From positions 416,001-480,000 of the forward strand of contig CAVRCI010000013.1 of NCBI GenBank assembly GCA_963719495.1: DNA of 64,000 nt, written 5' to 3'. This document shows, piece by piece, positions 1 to 64,000 of the stretch. Each line of letters opens with the position of its first letter. Position 1 is the first letter of the stretch. Source of the stretch: an uncultured Verrucomicrobiae bacterium. GTDB lineage: Bacteria > Verrucomicrobiota > Verrucomicrobiia > Chthoniobacterales > JAATET01. The notes under the pieces are model-generated. The model ran no database searches. It saw only the letters and a list, made by a program, of their open reading frames with translations, and was not told the DNA's origin. Made by a program: the position numbers and the translations under genes.

Positions 1-1244
1 TCGGCCTCGAGCAGCAGGGAGTCAGCCACTGGGACCTCGAGGATTCCCTCGCCGAGCTCGAACAACTCGCCGCCACCGCCGGAGCCGAAGTCGTCGACAC
101 CTTCGTGCAAAAGCTCGATAAACCGACCGCCCCCTATTACATCGGCAAAGGTAAAGCCGAGGAGGTCCGCGTCGCCTGTCGCGGCAAGCGCGCGAATTCC
201 ATCATCTTCGACGACGAACTCTCACCCGCCCAGGGCCGCAACCTCGAGAAGCTCACCGACCGGAAGGTCCTCGACCGCACCCAGCTCATTCTCGACATCT
301 TCGCCAAGCGCGCCCGCACCAGGGAAGGCCGCCTCCAGATCGAGCTCGCCCAGCTCCAATACCTCCTCCCCCGCCTCACCCGCATGTGGACCCACCTTTC
401 GCGCCAAAACGGCGGCATCGGCACCCGCGGCCCCGGCGAGACCCAGCTCGAAGTCGACCGCCGCCGCGTGCAGGACCGCATCGGCAAACTCGAACGCGAC
501 CTCCGCGAAGTGCGAAAAAATCGCACCGTCCAGCGCGAAGGCCGCCTCCGCCACAACTGGCCGGTCTGCGCCGTGATCGGCTACACCAACGCCGGCAAAT
601 CCTCCCTCCTCAACCGCCTCACCGGCTCCCACGTCCTCGCCGAGAACAAGCTCTTCGCCACCCTCGACCCCACGACCCGCCAGTTCGTCCTCCCCAACAA
701 CCAGAAGACGCTCCTCACCGACACCGTCGGCTTCATCCGCAAGCTCCCGACCACCGTCATCGAATCCTTCAAAGCCACGCTCGAAGAGGTCGCTCTCGCC
801 GACATCCTCCTCCACGTCATCGATGTCAGCCACCCCCACTTCCACGAGCAAATGGCCGCCGTCGACGCGACCCTCGCCGAGCTGGGTGCCAACGGCAAAC
901 AGACCGTCCTCATTTTCAACAAAATCGATCAGGTCCGTGATCAGGCCATCGTCGACAACGCGCTCGACCACCATCCGGGCAGCGTCGCCGTCTCCGCAAA
1001 GACCGGCGAAGGCATCGAAATCTTCCTCGACGAACTCGTCATCCGCCTCGCCGCCTGGCGCCTGAAAGCCGAGTTCCACATCCCGGCCACCGCCTCCGCC
1101 GCCGTCGCCGAACTCCACCGCGTCGGCCACGTCCTCAGCACCCGCTACGACGGCGACACCATCATCGTCCGAGCCCACATCCCACCGGAACTGAAAAGCC
1201 GCTTCGCCGAATTCGAGCCGCGAAGTGAAGTGACTGCCCGCTAA
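1..1244 (+). CDS. hflX: GTPase HflX (5' end outside window)
   Basis: Frame is open from the window start (…SLAELEQLAATAGAEVV…). Motifs DRTQLILDIFA, GGIGTRGPGETQLE, G1 GYTNAGKSS, LFATLD, DTVGF, NKID. Confidence 0.97.
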   Translation, partial: GLEQQGVSHWDLEDSLAELEQLAATAGAEVVDTFVQKLDKPTAPYYIGKGKAEEVRVACRGKRANSIIFDDELSPAQGRNLEKLTDRKVLDRTQLILDIFAKRARTREGRLQIELAQLQYLLPRLTRMWTHLSRQNGGIGTRGPGETQLEVDRRRVQDRIGKLERDLREVRKNRTVQREGRLRHNWPVCAVIGYTNAGKSSLLNRLTGSHVLAENKLFATLDPTTRQFVLPNNQKTLLTDTVGFIRKLPTTVIESFKATLEEVALADILLHVIDVSHPHFHEQMAAVDATLAELGANGKQTVLIFNKIDQVRDQAIVDNALDHHPGSVAVSAKTGEGIEIFLDELVIRLAAWRLKAEFHIPATASAAVAELHRVGHVLSTRYDGDTIIVRAHIPPELKSRFAEFEPRSEVTAR

Positions 1245-1328
1245 ACACGCGAAACGACGCAAATGGGATGAGGGGAAAATGCATTTCCTCCAGTATCCAT
1301 TCGCGTAAATTCGCGTGTTTAGCGGGCA
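1235..1328. repeat. Hairpin/MITE-like element with 19-bp perfect inverted ends; contains the hflX stop codon
   Basis: tgcccgctaaacacgcgaa (1235-1253) is the reverse complement of ttcgcgtgtttagcgggca (1310-1328). Confidence 0.85.
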
Positions 1329-1364
1329 ACTCATCCAACCCCTCCGCGGGCACGTTAAACTTCC

Positions 1365-2588
1365 ATGATTTACGCTGACTCACCGGTCGCCCGCGCCCAC
1401 CGCGCCACCCGCCTCGGCGGGCTCGAGCTCCTCGAACGCTTCCTCCCCCGCGCCGCCGACTACACCGACCGCCGCAACTACGACCTCGGCCCCGACGACC
1501 GCACGAACGTCTCCCGCCTCTCGCCCTACCTCACCACCCGGCTCCTCAGTCAGCGCGACCTCCTCCAAGCCGTCCTCGCCCACCACCCCCAGGCCGACGT
1601 CACCAGCTTCATCCACCAGACCTGCTGGCGCACCTACTTCAAAGGCTGGCTCGAAATGCGCCCCGCCGTCTGGGACGACTGGCGCGCCGACTGCGAAGCG
1701 CTCGCCGGCAACGAGGCCGCCGCCCGCGCCCTGGCCTTCGTCGACTCGCCGACCGGCATCGATTGCTTCGACGCCTGGGCCGCCGAACTCATCGAGACCG
1801 GCTGGCTCCACAACCACGCCCGCATGTGGTTTGCCAGCATCTGGATCTTCACGCTCGGCCTCCCCTGGCAGCTCGGCGCGAAGTTTTTCTACACCCACCT
1901 CCTCGACGGCGACCCCGCCAGCAATACCCTCTCCTGGCGCTGGGTCGCCGGCATCCAGACGAAGGGCAAACACTACCTCGCCCGGTCCGAGAACATCGCG
2001 AAGTTCACCGAAGGCCGCTTCACCGGCGGCGACCGCCTCGACGAAAACGCCGCCCCCATCACCGACGACCGCGACTATCCGCCGCAAAATCTCGCCCTCC
2101 CCGACCCGGCCACGTTCCCGACCGAAGGCCGCATCGGCGTGCTCCTCCACGGCAAGGATTGCTCGTTCGAACTCACGCTCAGCCCAGCGGTCCAACCCGT
2201 CGCGGTCGCGGTCGGTTGGCCCTACGGATTCAATCAGCTCACCGGCTGGTCGCCCGCCGTCACGGAGTTCCGCAAGGAGGCGCTGCACGACGCCACCGAG
2301 CGCGCGATCCGCCGCTGGAATTGTCGACACGTCGACCTCTCCGCCGTCGAGGATTGGAGCAAAACCATCAACGAGTGGGCCGCCGCCGAGCGCCTCGACG
2401 CCATCATCACGCCCTACCTCACGGTCGGCCCGTGGCGCGACTTCCTCCGCCCCCGGCTCGCCGAAATCGACGTTCCCGTCCACGAAATCGTCCGCGACTG
2501 GGACCGCACCCTCTGGCCCCACGCCACCAAGGGCTTCTTCCCCTTCCGCAAACACATCCCCCCCGCCTTGAAAACCTTTGCGGCATAG
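1365..2588 (+). CDS. Photolyase/cryptochrome-family protein with N-terminal FAD-binding domain (inverted domain order, NewPHL-like)
   Basis: VSRLSPYL, TGIDCFDAW..ELIETGWLHNHARMWFAS and LLDGDPASNTLSWRWVAG all lie in the first ~220 aa, followed by an alpha/beta domain. Confidence 0.85.
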   Translation: MIYADSPVARAHRATRLGGLELLERFLPRAADYTDRRNYDLGPDDRTNVSRLSPYLTTRLLSQRDLLQAVLAHHPQADVTSFIHQTCWRTYFKGWLEMRPAVWDDWRADCEALAGNEAAARALAFVDSPTGIDCFDAWAAELIETGWLHNHARMWFASIWIFTLGLPWQLGAKFFYTHLLDGDPASNTLSWRWVAGIQTKGKHYLARSENIAKFTEGRFTGGDRLDENAAPITDDRDYPPQNLALPDPATFPTEGRIGVLLHGKDCSFELTLSPAVQPVAVAVGWPYGFNQLTGWSPAVTEFRKEALHDATERAIRRWNCRHVDLSAVEDWSKTINEWAAAERLDAIITPYLTVGPWRDFLRPRLAEIDVPVHEIVRDWDRTLWPHATKGFFPFRKHIPPALKTFAA

Positions 2589-2597
2589 CCGCAAACA

Positions 2598-2624
2598 CGT
2601 GGAATCGGCTTCCAGCCGATCACC
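2598..2624 (+). repeat. REP-like palindrome ATCGGCT-TCC-AGCCGAT (other copies ~6158 and ~12241)
   Basis: cgtggaatcggcttccagccgatcacc is identical at 2598 and 6158; the core is also at ~12247. Confidence 0.85.
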
Positions 2625-2651
2625 ACCTCAAAGATCGGCCTCGAGCCGATC

Positions 2652-5015
2652 TCACTTCCCCCCAACGCTCCGACCCACCGGACCACCCACCGGCACCGAA
2701 GGCGCCCACTTCAACCAAGCCCCCTTCGGCTTCTCGTAAAGCGGAAACCGGCTCCCGTCCCCCACGCGCTCGCCGAGATCCGCGTCGTCCGGCGTGGCGA
2801 ACGCGATGCCGCCCAACGTGAGCGTCGTCAGCGGCGTCGGCTCGACCTTCAAAAACAAAAACCCAAGCGACGCCTTGAGACCGCCCACGTCCCAGAACCG
2901 CGTATTCGTCCGCACGAGCGGTGCGTATCGCGGCTCGATCTCCACCACGAGATCCACCTTCCCCGCCTCCGGCGACAACGCCTTCCGCAGCACCTTCCCG
3001 ACCGTCACCCCGCGGTAAAACACCGGCGCGTTCACGCCGATCTTCGTCGTCTCCGCCGCCAACACGACCTGCAAGCCAGACTCGACGACGGCCTGCAAGT
3101 CCTCGGCCGCCTCCTCGGCGACCTCCGTCGATTGCGCGACGAATTCCTCCGCCGGCTCGTCGCCCGTCCCCGGCACGCAATCGATGTAAACCCCGCTCAC
3201 CAAAGTCTCCAACCCCGTCACCCCCTCGAGCGACACCTCCGGTCGAACCATCGTGAATACGCTCCCCCTCCGCCGCAGCATCGGATACCCGGCCTCGAAC
3301 CGCGCCACGACGCGCACCCCGTCCTCCTCGACCGTCACCGATTCCACCAAACCCACCGGCAACCCGCGGAACCGCATTTGAGTCCGGCCCGCGACCAATC
3401 CCTGACCATCCGCAAACGAGATCCGAATCGGCGGCGACACCGCCCGCGCCGCCGCCTCCGTCTCGAACAACGAATACGCCGCGCCGTCCGCCGCCGACCC
3501 CGCCGCTTCACCGAAGACGTCGAACTCCACCCCACCTTGCAACAGCGAATCCAGCCCATCGACCGCCAGCTGTAGTCCCCCCGGCCCCACGCCCACCGTG
3601 ATCGCCGACGAAGCCCAGAAGCGCGCATTTTCCCGCACCGTCGACGCGGAGTCCGGCTCGATCACGATCTTCAGCTCCGCCGTCCCGTTCTCCCCGATTC
3701 CCTTGCCGATCACCCGACCGACCACGACGCCCCGCCGCATCACCGGAGCCCCCACCCCAAGCGCCCCGATCCGCCGCGCCGCCACCGTGATCGCCAACCC
3801 CTGATCGCTCGTCGGCAGCGTCAGCCAATCCGTGCCCGGCGTCCGCCCCTCGAAGGTCTCCCCCATCACCGTCCCGTCGCCCGGCTCGCAGGCGATGTAG
3901 TTTCCGTTGAGCAGCGTATCCAGCCCCGACACGCCCTCGAGCGTCACCCGCGCCCGCACCAGCGTGAACCCCGCCCCGTCGCTACGAAACCGGTCGAACT
4001 CCGGCTCCAGGTGCGCGACCACGTCGACCTTGCCACTTTCGAGATTCAACTCCGCCGAGGCCACGATCCCGATCGTGACGTCGAGGTAACGCAATTCCGT
4101 CTCGCCCGCGACCAAGCCCAGACCACTGTCGAACGTGATGTGGATCGGCGGCGACGTCGCTCGTGCCGCCGCCTCGGTGGCGAACAGTTGGAACTCCGCC
4201 TCGTCCTCGACCGGCTCACCCCGGTCGCCGAAGGAATCGAACTCGATCCCGCCCTGCACCAACGCCGCCACGCTCGGCACCGCCAGACTCACGCCGGACG
4301 CACCCGTCTTGAGCGACGCCAACGGCATCTGCCAGAACCGCGAATTCTTCCCCACCAGATCGCTGAATTCTTCCCCCACCACGACCTCGAGCAGCGGATC
4401 CCCCGCCTCGTCCAGCTTCGCCTCGTTCACCGCGCCCACCGCCACCCCGCGGTGGAAGACCGGCGCGCCCCGCACGATCCGGGGCATCGTTTGCGGCCGC
4501 AGACTCAGCACCACCGACGGCGCTTCCAACGGCTCGATCGGCATCTGACTCAATCCCTCGAAATGCGTCGCCCGTTCGCCGCCCCCGAGCCGGGCTTGCA
4601 GAGAATTCCCCTGGATGATCGATTCCAACCCCGACAATTGCACCAACGACACGACCGGTTTATCGATCCAGAAGATCGTCTTCTCCCGCGCAAGCTCCTC
4701 CGCAAACGCCTGCAGCAGCACCGTCACCCGCACCCCCCCGAGGTTCGGCCGCAACTCGACCTTCGTCACCTTCCCGGCCTCCGCCCCCCGGTAGAGCAGC
4801 ACCGTCTTCCCCGCCTGCAGCCCCGGCGCCGCGTCGAAATCGATCTCGATCTCCGGCCCCCGCGACCTCCAATTCGAAAAAAACAGCCAGCCCGCCGCCG
4901 TGATCGCGAGCACCGGAAAGATCCACGCCCCCGAGACCCGCCAACGCCCCCCGCGCACGACCTCGCCGTGATCCTCCCGTTCCGGGCCGGGCGTGGGTTC
5001 GTCGGAGTTCGTCAT
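2652..5015 (-). CDS. LetB/PqiB-family multi-MCE (MlaD) intermembrane lipid transport protein, six MCE repeats
   Basis: N-terminal TM (WIFPVLAITAAGWLFF) then six repeats of the ...GL/GAP..YRG..VG.V pattern. ATG 5015 overlaps the pqiA stop (ATGA). Confidence 0.9.
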   Translation of the reverse strand: MTNSDEPTPGPEREDHGEVVRGGRWRVSGAWIFPVLAITAAGWLFFSNWRSRGPEIEIDFDAAPGLQAGKTVLLYRGAEAGKVTKVELRPNLGGVRVTVLLQAFAEELAREKTIFWIDKPVVSLVQLSGLESIIQGNSLQARLGGGERATHFEGLSQMPIEPLEAPSVVLSLRPQTMPRIVRGAPVFHRGVAVGAVNEAKLDEAGDPLLEVVVGEEFSDLVGKNSRFWQMPLASLKTGASGVSLAVPSVAALVQGGIEFDSFGDRGEPVEDEAEFQLFATEAAARATSPPIHITFDSGLGLVAGETELRYLDVTIGIVASAELNLESGKVDVVAHLEPEFDRFRSDGAGFTLVRARVTLEGVSGLDTLLNGNYIACEPGDGTVMGETFEGRTPGTDWLTLPTSDQGLAITVAARRIGALGVGAPVMRRGVVVGRVIGKGIGENGTAELKIVIEPDSASTVRENARFWASSAITVGVGPGGLQLAVDGLDSLLQGGVEFDVFGEAAGSAADGAAYSLFETEAAARAVSPPIRISFADGQGLVAGRTQMRFRGLPVGLVESVTVEEDGVRVVARFEAGYPMLRRRGSVFTMVRPEVSLEGVTGLETLVSGVYIDCVPGTGDEPAEEFVAQSTEVAEEAAEDLQAVVESGLQVVLAAETTKIGVNAPVFYRGVTVGKVLRKALSPEAGKVDLVVEIEPRYAPLVRTNTRFWDVGGLKASLGFLFLKVEPTPLTTLTLGGIAFATPDDADLGERVGDGSRFPLYEKPKGAWLKWAPSVPVGGPVGRSVGGK

Positions 5016-5530
5016 GTCGCCGGAGCCGCGTCGTTCTGCCAGATCCACTTCGATTCGTAAACCTCCGCCGCAACCAACGTGGCCACCAGCACCGCCGCGA
5101 AAAAGAACGCCCCCGGCCCGGCCTCGACGCTCGCGAGAATCCCCAACTGCCCCACCCCCACCAGGATCGACAACAAAAACAGGTCGATCATCGACCAATT
5201 CCCGATCTTGTGCAGAAACCGCAGCAACTTCGTCCTCTCCCGCCGCCACTCCGGCCGCCCGTGCATGAGCAGCAGCCAGCTCAAGCTCGCCAGTTTGCCA
5301 AATGGCACCACGATGCTCGCCAGAAAAACGATCCCCGCCACCAACACCAAACCCGAATGATACAGCTCCAGCACCCCACCGATGATCGTGAGCACCTCGA
5401 CCTGACCCGTCACCGTGATCGTCATCACCGGCAGCACGTTCGCCGGCACGTAGAGCACCAACCCCGCCGCCACCAGCGCCGCCGCCCGCTGCCACCCTAC
5501 CCCGCGGTCCACCCCAGCCCGCTCAGTCAT
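5012..5530 (-). CDS. pqiA: Paraquat-inducible protein A (PqiA/LetA) membrane domain
   Basis: LYVPANVLPVM, IVFLASIVVPFGKL, IGNWSMIDLFLLSILV. Confidence 0.9.
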   Translation of the reverse strand: MTERAGVDRGVGWQRAAALVAAGLVLYVPANVLPVMTITVTGQVEVLTIIGGVLELYHSGLVLVAGIVFLASIVVPFGKLASLSWLLLMHGRPEWRRERTKLLRFLHKIGNWSMIDLFLLSILVGVGQLGILASVEAGPGAFFFAAVLVATLVAAEVYESKWIWQNDAAPAT

Positions 5531-5554
5531 CGCAGTCCCCCCAGCCCCCCCCAG

Positions 5555-6214
5555 TCATCGCAGTTCCGCCACCCGACGCTCCGCCGCCACCCGGTCGAAC
5601 GTCCCGATCACCGCCCACGAACACACCGAGAGCAGCACGATCCACAACGACCCCCGCCGCCACACCACCTCACCCAGCAACTCCAGCCGCACCACCGCGA
5701 CCAGGATCCCCACCGCGTAGACCATCACGAGATTCCAAGGCGCCAACCGCTCGATCATCCCCGCCAACGACTCGACCCCCGGCCACCGCCGCCCCGCCCC
5801 GCACGCCGCCGCGACGTAGCCCGCCGCCCCCAGGTGCATCACCGGCCCCGCGATCGCCGCAAAAGCCACCAACACCGCCACCGGCCAGTAACCCTGCGCG
5901 ATCAACCCGATCACGCCGGTCAGGATCTCGTTCGACTGCCGGTTCCCCGCCACGTTCAGCGTGAGAATCGGATCCAGATTTGCCAGCACCACCAGCACCA
6001 ACCCCGTCACCGCCAAAGCCAGCAAAGACTGCCACGTCCCTTCCCTTCGCCACGACCGCAACCGGCCGCCACACCGCCGACACCGGATCCCATCCCCCCG
6101 CGAAAGCGCCCGATCCCGGCACCCCGCCCCACAATCCGGACAAATCAACCACCCCAACGTGGAATCGGCTTCCAGCCGATCACCAACCCGCCGCGAAGCG
6201 CACTCCGAACTCAT
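5555..6214 (-). CDS. pqiA: Paraquat-inducible protein A (PqiA/LetA), zinc ribbon plus membrane domain
   Basis: CPDC...CRRC zinc ribbon, then LVVLANLDPIL and PWNLVMVYAVGILVAVVRL. Start codon uncertain. Confidence 0.85.
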   Translation of the reverse strand: MSSECASRRVGDRLEADSTLGWLICPDCGAGCRDRALSRGDGIRCRRCGGRLRSWRREGTWQSLLALAVTGLVLVVLANLDPILTLNVAGNRQSNEILTGVIGLIAQGYWPVAVLVAFAAIAGPVMHLGAAGYVAAACGAGRRWPGVESLAGMIERLAPWNLVMVYAVGILVAVVRLELLGEVVWRRGSLWIVLLSVCSWAVIGTFDRVAAERRVAELR

Positions 6215-6243
6215 CGCCGAACCCCCCGCACCCCCGCCACGCC

Positions 6244-7065
6244 TCACACCCCCAACCGCGCAAACAACTCGTTCAGCGGCAGTTGAATCCCGATGTAAAA
6301 CTCTCCGAAGTCCGCGTAATCCGCGCTCACCGGATCGAACCGCATCTCATACACGATCGCCTTGATCTCGCTCGTCGTGTGCGCAAAGAGCGTCACCCCC
6401 CACTCCGCGTCATCCAGCCCCGTCGACCCAGTGATCAACTGCCGCACCCGCCCCGCATACGTCCGCCCCACCTTCGCGTGGCCCGCCATCAGCCTCTTCC
6501 GCTCCGCGAAATCCAGCGCATACCAATTCTGCCCCACCGCGCGCCGCTTCGCCATCGGGTAGAAACAAAAGACCGGCCAATCCGCGAGATTCGGCTCCAG
6601 CCGGTCTTTCGCGTATTTCGTCATCCGCTCGCGGAACTCGACCAACTTCGCGTCCGACTCCGCCGACCCGACCTTCAGGCCATCCTCCGCCTCCAACGAC
6701 GCCGCGTAATCCGCCTCGCTCGTCGTGTATTCGCTCCGCTCCGTCATCGACAAATAACTGAACTCCGGCGTGAGAATCCCCGGCCCCAGCGACAGCGTCA
6801 GTTGCTTGCCGATCCGGTCCAGCGCTTGAAGATCCGGACACACCAGCATGAACCCCACGTCCGCCCGCGGCGTCACCATGCTCAGCGTGAGAAGCTGCGT
6901 GTCGTCCTCCGCCCGCACGTCCTTCACCAGATTCGCCAGATCCGTCTTCGCCGCCAGCCGGTCCTCGTTGCTCAGCAATTCCCACGACCCGTAGTCGACT
7001 CGGTAAAAGACGTGGAGGACGTGGCGTCCCTCCGTGGGCAAAATCGGGGTGGTCTCGGATTCCAT
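6244..7065 (-). CDS. hemQ: Coproheme decarboxylase (HemQ/ChdC, chlorite dismutase superfamily)
   Basis: FCFYPMAKRR..QNWY.L, LMAGHAKVGRTY, RQLITGSTGLDDAEWGVTLF, EMRFDPVSADYADFGEFYIG. Confidence 0.88.
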   Translation of the reverse strand: MESETTPILPTEGRHVLHVFYRVDYGSWELLSNEDRLAAKTDLANLVKDVRAEDDTQLLTLSMVTPRADVGFMLVCPDLQALDRIGKQLTLSLGPGILTPEFSYLSMTERSEYTTSEADYAASLEAEDGLKVGSAESDAKLVEFRERMTKYAKDRLEPNLADWPVFCFYPMAKRRAVGQNWYALDFAERKRLMAGHAKVGRTYAGRVRQLITGSTGLDDAEWGVTLFAHTTSEIKAIVYEMRFDPVSADYADFGEFYIGIQLPLNELFARLGV

Positions 7066-7154
7066 GAGCCCACGAAAATCGGGCATTCCGCCGAAAAAAC
7101 AATTGCAATCCCCAGCGTCGTTCCTAGTTTGCGTCGTCTCAAAGGACTCACAAC

Positions 7155-7394
7155 ATGGCCGACGTAGAAAATAAATACTCAGAGAACAAAGACGGCGCAT
7201 ACTACTGCGACGATCAGTGCATCGATTGCGACCTCTGCCGCGAGACCGCTCCGGCGAATTTCACCCGCAACGACGACGGCGGCTACTCCTACGTCTACAA
7301 GCAGCCCGAGACCGACGAAGAGAAAGCCCTTTGCGACGAGGCCATGGAAGGCTGCCCCGTCGAGGCCATCGGCGCCGACGGCGCCGCCGCGTGA
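7155..7394 (+). CDS. Small single-cluster ferredoxin
   Basis: CIDCDLC...CPVEAI in an acidic 79-aa protein. Confidence 0.93.
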   Translation: MADVENKYSENKDGAYYCDDQCIDCDLCRETAPANFTRNDDGGYSYVYKQPETDEEKALCDEAMEGCPVEAIGADGAAA

Positions 7395-7425
7395 TCCGTA
7401 GCGCCACCCGGCGCTTCATTCGTCC

Positions 7426-7779
7426 ATGACCAAATCCCTCCACCGCCTGGTCCTCCAGGAATGGAGGGGTCTCCCGGAAACGACCCGGCCCGATCGCACC
7501 ATCGCGGTCGCGGACTCGATCCAGACCCTCGTCAGCCGCCTCGGCCTCACCGAGCGCATCGACGAAGGCGACATCCTCGCCGCCTGGCAGGAAGTCGTCG
7601 GCGACTTCATCGCCCAACATTCCAAACCCATCCGCCTCGTCGACGGCATCCTCCACGTCCAGGTCCTCCAACCCAGCGTCCGCTACGAGCTCGACCGAAC
7701 CTGGCGACCCAAGATCCTGGAAAAGCTGAGATCCCAATTCGGAGCCAAAACGGTCAAAGACCTCCGCTTCCGAACCTGA
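7426..7779 (+). CDS. DciA/DUF721-family protein
   Basis: AWQEVVGDFIAQHSKPIRLVDGILHV...ILEKL...VKDLRF pattern. Confidence 0.8.
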   Translation: MTKSLHRLVLQEWRGLPETTRPDRTIAVADSIQTLVSRLGLTERIDEGDILAAWQEVVGDFIAQHSKPIRLVDGILHVQVLQPSVRYELDRTWRPKILEKLRSQFGAKTVKDLRFRT

Positions 7780-7805
7780 GTCAGGGGCCAAAACCGCCCG
7801 CTCGA

Positions 7806-7960
7806 GGAGCGGCGATTTGCAATCGCCGAACCAACAAAAAGGCGAAGCCTCAAAATTCCCTCACCGGCTCAGCTCACAATGAAGCGTTGATATTGGAAAA
7901 CATCACTAGTTCAAGGAGCGGCGGCTTCCAGCCTCCGAACCAAGGCGAAGCCTCAAACCA
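7806..7960 (+). repeat. Two GGAG-headed REP-like palindromes with a shared GGCGAAGCCTCAAA tail (third copy 49864-49914)
   Basis: ggagcggcgatttgcaatcgccga at 7806 and 49864; ggagcggcggcttccagcctccg at 7915. Confidence 0.8.
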
Positions 7961-7994
7961 TTTCTCATTCCGCATTTCAAATTTCCCATTCTCA

Positions 7995-8615
7995 TTGATT
8001 AAAAACGTTCTCCTCGACTGGTCCGGCACGCTCGTCGACGACCTCGGCCCCGTCATCGTCGCCACCAACCTCATCTTCGCCGAATACGGCCGCGCCGCCC
8101 TCACCCGCGACGAATTCCGCCATCACTTCCGGCTCCCCTTTTCCGGCTTTTACGCGGAGCTCCTCCCCGAAGCCACCGCCGAAGGCCTCGACGAACTCTA
8201 CGAACACCACTTCGCCGGCCTCCAGGACGACGTCACCCTCCTCCCCGGCACCCTCGACTTCCTCGATTTCTGCACCCGCACCCACCGCCGCACCTTCCTC
8301 CTCAGCAGCATCCAACCCAGTCATTTCGAAACCCAGGCCTCCCGCCTCGGCGTCCGCGACCGCTTCGAGCACGCCTACGTCGGCGTGATCGACAAACGCG
8401 AGAAAATCAAAGAAATCCTCGCCACCCACGACCTCGACCCGGCCGAAACCATGTTCGTCGGCGACATGGTCCACGACATCGAAACCGCCCGCCACGGCGG
8501 AGTCCTCGGAGTCGCCGTCACCACCGGCTTCGACCCCATCGAAAAGCTCCTCCCCGCCAACCCCGCCGTCATCGTCGAGAACCTCACCGCCCTCCAACGC
8601 CTCCTGGCGGCCTGA
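7995..8615 (+). CDS. HAD-superfamily hydrolase (phosphoglycolate phosphatase-like)
   Basis: Motif I variant LLDWSGTLVDD and motif IV FVGDMVHD. TTG start inferred. Confidence 0.85.
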   Translation: MIKNVLLDWSGTLVDDLGPVIVATNLIFAEYGRAALTRDEFRHHFRLPFSGFYAELLPEATAEGLDELYEHHFAGLQDDVTLLPGTLDFLDFCTRTHRRTFLLSSIQPSHFETQASRLGVRDRFEHAYVGVIDKREKIKEILATHDLDPAETMFVGDMVHDIETARHGGVLGVAVTTGFDPIEKLLPANPAVIVENLTALQRLLAA

Positions 8616-8645
8616 CCGCCACCAAAGCAGCGCAGCTGCCAACCA

Positions 8646-8676
8646 CCCCCCGGAGGGCGAGGCTCCCGCCGAGCCG
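8646..8676 (+). repeat. REP-like element GGAGGGCGAGGCTCC..CCGAGCCG (second copy 11571-11601)
   Basis: Two copies differing at one base. Confidence 0.8.
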
Positions 8677-8740
8677 TAGCAAAACCACCAAGCGCCCAAC
8701 TCCACCCAGCCACGCCGCATCGCAACAAACCCCACGCCAA

Positions 8741-9109
8741 ATGTCCCCACCCGACACCATCGAGATCCGAGGCCTCCGCCTCCCCACCCACATCGGGGTC
8801 CCCGCCGACGAGCGCGCCACCGCCCAAACCGTCCTCGCCGACCTCGTCCTCACCCCGGCCACGTCCTTCTCCGACCTCGCCGACCGCATCGACGCCACCG
8901 TCGACTACGCCGCCGTCACCACCCGCATCGAGACCCTCGCCGCCGACCACCCCCGCCACCTCATCGAAACGTTGGCCGAAGAAGTCGCCCGATCGATCCT
9001 CACCGAGTTCGACGTCACGCAAGTCACCGTCACCATCCGCAAACACATCCTCCCGAACACGGAACACGTCGCCGTCACCTGCACCCGAGCCAGCGCTGGA
9101 AAAAGGTAG
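8741..9109 (+). CDS. folB: Dihydroneopterin aldolase
   Basis: DTIEIRGL...HIGV..DER, TVDY, LIETLAEEVA, VTIRK. Confidence 0.92.
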   Translation: MSPPDTIEIRGLRLPTHIGVPADERATAQTVLADLVLTPATSFSDLADRIDATVDYAAVTTRIETLAADHPRHLIETLAEEVARSILTEFDVTQVTVTIRKHILPNTEHVAVTCTRASAGKR

Positions 9110-9136
9110 GGCAGCCGGGCCCCGGGTGCCGTGACC
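9103..9136 (+). repeat. GTAG-headed REP-like palindrome (identical copy 54884-54917)
   Basis: aaggtagggcagccgggccccgggtgccgtgacc at both sites; its TAG is the stop codon of the upstream gene in both cases. Confidence 0.88.
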
Positions 9137-9291
9137 ATCTCCCAGAGCCCCCGATCCACCGCAACCCGCCGCCCAGCCGATGGACGCCTCGGCAAGCCGC
9201 GCCAGCGGGAGCCGATCGCGTCTCATTTCCTGAATCTTTCGCTACCTTCTGTTCAAAAACGCATCCGTCGCCCTATCCTCCCACCCGCACC

Positions 9292-10257
9292 ATGGAATCC
9301 CCGCAACCCATCACCTTCGAACCCATCCCAATGGAACGTGTCTGGGGCGGCCGCCGCCTCGAGAGCACCCTTGGCAAAAACCTCCCGCCCGGCGCGCCCT
9401 TCGGCGAATCGTGGGAAGTCGTCGACCGCGCCGACGCCCAGAGCGTCGTCCATTCCGGCCCCCACGCCGGGGCCACCCTCCACGACCTTTGGTCCACCCA
9501 CCGAGCCGACATCTTCGGCGAAGCCTACGCCGGGCACCCGTCGGACCGATTTCCCATGCTCATCAAGCTCCTCGACGCCCGGGAGCGACTCTCCGTCCAG
9601 GTTCATCCTCCCGCCCACGCCGCCGCCGCGCTCAACGGCGAACCCAAGACCGAGGCCTGGTATTTCCTCGATTGCCTGCCCGGCGCCTCGATCTACGCCG
9701 GCCTGAAACGCGGCACGACGCGCCAGGCCTTCGACAACGCCCTCGCGACCGGCCGCGTCGAGGACGTGATCGCCCGTCGACCCGTGAATTCCGGCGAAAG
9801 CATCTTCATCCCCAGCGGTCGCCTCCACGCCATCGGCGAAGGCTGCCTCATCGTCGAGATCCAGCAAAACAGCGACACCACCTACCGCGTCTTCGACTGG
9901 AACCGCTCCGGCCTCGACGGCAAACCCCGCCAGCTCCACCTCGACGAATCGCTGGCCTCCATCGACTTCGACGACTTCGAGCCCGAACTCAATCCCGCCA
10001 CCAGCGACATCATCGCCGTTTGCGAGCATTTCGTGATCGAGAATTGGAAACTTGATTCTCCCCGACGCGCGCTCGACTCCGCGGCGTTCGCCATCTTCGC
10101 CGTCGTCGTGGGCGACGTCTCCTGTGGAGGCCACGTTTTCCCGACCGGATCGTTCTTCCTCGTCCCCGCGTCGATGACCGACGCCCGGATCTCACCCGTC
10201 GGTGATCACGCGACCGTCCTCCGCTCCACTTTGCCAATCAATGGCAAAAATCGGTGA
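9292..10257 (+). CDS. manA: Type I mannose-6-phosphate isomerase (cupin)
   Basis: ERVWGG, FPMLIKLLDA..RLSVQVHP, KTEAWY, LHAIG, EIQQNSDTTYRVFDW. Confidence 0.92.
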   Translation: MESPQPITFEPIPMERVWGGRRLESTLGKNLPPGAPFGESWEVVDRADAQSVVHSGPHAGATLHDLWSTHRADIFGEAYAGHPSDRFPMLIKLLDARERLSVQVHPPAHAAAALNGEPKTEAWYFLDCLPGASIYAGLKRGTTRQAFDNALATGRVEDVIARRPVNSGESIFIPSGRLHAIGEGCLIVEIQQNSDTTYRVFDWNRSGLDGKPRQLHLDESLASIDFDDFEPELNPATSDIIAVCEHFVIENWKLDSPRRALDSAAFAIFAVVVGDVSCGGHVFPTGSFFLVPASMTDARISPVGDHATVLRSTLPINGKNR

Positions 10258-10321
10258 CCCGGGGCTAGAATCCTCTTGACCCGCTGCTCTCAAAATGAAA
10301 TCTCATCCGCAAACAAAGACT

Positions 10322-11005
10322 ATGAAACTCCCCATCCTCTCTTCGCTCGTCGCCCTGGTCTCCATGGGTGTTTCTCAGGCCGGATCCTTCGGTGGCCCGG
10401 GTCCCTTCACCAACCTCTCGCCGCTCCAGAGCGGCATCGACGGCAGCTACCAGGCCACCGCCCGCGGCGATAATCTGACCGGAGTCATTCGCTTCGCTTA
10501 CCAGGGCGGCGTGCAAACCCAGCTCCCCGGAGCTAACACCTACGTCTTCTTTGTAAACGGCAACGTCGTCACCGGAGGCACCACAGCTTCCATCACCGGC
10601 AAGGACCTCGCAGGCGTTCTCGGTGGGCAGGATTTCGTGGTCCCGACTAACGAACAGGGATCGACTGAACTCCCCCTCGTCTTCATCGTCCGCGGAAACC
10701 GTGCAAACGGATTCTTCGAAGGCAGTCTTGATCTTGAAGATCGTCTCTCCTCCTTCGGCGGCGATGGTGAGATCACTAGCGCTGCATCCGAGACCAACAC
10801 CGTTATCTTCATTCCGGACTCCCAAGGCGGCCTCACCAGCATTATTCAAACGAACCAATTTGTCATTCCCAGCGGTTCGCTCGATCCTGACCCAACTGTC
10901 GTTCCGAATCCATTCACCTTCCAAGGTGTCCGCACCAGCGTGGTCGCTCAGGGCTCGTTCAACAGCTCCGCCTCGACCGACACTGGCGGCGGCACCGGTC
11001 TCTAA
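10322..11005 (+). CDS. Hypothetical secreted beta-rich protein
   Basis: Signal-peptide-like N-terminus MKLPILSSLVALVSMGVSQA; Gly/Ser/Thr-rich; no family recognised. Confidence 0.75.
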   Translation: MKLPILSSLVALVSMGVSQAGSFGGPGPFTNLSPLQSGIDGSYQATARGDNLTGVIRFAYQGGVQTQLPGANTYVFFVNGNVVTGGTTASITGKDLAGVLGGQDFVVPTNEQGSTELPLVFIVRGNRANGFFEGSLDLEDRLSSFGGDGEITSAASETNTVIFIPDSQGGLTSIIQTNQFVIPSGSLDPDPTVVPNPFTFQGVRTSVVAQGSFNSSASTDTGGGTGL

Positions 11006-11018
11006 GACCGGACGAGCT

Positions 11019-11555
11019 CTGCTCACTCCAGGTCCAGGACTTTCCAGAAGCTCCGCGGGGTTGACCCTCGTGGAGCTTCTTGCCGTTCTTGGCATCATCG
11101 CGATCATCGCGACTCTGCTCGTCGGTGTCTTCAGCCGCATGCACGGCGTCGGCGACCGGGCGGCCTGCACCGCCAACCTCCGCGTCCTCTACATCGGCCT
11201 CGACGCCCACCTCAAGGATGTCGGCCAGTGGCCCCAACAGCCTAAATTCGACTATAGCGACGAGGAAGCCCGGGGCGAATGGTGGGTCGACAAACTCAAA
11301 CCCTACGATGTCGTCGATGCCGCCTGGAAATGTCCCGGCATCACCCGCCTCGGTTCGATCACCAAGGACGGTGGATCACCCTTCATCCACTACTCGCCGA
11401 CCATGTTCGACGGCAACCCGATCACGCCAATGAAGTGGTCGAACATGCCTTGGCTGGTCGAAATCGGGAACATCCACGGCCACGGTGCCCTCATGATTTT
11501 CCCCGACGGCTCCGTCCGCGACCTCGACAACGTCCTCGTCGACAGCGCGCGCTAA
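11019..11555 (+). CDS. Prepilin-type (pseudopilin) protein with H-X9-DG motif
   Basis: G|LTLVELLAVLGIIAIIATLL, C..NLR, and C-terminal HGHGALMIFPDG. Start uncertain (~11019-11061). Confidence 0.85.
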   Translation: MLTPGPGLSRSSAGLTLVELLAVLGIIAIIATLLVGVFSRMHGVGDRAACTANLRVLYIGLDAHLKDVGQWPQQPKFDYSDEEARGEWWVDKLKPYDVVDAAWKCPGITRLGSITKDGGSPFIHYSPTMFDGNPITPMKWSNMPWLVEIGNIHGHGALMIFPDGSVRDLDNVLVDSAR

Positions 11556-11665
11556 CGACCCGCCGAAGCCCCCCCCGGAGGGCGAGGCTCCCACCGAGCC
11601 GAGTTCGCATCGCACCGTCGCCACGCGAGAAATCGACCGGGTCGGGAGCGAGGCCGTGCTCACCC

Positions 11666-12232
11666 TCACACGCTCCCGGGCTTGACCGCCGGGATGTCCC
11701 GCAAATCCTCGGGCACGGCGTCCGCCGCGAAAGTCTCCGGCGTCATCCGAACCAGCCCAACGAACGGACACCCAAAGTCGGGCAGATTCCCGCCGCTCCG
11801 ATCGACGATACTTCCGATGGCCACCACGACGCCCCCCTGCGCCCGAACGATGTCGAGCGTCTCCTGGACCCGCCCACCCCGCGTCACCACGTCCTCGGCG
11901 ATGATCACGCGCTCACCCGGCGCGATTTTGAATCCGCGCTTCAGAACGAGTCCACCCTCCCCGTCCTTATCCACGAAAATGTGCCGCCGCCCCAGGTGCC
12001 GTGCGACCTCCTGACCCACGATGATCCCCCCCACCGCCGGCGAGACCACGGTCGGCGCCTCATACTTTCGAAGCCGGTCGGCCAGTTCGCCGCACACCCG
12101 GGTCGCCACCGCCGTATCCTGCAACAGCAGCGCGCACTGGAAAAACTCCCGACTGTGCAACCCACTCCGCAGCAAAAAATGCCCGTTCAGCAACGCCCCC
12201 GTCTGCCGAAAGAGATAGAGAATGTCATCCAT
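11666..12232 (-). CDS. pyrE: Orotate phosphoribosyltransferase
   Basis: GHFLLRSGLHS..FFQC, IIAEDVVTRGG, AVKPGS. Confidence 0.95.
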   Translation of the reverse strand: MDDILYLFRQTGALLNGHFLLRSGLHSREFFQCALLLQDTAVATRVCGELADRLRKYEAPTVVSPAVGGIIVGQEVARHLGRRHIFVDKDGEGGLVLKRGFKIAPGERVIIAEDVVTRGGRVQETLDIVRAQGGVVVAIGSIVDRSGGNLPDFGCPFVGLVRMTPETFAADAVPEDLRDIPAVKPGSV

Positions 12233-12240
12233 CCCCCAAC

Positions 12241-12475
12241 CGTAACATCGGCTTCCAGCCGATCACCAACCAAACCCGAAGGGCCATCTCTTCAGCCGCA
12301 AAATGGCGCAGAAGTCGCAGAAGAAGGCCCGGCATTTTCCAGCCCCCTCCTCCATGTCATCTTGAACGAAGTGAAAGATCTCTGATTTCTCACAACCCCC
12401 AAACCCAGATGCACCCCCCGCCCACTAGCCCACCCCCGCCCACCCTCCCCCCTTCTGAGCCTCTTTGCGGCCTAA
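12241..12475. repeat. Intergenic stack of several repeat families
   Basis: Contains the ggcttccagcc palindrome, a gccgcaaaatggcgcagaa ... ttctgagcctctttgcggc inverted pair, and gtcatcttgaacgaagtgaaagatctc. Confidence 0.65.
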
Positions 12476-12478
12476 AAA

Positions 12479-13285
12479 TCAACCAGCCACACGGCCCGCC
12501 GGACTCACGAACCGCGTGCCCGCACTCTGCCGGGCCAGAAATTCATCCGCCAGCGCCGCGTAGGCCGCGGCCCCCACCCCACTCGGATCGTGTTCGAAGA
12601 TCGTGCGGCCAAAGCTCGGGGCCTCGCCGAAGCGCACCGACCGCGGAATTGCCACGTCGTAGACGACCTCCTCGAAATGCTCGCGCACATCGCGCATCAC
12701 GGCCTGATTCAAATTCGTCCGCGAGTCGTACATCGTCATCACCATGCCGGAAATCGCCAACTCGGGATTGGCCACTTCGCGGATTTGATTGATCACCATC
12801 ATCAGCGTCGAGAGTCCCTCGAGCGCATAATATTCGCACTGGATCGGCATGAGAATCTCGTCCGCCGCGACGAGAGCATTCGTCATGATCAGGCCCAACG
12901 ACGGCGGGCAATCCAACAGCGCGTAGTCGAAATTCCCGGAAGCCTCGAGCCCCGCAAAGGCGTCACGCAGCTGCGTCATGTGCGAATCCGACCGCGCGAC
13001 GACCATCTCCGAGCCGGCCAAATCGAGGTCGGCCGGGATCACCGAGAGATTTTCCAGCCGCGTCTTCAGCACGAGATCGGCGGCGGGTTTCTCGCCCGTC
13101 AGCGAGTAATACAAGCTTCCCTGCGACTCCTCGGCCACGCCCATCGCGCTGGTCGCGTTGCCCTGCGAATCGAGATCGATCAGCAAAACTCGGGACCCCC
13201 GCGCCGCGAGAGCCGCCGCGAGGTTCACCGACGTCGTCGTTTTCCCGACCCCGCCCTTCTGGTTCGCTATCGCTATCGTCTTCAT
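12479..13285 (-). CDS. parA: ParA/Soj chromosome-partitioning ATPase
   Basis: ANQKGGVGKTTT, IDLDSQGNAT, DCPPSLG, PIQCEYYALEG, IPRSVRFGEAPSFG. Confidence 0.95.
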   Translation of the reverse strand: MKTIAIANQKGGVGKTTTSVNLAAALAARGSRVLLIDLDSQGNATSAMGVAEESQGSLYYSLTGEKPAADLVLKTRLENLSVIPADLDLAGSEMVVARSDSHMTQLRDAFAGLEASGNFDYALLDCPPSLGLIMTNALVAADEILMPIQCEYYALEGLSTLMMVINQIREVANPELAISGMVMTMYDSRTNLNQAVMRDVREHFEEVVYDVAIPRSVRFGEAPSFGRTIFEHDPSGVGAAAYAALADEFLARQSAGTRFVSPAGRVAG

Positions 13286-14517
13286 TGCTTTTCGGAGTAG
13301 TAGTCGACGAGCCCCCGCACGATGCCCCGGGCGTATTCCCGGTAAATGCTCTCCTGCAAACGACCGTCGACCACCCGTTTACCGGAAAAATCCCCGGCCT
13401 GCACGCGCGCGAACACCGCTTTGCTGTTCATCACGTAGGGCTCGACGTAAACGACCGGGCACTCGAACAACCGATTCGCCAACAGGTTGCGGCCCCACAC
13501 GTAGGGACTCGATCCGACTTTCACGGCGTTCGTGCCGCGGTAGACGTAGGGCGGCAGCCCGGTCGCTTCGCGCATGGATGCCGCAATCGATTCCGTCACC
13601 GCCAGCTCTTCGCGGTAGGCTCCCGAGAGCAATTTCACGAGCAGGTCGAAGCGCTGATCGTCGTAGTCCAACTCCTTCGCGCTGAAGGCGCCGGTCACCA
13701 GAAAGTGGAGGTGATTCTCGTCCACTAGCTTCGGTCGGTCCGGGTTACCCCAGGCTTCGGCGTTGAAGTGGAGGCAGAGCACCAGATCGGGCTTGAATTT
13801 TTCGTTCACCAGCTCCGCGCGCTTTCGAATTTCGCCAACGCGGTAGAAAAGCCGCTCCGCCTCGGTCGCGAGCTCGGGTTTCGTCGCGGTCGCACCGCGG
13901 TCGTCCAACGAATCGCGTGCTTCGTCCTTCAAACGGCTGGGCCGCAGCGACGTCACCGGACCGTCCTTTGATCGGGTCAAAAACACCTCGGCCCCCAGCG
14001 CTTTCAGCTGTGGCTCCATCAGTTTCGCGACCGCCAGGGTCATGTCGCCTTCGGTCACCGGCTTCGACTTCCCGATCTGGAACCAACGCTCCTCCATCTT
14101 GGCGTATTTCCCGCCGAGATGGCCGGGATCGATGCCGATTTTCAGTCCCAACAACGGCTTCGCTTTCGTTCGCGGCCCGAGCTGCGACCGCCGCCGCCAC
14201 GTCCGCGTGATCGGCTGAACGGCCCTCCCCGACGGGGCGAACCGCAGGACAAACGGTTCGCGGCCCCGCGACGTCCGGATCGATGCCGTCGAGTCATCCA
14301 CCTCGATCACTTCCTTCCAGGCCCCCCGCGGGGCGTAGACTTCGTCGAGGAGATACAGAAAATCTTCCCGCGTGATCGATTGCTGATACTTGTTGAGTTC
14401 CGACCACTTCGGCGCCGGTGCCATGGGGCTCAGCTTCTGCGCGTGCGCGACGCCGGCCAGGCCGAATGCGAGAGCGAGGAGGACCGGAACGAACTTCACC
14501 GCCGTCAGGTTGCCCAA
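13282..14517 (-). CDS. Exported N-acetylmuramoyl-L-alanine amidase-like protein (Amidase_3 fold)
   Basis: Signal peptide; IGIDPGH, E in VTEG, LCLHFNA and VYVE as putative Zn and catalytic residues. Confidence 0.75.
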   Translation of the reverse strand: MGNLTAVKFVPVLLALAFGLAGVAHAQKLSPMAPAPKWSELNKYQQSITREDFLYLLDEVYAPRGAWKEVIEVDDSTASIRTSRGREPFVLRFAPSGRAVQPITRTWRRRSQLGPRTKAKPLLGLKIGIDPGHLGGKYAKMEERWFQIGKSKPVTEGDMTLAVAKLMEPQLKALGAEVFLTRSKDGPVTSLRPSRLKDEARDSLDDRGATATKPELATEAERLFYRVGEIRKRAELVNEKFKPDLVLCLHFNAEAWGNPDRPKLVDENHLHFLVTGAFSAKELDYDDQRFDLLVKLLSGAYREELAVTESIAASMREATGLPPYVYRGTNAVKVGSSPYVWGRNLLANRLFECPVVYVEPYVMNSKAVFARVQAGDFSGKRVVDGRLQESIYREYARGIVRGLVDYYSEKQ

Positions 14518-14550
14518 CCGGGACCGGACGCGATACCCTTAATTTCTAAA

Positions 14551-15333
14551 ATGATTCGGATTCTTTTTCTCGGCGACATCGTCGGCGAACCCGGCCGCCA
14601 GGCGGTCATCAAGCAAGTCCCACTGCTGCGCCAAAACCGCCAGATCGACTTCGTCATTGTCAACGGCGAGAACGCCGCTCAGGGCCGCGGCATCACGCCC
14701 AAGATCGCCATCGACCTGCTCCGTTGCGGCGTCGCCGTCATCACGACCGGCGACCACGTCTGGGACCAGAAAGAACTCGCCGATTGGATCCCGACCGAAC
14801 CCCGGCTCCTGCGCCCCGCGAATTTCCCGCCCGGAGCGCCCGGCTCCGGCAGCGTCGTCCTCCAGACCTCCAAGGGCAAAGTCGCCGTCCTCAATCTCAT
14901 GGGCCGCACCTTCATGCCCAACGCCCTCGACAACCCGTTCCTCGTCGCGGAGGAGGAAGTCGCCCGCCTGTCGTCGGAAACGAAGGTCATCTTCGTCGAT
15001 ATGCACTGCGAGACCACCAGCGAAAAGGTCGCCATGGGTCGCCACCTCGACGGGCGCGTCTCCGCCGTCGTCGGCACCCACACGCACGTCCAGACCGCCG
15101 ACGAACGCATCTTCCCCAAGGGCACGGCCTTCCTCTGCGACGCCGGGATGTGCGGCCCCGCGAACTCCGTGATCGGCCGCGATTACGAACCCGTCCTCCA
15201 TCGCTTCAAGACCAATCTGCCGATCCCGTTCCCAATCGCGAAGGGCCCCGTGCGCCTCTGCGGCCTCCAGGTCGACATCGACGAAACCTCGGGCCGCGCG
15301 CTGGCCCTCGAACGCGTCGCGATCCAGGAATAA
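14551..15333 (+). CDS. ymdB: YmdB/TIGR00282 metallophosphoesterase
   Basis: FLGDIVG.PGR, NGENAA.G.G, TTGDH, DMHCETTSEK, GTHTHVQTAD. Confidence 0.92.
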   Translation: MIRILFLGDIVGEPGRQAVIKQVPLLRQNRQIDFVIVNGENAAQGRGITPKIAIDLLRCGVAVITTGDHVWDQKELADWIPTEPRLLRPANFPPGAPGSGSVVLQTSKGKVAVLNLMGRTFMPNALDNPFLVAEEEVARLSSETKVIFVDMHCETTSEKVAMGRHLDGRVSAVVGTHTHVQTADERIFPKGTAFLCDAGMCGPANSVIGRDYEPVLHRFKTNLPIPFPIAKGPVRLCGLQVDIDETSGRALALERVAIQE

Positions 15334-15348
15334 GCCAATCTTCTCTTC

Positions 15349-16128
15349 GTGAAGCTGGCGGCGCTCTTCCTCGACACCCCCGAGCGTCCGGCGTCGCGCG
15401 CGGTCCGCTTCGCGACCTTCGCTCTGCTCGGCCTGGCGGTTGCCGCTATCTGCACGGCCCTCCTCGCCGCGACCCTCGGCGGCTCCGACGTCGTCTGGCG
15501 CTACCGCGCCGTCTTCTGGAAGGGCTTCCTGCTCACAATCCAAATCTCCGCGGTCAGCCTCGTCCTCAGCGCCGTCCTCGGCCTCCTTCTTGCCCTCGCC
15601 CGGCGGTCCCCCGTTCTCATCGTTCGCACGCTGGCCACGCTCCACGTCGAGCTCATCCGCGGCTCCCCGCTGCTGGTCCAGATTCTTTTCGGATTCTACG
15701 TGATCGCGGATTCCGTCCACCTCTCCGACCGCTTCGTCTTCGGCGTCATCGTCCTGTCGAACTTCAGCGCCGCCTACATTGCCGAAATGATCCGCTCCGG
15801 CCTCGAGAGCGTCGGATCTTCGCAGATCGACAGCGCCCGGGCCATCGGCCTCTCCCCCTGGCAGACCCTGCGTTTCGTCGTCTTCCCCCAAGCTTTTCGG
15901 CAGACGCTTCCGCCGCTCACGGGTCAATTCGCCACGCTCATCAAGGATTCCTCCCTACTCTCGATCATCGGGCTCTCGGAGTTCACCTACGCCGCCAATC
16001 AGGTCAACTCCGCCACCTACAGCACGCTCGCCGCCTACTCGCCGCTCCTCTTCGGCTACCTCGCCCTCACCCTCACCATCTCGCTCGCCGCCCGCTGGCT
16101 GGAACGCCGCTTTCGCTATGACACTTGA
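15349..16128 (+). CDS. Polar amino-acid ABC transporter permease
   Basis: ELIRGSPLLVQI, AYIAEMIRSG, EAA-like loop, LIKDSSLLS. Confidence 0.92.
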   Translation: MKLAALFLDTPERPASRAVRFATFALLGLAVAAICTALLAATLGGSDVVWRYRAVFWKGFLLTIQISAVSLVLSAVLGLLLALARRSPVLIVRTLATLHVELIRGSPLLVQILFGFYVIADSVHLSDRFVFGVIVLSNFSAAYIAEMIRSGLESVGSSQIDSARAIGLSPWQTLRFVVFPQAFRQTLPPLTGQFATLIKDSSLLSIIGLSEFTYAANQVNSATYSTLAAYSPLLFGYLALTLTISLAARWLERRFRYDT

Positions 16129-16849
16129 GTTCGACGATGTCTCCAAGGCCTTCGGCGGACACACGGTTATCGAGCGGCTGACGGGCCGCTTCGAATTCGA
16201 CCACGTCCTCGCCTTCGTGGGTCCTTCCGGCGGCGGCAAGTCGACCCTCCTCCGCCTCGTCGCCGGTCTCACGGTGCCGGAGTCCGGCTCGATCCGCGTG
16301 AATGGCGAACCGGTCCCCACGACGGAATCCGACCTACGGGCCTACCGGGCCCGCATCGGCATGGTCTTCCAAGCCTACAACCTCTTCCCGCACCTCGATG
16401 CGACGGAGAACATCGTTCTGCCTCTTGTCCGGGTCCACGGTCGATCCAGCCGGGACGCACGCGCCGCCGCCGCGGCGATCCTCGACCGCTTCCAACTCGC
16501 CGAACACTCGCACAAGCGTCCCGCCGAACTCTCCGGGGGTCAGCGCCAGCGGGTCGCCATCGCCCGAGCCATCGCCATCGACGCCCGCTTCGTTATCCTC
16601 GACGAACCCACCTCCGCCCTCGACCCCGAAATGACCGGCGAAGTCCTCGACCTCATCGAAGAGCTGCGCTCGGAAGACCGCTCCCTCCTGCTCGTGTCAC
16701 ACGAGATGAGCTTCGTCCGACACGCCGCCGACCTCGTCGCGTTCGTCGCCGACGGCACGATCACCGAATCCGCCCCCGGTCCGGATTTCTTCAAAAATGC
16801 GACCCAGCCCGATACTCAAAGATTTCTATCGCGGGTCTTCAAATACTGA
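16118..16849 (+). CDS. Polar amino-acid ABC transporter ATP-binding protein
   Basis: GPSGGGKST, VFQAYNLFPH, LSGGQRQRVAIARA, DEPTSALDPE. Confidence 0.93.
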   Translation: MTLEFDDVSKAFGGHTVIERLTGRFEFDHVLAFVGPSGGGKSTLLRLVAGLTVPESGSIRVNGEPVPTTESDLRAYRARIGMVFQAYNLFPHLDATENIVLPLVRVHGRSSRDARAAAAAILDRFQLAEHSHKRPAELSGGQRQRVAIARAIAIDARFVILDEPTSALDPEMTGEVLDLIEELRSEDRSLLLVSHEMSFVRHAADLVAFVADGTITESAPGPDFFKNATQPDTQRFLSRVFKY

Positions 16850-17037
16850 CATCGACACCAATCGGAGAGAGGCCATTCCCCCCATCCACAACCAGGCCGC
16901 GCCTGCTAACCGATCATTCCCAAAAATCCAAGTCCGGTAATCGGTTCAGTTCCAAGATCCGTGTTGAGGACAGCCAACAAAACCAGCATTTTTGACCCAA
17001 AAATGGACTGGTCCTTTTTGATCGGAAAGGGATGTCG

Positions 17038-17068
17038 GGAGGGCTTTCTGAACCAACGAACGGACTGA
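17038..17068 (+). repeat. RAYT-associated repeat copy A (direct repeat of 18089-18119)
   Basis: ggagggctttctgaaccaa(c/t)gaacggactga, 30 of 31 bases identical. Confidence 0.9.
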
Positions 17069-17165
17069 TGCCATCGACCCATCGAGACCCCATCGACGGA
17101 CACACGGAATTCGCGAGCAAGATATCGTTTGCCGAGCGCGTCGATACGGCCATAAGTTACAAATT

Positions 17166-17444
17166 ATGGCCATAACATCCATCAAGAGCACTTACTCGCT
17201 CGACATCGACACGACCTCCGCCATTGAAATGCTGGCAAAACGCTGGAGCATTCCCAAATCGCAGGTCATCCGACGGGCAATCCGAGCCCAAGCGCAAGCC
17301 GAGTCGGATTGGGCTCCACCGACCCCCGTATCCCCCGAGGCCGCGGACCGGCTGGCGGCGTTCCAAGCGTTGAGTCGCTCGACCCGCGAGCGCGGAGTCG
17401 ATTTCCAACGGTGGGGACAGGACATCCTCGCAACCCGGCGATGA
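17166..17444 (+). CDS. vapB: Ribbon-helix-helix (CopG-like) antitoxin
   Basis: KSTYSLD..T...IEMLAKRWSIPKSQVIRRAI; ATGA overlap with the PIN gene. Confidence 0.75.
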   Translation: MAITSIKSTYSLDIDTTSAIEMLAKRWSIPKSQVIRRAIRAQAQAESDWAPPTPVSPEAADRLAAFQALSRSTRERGVDFQRWGQDILATRR

Positions 17445-17839
17445 TCTCACTCGACGCGAACTACCTCGTTGCCGCGATCGATCCAGCAACGTCTCAGCAT
17501 TTGGAAGTCATCGCCCTGCTTGCAGCTGGCGAAATGTTCTCGATGTCGGCGGTGGCCTGGGCCGAATTCCGATGTGGTAGTCAGGAGGGACTCACCTCCG
17601 AGGAAGAGGCGGCGGCCCACGCGATGCTGACTTCCATCGAGCCACTGACTACCGACGACGCCGAGACCGGAGCAGAACTTTTCAACGCAACCGGACGTCG
17701 GCAACGCTCACTCGCGGATTGTCTTGTCGCTGCCACCGCCATGCGTCTGGATCTCGCGTTGGCGACGTTCAATCAGCAGGATTTTTCGAGATTCACAACC
17801 CATGGTCTAGTGATCCACGAGCCGAGCGGAAAATTTTGA
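17441..17839 (+). CDS. vapC: PIN-domain VapC toxin
   Basis: ISLDANYL, WAEF, SLADCLVAATA, LATFNQQDF. Confidence 0.9.
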   Translation: MISLDANYLVAAIDPATSQHLEVIALLAAGEMFSMSAVAWAEFRCGSQEGLTSEEEAAAHAMLTSIEPLTTDDAETGAELFNATGRRQRSLADCLVAATAMRLDLALATFNQQDFSRFTTHGLVIHEPSGKF

Positions 17840-18088
17840 CCCATCGCCTTTCGCACTCGGAACCCTTAATCCGATCCTTCGCAGGCGACGTGGGCGATCA
17901 ACCGTCGATTGCGAAGCCGCGGCCTGGATTGGCTTCATCATCATCCGGAGAAATGGGGAAATGGGGGGTCAGGCGAGATCGCTCGAATGGCGAGTGGCGG
18001 TTGGATTTGCATCCGACGCGACGGCACGGTCGAACGATGCGGACCGGCGGGAAGCTCGGGGATAATTGGACGTGGCCAACGAGTGCAA

Positions 18089-18123
18089 GGAGGGCTTTCT
18101 GAACCAATGAACGGACTGACCCC
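18089..18123 (+). repeat. RAYT-associated repeat copy B
   Basis: gaaccaatgaacggactgaccc (18101-18122) is the exact reverse complement of 23475-23496. Confidence 0.9.
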
Positions 18124-18207
18124 GGCGAGACCTTTTCCTCGGTTCCTACCGGCGCGGCTTGCGAGGGCGTTCGTCCACCGAGACCAACCGGGGGGTCAAA
18201 ATCCGAC

Positions 18208-19188
18208 TTAGGTCGAGAACCCGGACGGCCCGCGCGTTTGGCGGCGGCGGCGCATCCAGATCATCAAGCCAAGAGAACCGGAGATGACAAACGCGATCGT
18301 CGCCGGCTCGGGAACCGCGGTGAACGTGTGCAACCCGGACGTGAAAAACAAATCGTCGACCTTGCCATCGAAGGAGCTGTTATACGGGAAAACGGAACGT
18401 TCTCCCACGTGGAGCTTCCGCCGAGCATTCGAGATTGCGATGCTCTCGGAGAAAGCAACGGTGGCTAGCTTGGAGCCGTTCAAATAGAGCGTCGCCAGAT
18501 TTTCACCGGGGTTTTCCGCGTAGTCGTAGGCAAACCCGAAGTGATTCCATTCGCCGACGTTGATGGTTCCGACCGGAAGGAAGGCCGAATAGCGGGTCTC
18601 GTTGCCCTCGTTGGAGGCGCTATTGCCCCCGACTTGGATCTCGACCCGCCACTGGTAGGCATTTCCATTCCCGGCGTTCAGCGTTTTCAACAGCCCCAGA
18701 CCAAACGAGTATCCAGCCGAATACGTGCCGCGATCCATCACGACGACGCGCTGCTCGGCGGGATCGATGAGGTTAAAATTGATCCAGGCTCCGCCAGTGA
18801 AATCTTCACCGACGAGATCAAGGGCGTCGTCCGAGGTGTCGTCTGCGTTCCAATAAACGGACGAATTGTCGACCGCGCTCGATCCGCCGGTGGGCAGGTT
18901 CACTGAGTTTCCGTATCCCGAAGTGCCCGGTCGGTCGACCCCGGGAACGAAGCTTGGAGAATTCCCGGCGGACCCGGTCGCGAGTTCGCCGTCGTAGGTT
19001 GCTCCCGAGGCGGCCGAGTTGGCGACGGTCTCACCGGAGGTCTCGTCGAACTTCCAATTCAATTTATCCACCGCGATGCTGTCCGAGACGGGGCGCGCCA
19101 AATTGATGGCGGCGGCGCGGCAGACCAGAGGGTTCGTCAGCAAAGAAAAAGCCGCGACGGCGGAGAAGATGGTCGACTTGGGGTTCAT
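18208..19188 (-). CDS. LamG-like (concanavalin fold) PEP-CTERM surface protein
   Basis: Signal peptide; WKFDETSG, WNHFGFAYD, TLYLNG, FDGKVDDL; VPEP + TM + RRRR. Confidence 0.9.
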   Translation of the reverse strand: MNPKSTIFSAVAAFSLLTNPLVCRAAAINLARPVSDSIAVDKLNWKFDETSGETVANSAASGATYDGELATGSAGNSPSFVPGVDRPGTSGYGNSVNLPTGGSSAVDNSSVYWNADDTSDDALDLVGEDFTGGAWINFNLIDPAEQRVVVMDRGTYSAGYSFGLGLLKTLNAGNGNAYQWRVEIQVGGNSASNEGNETRYSAFLPVGTINVGEWNHFGFAYDYAENPGENLATLYLNGSKLATVAFSESIAISNARRKLHVGERSVFPYNSSFDGKVDDLFFTSGLHTFTAVPEPATIAFVISGSLGLMIWMRRRRQTRGPSGFST

Positions 19189-19434
19189 TTAAATTTCGCT
19201 GATTGTCGACACGGCACCGCAGCCGATCCGTCGAGCCGTTTATCCAAAGTTCAGGCGACAGACCGTTGATCCATAAGCTCGTCCCTGCGGGTTTCCTGAC
19301 CGAAGGATGCGTGAAACATTGCTACCCTGTCAAGACTTCGTCGAGCCGTCGCAATGCGGCCGAATCAAATGCCGCAATCCCGGTGAAAGCTGGGTTTAAG
19401 AAGCGGATCGGAAAGGTGAAGGGTGAAGGGTCAG

Positions 19435-19515
19435 GGTGAAGGGTCAGTCCATACTTTTGACCTATCTCCCGAAAGGTGAAGGGTCAGTCCATACTTTTGA
19501 CCTATCTCCCGAAAG
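19435..19515 (+). repeat. Exact 40-bp tandem duplication containing RAYT repeat copy C
   Basis: ggtgaagggtcagtccatacttttgacctatctcccgaaa x2. Confidence 0.92.
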
Positions 19516-19527
19516 ATGCCGGGGATC

Positions 19528-20478
19528 TCACGATTCAATCTCGCGCTTTTTCCGCCGAGCTTGCAGGAGGTTGCGCACCGTCCGCCACGACCCCATTTTC
19601 AACTCCCGCGCGATCCAGTCGATCGTCATCGGCGTCTGCGCTCGAAGAACCTCGGCAATCCCTGCTTTGACCGGATGCCCCTTGTTCTCCCGATTCAAAC
19701 GGGCCTCGTCCCAACCCACTTTAGCGAGCTCGCCATCGATGAGAGTCTTTGCGCGAGCCTCATCGCTTTCACGACGCTCGCTAGCCACGTGATTCCGAGC
19801 CGACGGCTTCGCTCGGGAGATCCATTCATCGATTCGATCCCGAAAATCCTCCGCCCCGTAGCGCCATCCAGTCCGAATCTGACGCCATTCGCTCGACTCT
19901 CCATCCGCGCGCCTTGCCTCAATTCGAGCAGAAAACTCCCGCCGCCCCTGGCGATCATCTTTCTCAATTCCGTGCTCGCCGAGCAGACGCGTCACCCTCA
20001 ACCACGTCGGTCGCTGGTCAGGATTTGCCAAATACTTCGGAAAACTGCTCCACGAATACGAATCCAACCGCTCGTCATCGGGGATTAGCCCCGCACGATC
20101 TGGATTGAGATGCACGTAGTCGCAGACCACTCGTAGATAATGATCACTGCTTTCATCGACCAGGATCGATTTATACCTCCCGGCAAACAAATGCCCGCTC
20201 TGCTTGTGGCGAACGTTGAATCGGATGGTGTAGGTGCCCAGTAGCCACTTCATCCCAAGCACGAGATTCGGCTGTGGTGTCTCAACGACCAAATGAAAAT
20301 GATTCTGCATCAGGCAGTAGGCATCGACGATCCAGCCACACTTCTTGCAAGTCGTCGCCAGCGTCTCAATGAACTGCTCGCGATCCTTCTCATCCCAAAA
20401 AGTACTCTCCCTTCGATCTCCGCGGCTCATCAAATGATACCGCGCACCTCCGTATTCAACCCGCAATGGTCTCGCCAT
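19528..20478 (-). mobile_element. REP-associated tyrosine transposase (RAYT/TnpA-REP, IS200-like HUH) with C-terminal HTH
   Basis: MARPLRVEY.GARYHLMSRG, AYCLMQNHFHL (HUH), GHLFAGRYKS, YVHLNP, YSWSS. Flanked by inverted 21-bp repeats. Confidence 0.93.
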
Positions 20479-20508
20479 TCCCGATCATTTCCCACCGGAG
20501 TCAGACCT

Positions 20509-20555
20509 GTCAATAGTATGGACTGACCCCTCTAACTCTAACCTCTAACTGACCC
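20509..20555 (+). repeat. RAYT repeat copy D, inverted relative to C, with stuttered end
   Basis: gtcaatagtatggactgacccc followed by tctaactctaacctctaactgacccc. Confidence 0.9.
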
Positions 20556-20716
20556 CTCTACTCTCACATCTCCCCCCTGTCTGCCGGCACCCCAAAATGA
20601 GAACTGCTGCGTTGGCGCGGGACTTGAGTCGGATTACGCACCGAGGAAAGCGCCGTTGCAGGCTCGGAATCACGTTGCGAGTTGCGTAAAACAAAACTTT
20701 GCGATACGGTTTGGAG

Positions 20717-22165
20717 ATGGCTCGAGCTATCGCTATCGTTCTCGGGTTGCTCGTCGTTCCGCTGACAGCTCTGGACGCGATCTCCCAAACTGTTCCGGGC
20801 GTCTACGTGACGGAGGTCGGTCCCCCGCCGTCGGTCGTCGGATTGTCGACGTCGCAGACCGCCATCGTCGGGCGCTTCGCGAAGGGTCCCGTGAACGTAT
20901 CCGTAAACGTGACTTCAGCTGAGTTTCTGACGGAATTTGGTTCGGGCGGGAGTGCGGGCGAGTTGGCGACGTATCCGGCAGAGGTGCAGGCTAGGCTCTA
21001 TTTTGCCAACGGCGGGAGCGAACTTCAGGTCGTCCGGCTGCCTCCCAAGATGCCGCTGCCGGAAGCGCTGCTGGGCGAGGCGGAGAAGTTGACCGGACTC
21101 TACGCGCTGGAGCCGAGCAGTGATTTGCGGATCTTGCTGGCACCCGAGATCAGCACTCTTGGCGCGGTAAATTTTGCGACGGTGTTCCCGATTTACCTCC
21201 AGTTTGCCACGGAGCGCGGTGTGTTTTTCATCGTGGACCCGCCACCGACGGCGACCACGGTGGACGCGGCGATCGACTGGGCGAGCGCCTCGATCCCGGT
21301 CGATGCTGCGGCGTGTGCGGCGTATTTCCCATCTCTGTTGGTGACCTTTCCGGGACTGGACGTGCCGCACATCACCGCGCCAACGAGCGGGTCGATGGCC
21401 GGGATTTTTGTGACCAACGACGCGAACGTCGGCATCTGGAACCAACCGGCGGGAACGTCGCTGTCAACGAATGCGCTGGGAGTGACACTGACCTTGGACG
21501 CGGCAGACGGGGCGAGATTGAACGACGGGGCGATCAATTGGATCCGAGACATCGAGGGATTTGGGGTCGTCCCGTGGGGTTCCCGCACGCTGGACCGGTC
21601 GAATCTCGCAAACCGCGAAATCGGCGCCGTCCGTTTCCTGGGCTGGACGATGGCTTCGATCCAACGCTCTTTGGCCTTTGCCGCTTACGAAGAAAACGAT
21701 GTTGCGCTCTGGCTCGATATCCGCAGTTCGGTAAGCGCCTTCTTCAACGATCTCTGGCAGTCCGGAGCCTTGGAGGGGGAGACGGCGGAAGAATCCTACA
21801 CCGTGACCTGCGACGCAACCACAACGTCTCCGGCTGACGTCGCAGCCCACCGCGTGAATCTCGACTACGAACTCCAGTTGGACGGCCCGGTGAGCCGATC
21901 GCTGACGGCGATGACGCTGGACCCCGACGCGCCGGTGCCGCGACCGCAGGTTTATCTGATCGGATTCCCGTCGGTGCCTCGGCTGACCTTCGACACGGTG
22001 CCGGGATTTAAATACACGGTCGAAACCGACGAGGGGATGTCGACCGAAGAATGGGAACCCCTCGCCCCCGTCTTCTCCGGGTATGACGGCTGGCGGCACG
22101 TAACCATCCCCGCATTGGCAACGGCGGAGTTCTACCGAGTGCAAGTCGCAACTGGGAATCCCTGA
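20717..22165 (+). CDS. Contractile phage-tail/eCIS sheath homologue with signal peptide and extra C-terminal domain
   Basis: PGVYVTE, TAIVG..KGPVN, YFANGG..VVR, IVDPP, AAYFP, SGSMAG..ND..GIW..PAG, LN..IN.IR, WGSRTL, LW..IR, LWQSGALEG, Y.VTCD. Confidence 0.88.
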   Translation: MARAIAIVLGLLVVPLTALDAISQTVPGVYVTEVGPPPSVVGLSTSQTAIVGRFAKGPVNVSVNVTSAEFLTEFGSGGSAGELATYPAEVQARLYFANGGSELQVVRLPPKMPLPEALLGEAEKLTGLYALEPSSDLRILLAPEISTLGAVNFATVFPIYLQFATERGVFFIVDPPPTATTVDAAIDWASASIPVDAAACAAYFPSLLVTFPGLDVPHITAPTSGSMAGIFVTNDANVGIWNQPAGTSLSTNALGVTLTLDAADGARLNDGAINWIRDIEGFGVVPWGSRTLDRSNLANREIGAVRFLGWTMASIQRSLAFAAYEENDVALWLDIRSSVSAFFNDLWQSGALEGETAEESYTVTCDATTTSPADVAAHRVNLDYELQLDGPVSRSLTAMTLDPDAPVPRPQVYLIGFPSVPRLTFDTVPGFKYTVETDEGMSTEEWEPLAPVFSGYDGWRHVTIPALATAEFYRVQVATGNP

Positions 22166-22471
22166 CGACAAAATGCCATCACTCCGACGACCAGCGGAGC
22201 GATGACGGATTGTGCCGTCGGAGTACTGGGAATACTTAGTACTGGGACTACTGGGGGTGAGTGTGCAAAAGCAAATTTTTAGTTCTCAACATCTACGCTA
22301 CGCACCCACTTGACGAATTCTTCCGGCACCTTGCGCAATCTCGTCACTGCATCCGAAATTCCATGCTGCTGTCCGGCGTTTGCCGCGCTTTTCATTTCCA
22401 TTCGATCGCGATCCACCCGGCTAATGGGAAGCGCGCCTGTATCCCGAAGAGATTCTATCCTGTCACGCTGA

Positions 22472-22571
22472 TACAACCGTCTTCGGGGTTGGTTCTTTCG
22501 TTGGCTCCCATCCCAGGGTAGCCCGCGCGACGGGCAACCCTGAGCTGAACGATTCAACGCCGGTTGCGTTG
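22472..22571 (+). repeat. Degenerate palindromic repeat (caacc..ttcggggttg / cccagggtag..gcaaccctg type)
   Basis: Three adjacent imperfect hairpins. Confidence 0.55.
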
Positions 22572-22655
22572 GCGTTCCCTCGGTCGAATTCCCGACCAGC
22601 TTTCCATCACTCCCGCCATCGCGAGGGAGCGATTTTAAGCGTAAGAGAGAAGTGA

Positions 22656-23078
22656 TTACGCCGATAGATGCAGGAAGTTCAGGCCGGGGAAGCGGGTGAA
22701 GTCGGCGTCGAAGGAGACGAGGCGGCAACCGCCGGCGAGGGCGAAGGCGGCGAGGTAAGCGTCCGTCCAGAGGCGATGGGGAAAATGCGGGACGGTTGTC
22801 AGGTTGTAGAATTGGTTTTGAAGACCAGTGGGTTCATCCAGATAGAGATGATGGGGATGTTTCAAAAATTGGTGATAGATGTCCCAAATTTCCGGGTTGG
22901 ATAGCGGGCCATGTAAGACTCCCGGCACGGTGCCGATGCGCAGGAAACCCATCATGGTCACACGACAAAACGCCTTTTTGGTTCCCGGATTTTTCTCCCA
23001 ATAATCCACAGCGCCCGCGTGGAGGCTGTGATTTTCATCAATAACGGCGAGCCAAAGGTTGATGTCCGGCAAATCCAT
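22656..23078 (-). CDS. vapC: PIN-domain VapC toxin
   Basis: LPDINLWLA, WTDAYLAAFA, LVSFDADF.RFPGL. Confidence 0.92.
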   Translation of the reverse strand: MDLPDINLWLAVIDENHSLHAGAVDYWEKNPGTKKAFCRVTMMGFLRIGTVPGVLHGPLSNPEIWDIYHQFLKHPHHLYLDEPTGLQNQFYNLTTVPHFPHRLWTDAYLAAFALAGGCRLVSFDADFTRFPGLNFLHLSA

Positions 23079-23387
23079 TCAGGATTTCCTTTGGGATTCT
23101 TCGATCACCCGCCGATGTCCGGCGAGGTCTTCTTCCTCGAGCATGGCGAAGAGTTCCGCATTCGTCCGATAAGGAGTCGGAGGCGCGCCGGGTACGCGCT
23201 CAAAGGCTACGGGGAGCGGATATGGATTTTCAGGCGGAATCGCCCTTGCTGGCTGGTCCAGGGAACCCCGCAAACCGGCTTCGATGTAGGTCGCAAAAAG
23301 GTCTTTGAGCGTGACCCCTTGCTGGACGGCGCGGGTTTTCACTTTTTTGAAGAGCGCGTCCGGTAAATCAAGGGTCGTTCTCATCAT
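23079..23387 (-). CDS. vapB: VapB antitoxin (RHH)
   Basis: MRTTLDLPDALFKKVKTRA..GVTLKDL; abuts the vapC start. Confidence 0.88.
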   Translation of the reverse strand: MMRTTLDLPDALFKKVKTRAVQQGVTLKDLFATYIEAGLRGSLDQPARAIPPENPYPLPVAFERVPGAPPTPYRTNAELFAMLEEEDLAGHRRVIEESQRKS

Positions 23388-23460
23388 TGAGATGATAGCG
23401 TGAAAATGCGGAAATGGAAAGATGCGTTTACGCGAATAGGAGGCTGGAGCCGCCCGGGAA

Positions 23461-23496
23461 AGGGTCAAGGGCAAGGGTCAGTCCGTTCATTGGTTC
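23461..23496 (+). repeat. RAYT repeat copy E (inverted to B) with stuttered end
   Basis: agggtcaagggcaagggtcagtccgttcattggttc. Confidence 0.88.
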
Positions 23497-23659
23497 GGAA
23501 TCGCCCGCCCGAAGGACCCACAGATTCCGCAGCACGCCCTTTCGAACCAAGCCACGGCTTGACACCAAGGTCTATTTTTCTGTGGGCGTGAGCCGTTGAG
23601 CAGGAGGAGAGCTGGTTTTTGGTAAACAAAAAGAGCGAATGCCGATGGGATGGAGTGGG

Positions 23660-24700
23660 ATGAAAGACACCCCACCATCGAAGAAGCGGCAGAAGTTGGA
23701 AGCACGAGTGGCCACGGCGCAAGAAGTGGCCAGTTTTGACGAGAGTCTAAGGGAGCATCATTATTTGGGGGCGGGGCGGGCGGTGGGTGATAGCCGGCGG
23801 CTGATTGTGGAGATCGAAGGCCGGGCGGTGGCCCTGCTGGTGTGGGGACCGAGCTGCTACGCGCTCAAGGATCGGGATCTGTGGATTGGCTGGAGCGCGC
23901 CGCAGCGCGTGGAACGGCTCAAGTTGATCGTGCAGAACCGCCGCTTTCTGGTGCTCGCGGCCAAGGGCTAGGAGCCCAATCTGGCCAGCGCGGCGATGGG
24001 AGCGGCGTTGCGGGCCTTGCCAGGACAATGGCTGGAGCGCTTTGGCTACCGGCCACTTTTGGCGGAAAGTTTCACCGACCCGGAGAGCCACGCGGGCACC
24101 TGTTATCGTGGCCAGCAACTGGGCGGCGGTGGGAATGAGGGAGGGATACAGTCGGCACCGGGCGGATTTTTACATCCCCAACGAACGGCCCAAGAAATTC
24201 TGGCTGCGAGAGTTGGAGGTCGGTGACCGCGCGCGGCTGCGGGCCTGCGAGTTGCCGCCCGAGTGCCGGGGTGCGCTCATCGCCGCGCCGGGTGGACTGA
24301 CCCTCGCCCAGCACGAAGACGGCTCCCCCCAAGCCATCGCCGTCTACGACCAGAAAGAAGGCACCCAGCGCTGCGAGCAAAGCGCCGCCCTGGCCCTGCT
24401 CGAAAGCCTGCCCGCCTTGGGCGGAAAAATCGTCACCGCCGACCCCCTTCACTGCCAGAAGAAAACCGCTCGGGCCATCGTGGAAAAAAGCGGCGACTAC
24501 CTCTTCGGCATCGAAGGCAATCAACCCACCCTGCTGGCCCACGCCGAAGGCTTCGACGCCTTGGAGAGCCCCCCCTTTTAACCCACACCCAAGCCGGACG
24601 CGGCCGCATCGAAGTGCGTTCCCTCCACGCCTTCACCTTCGAAGCCACCACCGCCGACTTCCCCTTCGCCCCCACCCTCATTGTCCTGCGCTCCGAGCGA
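23660..24700 (+). pseudogene. Decayed DUF4338-ISAs1 family transposase
   Basis: HHYLG..RD.WIGW..NRRFL (DUF4338), TAG at 23969, frameshift ~24110, apparent internal deletion ~24290, then IVTADPLHCQKKTA..GDY..GNQPTL and GRIEVR (ISAs1 DDE). Confidence 0.85.
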
Positions 24701-24910
24701 TTCCAGACCGGGGAATTTGCCCTCCGGATGGACCTTTCGAAGCTATCATCGGACCGGCTCCGGATCCGCGTTCTGACTCGCGTCAGCATCGGGAGCAATC
24801 TCGCCGCGTCTGGCCGGTGGGCCGAACGCGTTGGATTGGTGGAATCGGATCGAACCGGAAAGCCCCAATCGAAGACGATTCCGAGTCATGGAGGGCGCGT
24901 CGCTCCTGAC

Positions 24911-25134
24911 TTATCCACACTCTTATGGATTAATTTTTTGGATGGGTCCGATTTCTTAATAATCTTAATGCTGTGAACAAGTCGGGAAAACCCTGTTCCC
25001 CACCCCAACCAAGCCTGTTCCACGGCCATTTTGCCATGTGAATGAATTTCGATCCATCCGTCGGGCTTGGGCAAAACCGAGGGTCGCGGCGGCTTTCGGC
25101 TCATTCGTTCAGACCGACTCCCGAGTTGTTCACA
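24911..25134. promoter_or_regulatory. Candidate oriC: DnaA-box cluster and AT-rich tract
   Basis: TTATCCACA 24911-24919, TGTGAACAA 24972-24980, TGTGAATGA 25037-25045, TTGTTCACA 25126-25134; AT-rich 24923-24969. Confidence 0.6.
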
Positions 25135-25161
25135 AACCATTCACCCGGCGGGAAGGTCACT

Positions 25162-25698
25162 CTACTTCACGTATTGCGCGACAATGAGGGTCGAGAAATT
25201 GGTGCTCATGACCTTCGTCTGTCCCTTGATCGCACTGGTCGTCTTGCCCTTGCTGGCCTTGATGCCGATGATCGTGGCCTGGCCGCCGGAGAGGGCGCCG
25301 GATGCCGAGTAGTTGAAGCGGCGGAACTTGCGCAGGCCGATGTCGACGCCTTCCTGGACCGCGATCTCGACGGTCACGTTCGATCCTGAGAACGAACCTG
25401 AGACGTCGGCGCGGGAATCGTCGATGCGGGTCGAATGGGCGAAGGAGGATCCCGGCGAGATCCCGATGCTCTGGGCGAAGACGACCTTGCCGCCGCGAAT
25501 GGCGGAATCCTTGGACTCGACGCTGTCGGAGTCGGTGATTTTGAAGAGGTCGGCTCCGGCGAAGGCGGTGGCCTGCTCGTTGGCGTCGCGGGCGTCGCCG
25601 TATTGAATGACCGCGATGTCGAGGCGTCCAGCGGAGGCGTTCGATGGAACGAGGGCGGCGGTGGCGAGGAGGAGGCAGCTGAGGAAGGAGATTCGCAT
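25162..25698 (-). CDS. Hypothetical secreted protein
   Basis: Signal peptide MRISFLSCLLLATAALVPSNASA; host-like codon usage. Confidence 0.75.
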   Translation of the reverse strand: MRISFLSCLLLATAALVPSNASAGRLDIAVIQYGDARDANEQATAFAGADLFKITDSDSVESKDSAIRGGKVVFAQSIGISPGSSFAHSTRIDDSRADVSGSFSGSNVTVEIAVQEGVDIGLRKFRRFNYSASGALSGGQATIIGIKASKGKTTSAIKGQTKVMSTNFSTLIVAQYVK

Positions 25699-25745
25699 GA
25701 GCAAAGGCTTTCCAGAAGGCTCCGAACCATGCAACTGAATTCCCC

Positions 25746-26612
25746 GTGCCATTCTCCCGCTTCGCCCAAGGCTTCGAAACCCGCACCGGCGATCGGTTCG
25801 ACTGGGGGGAATGGGTGCCGACGGGTGAGCCCGGGGCGATCGTGGTCGCGATGCACGGACTCGGCAGCCGATTGGAACACTTTGCGCCGCTTGGGGAGCG
25901 ATTGGAGGCGGTCGGAGTGGTCACGGCAGCCTGGAATCTGCGCGGTCAGGGTCTCGACCCGGTGGAGCGTCGGCGTGGAGCCAGCCTCGAAGTCGATCAG
26001 CTTCTGCGGGATCTGGATGATTTTTTAACGATCATTCGAGACGCGCATCCGGGGATTCCGATCTTCCTCGCGGGCGACAGCATGGGGGCTCAATTGGCGA
26101 TCCTGGCGGCGACGACGCGGGGCGAGTGGCTTGCCGGGACGTTGCTTTACGTCCCCGTCGTGGCGCTTCGGCAGCGGACCCCGGAATGGGTTCGTGCGTT
26201 GCTGGGAGGGGTCGGAGCGATCCTGCCCTGGCTGCGGCTCAGTCCGAAGTGGTTCGTCGATCGCGGACCGGAAACCATCCCGCTCACGAGGGTTCCCGAG
26301 CGGCAGCGGGAACTCGACGAAGCGCCCTATCGATTGCGGCAATTCTCGCTGAGGTTTCTGAGTGACATGGGCGAACTCATCGCCCGGACTGAGAAGGCGG
26401 GGCCCCGGATCGGGATTCCGGTAGCCGTCTTCTCGGTCGGTGTGGATCTCTTCATCAGCAGTGAACAGTCGGCAGCGTTCGTGGCGGATTTGGCTACGCA
26501 TTTGGCCACGCACTTCCATTACCCGGAGGCCTACCACGACCTCCTGCACGATCCCGATCGGGCGCAGGTGATCGATGACACGGTCGGATGGCTGGAGGCG
26601 CGGCTCGCGTAA
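25746..26612 (+). CDS. Alpha/beta hydrolase (lysophospholipase/monoacylglycerol lipase family)
   Basis: MHGLG, LRGQG, nucleophile GDSMG, YPEAYHDL. Confidence 0.88.
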   Translation: MPFSRFAQGFETRTGDRFDWGEWVPTGEPGAIVVAMHGLGSRLEHFAPLGERLEAVGVVTAAWNLRGQGLDPVERRRGASLEVDQLLRDLDDFLTIIRDAHPGIPIFLAGDSMGAQLAILAATTRGEWLAGTLLYVPVVALRQRTPEWVRALLGGVGAILPWLRLSPKWFVDRGPETIPLTRVPERQRELDEAPYRLRQFSLRFLSDMGELIARTEKAGPRIGIPVAVFSVGVDLFISSEQSAAFVADLATHLATHFHYPEAYHDLLHDPDRAQVIDDTVGWLEARLA

Positions 26613-26764
26613 GCGAGCTCATCGTCCAATGTTGTCAATCCGAGCGAAGCGAAGAGCCATCGGCTGCCTTTCATATCAATTCTAGAAAAAATCTGGCTTC
26701 TCACGCGAAGCCGCGTGGGCGCTAAGAATAAGATGGATGCGGGCCCCCGTCGCGTCTTCGCGCG

Positions 26765-26925
26765 AGTCTAAGCCTTGAAACGCGAATGGACAGGATCCAC
26801 AGGATTTTAAGGATTGAAATGCAGTCACTTCCAGAAAATTGCCCATTCTCTCAGTGAGTGAGGGATTCGATAGGCCCCACCCCCTCTTCATCATCCTGTT
26901 AATCTCGTAAATTCTGTCTCAATTT
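26765..26925 (+). repeat. ~160-bp MITE-like element (homologous copy 37093-37251)
   Basis: Shared left end agtctaa..gaatggaca..aaggattgaa..cagtcacttc and right end ctgttaatct..taaat.ctgtctcaattt; different cores. Confidence 0.7.
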
Positions 26926-27076
26926 CCTTTTCAATCTAAGTATTTACTGGAGCCGGTTTCACCGCATTCTGGCGATAGGTAAGGTGAAAAAGTGTAAATT
27001 TGAGATTCTTCGCTTCACTCAGAATGACAAATGGGGGACACGCTTCGCGGCTTGGCCCACCGCGCCGCCAACGCCG

Positions 27077-28414
27077 CTACAGCAACAACGGAGCCGGCGC
27101 CCGATAGACCGATCGCCCGCGCACGAACGTCTCGGCAACCGTCGCCGCCGACCCGCGATACACGAGCAGCGTGATGATTTCCTCGGCGGAAAGATCCGCG
27201 TGCGAATTCCCCCGCCGTCCGTAGGGCAACGCCTGGGTCAGATCCAGGACGACGAGGTCGGCTTCCTTGCCGATTTCGATCGAGCCAATTTCGTCGGCCT
27301 TTCCCAGAGCCGAGGCTCCGCCGAGCGTGGCCAAATAAAACAACTCCGCTTCCGTCGGCACCCGCGTTCCCTCCTCGAAAAACGAACGCGCCTTCTGCCC
27401 TTCGATGGACGTACGCATCACCTGCCAGAGATTCAGCTCCGGCCCTCCGGCGACGTCGCTACCGAGTCCAACCCGCGCGCCGGCGTCGAGGAACTTGCCC
27501 AGCGGCATGATGCCGCTGTTGAGGAAGAAATTCGAAGTTGGGCAATGCGCGATCACGGACCGTGAACGCACGAGAATTGCGAGCTCATCGTCGGAAACGT
27601 GGATGCAATGGCCGAACACCGAACGTTCGCCGAGCAGGCCGCACCGCTCGTAGACGCCCGTGTAGTGGGGGTCTTCGGGGAATTTCCCGCGCACGACCGC
27701 AATCTCGCCGTGGTTTTCGGAGAGGTGGGTCTGAACGTAGGCGGTGTATTTTTCCGCCAGCCGACCGGCCGCAATCATCATATCACTCGTGCACGTGACG
27801 GCGAAGCGGGGGCTGAACGCGTATCCCAACCGCCCCTCGTCGTGGCCGTGCCACTTGCGGCAAAGGCGTTCGCTTTGCTGAAGCGACAACGGGAGGATTT
27901 GGTCGGCGGGAAGGTTCCCGTAGCTGCCATCGTCCATCATGACCTTGCCCAGGATCACGCGCAGACCGCTGGCGGCGGCGGCTTCGAAAGCGGCGTCGCA
28001 GCTTTCCTCGTAAATCGTCGCGTAGAGCATCGCGGTGGTCGTTCCGTGGCGCGCAAGGGCATCGAAGAACAACGGCGCCTCGTCGCGCGCGGTCGCGGCG
28101 TTGAATTCCCGCTCGAGCGGGAAGACGTGGCGCCGCAACCAGGGAAGAAGCGCGGACTCGACCCGGGCGACGGCGGGAAACTGCGGGAGGTGCGCGTGGA
28201 CGTCGATCAAGCCCGGGATGATGACGGCTTCGGGCGATTGCGAAAATTGCAGGCCCTCCGCTTCGGGCGCGCGCCGCACGTCGGCGTAGGGTCCGGCCCG
28301 CGCGATGCGACCGTCTTCGATGATGACCGCACCGTCACGCACACCCCGAATCGACCCCGGCGTCGGGGCATCGATCAGGTAACCGCGCAGGCCTTTGAGA
28401 GGATTTTTCGTCAT
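27077..28414 (-). CDS. guaD: Guanine deaminase
   Basis: PGLIDVHAHLPQ, LLPWL...FPLE, SPRFA, QTHLSEN..E, HCPTSNFFLNSG, GLGSDVAGG. Confidence 0.93.
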   Translation of the reverse strand: MTKNPLKGLRGYLIDAPTPGSIRGVRDGAVIIEDGRIARAGPYADVRRAPEAEGLQFSQSPEAVIIPGLIDVHAHLPQFPAVARVESALLPWLRRHVFPLEREFNAATARDEAPLFFDALARHGTTTAMLYATIYEESCDAAFEAAAASGLRVILGKVMMDDGSYGNLPADQILPLSLQQSERLCRKWHGHDEGRLGYAFSPRFAVTCTSDMMIAAGRLAEKYTAYVQTHLSENHGEIAVVRGKFPEDPHYTGVYERCGLLGERSVFGHCIHVSDDELAILVRSRSVIAHCPTSNFFLNSGIMPLGKFLDAGARVGLGSDVAGGPELNLWQVMRTSIEGQKARSFFEEGTRVPTEAELFYLATLGGASALGKADEIGSIEIGKEADLVVLDLTQALPYGRRGNSHADLSAEEIITLLVYRGSAATVAETFVRGRSVYRAPAPLLL

Positions 28415-28420
28415 GGGTGC

Positions 28421-29716
28421 TCAGCTCCGCGGCGGAGCGGTGATGGGCAGGACGACGCGGAAGTTCGATCCGGCCCCCGGAGTGCTTCGCACGCTCACGT
28501 GGCCACCGTGTGCCATGACGACGTTCTTGACAATGGAAAGCCCGAGCCCCGTGCCACCCGCGTCCCGGGACCGATCCTTGTGCACGCGGTAGAACCTTTC
28601 GAAAACGTGGGGCTGGTCCTCGTAGGGAATGCCCGGGCCGTCGTCCGCGAAGTTGATTTCAATCTCGCCGCCACGTCGCCGCGTCCAGACCCGCAATTCC
28701 CCTTCTTCCCGCGCGCCGTATTGCAGCGCGTTCGCGAGCAGATTGACGAAGACCTGCTCGATCCGCTTCGCGTCGACTTCGGCGATCTCCGCGTCGGGAT
28801 CGAACCGGATGTCGATGGTCATCTTCCTTTCGCGGATCCGCTCTTCGTGCTGATCGATCACGCGCCCGAGGATCTCGCGCAGACTGGTGGCCTGGCGTTC
28901 CATCTCGACGGCCCGGTTTTCCATTCGCGAAATGGTCAGAAGATCATCGATGAGAAAATTCAGCCGCGCCGCGTGTTTCTGCATCACCGCCAGCGACCGC
29001 TCCGCCATCGCCCGGTCGTCGAGCGCACCGTCGAGCAGCGTCTCGACGTAGCCGTGAATGATCGCCAAAGGCGTGCGGAATTCGTGCGATACGTTGGCCA
29101 CGAATTCCCGCCGCACCGCCTCGAGGGTTCGCACCTCCGTTACGTCGTTGAAGACGACCAACGCTCCGACCGGATGCGAGCCGCCGGATGGCAGCAGCGG
29201 GGCGACGTTGACGCGAAAATGCCGCTCCGGGTGTCCGGCCCCGGCCCGTGGCGGCGTCTGAAACTCCAGAATCAACGGCCGGCACTCGGCGATGGACCGC
29301 TCCACTCCGGTGAGCAGGCCGTGCTCGCGAAAGACCTCGATCACCGTCCGGTTGATCGGCGACTGCGTCAGGTCGAACATCGAAAACAGCGCGTCGTTCG
29401 CAAGCCGGATGCGCAGGCCCGGATCGACGATCAGAATCCCCTCCACCATGCTGGAGAGGATCGAGCGCAGCGAAAAAACTTCGTCCGCGAGTTGCCGCCG
29501 TTGCTCCCGGACCTGTTCGGACACGAGGCCGAGGTCGCGCGAGATGTCCCGGAAGACCGGCCGGGCCGAACGAATGATCGGAACGTTCGTCTCCTGCGCC
29601 CGCACCGCCGCCAGGGCCGCCCGCACGTCGCCGACGGGCCGCACCCACGCCCGCCACACCCACGCGGCTCCGATCACCAGCGCTCCGAGCGCCAGTCCCC
29701 AAGCGAACCAGGCCAT
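28421..29716 (-). CDS. phoR: PhoR-like sensor histidine kinase (TM-PAS-HisKA-HATPase)
   Basis: RREFVANVSHEFRTPL, NLLANA, FERFYRV.K.RSR..GGTGLGLSIVK. Confidence 0.85.
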   Translation of the reverse strand: MAWFAWGLALGALVIGAAWVWRAWVRPVGDVRAALAAVRAQETNVPIIRSARPVFRDISRDLGLVSEQVREQRRQLADEVFSLRSILSSMVEGILIVDPGLRIRLANDALFSMFDLTQSPINRTVIEVFREHGLLTGVERSIAECRPLILEFQTPPRAGAGHPERHFRVNVAPLLPSGGSHPVGALVVFNDVTEVRTLEAVRREFVANVSHEFRTPLAIIHGYVETLLDGALDDRAMAERSLAVMQKHAARLNFLIDDLLTISRMENRAVEMERQATSLREILGRVIDQHEERIRERKMTIDIRFDPDAEIAEVDAKRIEQVFVNLLANALQYGAREEGELRVWTRRRGGEIEINFADDGPGIPYEDQPHVFERFYRVHKDRSRDAGGTGLGLSIVKNVVMAHGGHVSVRSTPGAGSNFRVVLPITAPPRS

Positions 29717-30402
29717 CAAGTGTCCGCGACGCAGAAGCGATAGCCCTCGCCGCGCACGGTCGCGAGCCGGGCCGCGGCGTCACCGAGTTTCTCGCGCAAT
29801 CGCCGCACGTGTGTATCGACCGTGCGGGTATCGATCGCGTTCTGGTAGCCCCAGACGTCGTAGAGCAGCGTCTCGCGGGATTGCGTCTTCCCGCGCCGGT
29901 CGATGAGCAGCGTGAGGAGCTTGAATTCCGTCGTCGTCAGGTCGAGCCGCTCCCCCGCGAGCCGAATCTCGAAGGCGCTTCGGTCCACCAAAAAATCCCC
30001 CACTTCCACCTGCTCGGATTTACCGGAAGCGTGGAGGCGCCGCAGGACGGCCTGCACGCGCAGCACGAGCTCCTTCGGGCTGAATGGTTTCGTCACGTAG
30101 TCGTCGACCCCCAGCTCCAGCCCCTGCACGCGCTGCTCGGTCTCGTGTTTGGCCGTCAGCATGATGACCGGGATCCCCGCCGTTTCGGGATCATCCTTCA
30201 GCGCGCGGCAGATTTTTTCCCCCGTCATTCCCGGCAGCATCAGATCGAGCAGGACGACATCCGGACGTTGCTCACGCGCCAGCCGCAGTCCTTCGATCCC
30301 GTCGAGAGCGATGAGGACCTTGAACCCCGCCCGGTTCAGATTATAGCGAAGCAGATCGACGACGTCCTGCTCATCTTCGACTACGAGGATCGTATCCGCC
30401 AT
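29716..30402 (-). CDS. phoB: PhoB/OmpR-family response regulator
   Basis: VVEDE, LLDLMLPG, DDYVTKPFSP, RTVDTHVRRLREKL. Confidence 0.85.
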   Translation of the reverse strand: MADTILVVEDEQDVVDLLRYNLNRAGFKVLIALDGIEGLRLAREQRPDVVLLDLMLPGMTGEKICRALKDDPETAGIPVIMLTAKHETEQRVQGLELGVDDYVTKPFSPKELVLRVQAVLRRLHASGKSEQVEVGDFLVDRSAFEIRLAGERLDLTTTEFKLLTLLIDRRGKTQSRETLLYDVWGYQNAIDTRTVDTHVRRLREKLGDAAARLATVRGEGYRFCVADT

Positions 30403-30686
30403 GGTTCGGTCCTTCTACCCGCTGACCCGAAGCGGCGCAAGCTCCGCAAAATGACGGTTTCGCCTCGAAAACCCCCAAGCGTAAAAATGATTCGGGCCAC
30501 GTCGCGGAAATCCAGAAAACAAAGAAAAACTGAACCGCGGTGGCCCGAATCGCTGCCTTAACCGAGATGATAGACCCGCTGGCGAGGGCGGTGTTCAAAA
30601 TATTTGCCGGATTTTGTGATTTTTTCGGATGGAGCGCTGGGGTAGATGAGCCGGGTTGAAAACCGTAACCCGCACCGTGAGCAAGC

Positions 30687-31688
30687 ATGTTTAAGAAAAT
30701 TGGGGTCATGACCTCCGGTGGCGACTCGCCCGGCATGAATCCCGCCGTCCGGGCCGTCGTCCGCACCGCCGCCTCGAAGGGCGTGAAGGTCGTCGGCATC
30801 CGCAATGGCTACGAGGGCCTCTACTCGGGCGACCTCGTCAGCCTCGACGACCGCTCGATGTCGGCCATCCTCGAGCGGGGCGGCACGATCCTACAGTCCA
30901 GCCGCTGCAAGCGCTTCTACACCCCCGAAGGCCGGGCGGAAGCTCTGGACAACGTGGGCTCCTACGGTCTCGGAGGACTCATCGTCATCGGCGGCGACGG
31001 ATCGCTCACCGGTGCCCGCGAGTTGTCCCGCATGGGACTTCCGACCATCGGCATTCCCGGCAGCATCGACAACGATCTCTACGGCACCGACATGAGCATC
31101 GGGGCGGACACGGCCGCCAACACGATCATGCAGAATGTCGACAAGATCAAAGACACGGCGCGTTCCCACCGGCGCTGCTTTCTGGTGGAAGTGATGGGCC
31201 GCAGCTCGGGCTACCTCGCGCTCACGACGGCCATCAGCGCGGGGGCCGAGGTCGCGGTCATTCCCGAGTTCCGCGTGAACGTCGAACGCATCCTCGACGT
31301 CCTCCACGGGCGCTACGAATCCAGCCGGGACAACAGCATCATCATCCTCGCGGAGGGCGTCTGCGAGGCTCACGAATTCGAGGCTCGTCTCCACGCGGCC
31401 ACCGGGGATCGCGAGATTCTGCAGGAGGTGCGCAAGACCGTCCTCGGCCACGTCCAGCGTGGCGGCGTCCCGACGCACTTCGACCGTCTCCTCGCCAGCC
31501 GCATGGGCGAACTGGCCGTCATCAGCCTGCTCCAGGGCGAGACCGGATCGATGGTCGCCCTGCAGAAGAGCCGTATGACCGTTGTCGATCTCGACACCGT
31601 GATCGGCCGCAAGAAGCACCCCGCCCCCGAGTTGATCCGCCTTGCCCGCCATCTTCAGATCGAATTCGGAGACGTCGTCGAGGCGTGA
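30687..31688 (+). CDS. pfkA: ATP-dependent 6-phosphofructokinase
   Basis: TSGGDSPGMN, GGDGS, PGSIDND (ATP-type), EVMGR, LGHVQRGG. Confidence 0.95.
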   Translation: MFKKIGVMTSGGDSPGMNPAVRAVVRTAASKGVKVVGIRNGYEGLYSGDLVSLDDRSMSAILERGGTILQSSRCKRFYTPEGRAEALDNVGSYGLGGLIVIGGDGSLTGARELSRMGLPTIGIPGSIDNDLYGTDMSIGADTAANTIMQNVDKIKDTARSHRRCFLVEVMGRSSGYLALTTAISAGAEVAVIPEFRVNVERILDVLHGRYESSRDNSIIILAEGVCEAHEFEARLHAATGDREILQEVRKTVLGHVQRGGVPTHFDRLLASRMGELAVISLLQGETGSMVALQKSRMTVVDLDTVIGRKKHPAPELIRLARHLQIEFGDVVEA

Positions 31689-31710
31689 CGGCACCGGCCA
31701 TCACGGCGGC

Positions 31711-32130
31711 ATGACTCCGACCGATCCAAAGACCCACGGACTCCCGCATCGGGAACCCTTCGTTTTCGTCGACGAAATCACCACCGTTCAAGCGGGCGAG
31801 TCCGCGGCGGGGACGAAAACGTTCGGCCCCGGGACGGACTTCTTCCGCGGACACTTTCCGGGCGATCCCATCGTTCCCGGGGTGATCCTCACCGAGGCGC
31901 TCGCGCAGATCGCCGGCATCGCGGCGGGCGCGGCGGACCGTTCCGCGCGTTACCTGCTCTCGGGCGTGCGGGTGATGAAGTTCCCCGCGCCCGCCCGCCC
32001 GGGAGACCACATCGATCTCCGGGCCACCAAGGTTGGCGGAATGGCGGGCCTGCTCAACTTTGAAGTCGAGGCCACGGTCGGTGGTACCCGCGTCGCGCAC
32101 GGCCAGATCGTGCTGAGCCAGCGCCCGTAG
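31711..32130 (+). CDS. fabZ: FabZ-like 3-hydroxyacyl-ACP dehydratase
   Basis: LPHREPFVFVD, FFRGHFPGDPIVPGVILTEALAQ. Confidence 0.85.
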   Translation: MTPTDPKTHGLPHREPFVFVDEITTVQAGESAAGTKTFGPGTDFFRGHFPGDPIVPGVILTEALAQIAGIAAGAADRSARYLLSGVRVMKFPAPARPGDHIDLRATKVGGMAGLLNFEVEATVGGTRVAHGQIVLSQRP

Positions 32131-32196
32131 GCAGAGCGAGCGATCCGCGCACGCTGGCGGAGGACACCGCCCGAAACCACAGCGGGCCAGCCCCCT

Positions 32197-33192
32197 TCAA
32201 CCAGCTTCGTCGCCAGCGTCCGGTGCCGGAGCCGCTTCCTGCTGCGACTGGACCTCCTTCTCCAGGAGTTCCCCCACTCGGTCGACCCACTTCGACGCGT
32301 CGGGATGTTCGGGATTCGCCCGAATGAGGGTCAACATCTCGACCATCGCTCCACCCCGGTCATCCAGCACGTAGCGATCGTTCGCCCGCGACCAGTTCAG
32401 CCGTGGGAGCCGTTTGCGATTGAAATCCGATTCGGGATCCTCGCGCTCGCGGTCGGACAGCAAGTTCTTCTCCATTTCGAGCTGGAGATCCCAAGTGTCG
32501 GTGAGGCGCGCATCCTGATTCTCGCGGAGAATGGGCCGGATGGTTTTGTCGAGGATGGACTCCAGTTTGCCGGGTGCCATTTCCCAACCCGGCAGATCGG
32601 CGAAGAGTGGCTCGATTCGGTAGGCCTTCGCGAAGGGCGCGCTGCTCAATGGCTCTTCGGTCAGCTGCTTGATCCGCTCTTGAAGCTGCTTTTTTTCGTC
32701 TCTCTCTAGCCGGTCGTAATCCGGACTTGAATACAGCGCCTTGGCCGCAGCCGCCTCGCGGAGGTAGGCGACGATGGCCTCGAGGTTGGGTTCTCCCTCG
32801 GGTCTGGCCGCGCGTTCGAGGGTCAATTGCAGGTATTTGAGGTGAAGTTGAGCCGCAGCCCGGAACGCGGTGTGACTGAGAATATTGGAAGCCGATTTGC
32901 GCCAGTCCTGAAATCTCGAGGCGGCTCCGGGGCCGTTGCCGAATTGGTCGATGCGGACGGCGTCCACGTAGGCGTTTGAAGCCGCCAAGGGCGAGGCGGA
33001 GGCGGCCACGAGCTGCGACAGCGAGCGATTGAGCGCCGTCGTCCTTGCGGTGTCCTGGGATTCCCGGAGCGCGGTGAGTTGCTGGCGCAAGGAGTCCAGT
33101 TCGTTTGGAGTGAGCGGAGCCGATCCGGCCTGTGGCGAAGTCGCGACTGTCAGGAACAGGAATCCAAGGGCGGGGAATGCACGGGGGAACAT
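32197..33192 (-). CDS. Hypothetical exported alpha-helical protein
   Basis: Signal-peptide-like N-terminus; 331-aa ORF; no family recognised. Confidence 0.7.
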   Translation of the reverse strand: MFPRAFPALGFLFLTVATSPQAGSAPLTPNELDSLRQQLTALRESQDTARTTALNRSLSQLVAASASPLAASNAYVDAVRIDQFGNGPGAASRFQDWRKSASNILSHTAFRAAAQLHLKYLQLTLERAARPEGEPNLEAIVAYLREAAAAKALYSSPDYDRLERDEKKQLQERIKQLTEEPLSSAPFAKAYRIEPLFADLPGWEMAPGKLESILDKTIRPILRENQDARLTDTWDLQLEMEKNLLSDREREDPESDFNRKRLPRLNWSRANDRYVLDDRGGAMVEMLTLIRANPEHPDASKWVDRVGELLEKEVQSQQEAAPAPDAGDEAG

Positions 33193-33306
33193 GCGACCAC
33201 GCTGACTCCGTTTCTCCGAATTGTCCAGAGGTCGGCGGCTAGGCAGTCAAATCGAAGATCGATCATAAAAAATTGAATTTACGGACTGTTAGAATATAAA
33301 ATATGT

Positions 33307-34179
33307 ATGGATAGCCGACAACTCAGGTATTTTTTGGCGATTTGCGACGAGGGAACGTTCTCCGCCGCGGCCAGGCGGTTGGGTATTTCGCAGCCACCAC
33401 TCAGTTTTCAGATCAAGGCGTTCGAGCAGTCGATGGGAGTCCGATTATTCGACCGAAGTCACCGTAAGGCGACGCTGACGGCAGCGGGGTCCCAACTCCT
33501 CCCCGAAGCTCGCGAAATCATGCGGAGGATCGAATCCGCCGAGATGGCTTTGCGCGACGCGGGGGCGGGGCGGCAGGGCAACGTAAGCGTTGGTGTGGAG
33601 GACGGAGTACGATCAGAACTGTTGACCAAGCGCCTCCGAAAGTTTGCGCGGCGGCACCGCGGCGTTCGGCTCATAATTTCGATGCTAGACCGCAGCGTTA
33701 TCCAGGCTGGCGGCGATCGCTTCGACCTCATGATCGCGGGGTGCGTGGCCGGGGTCGACACTGGCGTTGGAAGAGTCATGGAATCGGTGGGCCTCGGATT
33801 GGCCCTTCCTCGCAAGCATCGGCTGGCTGGCCGGTCCAGCGTAGCCGCGACGGATCTGACCGGAGAGACGTTCATCCTGGAGTCGGCGGACGGATCCAGC
33901 TCGATCGACCGGGTTCTTCGAAAAGCCCTCCCGGGCGACGGCTTCACCTTCGACGATACTCAGATCCGCAGTCTCGAACAGCGTCTCTGGGCCGTGGGCG
34001 TGGGCTTGGGATTGAGTATCTGTAGCCGCGAAGAAGCCGAGGGAAGTCGTTGGCGGCTTCGATGGGTGCCGATCGAGCCAGCGCTGCCGCGCTGGGAAAC
34101 GCGGTTGATCGCAGGAAAGGCCAGCCGCGAAGCCGTCGTTCCTCTCCTGATTGACGAGCTCAGCAGCTCGCACGATTGA
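33307..34179 (+). CDS. LysR-family transcriptional regulator
   Basis: MDSRQLRYFLAI..EGTFSAAARRLGISQPPLS.QIK..E..LF.R. Confidence 0.92.
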   Translation: MDSRQLRYFLAICDEGTFSAAARRLGISQPPLSFQIKAFEQSMGVRLFDRSHRKATLTAAGSQLLPEAREIMRRIESAEMALRDAGAGRQGNVSVGVEDGVRSELLTKRLRKFARRHRGVRLIISMLDRSVIQAGGDRFDLMIAGCVAGVDTGVGRVMESVGLGLALPRKHRLAGRSSVAATDLTGETFILESADGSSSIDRVLRKALPGDGFTFDDTQIRSLEQRLWAVGVGLGLSICSREEAEGSRWRLRWVPIEPALPRWETRLIAGKASREAVVPLLIDELSSSHD

Positions 34180-34259
34180 TCCGAGCCATTGCAAAATTAA
34201 TCGAGTTAAAGCACTTCCATTCCAAAAAGGGAAAACCCCCCACTTGATTCGAATCTGCG

Positions 34260-36158
34260 CTACGAGCATGAATTCGAGGGCTCTCCCGCTGCGATTTCCT
34301 GTCGGCGAGCGCGTTCGATCCAAACGGCGAGCAACGCGAGATCGGCGGGAGTTACCCCGCTGATCCGGCCCGCCTGGCCCAGAGACCGAGGTTGAACGTC
34401 GGCCAACTTGTGGGCCGCCTCTCCTCTTAGACCTGGAAGGGCGGAGTAGTCGAAGCCAGGCGGGATCAGATCGTTTTCCGAGCGAGCCGCTCGGTCGATT
34501 TGTTCGCGTTGACGTCGGAGGTAACCGGCGTATTTCGTATCGTTTTGGACGGTAACCCAGACTTCTGCTGGAAATTTTCCTGAAAGTTCGCCTGGTAGGG
34601 CCTTCCAGTCGTTCTCCGGTCTTTTAAGCCAGGTTTCCAACGGGATCTGATCGAACCGGGTCGCCGTGAGTAACTGATCGAGTTCGCCAATCTGCGCGAT
34701 TTTTCTCCGGAAGGCGGCGGCTCGATCGGATGGCAGAAGCCCGGCGGCTTCGGCGATGCCGCTGAGCCGTCGATCCGCATTATCGTGCCGGAGGAGGAGG
34801 CGATGTTCCGCGCGGCTGGTGAACATCCGGTAGGGTTCCGGGGCACCCCGGGTCACGAGGTCGTCGATGAGGACTCCGATGTAGGCTTCGGAACGCCGGA
34901 GGATGATCGGGGACTCGCCCCGCGCGGCGGCGGCGGCGTTGACGCCGGCCATCAGTCCCTGGGCCGCGGCCTCTTCGTAACCGGAAGTCCCGTTGATCTG
35001 TCCGGCGAAGTAAAGTCCCGGGACGCGTTTGGTCTCCAAGGTGCCGTGGAGCTGGGTCGGCGGGCAGTAATCGTATTCAACCGCGTAGCCTGGTCGCAGG
35101 ATCTCCGCATCCTCGAGTCCTGGGACGCTGCGGATGAAGGCCAGCTGGACTTCGTAAGGGAGGCTGGTCGAAACGCCGTTGACGTAAATCTCGTCCGAAT
35201 GGCGGCCTTCCGGCTCCAAAAAGAGTTGATGACTCGATTTTTCGGCGAAACGGACCACTTTGTCCTCAATCGAAGGGCAGTAGCGGGGCCCGACTCCTTC
35301 AATGATCCCGGAATACATGGGTGAGAGATGGAGATTTTCTCGGATGATGTCGTGGGTTCGCTCGGTCGTGTGGGTCATCCAGCACGGGATTTGTTCCACG
35401 TGGAACTCGTCGTCTCGCCACTCATTCAGCGTGAACAGTTCCTCCGAACGGCGATTGAATTTTGAGAAGCCGAAGACCTGGGGACGCTCATCCCCGTCCT
35501 GACGCAAACACTGTCCGAAATCGATGCTGCTCGCAAGAAGCCGACACGGCGTGCCGGTCTTGAACCGCCCCACCTCGAACCCAAGCTCTCGCAAGGAATC
35601 GCTGAACGTTGAAACCGAATCGCCAAGCCGGCCCCCAGCTTGGTTCCGCATCCCGACGTGGAGGAGTCCTCGCATGAACGTTCCCGTGGTGACAATCACG
35701 GTCTTCCCGCGGAAGATCACGCCCATCGTCGTCTCGACCCCGACGACCCGGTCGGCCTCGACGAGCAAACCGCCGACGTTCGCCTGCTTGACGTCCAGAT
35801 TTTGGTAGCGTTCGAGCGTTGTCTTAAGACGGAATTGATAGGCTTTCTTGTCGCACTGGGCTCGCGGTGCCTGGACGCTCGGGCCCTTGCGGGCGTTCAA
35901 AAGACGGAATTGAATGCCGGTCGCGTCGGTGTTTTCACCCATGAGACCGCCGAGTGCGTCGATTTCGCGGACCATGTGCCCCTTTGCCAGCCCGCCAATC
36001 GCGGGGTTACAGGACATCTGACCAATGGTGTCGGCATTTTGGGTGAGCATGAGAGTTGCCGCGCCCTTTCGCGCCGCCGCCGCCGCCGCTTCGGCACCGG
36101 CGTGGCCCGCTCCAATGACGATCACGTCGAAATTCTTCGGATAACGAAACGAATTCAT
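34260..36158 (-). CDS. mnmG: tRNA U34 modification enzyme MnmG (GidA)
   Basis: [51 protein letters not shown]. Confidence 0.98.
35392..35407. promoter_or_regulatory. parS site (inside mnmG)
   Basis: tGTTCCACGTGGAACt palindrome fits the parS consensus. Confidence 0.75.
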
Positions 36159-36164
36159 GGTCGA

Positions 36165-36180
36165 AGTTCCACGTGGAACA
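36165..36180. promoter_or_regulatory. parS site (cdd-mnmG intergenic)
   Basis: aGTTCCACGTGGAACa. Confidence 0.8.
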
Positions 36181-36182
36181 AA

Positions 36183-36578
36183 TCAGGTCCGATCCAGAAT
36201 CCCGGTGGAAGCCCGCGGCAGGAGTTGGTCCAGACGGAACTCCTCGCTCCTCCCGTCCACCGTTACCAGAACGACCCGCAGATTGGGGGCGAATTCCGCG
36301 AGAACCTGCCGACAGGCCCCGCACGGACTGACCGGCAACTCGGTGTCAGCGACAACCACAATGCAGTCGAAGTCGGTCTCTCCAGCGGCCACGGCGCTTC
36401 CGACCGCCACTCGTTCGGCGCAAATCGTGAGCCCGAAACTCAAGTTTTCGACGTTGGCCCCGGTGAACGTTCGCCCGGACGCCGTTCGCAGCACAGCCCC
36501 GACGCGAAACTTCGAATACGGTGCGTAAGCGTGCTCCCGGGCCGCCAAGGCAAATTCGGTCAGTTGTTGGTCGTTCAT
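36183..36578 (-). CDS. cdd: Cytidine deaminase (homotetrameric type)
   Basis: AYAPYSKFRVGA, GANVEN, CAER, SPCGACRQ. Confidence 0.95.
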   Translation of the reverse strand: MNDQQLTEFALAAREHAYAPYSKFRVGAVLRTASGRTFTGANVENLSFGLTICAERVAVGSAVAAGETDFDCIVVVADTELPVSPCGACRQVLAEFAPNLRVVLVTVDGRSEEFRLDQLLPRASTGILDRT

Positions 36579-37092
36579 GGCATAAAATTTAGACGGCTCG
36601 GCGCTTTTCAGGATATCGGATGCGGCGGCTGCGACCGGACCCATGATCCGAAAGGGTAGCCTAATCCACCGCTCGCGTCGAAGGAGAGAATCGAGGCCGA
36701 CAAATCAAGCGGATTCCAGTCGAGAATTGCCGCAGCGACACCGAGTTTGCTTCGACGCCTGGATTGATGGGAAAATTGAGAGCGAGATGTCCAGATTTGG
36801 CACCAGAGCACGGTGACGGCGAGGCGAGCCGGGGGAAGAGAACTCGTCCCAGCCTCGAAATCGGCGGAGGAGACGTCCCGATGGCTTATTTGCCGGCATG
36901 CGGCATAAATTTAAAACACTGACCCGCAACGAGTTACAAAGCATTCACGATAATTTGAAAATCCTCGCGGAAACCTCCCGCATCTGTCGCTCGGTCGGAG
37001 TCAATCCGTCTTCCGCCCGGGGAAAGGGTCTCGGAGGACCACGGCGACCATCCGTAACGGGAACTGAGCGAGTTGGGCGCGCGGATCCCATC

Positions 37093-37251
37093 AGTCTAAA
37101 TCCGGGAATGGACACGATTTGCAAGATTGAAAGGATTGAATTTCAGTCACTTCGAACCAGTCCCCGAGTCTGCCGCTACCCCAAAATGAGAACTGCTGGG
37201 AAACGCTCCGGTGAGGTTTTGCTGTTAATCTTTTAAATCCTGTCTCAATTT
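37093..37251 (+). repeat. Second copy of the MITE-like element; its core carries a motif shared with 20579-20609
   Basis: gtctgccg..accccaaaatgagaactgctg at 37168 and 20579. Confidence 0.7.
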
Positions 37252-37480
37252 TCTTCCAAGGATGGGTCGATCAGGGCGAAGCGACCCTCGTTCGGCGGGG
37301 CAACTTGCGGAGCCGTTGAAAAACTCGGCAGCAAGCCGAGCGGCGCAATCTGGTCCGCCTGCATTCCAAGTCCGGTCGAGCCGGGCTCCGAATCGCGGGT
37401 CTCCGGCGCATTCCTCGAGCCTCGGGCCTCGACCGATGAAGGAGAAGCCTCGGAGTCTGTCGCGGTTTTGGTTTCCGGAC

Positions 37481-38830
37481 CTAGAACAACATCAAGGCCG
37501 GGTTCTCGACCAGGCGGCGGAGGGAGGTCATGAACTCGGCTCCGACGGCTCCGTCGACGACGCGGTGATCGCCAGAGAGCGAGATACTCATCCGCTGGCC
37601 TACGACGATCTCGTCCTTCCCGTTGACGACGGGCTTTTTCACGATGGCTCCAACGGCGAGGATCGCCGACTGCGGCGGGTTCACGATGGCGTAGAATTGC
37701 TCGATGCCGTAGCTACCGAGGTTGGAGACGGTGACCGTGCCGCCGGTGTAGTCTTCGGGCTTGAGCTTTTTGCTTCGTGCCTTGCCGGCGAGGTCTTTCA
37801 CCAGAGCGCTGATCTCGCGCAGCGAGAGTTTGTCGGCTCCACGAAGGACGGGCGTGATCAGACCGTCGTCGACGGCCACGGCCACGGCGACGTTCACACT
37901 GTCGTACTGCATGACGTGGTCGCCACCCCAAGCGGCGTTGACCTTCGGGTTCTGCGCGGCGGCGTGGGCGACGGCGAGGAGGATGAAATCGTTGACCGTT
38001 GTCTTCGGGAGATCGGCCGCTTCGTTGGCGGTGTTCACCTCCTTGCGCAGACGCATGAGCGGACCGGCGTCGACTTCGATGGTGAGGTAGAAATGCGGAA
38101 TCTGCGTTTTGCTCGCGAGGAGGCGCTCGGCGATGACGCGGCGCATGCCGGAGAGTTCGATTCGTTTTTCGTCGCCTCCGGTGGATTCGAGTTTAATGGC
38201 AGCCGCGGCTGGCGCGGATGGTGAAGCGCCCGCGGTGCTGGTCGAGTCCGGGCCTTTCTTCGCATGTTCATCGACGTCTTTGGCAACGATGCGACCACCT
38301 GGGCCGGTGCCGGTCACTTCCGCGAGATCGACACCTTTGGCGGCGGCGATCTTCTTCGCCAGTGGAGAGGCTTTGACGCGGTCACCGGATTTTTTTCCCT
38401 TCTCGGTTTTGACGGCCTCAGGTTCAGCACCCTCGGGAGTCTTCGCGGAGTATTCGCGGTCTTCCTTGCCCGACTTTTCGTCGGTTGCTTTCGGAGTATC
38501 CTCCTCAGATTTCTTCGGCTGTTTGGATTCGACCGGTTTCTCGTCCTTCGATTTGGCTGAATCGTTAGCGGCGTCACCTTCCTCGTCTTCGTCGTCCTCC
38601 GACGCGATCTGCGCGATTTTGTCACCGATTTTGACCTTGTCGCCTTCCTTGACGAAGAGCTTGGAGAGCGTGCCTTCGTCGAAGGCCTCCATTTCCATGG
38701 TCGCTTTGTCGGTTTCGATTTCGGCAAGGATGTCGCCCATTTCGATGGCGTCGCCTTCTTTCTTGAGCCACTTGACGAGGGTTCCCTCGGTCATCGTGTC
38801 GCTCAACTTGGGCATGTTGATTACGGGCAT
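37481..38830 (-). CDS. pdhC: Pyruvate dehydrogenase E2, dihydrolipoamide acetyltransferase
   Basis: Lipoyl motif [10 protein letters not shown]3-binding [22 protein letters not shown]. Confidence 0.95.
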
Positions 38831-38890
38831 CTTTTCGGAAAATTAGAAATTTGAAATGGGGAATGAGAAATGGTGAGAGCGCTTTCGCCC

Positions 38891-39865
38891 TTAGAGGATC
38901 GAGAGGGCTTTTTCGACCATGCGCTCGATGGTGGGGATTTGTTGTTCTTCGACGGGCATGCTGTAGATCGCCGGAGCGTCGAGGGTGCAGACGCGGCGGA
39001 TCGGGGCGTCGAGTTCGTCGAAGACCTTTTCCTGAATCATGGTCGCAATCTGGGCCGATGTCCCGCAGAACGGTTTGTTCTCGTCGACGAGGACGACCCG
39101 GTGCGTTTTCGTCACGGAATCCAGAATGGCCTGCTCGTCGAGCGGGCGCAGGGAACGGAGGTCGATGACGTCGGCCTGGATGCCGTGTTCGGACTCGAGC
39201 TGCTCGGCGGCGGCGAGCGCGGTCAGGATCGATCGACCATGGCCGATGAAGGAGAGGTCGGATCCTTCACGCTTCCGGTCCGCAACGCCGAGCGGGATGA
39301 GATATTCCTCTTCGGGGACCTCGCCCTTGTGACCGTAGAGCACGGTGTTTTCCATGAACATGACCGGATCATTGTCGCGGATGGCCGTCTTCATGAGGCC
39401 CTTGGCGTCGTAGGCCGTCGCGGCGCTCACGACTTTGAGACCGGGGACGCCGGCGAGCCAGTTTTCCGGGGTGTGCGAGTGGGTGGCACCCACGTTCGTT
39501 CCGGCGTTGGCCGGGCCGCGGATGACGATGGGGCAATTGATGAGGCCGCCGCTCATGTAGCGGACCTGGGCGGCGTTGTTGACGATCTGATCCCACGCGA
39601 CGGTCGAGAAGCTCCAAAACATGAGCTCCATCACGGGGCGGATGCCGAGCATGCTGGCACCGACACCCATGCCGATGAAGGCCGCTTCACTGATGGGGGT
39701 GTCGACGACGCGTTTGTCGCCGAATCGTTCCCACAGACCACGGGTCACTTTGTAGGCACCGTCGTATTCGGCCACTTCCTCACCAATGAGCACGACGTTC
39801 TCGTCGCGCTCGAGTTCTTCGGCGAAGGCTTGGTTGAGGGCGTCGCGGTATTCGATGAGTGCCAT
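38891..39865 (-). CDS. pdhB: Pyruvate dehydrogenase E1 beta
   Basis: GEEVAEYDGAYKVT, DTPISE, GATHS, IDLRSLRPLD. Confidence 0.95.
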   Translation of the reverse strand: MALIEYRDALNQAFAEELERDENVVLIGEEVAEYDGAYKVTRGLWERFGDKRVVDTPISEAAFIGMGVGASMLGIRPVMELMFWSFSTVAWDQIVNNAAQVRYMSGGLINCPIVIRGPANAGTNVGATHSHTPENWLAGVPGLKVVSAATAYDAKGLMKTAIRDNDPVMFMENTVLYGHKGEVPEEEYLIPLGVADRKREGSDLSFIGHGRSILTALAAAEQLESEHGIQADVIDLRSLRPLDEQAILDSVTKTHRVVLVDENKPFCGTSAQIATMIQEKVFDELDAPIRRVCTLDAPAIYSMPVEEQQIPTIERMVEKALSIL

Positions 39866-40001
39866 GGTGGGTTGGTCGGAAGGTCTGTGGGTCGATGGTT
39901 GGAAGATCTCGAAGTGGGAAGGTCGAAGTGGGGAATGCCCGCCTCAATCGCACCAGCGATTCTGAACTGACTTCCCGACTTTGGACTTTGGGCCCATCGC
40001 T

Positions 40002-41093
40002 TCAGTCGTTGAAGAAGTGTCGGCCGGTCTTTCCGGCTTCGGTGCCGTGGTCGACTTCGTAGTAAACGTCTTCGAAGAGATTATCGAGGGTCGGGAAGTC
40101 ACTCTTTTCGGCGAATTTCACCGCGGCCATCGCTTCCTTCCGGGAGGCCTTGTCCATGGCGTCGGCTTCTTCTTCGGTGAGGTGTCCCTCTTCGATGATG
40201 CGGTTGCGCCAGAGTTGGATCGGGTCGTGGGATTCCTTGTATTGGTCGATCTCGTCGGACGAGCGGTAGCCGCCCTTGTGTTTGGCGTCGGCAACTGAGT
40301 GTCCGTAGTAGCGGTAGGTGTCGACCTCGAGGACGGTCGGCCGGCTCTCGGCGTGGGCGCGGTCGATGGCGATCTGCGTCTTGGCGCGGAGTTCGTAGAT
40401 GTCCTGGCCATTCGCGATGTCCCAGATGATCCCGTAAGCGTCGGCCCGCTCGGCGAGGCAATTCTTGATGGCCGAAGAGCGCTCGAGGCTCGTTCCCATG
40501 GAGTACCGGTTGTTTTCGATCACGTAGATCACGGGAAGATCCCAGAGGGCCGCCAGGTTGAGGGACTCGTGGTAGACGCCTTGATTGATCGCGCCGTCTC
40601 CCAGAAAACAAAGGCAACATCCGCGCTGCTCCTTGTATTTGACCGCGTAGGCGAGACCGAGGCCGAGGGGCGTCTGACCGGCAACGATCCCGTGGCCGCC
40701 CCAGTAATTTTTATCCGGCGCGAAGAAGTGCATCGATCCACCCTTCCCCTTGGAGCAACCCGTGATCTTGCCGAAGAGCTCGGCCATGCATTCGTCCATC
40801 GTCATGCCGACGGCGAGGGCGTGGCCGTGGTCGCGGTAGGCGGTGATGAGGTGGTCGTGCTCGCCCATGAGCGATGCGGTGGCGACGGCGACGGACTCCT
40901 GGCCAACGTAAAGGTGGAGAAACCCACCCATCTTGCCCTCGTTGTAGTATTTGAGGGCCATCCGCTCGAAACTGCGGATGCGGAACATTTCGCGGAGGAA
41001 CCCGACCTTGTCTTCCGGCGAGAGAGAAGCGTTGATTCGCGCGGAGGCGTAGTCAATCGGGCTGACTTCAGTTTCGACGTCGGACTCGGTCAT
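40002..41093 (-). CDS. pdhA: Pyruvate dehydrogenase E1 alpha
   Basis: GFLHLYVGQE, YRDH, GKGGSMH, GDGA..NN, TYRYYGHS. Confidence 0.95.
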   Translation of the reverse strand: MTESDVETEVSPIDYASARINASLSPEDKVGFLREMFRIRSFERMALKYYNEGKMGGFLHLYVGQESVAVATASLMGEHDHLITAYRDHGHALAVGMTMDECMAELFGKITGCSKGKGGSMHFFAPDKNYWGGHGIVAGQTPLGLGLAYAVKYKEQRGCCLCFLGDGAINQGVYHESLNLAALWDLPVIYVIENNRYSMGTSLERSSAIKNCLAERADAYGIIWDIANGQDIYELRAKTQIAIDRAHAESRPTVLEVDTYRYYGHSVADAKHKGGYRSSDEIDQYKESHDPIQLWRNRIIEEGHLTEEEADAMDKASRKEAMAAVKFAEKSDFPTLDNLFEDVYYEVDHGTEAGKTGRHFFND

Positions 41094-41303
41094 GCGCGGC
41101 TCAAAGGAAAGGATCAGGTGTCGGGATGAATCGGCCAAGCCTGGTCGCCCGGCTTAGTCGGATGATTCGAAATACTCCACGAGCCTTCCAGCGTTGGCAA
41201 TGGTGAAAATGTCGCGGGAATCCGGTGACTCCCCGTCATCCAGAGCCTCGCGGGCCGAGTCCACGCGGGCCGTGGCCGGGTCCGACCCGTCAGCGGAGAG
41301 AAA

Positions 41304-41618
41304 TCACCACTTCTCCACGAGGAGGGTGAGATCGCCGACCAGCGAGTCGATCTTCTTGAGATCCTTACGGCGGCCTTTTTCCGGATTGATCGCGAGTTTC
41401 CGCAGCAGGGTGGTCATGTCACGGAGGTCGTGCAGTTTGGCCGTTGGAACTTTTTTCCGGTTCGACTGCTTGTCGACCGTCGCCCGGACGTCTTCGATCT
41501 CCGATTCCAGACGTTGCGAATAGGCCCCAATCACCGTGCGAAGATTGTTTTTGAGGGTCTCGAGCTCTTCGGCGACCGCTTTCATCGGCGACGCCTCCAC
41601 GGGTGGTTTGGATTTCAT
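41304..41618 (-). CDS. Hypothetical small helical protein
   Basis: 104-aa ORF with host-like codon usage, upstream of pdhA. Confidence 0.6.
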   Translation of the reverse strand: MKSKPPVEASPMKAVAEELETLKNNLRTVIGAYSQRLESEIEDVRATVDKQSNRKKVPTAKLHDLRDMTTLLRKLAINPEKGRRKDLKKIDSLVGDLTLLVEKW

Positions 41619-41784
41619 CCTGTCACTAATGAACCACGGCGGCCGCCGAGACGCAAGGTCACCAGGACGGGGTCGCTTGGAGTCTTACCCTCAAAAGAAT
41701 CGTGAGACGGGATTTACACGAGTAACGGGATGATCGGGGGATGATCGGGTATGACCTACCAGGCGGCGATCGGTCACCCTGTCA

Positions 41785-42287
41785 GTGAGCGGGGGCTGGG
41801 TGAGCGTGGGATGCGATCACGACACCTCCGAATTTGCCGCGGAAAGCATCCGGCGTTGGTGGCGCAAGATGGGCTCGGCCCGATATCCCGCAGCCCACCG
41901 TCTCCTCATCACCGCCGACGGAGGGGGCGGCAAAAGTTTCCGATGCCACCTTTGGAAGTGGTGCCTGGCGCGGTTGAGCGCGGAGATCGGAGTGGAGATC
42001 AGCGTCTACCACTTCCCTCCGGCCACCAGCAAGTGGAACAAGATCGAGCATCGGCCTTTCTGTCACATCACCCAGAACTGGCGGGGCAAAGCCCTCGTCA
42101 GCCACGAAGTCGTCGTCGAACTCATTGCTGCGAAACCACCCGGGCTGGCCTCGAAGTCAGGGCCGAGGCCGATCAATCGCACTATCAAACCAAGCTCAAA
42201 CCCACCCCCGAGCAAATGGCCTCCATCCGCATGACCCGCAATGATTTTCACGGGGAATGGTATTACACCATCAGCCCTCCACCCTGA
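41785..42287 (+). pseudogene. ISAzo13-family transposase 3' remnant (frameshifted)
   Basis: GWVSVG.DHDT.EFA..SIRRWW, LLITADGGG, HFPP.TSKWNKIEHR, NWRGK, then in another frame FHGEWYYTI. Confidence 0.88.
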
Positions 42288-42302
42288 CCCAAGGTGCGCC
42301 GA

Positions 42303-43809
42303 CAACGGTGTTGAACGCACTGAGGAAGACGAGCCCGTAGCGGGGCAATGGAGAAAGGAGGAAGGCGCAGGTGGGGTCGAGTATCCGGGGGTTCCGAAAT
42401 GATTCGCTGGGCGCGCGGAGAAGAAAGAGGTGGCAAAGAGAAAGAAAGACTTGACATCTGGCAGGGAAGGTGGGCGAAAATTTACATGCCTAATCATATT
42501 GATTCATCCGCTGCCTTCGCCACCTCGCTGATCGACTCGTCCGCCGGAGAGGAGTTCTTCAGGCCGTTGCAAACCATCCTCAGCCAGTGCGAGAAAACGC
42601 GGGCGTGCCCGGACTTGAGCGACGCGGATTGGTTTGGTCTGGGAATCTTGCGAGTCTTCCACGAGGTCAAAAGCGGGAGGGGATTTTTGCAGGAGATCGT
42701 GCCGCATCTGCCGAGTGCCCCCGACTACAATCAATTTTTTGCGACCTTGCGCAGTCCCCGGCGGCTGGCCGCGTGCCAGGAGGCCGACAGCCTGCTGGCG
42801 GGGGAAGCGGCCCGCATTCTCCCGGACGCCTTGGCCGGGGAGCCGGAACTTGAGAAGTTCGACGTTTACGCCGGAGACGGTCACTGGCACGGAGCGGCGG
42901 CCCACGACAAAGCGCCTTTTGCCAACAGCCGCTCCAAGAGCGCTTGCGGACACCTTTTCGCTCAGGACCTGCGTCGTGGCCTGCTGCGCCACATCACCAC
43001 CGCCGACGGGATCGAGCGCGAACACGAACACGACTTGCGTGCGCTCAAACGCCAGACCCGAACGGCCTTGCGCCAAGGTGCGCCCAAAGGCCGCAAAGTC
43101 CTCTACATCTGGGACCGCGCCGGGATCGACTATCAGGCGTGGCAGGACTGGAAGATCAATGGCGGCATCTACTTTGTTTCCCGCGAAAAAACCGGTTCCG
43201 CCTTTGTGGCTCATTCCAACAAGCTCTGGGAGCGCGCCGACCCGCGTAACGCCGGCATCCTCAGTGACGAACGCGGCCACAGCAGCGCCGGCATCCCGCT
43301 TCGCCGCGTCAGTGTCGTCGATGCGCTCACCGGCACGACCTACGTCTTCATCACCAACGAAATGACCCTGCCTCCAGGTCTCATCGCCGAACTCTACCGC
43401 CGCCGCTGGGACATCGAGAAATCCTTCGACACGCTCAAAAACAAATTCGGCGAAACCCGCGCTTGGGCGACCTCTCCCACAGCCAAAACCATGCAAGCGC
43501 TCTTCATCTGCATGACTCATCAACTCCTGCTCGTGCTCAGTCATCACCTCGACCGTGATCACGACATCACACCCAAAGCCGAACTCCAACGCCGCCGCCA
43601 ACGCATCGACTCCCAGATCGCCTTTGCCACCGCCGCCGGTCGGGCTTTCCCTTCCCTGCGCGCAGCCGCCAAGAACCTCTCCCAGTTCACCGTCAAGTTC
43701 CTGCGCTGGCTACGCCATGCTTTGCGATCAAACGCTCTCTGGCATCATCTTCTGGACTCCCTCCGCCTGTCCTATGCCAAACTATAGTTTCATACTTTCA
43801 ACTCCGTTG
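42303..43809 (+). mobile_element. IS4-like insertion sequence; transposase 42486-43787
   Basis: Terminal inverted repeats caacggtgttgaa / ttcaactccgttg; AGDGH, WDRA and LYRRRWDIEKSF..LK (YREK) motifs. Confidence 0.9.
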
Positions 43810-44172
43810 ATCCCCAAGTTCGTTCTTTGGCTCAAAGATGCTGGCGACCCGCTCCCACGCGAATTCTCCGCCGGAGGGTCTTGACCAGTTCGGCGCCGAG
43901 GCGCAGCGCTGGATTTGCTCGTCGGGCCTCAGCTTCACCCGACCCCGACGCTTCGCAACCCGGCGCTCCGTTCTCCATACACGAGAATTCCCGACGAACG
44001 AGATTTCGGAAATTGCGCTTTACCGGACTACGCCGTGCTTCCCGTCGACGCCGAAGTCAGCCCCGGAATGTACAGATTTGCATTCTGCGGTTTGTCCTGG
44101 CGGGTTTCAACGGTTTCGCCGCCCGGCGAGCGTAATGCAACGTGACGCCGCACCTCCTTTGGTCACGTTGCC

Positions 44173-45802
44173 TTACCCGCGGACGCGCGCGTCCATGATC
44201 CAACGCAACGGAATCGCGCCGTGCCCGAGCATCCAGTCGTTGAATTCCTTGAGCGTCCATCCCTCGCCGACGACGAAGTGGTGGTGCAGCCGCTCGACTT
44301 CGAGCCGCCCGAGCAGATAGCTCATCGGCACGGTTGGCGACGACGTGTACCAGTTCACGTCGCCCTGCGCGCGGCGGCGGGTGAATCCAACGCCGTTCAT
44401 GAGCAGATTGCAGGCGGCCCCGTAGGATAATTTTCCGGTGTGCAGACCGCAATCGATCACGATCCGGTAAGCCCGCCAGAGCGCATCCTGGAGCTGGATT
44501 AGCTTCGCTTCAGGCAACGTCACGAGCCGCTGCTCGACGCACATTTTCTCGCACCAGAGCGTCCAGCCTTCGTAAAAAATCGCGTGCGCAAACAATCGCC
44601 TCAGCTTGCTCGGATGCCGGTTCTGAATCGCAAATTGCAGGTGGTGGCCCGGATACGCCTCGTGCGCGGCGGTGAGTTCCAGGCCGAAGTGCTGTTGAAT
44701 TTCCGCCCGCTTCTTTGCCGCGGAATTCACCGTGAGGCTCAGGTCGTTGAGCCAAAAAATCCCGACCTGCCGCCGCGAGAAGGCGGGCGGCTGGTTGTAG
44801 GCCGCCGTCGGGAAGTGGTGCCGGAGAAATTCCGGCACCGGCAACACGTCGAGCGACTCGCCCTTCGGCAGCGTCACGAGATCAAGTTCGCCCAGCCGCC
44901 GAAGAATCGCCGCGGTCGTCTCGCGATATTCGTCGATCAAAGGCCGCTCGGGCACCCACTTGGCCGCCGCCGCGTCGATCGTCTTCCGCGCGTCCTTCGA
45001 CCCCACGCGTTTCGCTTCGGCTTTCAGTTCGCTCTTCAGCTGCGCAATCAGCTCCCAGCCATCCGCCTCGATCTCGGCGATGGATTGATCGAATCCCATC
45101 CGCTCGCGAATGAGAACGCCCAGCGCGTCCGCACCAACCGCAAACCCTCCCGCCGGGCCGGGGCTTTTCCGGACGATCGTCTTCCCGTAATCCGCCAGCG
45201 CCGCCGACGCCCGCGCAATCCCTTCCCGCGTTCCCTCGGGATGACCCGAAGCGGCGACCAACGTCTCCTCGAGACCACGCAGAAATTCCATCCCGCCGTC
45301 GCAAGCCTGGGTCGCCAGCTGCGTCCAAAGCGGGATGGGTTTTTTGAGGCAGGCCGCGCCGTTGCGGAGGTATTTCGGGATCTGATTCAGCCGCGAGTCG
45401 ATCGCCGGCAGCACCTTTTCCAAATTCCCGGCGTTCCGAATCACGAGGTCGAAGATCGAGCCAATCGCCGCGTCCACGTGGATCTGCGGGTTCTTCCGCC
45501 AGCGCTCGAACTCCCCGTCCAGCACCGCGCTCGTCCGCAGATCGGCCAGCATCCCGCGTCGATCCAAATAGTCGTCCCCGCGAAAAACCGCTTCCGGCAG
45601 AGCCTCGATCTCGTCGGTCGCGCGGATCGTCAGCGCGTTTTGCGCCCGGTAGTCCGCCGCTGAGTTTCGACTCAGCCGGGAATCGAATTGATCCAATCCG
45701 AGCGGGCTGGCCCCCTCGGGGAAGCGCTCGTAACTCTCCTCGAGAAACGCTTTGCTCGCCTTTTGAAATCGGGTGATCGCGGGGTGTTTTTTTGCCGCTC
45801 AT
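44173..45802 (-). CDS. DUF885-family protein with an apparent frameshift at an A7 tract near its start
   Basis: AHEAYPGHHLQ, FYEGW..WCE, RIVID.GLH, SYLLG. ATG 45802 is out of frame by one base. Confidence 0.85.
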
Positions 45803-46638
45803 TCCGTGGCGTTGAGCAGATTCCCCGAGTCATCGACCTTCGAGAGCGCCAGCGATTCCATTTCGTTGGCCAAGTCGCGCATCTCCTCGACTTCCGTCTG
45901 CGAAGGCGGACGCTCACCGATACCGTCCACCTCGGATTTGAGGATCTTCATGTTCGCCGTGAGCTGAGTGACCAACTCGGTCTTGCGAAGCCGCGGATTC
46001 AGCGTCTCCAGCCGGTCGATGAAGTAGCTGATCACGTCAGGCCGCTTGAGGCCCTCGGCGCGCGTCGGCGTATAATTCGCCGCCGTCGCGTTGGCCGCCA
46101 ATTGAAATCCCCGCAACCACCCGCCGAAGCTGATCACGTGCGCCATCTCCTCGTCGCGCAGCGCCATCATCGAAGCCTCGATGTCGCCCTGCGTCGCGAT
46201 TAATTCCTCTCGCAGCGCCATCCAATTCCCCGCCTTCCCTTGGTCCACCAGACTCTTCGCCCGCGTGAGCAAACTGCTCCCCACACCCAGGCTCTGCGAC
46301 TGCCGGATCAACGCCCGCCCGATGTCCTCGATGTCCTGCGGCCGCTGCGCGATCACGATCACGAACCCATCCGCGACGAGAGCCCCGAAATGCAAACCCG
46401 TCTGGAACCGATTGGGAAAAGTCGCCTCGCGATCATTCTCGTCGAGGATCTCCATCGGGATCGGGCGAAACGCGTCCAAATCGAGCAGCAGCTTCTGGAT
46501 GTCCGGAGCCGTCACCTCGTTCACCCCCAACTCCTCGCGCATGTGATCGTCCGATCCCTCCTCGAAATCCCCGCCTTGCCCGCGGACGCCCGACAACGTC
46601 AAAGCCAGCAACAGGATCGAAAGCGCGCGACAATTCAT
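45799..46638 (-). CDS. Hypothetical exported protein
   Basis: Signal peptide MNCRALSILLLALTLSGVRG; helical body. Confidence 0.72.
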   Translation of the reverse strand: MNCRALSILLLALTLSGVRGQGGDFEEGSDDHMREELGVNEVTAPDIQKLLLDLDAFRPIPMEILDENDREATFPNRFQTGLHFGALVADGFVIVIAQRPQDIEDIGRALIRQSQSLGVGSSLLTRAKSLVDQGKAGNWMALREELIATQGDIEASMMALRDEEMAHVISFGGWLRGFQLAANATAANYTPTRAEGLKRPDVISYFIDRLETLNPRLRKTELVTQLTANMKILKSEVDGIGERPPSQTEVEEMRDLANEMESLALSKVDDSGNLLNATE

Positions 46639-46735
46639 AGCCAACTCCGCGAACGTGACAGATCACCCACTGGATGTCCAACGTCGCAGCCACAATCTCC
46701 TTCCGTTCGCCAAAGGAAGTTCGATACTCGCGCCC

Positions 46736-47833
46736 ATGATCATTGGCGTCCCCAAGGAAATCAAAGAACAGGAATACCGCGTCGCCCTCCTCCCCGCCGC
46801 CGCCTACCAACTCACCAAGCGCGGCCACCAAGTCCTCGTCGAGACCGACGCCGGAGCCGGCTGCGGCTACCTCGACGACGAATACACCAAGGCCGGAGCC
46901 GAGATCATCCCCGATCACGCCACCGTCTTCGCCCGCGCCGACCTCATCGTGAAGGTCAAGGAACCGCTCGCCGCCGAATACGACCTCCTGCGCCCCGGCC
47001 AACTCCTCTTCACCTACCTCCACCTCGCCGCCAACCGCCCCCTCACCGAGGCCCTCCTGCGCACCGGCGCGACCTGCATCGCCTACGAAACCATCGAGGT
47101 CAACCGCCGCCTCCCCCTCCTCGAACCCATGAGCGAGATCGCCGGCCGCATGTCCGTCATCGTCGGCGGCCACCACCTCGCCAAGCACCACGGCGGCAAA
47201 GGCATCCTCCTCGGCGGCGTCCCCGGCGTCCTCCCGGGCAAGGTCGTCGTCATCGGCGGCGGCACCTCCGGCGTCAACGCCGCCCGCATGGCCATGGGCC
47301 TCGGCGCCGACGTCACCATCCTCGAAGTCGACCTCGAGCGCATGCGCTTCCTCGACATCACCATGCACAACGCCCACACCCTCTTCTCCAGCGAAGCCAG
47401 CCTCACCGACCTCCTCCCCACCGTCGACCTCCTCATCGGCGCCGTCCTCGTCCCCGGCGCCCGCGCCCCCAAGCTCATCAACCGCGAAATGCTCCGCGCG
47501 ATGAAGCCCGGCAGCGTCCTCGTCGACATCGCCATCGACCAAGGCGGCTGCGCCGAGACCTCCCACCCCACCACCCACCACGACCCCACCTACTACGAAG
47601 AGGAAATCCTCCACTACTGCGTCGCCAACATGCCCGGTGCCTACGCCCGCACCGCCACCCAGGCCCTCACCAACGTCACCTACCGCTACGTCGAAATCCT
47701 CGCCGACCTCGGCCTCGAAGCCGCTCTCGAAAAAATCCCCGCCCTCCGTGGCGGCATCAACGTCCAGAACGGCCACGTCACCTGCCGCCCCGTCGCCGAA
47801 GCCCTCGACCTCCCCTTCACCGAACCCGATTGA
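46736..47833 (+). CDS. ald: Alanine dehydrogenase
   Basis: [44 protein letters not shown]. Confidence 0.97.
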
Positions 47834-47864
47834 CACCCAACCGTTAGACGGTAGCGTCTAACCC

Positions 47865-48092
47865 ATGCAAACGGTCACGACCCGCGAGTTCTATCACAAC
47901 GCCAAGTTGGTTGACGCCCTTCCGCTTGGCGGCAAACTCCTGGTCACCTCGCGCGGAAAACCGAAGTTCACCGTAACCCGCTCCGGGGATGGCGAAAAAA
48001 TGACAACCGAACTGGCGGAGAAGCTCGCAATGTCCACCGGGATGGCCACCGTGATCGATTCAACGGCATTGCTGCGCGACCTTCGAGATTGA
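47865..48092 (+). CDS. Phd/YefM-like antitoxin
   Basis: MQTVTTREF...LLVTSRGKP; overlaps the PIN gene. Confidence 0.75.
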   Translation: MQTVTTREFYHNAKLVDALPLGGKLLVTSRGKPKFTVTRSGDGEKMTTELAEKLAMSTGMATVIDSTALLRDLRD

Positions 48093-48571
48093 AAGCCTAC
48101 GGAGATTCGTCGTGGTGGCTGGCGTATAAAATCAACGAGGATGTCCACCATGGAGCCGCGATTCAGATCTTCAATCAGGTCGACGGGTGCAAAGTTGCCT
48201 GGACCCCATGGCAGCGCTTGGAGATTTTCAATAGTTTGCATCAGTTCGAGCGCCGTGGCGACTTGGGCACGAACCGCGCCCGCGATTTCATCCGCCAACT
48301 CGAGAACGAAGTCCGTTTAGGCTATTGGCCTCACGTCGAGTTCAGTTGGACCAACGCCGTCCGCCGGGCCAACGAAATCAGCGCCGCCCACGGCCCCAAC
48401 CTCCCGATCCGCGGCATGGACCTCTTCCACATCGCCATCGCCCTCGAGATCGACACCGACCTCCTCCTCACCTTCGACGCCGACCAAGCCGCCCTCGCCG
48501 AAGCCGTCGGCATCCCGGTCCACCCCTGGCCCCCAAAACCCGAATCAGAAAATCTGCGTCCTTCTGCGTAA
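48089..48571 (+). CDS. vapC: PIN-domain VapC toxin
   Basis: YGDSS, LEIFN, RGMDLFHIAIA, LTFDADQ..LA. Confidence 0.88.
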   Translation: MKAYGDSSWWLAYKINEDVHHGAAIQIFNQVDGCKVAWTPWQRLEIFNSLHQFERRGDLGTNRARDFIRQLENEVRLGYWPHVEFSWTNAVRRANEISAAHGPNLPIRGMDLFHIAIALEIDTDLLLTFDADQAALAEAVGIPVHPWPPKPESENLRPSA

Positions 48572-48587
48572 TCTGCGGACAAAAAGC

Positions 48588-49853
48588 ATGAATCTCGAAG
48601 ATCTCACCCACCAGATCGGTCGCCAGGCCCGCGTCGCCTCCCGCGCCCTCGCCAACCTCCCGACCGCCACCAAGAACGCCATCCTCCACGCGATGGCCGA
48701 CGAACTCCTCGCCCGCACCGACCTCGTCACCGCCGAGAACGCCCAGGACGTCGCCAACGCCGAAGCCGCCGGCCTCACCCGCGCCTCCGTCGACCGCCTC
48801 CGCCTCGACCCCGACCGCGTCGCCGCCATCGCCGCCGGCATCCGCCAGGTCGCCACCCTCCCCGACCCCGTCAACGAAACCCTCCGCGACTGGACCCGCC
48901 CGAACGGCCTCCGCATCACCAAGATCCGCAAGCCCATCGGCGTCATCGGCATCATCTACGAATCCCGGCCCAACGTCACCAGCGACGCCGCCGTCCTCTG
49001 CATCAAGACCGGCAACGCCGTCATCCTCCGCGGCGGCAGCGAATCCCTCCGCTCCAACCTCGCCATCGCCGACGCCCTCCAGACCGGCGGCGCCCGCGCC
49101 GGCCTCCCCGACCACGCCGTCCAGCTCATCCCCGTCACCGACCGCGACGCCGTCCGCCTCATGTGCCAGATGGACGACTGCATCGACGTGATCGTCCCGC
49201 GCGGAGGCCACGGCCTCATCGAAACGGTCGTCACCCACGCCCGCATGCCCGTCATCAAACACTACGACGGCGTCTGCCACGTCTACGTCGACGAACACGC
49301 CGACCTCGCCATGGCCGAATCCATCGTCCTCAACGCCAAAACCCAACGCCCCGGAGTCTGCAACGCCTTGGAAACCCTCCTCCTCCACGAAAAAATCGCC
49401 GAAGACTTCCTCCGCCAAGCCACCCCCGCCCTGGCAACCGCGCAGGTCGAACTCCGAGCCGAAGGCGAAACTTTCACTCAACTCTCAACTCTCAACTATC
49501 AACCCCTCGCCGCGGCGGAGAACTGGTCCACCGAATACCTCGACTTGATTCTAGCCGTAAAGACCGTCCCCTCCCTCGACGCCGCCATCGACCACGTCAA
49601 CCTCCACGGCAGCCACCACAGCGACGCCATCGTCACCACCGACGAATCCGCCGCCGACCGCTTCCTCAACGAAGTCGACTCGGCGACCATCTACCACAAC
49701 GCCTCCACCCGCTTCACCGACGGCGAAGAGTTCGGTTTCGGAGCCGAGATCGGCATCAGCACCGACAAACTCCACGCCAGAGGACCCATGGCCCTGGAGG
49801 AACTAACCACCTACCGCTACCAAATAAGAGGAGCCGGCCAAATCAAAGGATAG
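48588..49853 (+). CDS. proA: Gamma-glutamyl phosphate reductase
   Basis: GIIYESRPNVT, LRGGSE, VCNALETLL, NASTRFTDG.EFGFGAEIGIST.KLHARGP. Confidence 0.97.
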   Translation: MNLEDLTHQIGRQARVASRALANLPTATKNAILHAMADELLARTDLVTAENAQDVANAEAAGLTRASVDRLRLDPDRVAAIAAGIRQVATLPDPVNETLRDWTRPNGLRITKIRKPIGVIGIIYESRPNVTSDAAVLCIKTGNAVILRGGSESLRSNLAIADALQTGGARAGLPDHAVQLIPVTDRDAVRLMCQMDDCIDVIVPRGGHGLIETVVTHARMPVIKHYDGVCHVYVDEHADLAMAESIVLNAKTQRPGVCNALETLLLHEKIAEDFLRQATPALATAQVELRAEGETFTQLSTLNYQPLAAAENWSTEYLDLILAVKTVPSLDAAIDHVNLHGSHHSDAIVTTDESAADRFLNEVDSATIYHNASTRFTDGEEFGFGAEIGISTDKLHARGPMALEELTTYRYQIRGAGQIKG

Positions 49854-49924
49854 CCCCCCTCAAGGAGCGGCGATTTGCAATCGCCGACCCAACCAAAAGG
49901 CGAAGCCTCAAACCAATCCCCCGC

Positions 49925-50200
49925 ATGCCCGCCCACCAAATCCACTACGAAGGCCGAGTCCAAGGCGTCGGCTTCCGCTACACCGTCAAGAGTCTCGCCA
50001 AAGGCTACGAGGTCACCGGCACCATCCGCAACCTCCCCGACGGCCGAGTCGAACTCCGAGCCCAATCCGACGAAGCCGAAGAGCTCACCGACTTCCTCAC
50101 CGCCATCCGCGAAAGCACCCTCGCCGGCCACATCCAAAACGAAACCGCAACCACCACCCAACCCGACCCGACCCTCCGAGGCTTCGCAATCGTCGCGTAG
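49925..50200 (+). CDS. acyP: Acylphosphatase
   Basis: GRVQGVGFR, G.IRNLPDGRVE. Confidence 0.92.
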   Translation: MPAHQIHYEGRVQGVGFRYTVKSLAKGYEVTGTIRNLPDGRVELRAQSDEAEELTDFLTAIRESTLAGHIQNETATTTQPDPTLRGFAIVA

Positions 50201-50206
50201 CGCCGC

Positions 50207-50256
50207 GGGGGACCGCGACCTTCCAGGTCGCCGGTCCCGGCTTCCAGCCGGGACCC
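50207..50256. repeat. Tandem REP-like hairpins
   Basis: gcgaccttccaggtcgc and gtcccggcttccagccgggac. Confidence 0.65.
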
Positions 50257-50318
50257 CCAACCAAACCGGCGAAGCCGCACTTCCAAAACCTCCCACCAAG
50301 TGCGATAAGAACCCCGCC

Positions 50319-51203
50319 ATGCCAACCGCCGTCTCCCTCCAGAATCTCACCAAAGTCTACCCCGTCCCGCTCCGCCGCGAGCGCCTCGTCGCCGTCCGCG
50401 ACCTCAGCCTCACCATCCCCGAAGGCGAAGTCTTCGGCCTCCTCGGCCCCAACGGCTCCGGCAAGAGCACCACGCTCAAAATGCTCCTCGGCCTCGCCCG
50501 CCCCACCTCCGGCACCGCCGAAGTCTTCGGCCACGCCAGCGGCAGTTTCCCCGCCCGCTCCGAAGTCGGCTTCCTCCCCGAAAACCCCTACTTCTACAAA
50601 TTCCTCACCGGCGCCGAGACCCTCGCCTTCTACGGCAAACTCAGCGGCCTCGGCGGCAAACCGCTCAAAGCCCGCACCGACGAACTCCTCGACCTCGTCG
50701 GCCTCCAATCCGCCCGCGACCGCCGCGTCGGCGGCTACTCCAAGGGCATGCTCCAGCGCATCGGACTCGCCCAAGCCATCATCCAGGACCCCCGCCTCGT
50801 TGTCCTCGACGAACCCACCGCCGGAGTCGATCCCGCCGGCTCCCGTCAGATTCGCGACCTCATCCTGGAGCTCAAAAACCGCGGCACCACCGTCCTCCTC
50901 ACCTCCCACCTCCTCGAGCAGGTCCAGGACGTCTGCGATCGCGTCGGCATCATGGCCAAAGGTCAAATGGTCCGCCTCGGCCCGTTGGAAGAATTGGTCG
51001 CCGTCGACAACCAAACCCAGTTCATCGTCGAAAACGCCGACCCCACCCTCACCGAAAAAATCACCGCCCTCATCCAGGAGTCGAAATCCGCCACCCTCCT
51101 GGAAACCCGCCAACCCCAACGCTCCCTCGAACGAGTCTTCCTCGAAGTCACCCAGGAAGAAAAAAATCCCGTCAATCCTGTGAATCCAGTCAATCCCGTT
51201 TAG
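50319..51203 (+). CDS. ABC-2 type transporter ATP-binding protein
   Basis: GPNGSGKST, YSKGMLQRIG, LDEPT, TSH. Confidence 0.92.
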   Translation: MPTAVSLQNLTKVYPVPLRRERLVAVRDLSLTIPEGEVFGLLGPNGSGKSTTLKMLLGLARPTSGTAEVFGHASGSFPARSEVGFLPENPYFYKFLTGAETLAFYGKLSGLGGKPLKARTDELLDLVGLQSARDRRVGGYSKGMLQRIGLAQAIIQDPRLVVLDEPTAGVDPAGSRQIRDLILELKNRGTTVLLTSHLLEQVQDVCDRVGIMAKGQMVRLGPLEELVAVDNQTQFIVENADPTLTEKITALIQESKSATLLETRQPQRSLERVFLEVTQEEKNPVNPVNPVNPV

Positions 51204-51230
51204 TTGGCTAAAAACCGCCGCCAAGCACCC

Positions 51231-51860
51231 ATGACCTACTTCATCACCGGCACCGACACCGAAGTCGGCAAAACCTACTTCACCAACCTCCTCATCCGCG
51301 CCCTCCGCGAAGCCGGCAAAGACGCCGTCGGCATGAAGCCCATCGCTTGCGGCTCCAACGAAGACACCGGCATCCTCGTCGCCGCCTCCGGCAACGACGT
51401 CTCCCTCTCCGACCTCAACCCCGAGTATTTCGAGCATCCCGTCGCCCCCCTCACCGCCGCCAATCTCGCGGGCCGCGCCATCGATGTCGACCGCATCCTC
51501 GCCGCGCACCACCGCCTCACCGAAGCCCACGAGATCGTCATCGTCGAAGGAGCCGGCGGCTGGCAGACCCCCATTCTCGCCGATTTCACCATGGGCGACC
51601 TCGCCCGCTCCATGGACGCAACCGTCGTCGTCGTCGTCGCCAACAAACTCGGCGCCCTCAACCACACCCTCCTCACCCTCGCGAGCATCAAGCACTTCGG
51701 CCTCCCCTGCGCCGGCATCGTTTTCAATCACATTGGCAGCTGCGAAGACATCGCCGCCCAGACGAACCGCAGGATCCTCGATCAAATCACCGCCGTCCCC
51801 ATCCTCTGGGAACTCGCCGCCGACCAAACCAAACTGGACGATGTAGCGGCGGTTCTATGA
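51231..51860 (+). CDS. bioD: Dethiobiotin synthase
   Basis: FITGTDTEVGKT, KPIACG, VEGAGG, LGALNHTLLT. Confidence 0.95.
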   Translation: MTYFITGTDTEVGKTYFTNLLIRALREAGKDAVGMKPIACGSNEDTGILVAASGNDVSLSDLNPEYFEHPVAPLTAANLAGRAIDVDRILAAHHRLTEAHEIVIVEGAGGWQTPILADFTMGDLARSMDATVVVVVANKLGALNHTLLTLASIKHFGLPCAGIVFNHIGSCEDIAAQTNRRILDQITAVPILWELAADQTKLDDVAAVL

Positions 51861-51888
51861 ACCGCTCACCCTGCCGCCCCGCACGTCG

Positions 51889-53718
51889 ATGTGTGGAATA
51901 GCCGGATTCGTCGGACGCGGAGACCGGAACGTCCTCCGGGCGATGACCGATTCCATCGCCCACCGCGGCCCCGACGCTGACGGATTCTGGGTCGATCAAA
52001 AAACGAGCGTCCACCTCGGCCACCGCCGCCTCGCCATCGTCGACCTCGCCGGCGGAGCCCAGCCCATGTGGACCGCCGACGAGCGCCTCGGCATCGTCTT
52101 CAACGGCGAGATCTACAACCACGCCGAGCTCCGCGACCGCCTCAAAGACCTCGGTCGCGTCTTCCAGACCGACCATTCCGACACCGAAGTCCTCCTTCAC
52201 GCCTACCGCGAATGGGGCGACGCCTTCGTCCACGAACTCAACGGCATGTGGGCCTTCGCGATCCACGACCGCGACCGCAACCGCCTCTTCCTCAGCCGCG
52301 ACCGCTTCGGCAAAAAGCCCCTCTTCTGGTTCCACCAATCCGGCACCGTCGCCTTCGCCTCCGAGCTCACCGCCCTCCGCGCCCACCCCGCCTGCCCGAC
52401 CGCCACCTCCACCCGCGCCCTTCAGAAATTCTTCGCCTACGCCTTCATCCCCGCCCCCCTCACCATTCTCGAAGGCGTCCACCAGCTCCCCGCCGGCCAC
52501 AACCTCACCGTCGACCTCTCCGACCCGACACCCCGCCTCACCCGTTACTGGGAATACCTCCTCGAACCCACCGAACCCACCCGCTCCGATGACGACCTCG
52601 CCGACGAACTCCTCGCCCTCGTCGACGCCGCCGTCCAGCGCCGCCTCATGGCCGACGTCCCCCTCGGCATCTTCCTCAGCGGAGGCGTCGACTCCTCCCT
52701 CGTCACCGCCCTCGCCGCCCGCCACGTCCCCGCCGACCAACTCAAAACGTTCAGCATCGGCTTCACCGAACCCACCTTCGACGAACTCCCCTTCGCCAAC
52801 CAGGTCGCTCAGCTCATCGGCACCGACCACCGCACCGAAACCCTCGACCTCGACAAAGCCCTCGACTGCCTGCCCGAGATTTTCGCCAAGCTCGACCAGC
52901 CCCAGGGCGACGGCTCCCTCCTCCCGACCTGGCTCCTCTCCCGCTTCACCCGCCGCCACGTCACCGTGGCCCTCGGCGGCGACGGCGGCGACGAACTCTT
53001 CGCCGGCTACGACCCCTTCCTCGCCCTCCGCCGGGCCGAACTCTACGCCAAAACCGTCCCCCGCCCCGTCCACGCCGCCCTGCGCCACCTCGCCGCCTTC
53101 CTCCCCACCAGCCACGCCAACATCAGCCTCGATTTCAAAATCAAGCGCACCCTCCGCGGCCTCTCCCACCCCGCCGCCCTCTGGAATCCCGTCTGGCTCG
53201 GAGCCCTCGAACCCAAAGAAATCGCCGACTTCGTGGTTCAGCCCATCGACCCCGAAGACCTCTACTCCGAGGCCATCACCGCCTGGGAATCCGCCCCCAC
53301 CGGCGACATCGTCGACCGCAGCCTCCAATTCTACACCCGCCTCTACCTCGCCGACGGCATCCTCGCGAAAGTCGACCGCGCCAGCATGCTGAACTCGCTC
53401 GAAGTCCGCGCCCCCCTCCTCGACATCGAGGTCGCCAATTTCGCCCGCCGCCTCCCCAACCGATTCAAACTCCGCGGCAACACCACCAAATACCTCCTCA
53501 AGCTCGCCGCCACCCGCGTTCTTCCCCCCGAGATCGTCCACCGAACGAAAAAGGGCTTCGGCAGCCCGCTGGGAGCCTGGCTCAAAACCGGCCGCCTAGC
53601 CCCGCAATCCCCCGCTCCCTTCGTCCAAACCCGCCTGGCCGCTCACCGATCCGGCGAATCCGACGAACGTCTCTTCCTCTACTGCCAACACGCCCTCGAG
53701 CAATGGCAACGGAAATGA
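51889..53718 (+). CDS. asnB: Asparagine synthase (glutamine-hydrolysing)-like amidotransferase
   Basis: MCGIAG, HRGPD, FNGEIYN, RDRFGKKPL, LSGGVDSS, GDGGDELFAGY. Confidence 0.93.
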   Translation: MCGIAGFVGRGDRNVLRAMTDSIAHRGPDADGFWVDQKTSVHLGHRRLAIVDLAGGAQPMWTADERLGIVFNGEIYNHAELRDRLKDLGRVFQTDHSDTEVLLHAYREWGDAFVHELNGMWAFAIHDRDRNRLFLSRDRFGKKPLFWFHQSGTVAFASELTALRAHPACPTATSTRALQKFFAYAFIPAPLTILEGVHQLPAGHNLTVDLSDPTPRLTRYWEYLLEPTEPTRSDDDLADELLALVDAAVQRRLMADVPLGIFLSGGVDSSLVTALAARHVPADQLKTFSIGFTEPTFDELPFANQVAQLIGTDHRTETLDLDKALDCLPEIFAKLDQPQGDGSLLPTWLLSRFTRRHVTVALGGDGGDELFAGYDPFLALRRAELYAKTVPRPVHAALRHLAAFLPTSHANISLDFKIKRTLRGLSHPAALWNPVWLGALEPKEIADFVVQPIDPEDLYSEAITAWESAPTGDIVDRSLQFYTRLYLADGILAKVDRASMLNSLEVRAPLLDIEVANFARRLPNRFKLRGNTTKYLLKLAATRVLPPEIVHRTKKGFGSPLGAWLKTGRLAPQSPAPFVQTRLAAHRSGESDERLFLYCQHALEQWQRK

Positions 53719-54890
53719 AAAATCCGCAATCCGAGATCCGCAATCCGCAATCCCTCCGGGTTCTCTGCCTCAACTACGAATACCCCCCCGTCGGCGGAGG
53801 CGGTGGCCGGGCCGCCACCCAGATCAACGCCGGCCTCGTCGCCCGAGGTCACCAGGTCCGAGTCCAAACCGCGGGCCTAAGTCACCTCCCAACCCACGAA
53901 ACCGTCGACGGAGTCGAAATCCACCGCACCCGATCGTTCCGCCAACGCGAAGACACCTGCACGGTCCCCGAGATGGCGCTCTTCCTCGTCACCAGTTTCC
54001 TCCCCACCCTCCGCCACGTCCGCGAGTGGCGGCCCGACGTCATCCACGTCCACTTCGCCGTCCCCACTGGAGCCCTCGCTCTCGCCGTCCACCTCCTCAC
54101 CCGCGTCCCCTACGTCCTCACCGCGCACCTCGGCGACGTCCCCGGCGGCGTCCCCCAACAAACCGCCGGTCTCTTCCGCCTGGTTCAGCCCTTCACCGTC
54201 CCCATCTGGAAACAAGCCGCCGCCATCACCGCCGTCAGCACCTTCGTCGCCGACCTCGCGGAGGCAGCCTACCACCGCCGCCCCCAGGTCATCCCCAACG
54301 GCCTCCGCCTCTCCCCCCGTCCCACGATCGAAGTCCACAACCCCGTCCGCATTCAACTCGTCGGTCGCCTCAGCGAACAAAAGAACCCCCTCCTCGCGCT
54401 GGCCGCCCTAGCCCAACTTGCGGAAAAAAACTGGACCCTCGAAGTCATCGGCGACGGCCCCCTCCGACAAAACTTCGATGCGGCCGCATCGAAGTTTTGC
54501 ATTCGGGATCAAGTGACGATGTCCGGCTGGCTCGGCGCCGACGAAGTCGCCGCCCGGATGGCCACCGCCGACATCCTCCTCATCACCTCCCACACCGAAG
54601 GCCTCCCCATGGCCGCGCTGGAAGCCCTGAACCATGGCCTCGCCATCGTCTCCACCCGAATCGGCGGAGTCGCCGACGTCGTCGAAGACGGAGTCAACGG
54701 CACCCTCGCCGAACCCAATCCATCCGCAATCGCTGCCGCGCTCCGCCCCTACCTCGAAGCCCCCGCCATCCTCCATCAGGCCCGCCAAGCCTCATCAGAT
54801 AAAGCCAAAGCCTTCGACCTTCCAAACATCGTCACCGCCTACGAAAAAACCCTCGAGGCCACCCAGCGCGAAGCGCCCCAACCAAGGTAG
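53715..54890 (+). CDS. Glycosyltransferase family 4
   Basis: NYEYPPVGGGG, GRLSEQKN, EGLPMAALEA. Confidence 0.92.
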   Translation: MKNPQSEIRNPQSLRVLCLNYEYPPVGGGGGRAATQINAGLVARGHQVRVQTAGLSHLPTHETVDGVEIHRTRSFRQREDTCTVPEMALFLVTSFLPTLRHVREWRPDVIHVHFAVPTGALALAVHLLTRVPYVLTAHLGDVPGGVPQQTAGLFRLVQPFTVPIWKQAAAITAVSTFVADLAEAAYHRRPQVIPNGLRLSPRPTIEVHNPVRIQLVGRLSEQKNPLLALAALAQLAEKNWTLEVIGDGPLRQNFDAAASKFCIRDQVTMSGWLGADEVAARMATADILLITSHTEGLPMAALEALNHGLAIVSTRIGGVADVVEDGVNGTLAEPNPSAIAAALRPYLEAPAILHQARQASSDKAKAFDLPNIVTAYEKTLEATQREAPQPR

Positions 54891-54961
54891 GGCAGCCGGG
54901 CCCCGGGTGCCGTGACCCTCTCCCAGCGTCCCCGCACCACGCCCAACCCCCGCCGCGCCAA

Positions 54962-56077
54962 TCACCCCGGCACCGCCAACCCCCAACGCCCCGCGACCCC
55001 ACGCAACTCTTCATCCACCCCCCACCGATCCGCCGTTGCCTCCCCTTCAAAATCCGCGCTCGCGCCCTTGAGGGCCATGCAACCCGTATTGTCCCCGATC
55101 TCACGAATCAGCGCCAGATCCTCATCCGTCAGCGTCACGTCCGGAATCGCCGCCAGCTCCTCCGCCTTCGTTCGAATCGTCTTCGCATCATCGCCCGGTT
55201 CTTGAATCAAACTCGGAGCCACGCACGCGACCGCCGGTTGCTGCAAGTCCCACACGCAAGCCAACTGAAGCATCGTCAGCCCATGCCGGTTCGCGATCGG
55301 CCGCAGCCGCTCGAGCTTCTCGTTGCCCGCCTCGACCCAACCCGCCGGTCGAAAGGTCCGGTGATCCCGCGGCGCAAATTCATGATTCGGCTTCACGTCG
55401 TCGTGAAAAAGTCCGCCGTAATCCACCACGCGCGTCAGGATTTTCGTCCCCGTCGCCTCCGCCGCCTTCAAGCACAAGCTCCCCGGCCAAGGCTCCAGCG
55501 GATTGAGAATGACCATCGCCCAGTCGATCAAATCCGGAAACCGCTCGAGGCATCGCACGAGATCCAGCGTGAACCCATTCGCCGGCCCCGGCGCGATCCC
55601 TAGCTGATCCGTCAACCCCGCCGCCTTCACCGCCGCCATCCCTTCCCACACCACCTCGCTCGTGTAACCGACCGCGTCCGGGTTGTGCAGCAGCAGCAGA
55701 TCGAAACGCTCTACGCCGCACCGCTTCAGCGACTGCTCCGTCGCCGTCCGTAGATACTCCGCGTATTCGCCTTCGCCCCGCAGCGCCGAATTCGTAAACC
55801 GCGGAAACCCCTTCGACCCCTCCCGCTCGCCCCTGATGAAATCGTGCCCCACCGCACCGACGAGGCTGAAACTGTCCCGCGGCACCTCAGCCAAGGCCCG
55901 CCCCAGCAGCGAATCGGCCTCCCCCGCCCCGTAGACATCGGCCGTGATAAAAGTCCGCAGCCCGGCCTCATAAGAATGGCGAATGAGTTCGATGTAGGCG
56001 TCGTCGTCGAGCGGCACCCCGTAGTGCATGAAGCGCCCGCCGCTCCACATCCCGAAGGCAGATTGAGTCAATTGCAT
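54962..56077 (-). CDS. Aldo/keto reductase
   Basis: FITADVYGAGEAD..LG, SLKR...FDLLLLHNP. Confidence 0.85.
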   Translation of the reverse strand: MQLTQSAFGMWSGGRFMHYGVPLDDDAYIELIRHSYEAGLRTFITADVYGAGEADSLLGRALAEVPRDSFSLVGAVGHDFIRGEREGSKGFPRFTNSALRGEGEYAEYLRTATEQSLKRCGVERFDLLLLHNPDAVGYTSEVVWEGMAAVKAAGLTDQLGIAPGPANGFTLDLVRCLERFPDLIDWAMVILNPLEPWPGSLCLKAAEATGTKILTRVVDYGGLFHDDVKPNHEFAPRDHRTFRPAGWVEAGNEKLERLRPIANRHGLTMLQLACVWDLQQPAVACVAPSLIQEPGDDAKTIRTKAEELAAIPDVTLTDEDLALIREIGDNTGCMALKGASADFEGEATADRWGVDEELRGVAGRWGLAVPG

Positions 56078-56145
56078 CCTCCAATCCTACCCGGTCCCGC
56101 GTCCCATTCGACAACTTTGAGAAGGCGGATCTGCGTGAGAAAAAA

Positions 56146-58149
56146 TCACCCCCCCAGCAGGTCCTTCATCCGCGCAAAACTGTTCGCGAACTGCTCGTCG
56201 TCCAGTGGCTCGTTCACGATGTCTTCGAAGTTCCGCCGCTCGACACCCGCGCCGTCGATTTCGTCCAAAAACCGGCTCGGCTCGCAGAAAACCGGTGCTC
56301 CCCAGCGCATCCGGTTGCGGCAATGCGTGATCGTGAGCGACGTCATCGCCCGCGTCACGCCCACGTAAAAAAGCCGCCGCTCCTCGTCCACGGTGTCCTC
56401 GGCCTTCGACCGCTCGTGCGGCAGTAATCCTTCCTCGGCACCGATCAACGTGACGTGCGGGAACTCCAGCCCCTTCGCCGCGTGCAGCGTGATGAGCGTG
56501 ACCCCGTCGCTCTCGTCCGCCTTCTTCTCCTGCCGGTCGCGGTCAAGAGTCACCTCGTCCAGAAACCCCCGCAGTCCCTTGTTGGCGCGCTTCTGGTAGT
56601 CCTGCAAGCTGATCAGAAATTCGCGCACGTTCGACTCCCGCTTGTCGGCCTCGGTCGGCGTCTTGCACGACCGCCGCAGGTCGTCGAAGTAACCCGACTC
56701 GTCCAGCAGCTTCTGCACGATCGCCGCCGCGTCCTCGCCCGGCGTCGCGATCTCGATGCGCGCCGCCGCGATCGTCTCGGAAAATTCCCGCACCTTGTTC
56801 GAAGTCCGCGTCGGCACGTAAGCCATGAACTCGGCGCTCGTCATCTCGTCGAAAAGACTTCGCTCACTCCCGATACTCCGCTCCAACGCCAGATCCACCG
56901 TCGTCGCGCCGATGCCGCGCGGCGGCGTGTTGATGATCCGCAACAACGCCTGATCGTCACCCGGATTGATGAGCACCGTCATCGTCGCCATCACGTCCTT
57001 CACCTCGCGCCGATCATAGAAACTCTTCCCGCCGACAACCCGATACGGAATCCGCAAACGCCGCAAATTCTCCTCGAACCCGCGCGACTGCGCGTTCATC
57101 CGGTAGAGAATCGCGAAGCTCTCCCACGGCGCGCCCTCGGAGTGCTGGCGCGCCGCGATTTCGTTCACGATGAACTCCGCCTCCTCCTTGTCGTCCGGCA
57201 CGGCGATGATTTGCACCGACTCGCCGCCCTCGCGGGGACTCCAGAGATTTTTTCCTCGGCGTCGCGTGTTGTGGGCGATCACGCGGTTCGCCGCCTGCAG
57301 GATCTCGTTCGTGCTCCGGTAGTTCTGCTCCAGCTTCACGACCGTCGGATCGGGGAAGTGTTTCTCGAATTCCAGGATGTTCGTCACCTCCGCCCCGCGC
57401 CACCCGTAGATGCTCTGATCGTCGTCGCCGACGACGCAGACGTCCGGAGGATCGCCCGCCGCCAGCATCGACACCAGATCGAGTTGCAGCTTGTTCGTAT
57501 CCTGGAATTCATCGACCAGCAGGTGCCGGTAAAGCGACCGCCAGCGCTCCCGCACCTCGGGAAAATCCGCCAGCAACCGCACCGCATTCACGAGTAAGTC
57601 GTCGAAATCCATCGCGTTCTGCGCGCGCAAATCATTCTCGTAGCGCCGATAAACGGCACCCACCACCGTCTCCTCATCCTGCGGCGGGCCCCAGCCGTTG
57701 TTCTTCGCCTTGCTGATCGCCGCCCGCGCCGCGCCCGGCTCCAGCGATTCCCCCTCGGCGCACACGCGGTTGATGATCTTCTTCACGAGGCTCTGCTGAT
57801 CGCCGTCGTCGAAGATCGAGAAATTCTTCTTATACCCGAGGCACTCCGCGTCCGTCCGCAGGATCCGCATGCACAGCGAGTGGAAGGTCGAAATCGAAAC
57901 CTCCGCCCCCGCCTCCGGGTCGACCATCCCCATCGCCCGCTCCCGCATCTCGCGAGCCGCCTTGTTGGTAAACGTCACCGCCAGAATCGACGAAGGCCGC
58001 GCCCCCTGCGCGATCAACCACGCGATCCGCGAGGTAATCACCCGAGTCTTCCCCGTCCCCGCCCCCGCCAGAATCAGCAGAGGCCCACCCGTATGAGTCA
58101 CCGCCGCCTTCTGCTCGTCATTGAGGTCCCAAAGCCGAAAACGACTCAT
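56146..58149 (-). CDS. UvrD/Rep/PcrA DNA helicase
   Basis: AGAGTGKT, TFTNKAA, DEFQDTN, GDDDQSIYGWRGA, QNYRS, HAAKGLEF, EERRLFYV. Confidence 0.95.
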   Translation of the reverse strand: MSRFRLWDLNDEQKAAVTHTGGPLLILAGAGTGKTRVITSRIAWLIAQGARPSSILAVTFTNKAAREMRERAMGMVDPEAGAEVSISTFHSLCMRILRTDAECLGYKKNFSIFDDGDQQSLVKKIINRVCAEGESLEPGAARAAISKAKNNGWGPPQDEETVVGAVYRRYENDLRAQNAMDFDDLLVNAVRLLADFPEVRERWRSLYRHLLVDEFQDTNKLQLDLVSMLAAGDPPDVCVVGDDDQSIYGWRGAEVTNILEFEKHFPDPTVVKLEQNYRSTNEILQAANRVIAHNTRRRGKNLWSPREGGESVQIIAVPDDKEEAEFIVNEIAARQHSEGAPWESFAILYRMNAQSRGFEENLRRLRIPYRVVGGKSFYDRREVKDVMATMTVLINPGDDQALLRIINTPPRGIGATTVDLALERSIGSERSLFDEMTSAEFMAYVPTRTSNKVREFSETIAAARIEIATPGEDAAAIVQKLLDESGYFDDLRRSCKTPTEADKRESNVREFLISLQDYQKRANKGLRGFLDEVTLDRDRQEKKADESDGVTLITLHAAKGLEFPHVTLIGAEEGLLPHERSKAEDTVDEERRLFYVGVTRAMTSLTITHCRNRMRWGAPVFCEPSRFLDEIDGAGVERRNFEDIVNEPLDDEQFANSFARMKDLLGG

Positions 58150-58784
58150 TCCTCCGCCCCCATCCCGCCGAGGGGTCGGCCGAGGGGTCGGTCATTCATT
58201 TTGACATATTTCCCCACCAGCCGCTCCAGCACCGCGGGATACAGCGCGTGCTCCGCGACCTGAATCCGCGCGTGCAGCGACTCCGGCGTGTCGTCCGCCA
58301 GCACCGCCACTTCCGTCCGTCCCAAGATCTCCCCCGTATCCACCCCGCTGTCGACGTAATGCACCGTGCAGCCCGACCGGGTCGCCCCATCCTCGACCGC
58401 CTGGCGCCAAGCCTCCAACCCCCGGTAAGCGGGCAGCAGCGACGGATGAATGTTCACGATCCGCCGCGGAAACGCCTCGAGCAACGGAGCCTTCACCACC
58501 CTCATGTAACCCGCCAGCACCACGAGATCGACCCGCGCCGCCCGCAATCGCTCGACCAGCCCCACCTCGACCTCCGGCGAGAGCCGTGTCCGATAGCGCG
58601 GCTCGTCCAACGCAAAACTCTCGATCCCAGCCTCCTCCGCCAGCCGCAACACTCCCGCCGCCGCCGAATCCGCCCCGACGACCACGACGTCGGCCGTCAA
58701 TTCCCCCGCCCGAATCGCCCGCAAAATCGCGGCAAGATTCGACCCCTTCCCGGACCCCAATACCCCCAATCGCAAACGCCTCAT
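58146..58784 (-). CDS. purN: Phosphoribosylglycinamide formyltransferase
   Basis: SGKGSNL, LAGYMR, NIHPSLLP, GCTVHYVD.GVDTG. Confidence 0.95.
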   Translation of the reverse strand: MRRLRLGVLGSGKGSNLAAILRAIRAGELTADVVVVGADSAAAGVLRLAEEAGIESFALDEPRYRTRLSPEVEVGLVERLRAARVDLVVLAGYMRVVKAPLLEAFPRRIVNIHPSLLPAYRGLEAWRQAVEDGATRSGCTVHYVDSGVDTGEILGRTEVAVLADDTPESLHARIQVAEHALYPAVLERLVGKYVKMNDRPLGRPLGGMGAEE

Positions 58785-58884
58785 CGACCGCCGATCATGC
58801 ACGCCCACCGCCCCCGCGCAAGTCGGGGACGGGATTCCCGATTGTCAGATCACCGCCGCTTCCTCCAGCATCAGTCGTTCACCG

Positions 58885-61800
58885 ATGGACGCCGCCAAAC
58901 TCTCAGCCCTGCACGACGCCTTGGAGTCCTTCGACGCCCAGACCTTGGATCGCGGGTTCGATTATTTCGATGCCGAGCACCTGAGCCTGATCGAGATCAC
59001 GACCGCGTCGATCTCCTGTGTTTCGAAAGGGAGCTCCCTCTACGACACGATCTGGAGATACCATCGGGGGGCCTGGAGCAGCGAATGCTCGTGCCCGGTT
59101 GGAATGGATTGCAAACACTCCGCCGCTCTGGCGATGGCAGCGATCGCCCGCCTCGAGTCGGCCGCCGCGGAGGAATCGCCGCCCAAATCCGCCCGCCCGC
59201 CAGCGGCGACTCCCGCCACTCTGGGTGCCCACCTGGAAGCCACCCTTGGCCGGAAGCTTCGTCAGACCGAGCAAAAGCGGGTCCGCCACCTCCTCGCGCT
59301 TCACGCCGAGCTCCGGACGCGATCGCAGAACACCGTTTACGACGACGAACTCGCCCGCGTCGGCATTTCCACCGGTCGCCGGGAACCCAGCTGGATCCAG
59401 GGACCCGCCTTCGCCGATTGGTGGGGCACCCCGCCCGCCACCCCGCTCGATCTCTGGCAATACCTCGCCTTCTACGCCGAAGAGCACGACCTGAAGATCC
59501 CCCCGCTCTTCCGTCCGGTCACCGAGACGTCCGGCGTCCGGGAAGCCCTGGAAAAGCGGCTTCTCGACGCTTCCATCGCGGAGTGGGAACAAAATCTCGC
59601 CGACTTCGCGCCCCCCATCGGCCCGCCCGCCACGGCCCGCACCCAGCGACTGCGCCTCCGACTGGACGCCAACCGCATCCGCTGGGAACAAAGCTTTCTC
59701 CCGGATCAATGGCGGGCCCTCAACGCGCAGGAGGTCCGCTCGCTGGCCGAAGGTGGCACCGACGAAGACGACGACTCCGTCAGCCTGCGCGATCCCGCCG
59801 CGATCCTGCTGCTTGAGTTCGCTCGCCGCATTCACGGCCCCTTCGACTACCAGCGGACCAATTACGCCCTCTCGCTTGACCGGGACGAAGACGCCGCCCT
59901 CCTCGGTTCCGCCCTCCGCCACCCGCTCACCCGGCCCTCCGTCGTCAACCGTTCCGGCGATCCCCTCGGCATCGCCGCTGAAGCCCTGCATTGGACGCTG
60001 CGAGCGGACGACTCCGCGCCCGATCAGCGGCTCGTCGCCACCCTCGTCGAACCCAGCGGTCGACCCGTCGAGGGCGGGACCCTCCTCCCCGGCAAGCAGG
60101 CTCTCCTCCTCCTCGGCGAGATGGCCCACCGGCTCCCGCCCCCGCTCGATCCTGACGCCAAGGCCCCCTACGGCCCGACCCGCATCCCCCGTGAAGCCCT
60201 CGTCCGCAACCCCCGCGCCGCCGCCGCGCTCGTCGCCGCCGGAGCCGATCTCCCCGCCGACCTCGTCCCGCGCGTCCGCGCGCTCGCGCTTGCGCCCCGC
60301 CTCGAATTCGAACTCACCGGCCCGCCCAATTCTCCCCATTCCCGCGACCTCCGCGTCAAACTCCTCGCCACCCACGACGACGTCCAACTCGCCTGGTGCG
60401 GACGCGATGGGTGGCTGGCCGACGGCAAAACCCCACCCGCCACCGACGCCGACGGCACCGTGCGCGACTATGCCATTGCCGCCGCCGACGAACTCATCGA
60501 CCACCTCGCCGCCCTCGGCCTCGGCTACTACGAGCGCGAGGACTGCTGGGGCCGCGCCTTCACCCGCAAAGCCGCCGACCGGCTCCTCGACTGGGCGCAA
60601 GGTCTTCCAGCCGGACTCGACATTCGAGCCAGTCAGGACCTCGCCCCGTTTTTCGCGCCCGTCGTCCGGGTCACCGCCGAATTTCACATCGAGGAAAACC
60701 CCAATTCTCCCGACTGGTTCGACCTCCGCGTCCAGCTCGCCGCCGGGGAGATCGAACTCACCCCCGCCGAACTGAAAGAACTCGCCCGTTCCGGCGGCAA
60801 GCTCGTCCAGCTCAAGAGCGGCCGTTGGATCCGGGCGGAATTCCAATCCGACCCCGCGCTCGAGGAGACCGCCCGCCGCCTCGGCCTCGGCGACCTCGAC
60901 TCACTCGGCGGCGAGACCGTCACCTGCCACGCCCTCCAACTCGCCGCCCAACCCCTCGACCACCTCCTCGACGAACGCGCCGCCGCCCGTCTCAGACGTC
61001 GCGCCGACGAGATCACGGCGCACCCGCCGCCACCCATCCCCGCCGATCTCCGCGCCGACCTGCGACCCTACCAGCGCGACGGCTTCGCCTTCCTCGCCTT
61101 CCTCGCCCGCAACGGCTTCGGCGGCATCCTCGCCGACGACATGGGCCTCGGCAAAACCGTCCAAGGCCTCGCCTGGCTCCTCTGGCTCCGGTCCCGCCTC
61201 CCCGAGCCGGACGCCTTCCGCGTCCTCGTCGTGTGTCCGAAATCCGTCGTCTTCAACTGGAGCACCGAGCGTGACCGCTTCGCCCCCACCCTGCCCGGGC
61301 GCAGCTTCGCCCCCGCCGCGACGACCGCCGGGGCCGAGCCCGGTCTCACCGTCGCGAACTACGCGCAGCTCCGGCTCAACGCCGATTGGTTCACCGCCCA
61401 GCGTTGGGACGCCCTCATCCTCGACGAAGGCCAGAACATCAAAAATCCCACCGCCACCACGACCCGCACCGCCTGCTCCCTCCTGGCGCCCCACCGCATC
61501 ATTCTCACCGGCACCCCGGTCGAGAATCGTCCCCTTGATCTCTGGAGCCTCTTCCAATTCGCCCAACCCGGACTCCTCGGCTCCCAAGCCTCGTTCCGCC
61601 GCATCTACGAGAACGCCACCACCGTCGAGCCCCTCCAACGCCTCCAGGCCCGCGTCCGCCACTTCATGCTCCGCCGCACCAAGACCCAGGTCGCCCCCGA
61701 CCTGCCCGCCCGGATCGAGGAGGATATCCTCGTCGAGCTCGACGGCCCCCAGCTCGCGCTCTACCGCGCCGAACTCAAACGCGCCCGCCAGCTCGCCCTC

Positions 61801-62430
61801 GGCATCGAGAGCAAAAGTGACTTCGACCAAGCCCGCTTCAACGTCCTCCAATCCCTCCTCCGCCTCCGCCAGATCTGCTGCGACCCCCGCCTCGGAGCCA
61901 AGGGCAACGCCACGGCCAAACCCGGTGCCAAGATCGCCCAGCTCCTCGAACAAATCGAGCCCATCCTCAGCGAAGGCCACCGCGTTCTCGTCTTCTCCCA
62001 ATTCGTCGAAATGCTCGGCTTCATCGGCGAAGCCCTCCGCGACCGCGGCATCGACCACCTCCAGCTCACCGGCCAGACCAACGACCGCCAGGCCCTCGTC
62101 GAGCGCTTCCAGTCCGCCGACGGTCCGCCCGTGTTCCTCCTCTCGCTCAAAGCCGCCGGAGCCGGCCTCAACCTCACCGCCGCCAGCTACGTCGTCCTCT
62201 TCGACCCTTGGTGGAACCCCGCCGTCGAGGCCCAGGCCATCGACCGCACCCACCGCATCGGCCAGGCAAAAACCGTCATCGCCTACCGCCTCATCGCCAA
62301 GGACACCATCGAGGAAAAAATCCGCGCCCTCCAGAACGCCAAAGCCGAAGTTGCCAACGCCATCGTTCTGGAGGAATCCCTCGCCAAAGTCCTCGACCTC
62401 GACAGCCTCCGCTACCTCCTCGCGGAATAG
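58885..62430 (+). CDS. SWIM-domain SNF2/SWI2 family helicase
   Basis: CSCPVGMDCKH; LRPYQ, LADDMGLGKT, DEGQ, LTGTP.EN, LRLRQICC, FSQF, GLNLT, QAIDRTHRIGQ. Confidence 0.93.
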   Translation: MDAAKLSALHDALESFDAQTLDRGFDYFDAEHLSLIEITTASISCVSKGSSLYDTIWRYHRGAWSSECSCPVGMDCKHSAALAMAAIARLESAAAEESPPKSARPPAATPATLGAHLEATLGRKLRQTEQKRVRHLLALHAELRTRSQNTVYDDELARVGISTGRREPSWIQGPAFADWWGTPPATPLDLWQYLAFYAEEHDLKIPPLFRPVTETSGVREALEKRLLDASIAEWEQNLADFAPPIGPPATARTQRLRLRLDANRIRWEQSFLPDQWRALNAQEVRSLAEGGTDEDDDSVSLRDPAAILLLEFARRIHGPFDYQRTNYALSLDRDEDAALLGSALRHPLTRPSVVNRSGDPLGIAAEALHWTLRADDSAPDQRLVATLVEPSGRPVEGGTLLPGKQALLLLGEMAHRLPPPLDPDAKAPYGPTRIPREALVRNPRAAAALVAAGADLPADLVPRVRALALAPRLEFELTGPPNSPHSRDLRVKLLATHDDVQLAWCGRDGWLADGKTPPATDADGTVRDYAIAAADELIDHLAALGLGYYEREDCWGRAFTRKAADRLLDWAQGLPAGLDIRASQDLAPFFAPVVRVTAEFHIEENPNSPDWFDLRVQLAAGEIELTPAELKELARSGGKLVQLKSGRWIRAEFQSDPALEETARRLGLGDLDSLGGETVTCHALQLAAQPLDHLLDERAAARLRRRADEITAHPPPPIPADLRADLRPYQRDGFAFLAFLARNGFGGILADDMGLGKTVQGLAWLLWLRSRLPEPDAFRVLVVCPKSVVFNWSTERDRFAPTLPGRSFAPAATTAGAEPGLTVANYAQLRLNADWFTAQRWDALILDEGQNIKNPTATTTRTACSLLAPHRIILTGTPVENRPLDLWSLFQFAQPGLLGSQASFRRIYENATTVEPLQRLQARVRHFMLRRTKTQVAPDLPARIEEDILVELDGPQLALYRAELKRARQLALGIESKSDFDQARFNVLQSLLRLRQICCDPRLGAKGNATAKPGAKIAQLLEQIEPILSEGHRVLVFSQFVEMLGFIGEALRDRGIDHLQLTGQTNDRQALVERFQSADGPPVFLLSLKAAGAGLNLTAASYVVLFDPWWNPAVEAQAIDRTHRIGQAKTVIAYRLIAKDTIEEKIRALQNAKAEVANAIVLEESLAKVLDLDSLRYLLAE

Positions 62431-62548
62431 ATCCTCGCCGCGCCCAGTCGCTCGCCGCAACCCGCACACCCCCCCGCACGCCCCGCACCCCCCCGGTTCG
62501 CTCCGCTCAGGATAACGCACTTGCGCCGCCCCGCCCTCAACCAAACCC

Positions 62549-62584
62549 ACCGATAAAATGTAACGGCCGTTACGTTTTATCGGT
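62549..62584. promoter_or_regulatory. 36-bp near-perfect AT-rich palindrome upstream of ispA
   Basis: accgataaaatgtaacgg|ccgttacgttttatcggt, one mismatch. Confidence 0.6.
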
Positions 62585-62681
62585 CAAACTCGCTGGGGGC
62601 GGCGGCGGGTCGGCGGCGGGTTGGGGGCGGTGGTGATGTGGGCTTTCAAACGGCGCGACGATCTGCCACCCTCCGCCCGCC

Positions 62682-63563
62682 ATGGAGTTGGAGCCCTACC
62701 TGCGCAATCGCATCCGCCGCGTCGACTCCGCGCTCGACCGATTTCTGCCCCCGGCGAAAACGAAGCCCGTCACCCTCCACGGGGCCATGCGCTACAGCCT
62801 TTTCGCGGGCGGAAAACGCCTGCGCCCCGTCTTCGCCCTCGCCGCCGCCGAGGCCTGCGGCGGTCCGCTCGAAGCCGCCCTCCCCGCCGCCTGCTCCGTC
62901 GAGTGCGTCCACACCTATTCGCTCGTCCACGACGACCTCCCGTGCATGGACGACGACGATTTCCGCCGCGGCCGTCCCACCGCGCACAAGGTCTACGGCG
63001 ACGCCGTCGCCGTCCTCGCCGGCGACGCCCTGCTCACCATCGCGTTCGAAATCCTCACCCACGCCACCCCCACCCCGCGCTACCCGATCGCCGACCAACT
63101 CCGCGAACTCACCGCCGCCGCCGGCAGCCGTCAGCTCATCGCCGGCCAGATTGCCGACCTCGAAGGCGAGGGCCGCGATTCCACGAAGGCCGAACTCCGC
63201 TTCATCCACGAGCGCAAGACCGCCGCCATGATCGAGGTCAGCCTCCGCCTCGGCGCGATGTCGGCCAACGCCACCCCCGCCCGCCTCGCCGCCCTCACCA
63301 CGTTCGGAAAAAATCTCGGCCTCGCTTTCCAAGTCATCGACGACATCCTCGACGTCACGCAGACGAGCGAACAACTCGGCAAAAGCGCCGGCAAAGACCT
63401 CGCGTCCGGCAAGACAACCTACCCATCCGTCATAGGCCTCGAAGCGTCGAAAAAAGAAGCGCGCCGCCTCACCCGCGCGGCCCACCGACCCTTGGAAGTT
63501 TTCGGCAAAAAGGCCGACCTCCTCCGAGCCCTCGCCGACCACCTCCTAGCCCGCGAATTCTGA
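62682..63563 (+). CDS. ispA: Farnesyl/geranylgeranyl diphosphate synthase
   Basis: GGKRLRP, SLVHDDLPCMDDDDFRRG, AFQVIDDILD, GKDL...KTTY. Confidence 0.95.
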   Translation: MELEPYLRNRIRRVDSALDRFLPPAKTKPVTLHGAMRYSLFAGGKRLRPVFALAAAEACGGPLEAALPAACSVECVHTYSLVHDDLPCMDDDDFRRGRPTAHKVYGDAVAVLAGDALLTIAFEILTHATPTPRYPIADQLRELTAAAGSRQLIAGQIADLEGEGRDSTKAELRFIHERKTAAMIEVSLRLGAMSANATPARLAALTTFGKNLGLAFQVIDDILDVTQTSEQLGKSAGKDLASGKTTYPSVIGLEASKKEARRLTRAAHRPLEVFGKKADLLRALADHLLAREF

Positions 63564-63674
63564 CCCACTCGATGTCGCGTCGGTCTATGACCGCCGCTGA
63601 CTTCCACGACAATTTTGCACCGAATAAATTTCCCCAAGCTCCCGGCGCTCACAGAGACGCCGCTACGGAAACGT

Positions 63675-64000
63675 TCACGTCACTGCCAGCGCCAGCGCCA
63701 GCGACACCACTGACAGCAGCGTGCTCAGCGCGATCGAGCCCGCCGCCAGCGATTCGTCACCACCCATCTGTTTCGACATGATGAACGCCGCCGCCGCCGT
63801 CGGACACGCCGCGAACACCAGCAGAATCCGCATCTCCACCCCCACGATCCCCGCCCAACTTCCGATCGCATAAGCGATCACCGGTCCCACGAAGACCTTC
63901 ACGATCGACGTCGCCACGATCGCCCGCCGATTCCCCACGAGCCGCAGCGAGTGCAGCGACCCGCCGATGCACAGCAGCGCGACCGGCACCGCCGCCCCAC
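63675..64000 (-). CDS. AEC (auxin efflux carrier) family transporter, 3' part only
   Basis: PVALLCIGGSL, K.FVGP, ACPTA...FIM..QMGGD..LAA..I..ST. Confidence 0.85.
   Translation of the reverse strand, partial: GAAVPVALLCIGGSLHSLRLVGNRRAIVATSIVKVFVGPVIAYAIGSWAGIVGVEMRILLVFAACPTAAAAFIMSKQMGGDESLAAGSIALSTLLSVVSLALALAVT

Follow-up and report, generated by a model that had tools for sequence, protein, structure and literature searches.

To our knowledge every sheath that has been characterised forms around a tube within the cytoplasm, and this is true of phage tails, tailocins, eCIS and T6SS as well as of cytoplasmic and thylakoid-anchored CIS. The CIS of Streptomyces, which assembles in this way, has the sheath that is closest in both sequence and fold to the protein described here (Streptomyces coelicolor; 8bky, 8bl4, 9gtp and 9gts). 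A tube is not needed for sheath subunits to polymerise, as the tube-free "polysheath" of T4 gp18 and of T6SS VipA/B shows, and this is the only precedent for a tube-less sheath polymer that we know of; however, "polysheath" is a cytoplasmic by-product of complete systems, whereas the protein described here is predicted to be exported and has a C-terminal addition at the strand that knits subunits together. The N-terminal arm is reportedly the other partner, being in the R-type pyocin and T4 sheath structures one of two strands by which subunits are knitted together. In the accessible part of the literature, PMC13266070 included, we found no account of sheath homologues that carry a signal or stand alone, most subscription journals lying outside the search.

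The gene lies within a window, by which we mean the whole 64 kb stretch of DNA that was analysed, and its parts and nearest neighbours are as follows.

19528..20478, reverse strand: IS200-like Y1 transposase, the divergent neighbour (PF01797, E 1.2e-12)
20717..22165, forward strand: SP-sheath-FN3 coding sequence, 482 aa plus stop, apparently monocistronic
20717..20785, forward strand: predicted signal peptide of Sec/SPase I type, residues 1-23 (n-region MAR, then 16 hydrophobic residues as the core; cleavage likely between A-I-S and Q)
20786..20854, forward strand: canonical sheath N-terminal arm, residues 24-46 (Q-T-V-PGVYVTEV...), from the alignment with the Streptomyces CIS sheath
20855..21922, forward strand: sheath core of two conserved sheath domains, residues 47-402, with a degenerate "PAEF" strand at its end (profiles, AlphaFold2, Foldseek)
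21929..22162, forward strand: C-terminal FN3-like beta-sandwich, residues 405-482, after a Pro-rich linker (alignments, domain model)
22656..23474, reverse strand: PIN-domain toxin (22656-23078; PF01850, E 2.7e-06) with an adjoining small upstream ORF (23079-23474)

An open frame runs from a TTG at 20699 to the stop at 22165, its 482 aa being counted from the ATG at 20717, with a divergent gene upstream and a convergent one downstream. The sole other standard in-frame start between this ATG and the PGVY motif, a TTG at codon 11, was rejected as the true start because it would still leave 15 residues before PGVY and would truncate the leader that is conserved in relatives. A scan of the forward strand from 20300 to 22500 for promoters and terminators gave nothing above shuffle expectation; no RNA sequencing run that holds the gene was found, and one DNA run had 0.25 of the sampled words. 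Besides the IS200-like transposase, the gene has two PIN toxins and a DruA fragment around it in the window, and the small ORF at 23079-23474 is presumed, from its position only, to be an antitoxin.

That the ORF carries a run of sheath motifs had been claimed from the letters alone, and the motifs are indeed present, with PGVYVTE at residues 26-32 and YTVTCD at residues 361-366 of the 482-aa protein and with the core motifs of canonical sheaths (FANGG, DPP, A.Y.P, W..P.G, WG.RT and Y..CD) retained. The ORF is matched by the tail-sheath family phrog_23 at E 1.5e-34 and by phrog_17610 at E 1.1e-27, its best sequence match is the Streptomyces CIS sheath 8bky (E 2.6e-31, residues 113-381), and there are further matches to Pvc2 (E 1.9e-24) and to Afp2/3 (about 1e-15; Afp2 5e-15). 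These PHROG and PDB sequence matches put the sheath identity far beyond chance. Both Pfam sheath models, a search with which had been called for, fall below their gathering cut-offs on the protein (PF17482 with 23.4 against 26.9 bits, PF04984 with 17.0 against 31.4), PF17482 scoring exactly 26.9 bits in a six-frame search of the genome. NCBIfam at E<=1 has no model for this protein, for its relative P0003 or for the end domain, and the ESM Atlas returned generic sheath clusters only, at 0.81.

The predicted structure is that of a sheath, with an AlphaFold2 monomer of pLDDT 92.2 and pTM 0.88 in which core residues 47-402 are mostly at pLDDT 90-98. The best Foldseek matches are the S. coelicolor CIS sheath chains 9gts/9gtp (E 3.2e-25, TM on target 0.82-0.87), and 120 PDB chains match at E<=0.001; the 39 matches listed all belong to sheath chains or to tail/CIS entries that contain a sheath. 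The Pvc2 and Afp2 sheaths (6j0b, 6rao) share with the protein a two-domain core of ~350-390 aa, at a Foldseek TM of 0.73-0.79. The product of this ORF is a real CIS sheath homologue.

The difference from these sheaths lies at the two ends of the protein, for the Streptomyces CIS sheath, aligned from its residue 5, starts at PGVY without a leader and lacks an end domain, whereas the window's protein has both. Its residues 1-23 are M-A-R, a 16-residue hydrophobic run and then A-I-S before a Q, and by sequence reading and hydropathy the features of a three-part Sec/SPase I leader (basic n-region, h-region, small residues at -3/-1) are present. The Sec-like signal of about 24 aa that had been proposed is borne out, as a leader of 23 residues, by a hydropathy heuristic together with a reading of the (-3,-1) positions by eye; KD10, the highest mean Kyte-Doolittle hydropathy in any 10-residue N-terminal window, is 3.44. 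AlphaFold2 draws residues 1-20 as a detached helix of low confidence (pLDDT 50-54). A hydrophobic N-terminus is found in 19 of the 22 family sequences (KD10 2.1-3.4), the remaining three being N-truncated, and in all 12 of the additional full-length representatives P0123-P0134. Read by eye, 16 of those 19 leaders have small-x-[AG] and then Gln directly before a conserved LPT..TA..GRF block, a pattern that is kept across the family despite little sequence identity and into which the window's protein fits with A-I-S before its Q. Among the 37 next-best canonical sheaths 28 start with a PGV/PGI motif within ~25 residues, and none has a hydrophobic run before the motif. As it is conserved in relatives, the predicted leader is not a start-codon artefact; such a leader would indicate, at most, a crossing of the inner membrane. 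A family-specific disulfide was considered as a mark of export and rejected, Cys200 being present in just 12 of 22 family rows and Cys365 being ancestral (63 of 66 canonical rows).

At the other end of the protein some 70 extra residues had been reported, and there are in fact ~78 beyond the sheath core, which AlphaFold2 folds as a separate five-strand beta-sandwich (pLDDT 89 when modelled alone). The domain is conserved in all 13 aligned loci, with G..Y, W, GDG.W and F[YF]R as its conserved positions. Its VIA-align list is dominated by FN3 domains, among them that of tissue factor (Z 7.9, rmsd 2.3, 68 aligned, a Z under 8 being one that may mean a mere common arrangement) and the Clostridium thermocellum Fn3-like protein 3mpc (Z 6.7); the best Foldseek E is only 0.011, and there is no match in Pfam or NCBIfam. 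The modelled fold is best described as a generic FN3-like sandwich. A proposed link to an "FYRV" C-terminal domain common on secreted proteins of Verrucomicrobia, for which we know of no curated model, found no sequence support. When the 27,017 six-frame ORFs of the genome were searched with the end-domain profile A4 the protein found itself at 1.4e-26 and the next best was at E 0.62; a second profile, A3, reached a 1677-aa ORF at E 0.015, just two other large ORFs in the genome have a similar W...FFRLEV ending, and the motif is not enriched in the genome (45 against 32-45 in shuffles).

The N-terminal arm of the window's protein aligns from PGVYV to residues 5-86 of the Streptomyces CIS sheath; it sits behind the 23-residue leader and not at the protein start, and is unstructured in the AlphaFold2 monomer. 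Within the family this arm is found in this lineage only, being absent from all other members examined, with a Q-T-A-P-G-V stub retained in P0123. When the 24 PGVY-less rows were constrained to group together, the tree gained 21.4 log-likelihood units over that of the free quick search (p-AU 0.756). The protein looks like a transitional form that could possibly still self-associate, since it keeps the N-terminal arm that reportedly knits subunits together in the R-type pyocin and T4 sheaths and that the rest of the family appears to have lost. The usual "PAEF" strand had been described as unrecognisable, and rightly so, the position reading PVS---RSL with a 3-residue gap where relatives keep [PA][AS]EF. 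AlphaFold2 still predicts a strand at this degenerate site (391-399). It is not the last element of the protein, which continues for ~78 residues, and the relatives with [PA][AS]EF also carry the end domain.

None of the other parts of an injection machine was found. In the window the 51 ORFs scanned, one of them 110 aa long and the rest a selection from the 176 that reach 120 aa, had no match to tube, baseplate, spike or capsid families, in keeping with the original prediction. The search was extended to the whole genome, which is 98.62% complete, and none of seven profiles matched: neither those for tube, gp25, Baseplate_J and spike (PF06841, PF04985, PF04965, PF04865, PF04717) nor those for T6SS sheath and Hcp (PF05943, PF05638). 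The gene is the only sheath in its genome. Furthermore, no tube, baseplate or spike gene lies beside the family member at any of the 10 family loci of which the flanks were scanned (L006-L013, L046 and L047), nor does any neighbour gene recur among these loci that would reveal a function. A positive control was provided by locus L044 of genome G267, from the same class, where an eCIS sheath of 685 aa, with PGVY at residue 7 and a PAEF end, stands side by side with tube, baseplate, Pvc16, AAA ATPase and eCIS_core genes; in contrast, the family has no such genes in its scanned flanks, its proteins carry a leader and end in the FN3-like domain, and in the trees it is a clade by itself. eCIS are thus present in the class to which this bacterium belongs. 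A second, metagenome-based locus search yielded short contigs only (L050-L054). That this is a sheath homologue detached from any injection machine holds for the window, for the genome and for the 10 related loci, and where the original prediction had named a missing leader, a start just before PGVY, the lack of any sheath match or a complete eCIS locus of the same architecture as telling against it, none of these was found.

The same prediction had called the protein an orphan, which is true in so far as it stands apart from any machine; it is not, however, a one-off, as a search for homologues with the same signal peptide, sheath and C-terminal domain found a small conserved family. This family has ~13 full-length representatives among 1.84 billion, all members that bear a phylum name are from Verrucomicrobiota, and nearly all retain both leader and end domain. 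It is monophyletic with an SH-aLRT of 99 (26 family rows among 76), and its branch was again recovered with a local support of 99 in a second tree (22 family rows among 96). The 13 full-length cluster representatives have open frames of 456-482 aa at ~40% identity, a level at which 48 columns are invariant across 22 family sequences. The dN/dS is ~0.17-0.28 in 8 of the best 14 closest pairs (12 genes), these being the pairs with an estimable dS, which at 1.5-2.7 is saturated; these values, with the conserved columns, are signs of purifying selection on the family. The branch of the window's protein is long (0.71-0.84 changes per column), and the sole close relative known for its lineage is P0002, 96% identical. 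The gene is accessory: it was found neither in two other genomes of the genus nor in four of the taxonomic family, and of 401 genomes of the class 4 have full-length members.

A leader-like N-terminus on a sheath core is also seen in 8 of 132 representatives outside the family, namely P0140 from Armatimonadota, P0176 from a Bdellovibrio sp., P0155 and P0206, both with a lipobox-like Cys, and P0164, P0167, P0178 and P0184. These last four have no PGVY motif and neither do P0155, P0176 and P0206, but the latter three have N-terminal extensions. Five of the eight, with P0027, group with the family in a FastTree tree (28 rows, local support 97). None of the eight has the FN3-like end domain, and some have N-terminal extensions of 100-180 residues instead.

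Taken with the absence of any other machine part from the genome, the export signal and the extra end domain make it seem that a sheath has been re-used for a new job outside the cytoplasm, and we consider it probable that it has been exapted into a Sec-exported, tube-less protein that stands alone in the envelope or outside the cell. The leader would carry the protein through SecYEG, signal peptidase I would cleave it ahead of the conserved Gln, and the mature protein, a sheath core with a C-terminal FN3-like sandwich, would then act in the periplasm, in the envelope or at the cell exterior without tube, baseplate or spike. The likeliest role would be structural or binding, as the subunit of a scaffold or coat or as an adhesin that would attach by its FN3-like module; a structural role is no more than a guess, since both the appended C-terminal domain and the loss of the N-terminal arm in most members argue against canonical polymerisation.

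Other explanations were weighed against this one. The leader might be an uncleaved signal anchor that tethers the protein to the inner membrane, the sheath core and FN3-like domain hanging in the periplasm. The h-region is long enough (16 residues) and hydrophobic enough (the KD10 of 3.44) to suggest this, and AlphaFold2 makes a helix of it; however, small -3/-1 residues followed by the conserved Gln are what a Sec signal that is cleaved looks like, many members have h-regions shorter than typical membrane spans, and we give the tether a small chance. It would seem less likely still that the gene is the cargo of mobile or defence elements, an exported sheath mimic borne by prophages or islands, which would disturb incoming contractile phages, tailocins or eCIS particles or be of some other use to its element. 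What brings this to mind is the company kept by some copies, that in the window with the transposase, PIN toxins and DruA fragment already named, that of G231 adjoining PIN and DUF4143/AAA_14 genes and that at L007 with a lambda-type portal fragment on one side and a head-closure (Hc1) gene on the other, along with the patchy distribution (4 of 401 class genomes with full-length members, neither of two congeners). Yet such genes are found at L007 and L046 only, 8 of the 10 scanned loci being in ordinary housekeeping surroundings such as those of L047 between threonine synthase and a GHMP kinase, and no family member was found in a viral contig collection scanned with the A1 patterns, where none of 41 pattern matches was a relative. 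Nor do we know of any way in which a free sheath subunit could poison an assembled tail.

Decay is a further possibility, in which the protein would be the relic of a lost CIS or prophage, without present function and with a leader-like N-terminus that is incidental. A sheath gene left alone in its genome, the long branch and the degenerate PAEF are what would be expected of a relic, and decayed copies do exist (L014 is frameshifted, L054 is shortened to ~95 aa and the genome itself holds a 26-residue relic). A real relic is moreover to be seen in G231, where a canonical sheath gene is accompanied by the truncated stub of a tube gene, but that sheath differs in having canonical PGVY and PAEF and neither leader nor end domain. 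The open frames of all 13 full-length representatives at ~40% identity, the joint conservation of leader, core motifs and end domain, and a dN far below the saturated dS likewise speak against decay, for which the chance is slimmer than for cargo. Finally, the protein could be the working sheath of a cryptic injection system, the tube and baseplate of which are too divergent to be recognised or are encoded elsewhere. It keeps the canonical core motifs and the PGVYV arm, as such a sheath would; against this stand the seven profile searches of the near-complete genome, and the 10 loci with neither a recognisable machine gene nor a recurring neighbour where the canonical sheath of L044 adjoins its tube. 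We know of no CIS with a Sec leader on its sheath, and of all the explanations this is the one to which we give the least chance.

Several points tell against the preferred reading of an exported protein that stands alone: the long branch and the degenerate PAEF with its 3-residue gap could mean that this copy is drifting, decayed copies exist, and the patchy presence of the gene and its place between an IS200-like transposase and toxin-antitoxin genes suit a gene that is dispensable and mobile. There is also a bolder version of that reading, which we hold to be rather unlikely: the family, perhaps together with the grouped signal-bearing homologues of other phyla, may represent exported polymers of a new class, in which the strand-exchange mesh of the sheath would form a tubule or coat, periplasmic or extracellular and without a tube, which the FN3-like end domain would line or anchor and in which the window's lineage would be the sole one to have both knitting arms.

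If a lone and conserved sheath has gained a secretion leader and a new end domain, it would show clearly how a virus-derived machine part can be re-used as a free-standing protein of the cell envelope. Such a family is easily miscounted as evidence of a CIS or prophage, being almost invisible to Pfam and named, in the sources that label it, as "phage tail sheath family protein" or "hypothetical protein". As the window's protein keeps the N-terminal arm that its PGVY-less relatives have lost, together they are a natural pair for asking which features of a sheath are needed for self-assembly. One member, with no Pfam match at E<=0.01, is encoded by the cultured, non-pathogenic Roseibacillus persicicus (P0127), which makes the question of self-assembly testable at the bench; the habitats of the family are soil and sediment.

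The ORF at 20717-22165 (+) encodes a homologue of contractile-tail sheaths with the fold of a sheath, and the three features originally read from it, a sheath reading frame, a leader and an extra end domain, are confirmed by its sheath matches, an N-terminal hydrophobic run and a separate C-terminal sandwich. The frame is open from a TTG at 20699 to the stop at 22165, with 482 residues counted from the ATG at 20717; the protein begins M-A-R, followed by a hydrophobic run of 16 residues, A-I-S-Q and T-V-PGVYVTEV, and a TTG at codon 11 is the only other standard in-frame start from the ATG to PGVY. It matches PHROGs 'tail sheath' at E 1.5e-34 and 1.1e-27, and among PDB sequences its top match is the sheath of the Streptomyces coelicolor contractile injection system (CIS; 8bky, E 2.6e-31), then Pvc2 (1.9e-24), with further matches to the Anabaena CIS sheath, Afp2/3/4, the Algoriphagus extracellular CIS (eCIS) sheath, T4 gp18 and, weakly, the R-pyocin sheath; the 23 distinct sequences that reach E<=0.1 include two antibody chains, matched by chance. 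An AlphaFold2 model from an 86-sequence alignment (mean pLDDT 92.2, pTM 0.88) has low-confidence helices at residues 1-23, no secondary structure at 24-46, a core up to a hairpin at 379-399 and then a separate five-strand sandwich at 412-479. Foldseek matched this model to 120 PDB chains at E<=0.001; all 39 of those listed are sheath chains or sheath-containing tail or CIS entries, the best being the S. coelicolor CIS sheath (TM on target 0.82-0.87).

The same three-part architecture is conserved in a family of Verrucomicrobiota proteins. A word-indexed search with the query gave 125 matches, the best 21 of which (P0002-P0022, 350-483 aa) have E values from 1e-297 to 1.5e-66 and are 38-45% identical to it, except for one relative at 96%; after P0022 E falls to 2e-40, where canonical sheaths 500-800 aa long begin. 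The 22 sequences, query included, were made into a profile, which was scored against 1.84 billion cluster representatives and gave 3,945 sheath homologues at E<=1e-30. Full-length family representatives number only 13 (P0002 and P0123-P0134; 397-629 bits, with the profile covered to position 456 or beyond), around seven others being fragments, and the best non-family protein scores 277 bits and has no end domain. There are 48 invariant columns across the 22 aligned family sequences. Both Pfam sheath models score under their cut-offs on the query, and the family is therefore poorly annotated; its members are currently named 'phage tail sheath family protein' or 'hypothetical protein'.

In the 22-sequence alignment the leaders have low sequence identity and a preserved character. 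A hydrophobic run is present in 19 of the 22 (highest mean Kyte-Doolittle hydropathy in any 10-residue N-terminal window 2.1-3.4), the other three (P0017, P0021 and P0022) being N-truncated, and all 12 new full-length representatives also have a hydrophobic N-terminus. By our own reading of the alignment, 16 of the 19 leaders carry small-x-[A/G] and then Gln directly before the conserved block 'LPT.(Q/E)TA..GRFA.GP', the query having A-I-S and then Q. Among the next-best 37 matches a PGV/PGI motif lies within the first ~25 residues in 28, and a hydrophobic run ahead of the motif in none. These calls are heuristic, from hydropathy and alignment reading rather than a signal-peptide predictor, and a leader conserved across the family supports the export signal that had been predicted.

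The end domain is kept in all 13 aligned loci, with G, G and W invariant and a W and the R of F[YF]R near-invariant. Modelled alone (pLDDT 89), it is by fold a fibronectin type III (FN3)-like sandwich: VIA-align against 48,161 chains gives a list dominated by FN3 domains, with a tissue-factor FN3 domain at the top (Z 7.9, rmsd 2.3 over 68 residues) and a Clostridium thermocellum Fn3-like protein at Z 6.7. This is a likeness of predicted fold and not established homology, because the best Foldseek E is just 0.011 and the VIA-align Z goes no higher than 7.9. Sequence comparison does not bear out the proposed link to an 'FYRV' domain widespread on secreted proteins: the end-domain profile recovers itself alone (1.4e-26) among the genome's 27,017 six-frame ORFs, with the next best at E 0.62, and the terminal motif is not enriched over shuffles (45 observed, 32-45 in the shuffles). 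A smaller profile reaches E 0.015 to a 1677-aa ORF, and [FY][FY]R[VLI] occurs within the last 15 residues of 7 of the 6,728 genome ORFs of at least 250 aa, two of which (1819 and 895 aa) share a similar W...FFRLEV ending. Elsewhere in this genome, contig C4 carries, outside the window, a relic of 26 residues (L002:1504-1581) inside a 51-aa open frame with other genes on both sides; it matches the beginning of the query's end domain at 69% identity and is probably the remnant of a second copy.

The query gene is stand-alone, with no co-oriented partner beside it, and its surroundings are as follows:

19528-20478 (-), IS200-like Y1 transposase, upstream neighbour
22656-23474 (-), PIN toxin and small partner ORF, downstream
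23639-23971 (+), DruA-like gene fragment, 110-aa ORF matching Druantia DruA profile positions 45-140 of 297 (E 2.9e-09)

Pfam was run on 51 window ORFs, hand-picked from the 176 that reach 120 aa, with one of 110 aa added; these are housekeeping genes (ParA, MnmG, PFK, pyruvate dehydrogenase E1/E2, UvrD), transposases and toxins, and none matches a tail, baseplate, spike or capsid family. The DruA fragment is a piece of a defence gene, and with the PIN toxins at 17309-17839 and 22656-23078 it lies in a patch that resembles a defence or mobile island. A 326-aa secreted protein at 18208-19188 (-), with no Pfam match at E<=1e-5, ends in what reads in translation as a PEP-CTERM-like sorting signal (VPEP, hydrophobic run, RRRR). 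Two transposase ORFs at 41751-43787 (+), a Rhodopirellula-type DDE fragment and DDE_Tnp_1, adjoin the pyruvate dehydrogenase genes and are more mobile DNA inside the window.

The original prediction of a domesticated sheath is supported by the search for the rest of a machine. The query is the sole sheath gene of its genome (4.54 Mb, 16 contigs, 98.62% complete), in which profiles for the T4 gp19-type tube, P2-type tube, Hcp, gp25, Baseplate_J, the spike domain Phage_base_V and VipB, all giving matches in known genomes as a control, found nothing. A scan of the genome collection gave 19 loci, 12 with a family-level match and seven with canonical sheaths from other phyla; 11 of the 12 carry a Verrucomicrobiota label (Chthoniobacteraceae/-ales, Limisphaerales, subdivision 3, Verrucomicrobiia) and one just 'bacterium', and additional named holders are the cultured Roseibacillus persicicus and an Opitutales MAG. 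The flanks of ten family loci (L006-L013, L046 and L047; genes called by a simple GC3-based picker, then Pfam) hold no tube, baseplate or spike gene. Neighbours vary by locus, and include myo-inositol oxygenase with a solute symporter, a two-component system with a Na/Ca exchanger, DUF1501 with a giant CotH protein, glyoxalase with AdoHcy hydrolase, and threonine synthase with a GHMP kinase. Only one of the ten, L007 from a Chthoniobacteraceae MAG, is different in kind, the family gene lying between phage-type genes:

L007:474-1643, lambda-type portal fragment (PF05136, 9.5e-15)
L007:3609-3917, head-closure Hc1/head-tail attachment gene (PF05354, 1.5e-06)

No capsid gene was found between these two, four small ORFs without family matches follow, and the locus may be a prophage remnant.

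The canonical eCIS of G267, a control genome of the same class, has a 685-aa sheath that starts M-S-Q-L-T-Y-PGVYV, ends PAEFVVIKF and is followed by tube, baseplate, Pvc16, AAA ATPase and eCIS_core genes, whereas the ten scanned family loci have no tube, baseplate or spike neighbours. Of three family-bearing genomes, the tube profile is absent from the query genome and G327, and in G231 matches only a truncated stub (L049, G231:C19:5607-5759, profile positions 2-52 of 134) beside a second, canonical sheath. This 791-aa ORF (L045:5843-8218 (-), PGVYIEEV ... PAEFVVIRIRQ) is not on the contig of the G231 family member, and its locus, whose flanks hold an FAD oxidoreductase and a TetR/RND efflux operon, appears to be a CIS locus in decay.

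Among the 401 genomes of an even phylum sample, three have a full-length family match (>400 bits), namely the query genome, G327 and G231, and an overlapping class sample has these three and G545, 4 of 401; the gene was not found in two other genomes of the query's genus nor in four of its taxonomic family. Two copies are decayed, one split over two frames by a frameshift (L014:9986-11300) and one cut to ~95 residues (L054:5935-6288). Given this sparse occurrence, the lack of a match in congeners and the decayed copies, the L002 relic included, the gene is accessory, gained and lost.

Family monophyly is clear from a quick IQ-TREE tree (LG+G4, 76 rows: 20 family proteins, 6 loci translations and 50 canonical sheaths, leaving out fragments P0021 and P0022 and matches P0071-P0121), where a single branch with SH-aLRT 99 separates the 26 family rows from the rest. 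Within the family PGVYV is confined to the query and its 96% relative, which the free search nests inside the family on a long branch; constraining the 24 PGVY-less rows to group gives a tree that beats the free search by 21.4 log-likelihood units and is not rejected (p-AU 0.756). P0123 has a Q-T-A-P-G-V stub directly after its leader. In the simplest history a canonical sheath would first have gained the leader and FN3-like end, and the query lineage would then have retained the N-terminal arm while the other branch deleted it. Nei-Gojobori dN/dS for 12 family genes is 0.17-0.28 in 8 of the 14 closest pairs listed, where dS is estimable, and points only roughly to purifying selection because dS is saturated (1.5-2.7).

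What is known in the query is the fold and ancestry of CIS sheaths, and what is new is the context: predicted export, solitude and a new end domain. The literature, as far as a full-text search reaches into it, yielded no description of sheath homologues that carry a signal or stand alone. The leader would direct Sec export, cleavage would fall before Gln24, and the protein would then have a structural or binding role, whether periplasmic, envelope-associated or extracellular, and attach through its FN3-like module. The surface location originally proposed for it gains no support from these results. In R-pyocin and T4 sheaths a mesh of subunits is knitted together by their N- and C-terminal arms, and sheaths are able to assemble as polysheaths without a tube. 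By comparison the query keeps the N-arm, its C-arm being degenerate with an extra domain attached, whereas its relatives keep the C-arm motif without the N-arm. Self-assembly outside the cytoplasm, if true, would raise the standing of the finding.

By our own heuristic, leader-like N-termini also occur in 8 of the 132 listed non-family representatives:

P0140 (Armatimonadota MAG), PGVY separated from the leader by a linker, and a canonical PAEF end
P0176 (Bdellovibrio sp.), leader-like N-terminus
P0155 and P0206, lipobox-like Cys and an N-terminal extension of ~180 residues
P0164, P0167, P0178 and P0184, ~390-400 aa, leader without PGVY

A FastTree tree of 96 rows, with every second non-family representative left out, places the family with P0164, P0167, P0176, P0155, P0206 and P0027 in one set (local support 97), and P0140 with P0178, and P0184, outside it. 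Since leader-bearing homologues fall both with and apart from the family, leaders may have arisen more than once on sheath homologues, and the Verrucomicrobiota family may be nested in a larger exported group. Two further sheath proteins, P0032 and P0144, are putative fusions with a C-terminal AAA ATPase domain (PF00004, 2e-17 and 3.6e-15) that may be gene-call mergers, and the C-terminal sequences of P0196, P0201 and P0211 suggest the same putative fusion.
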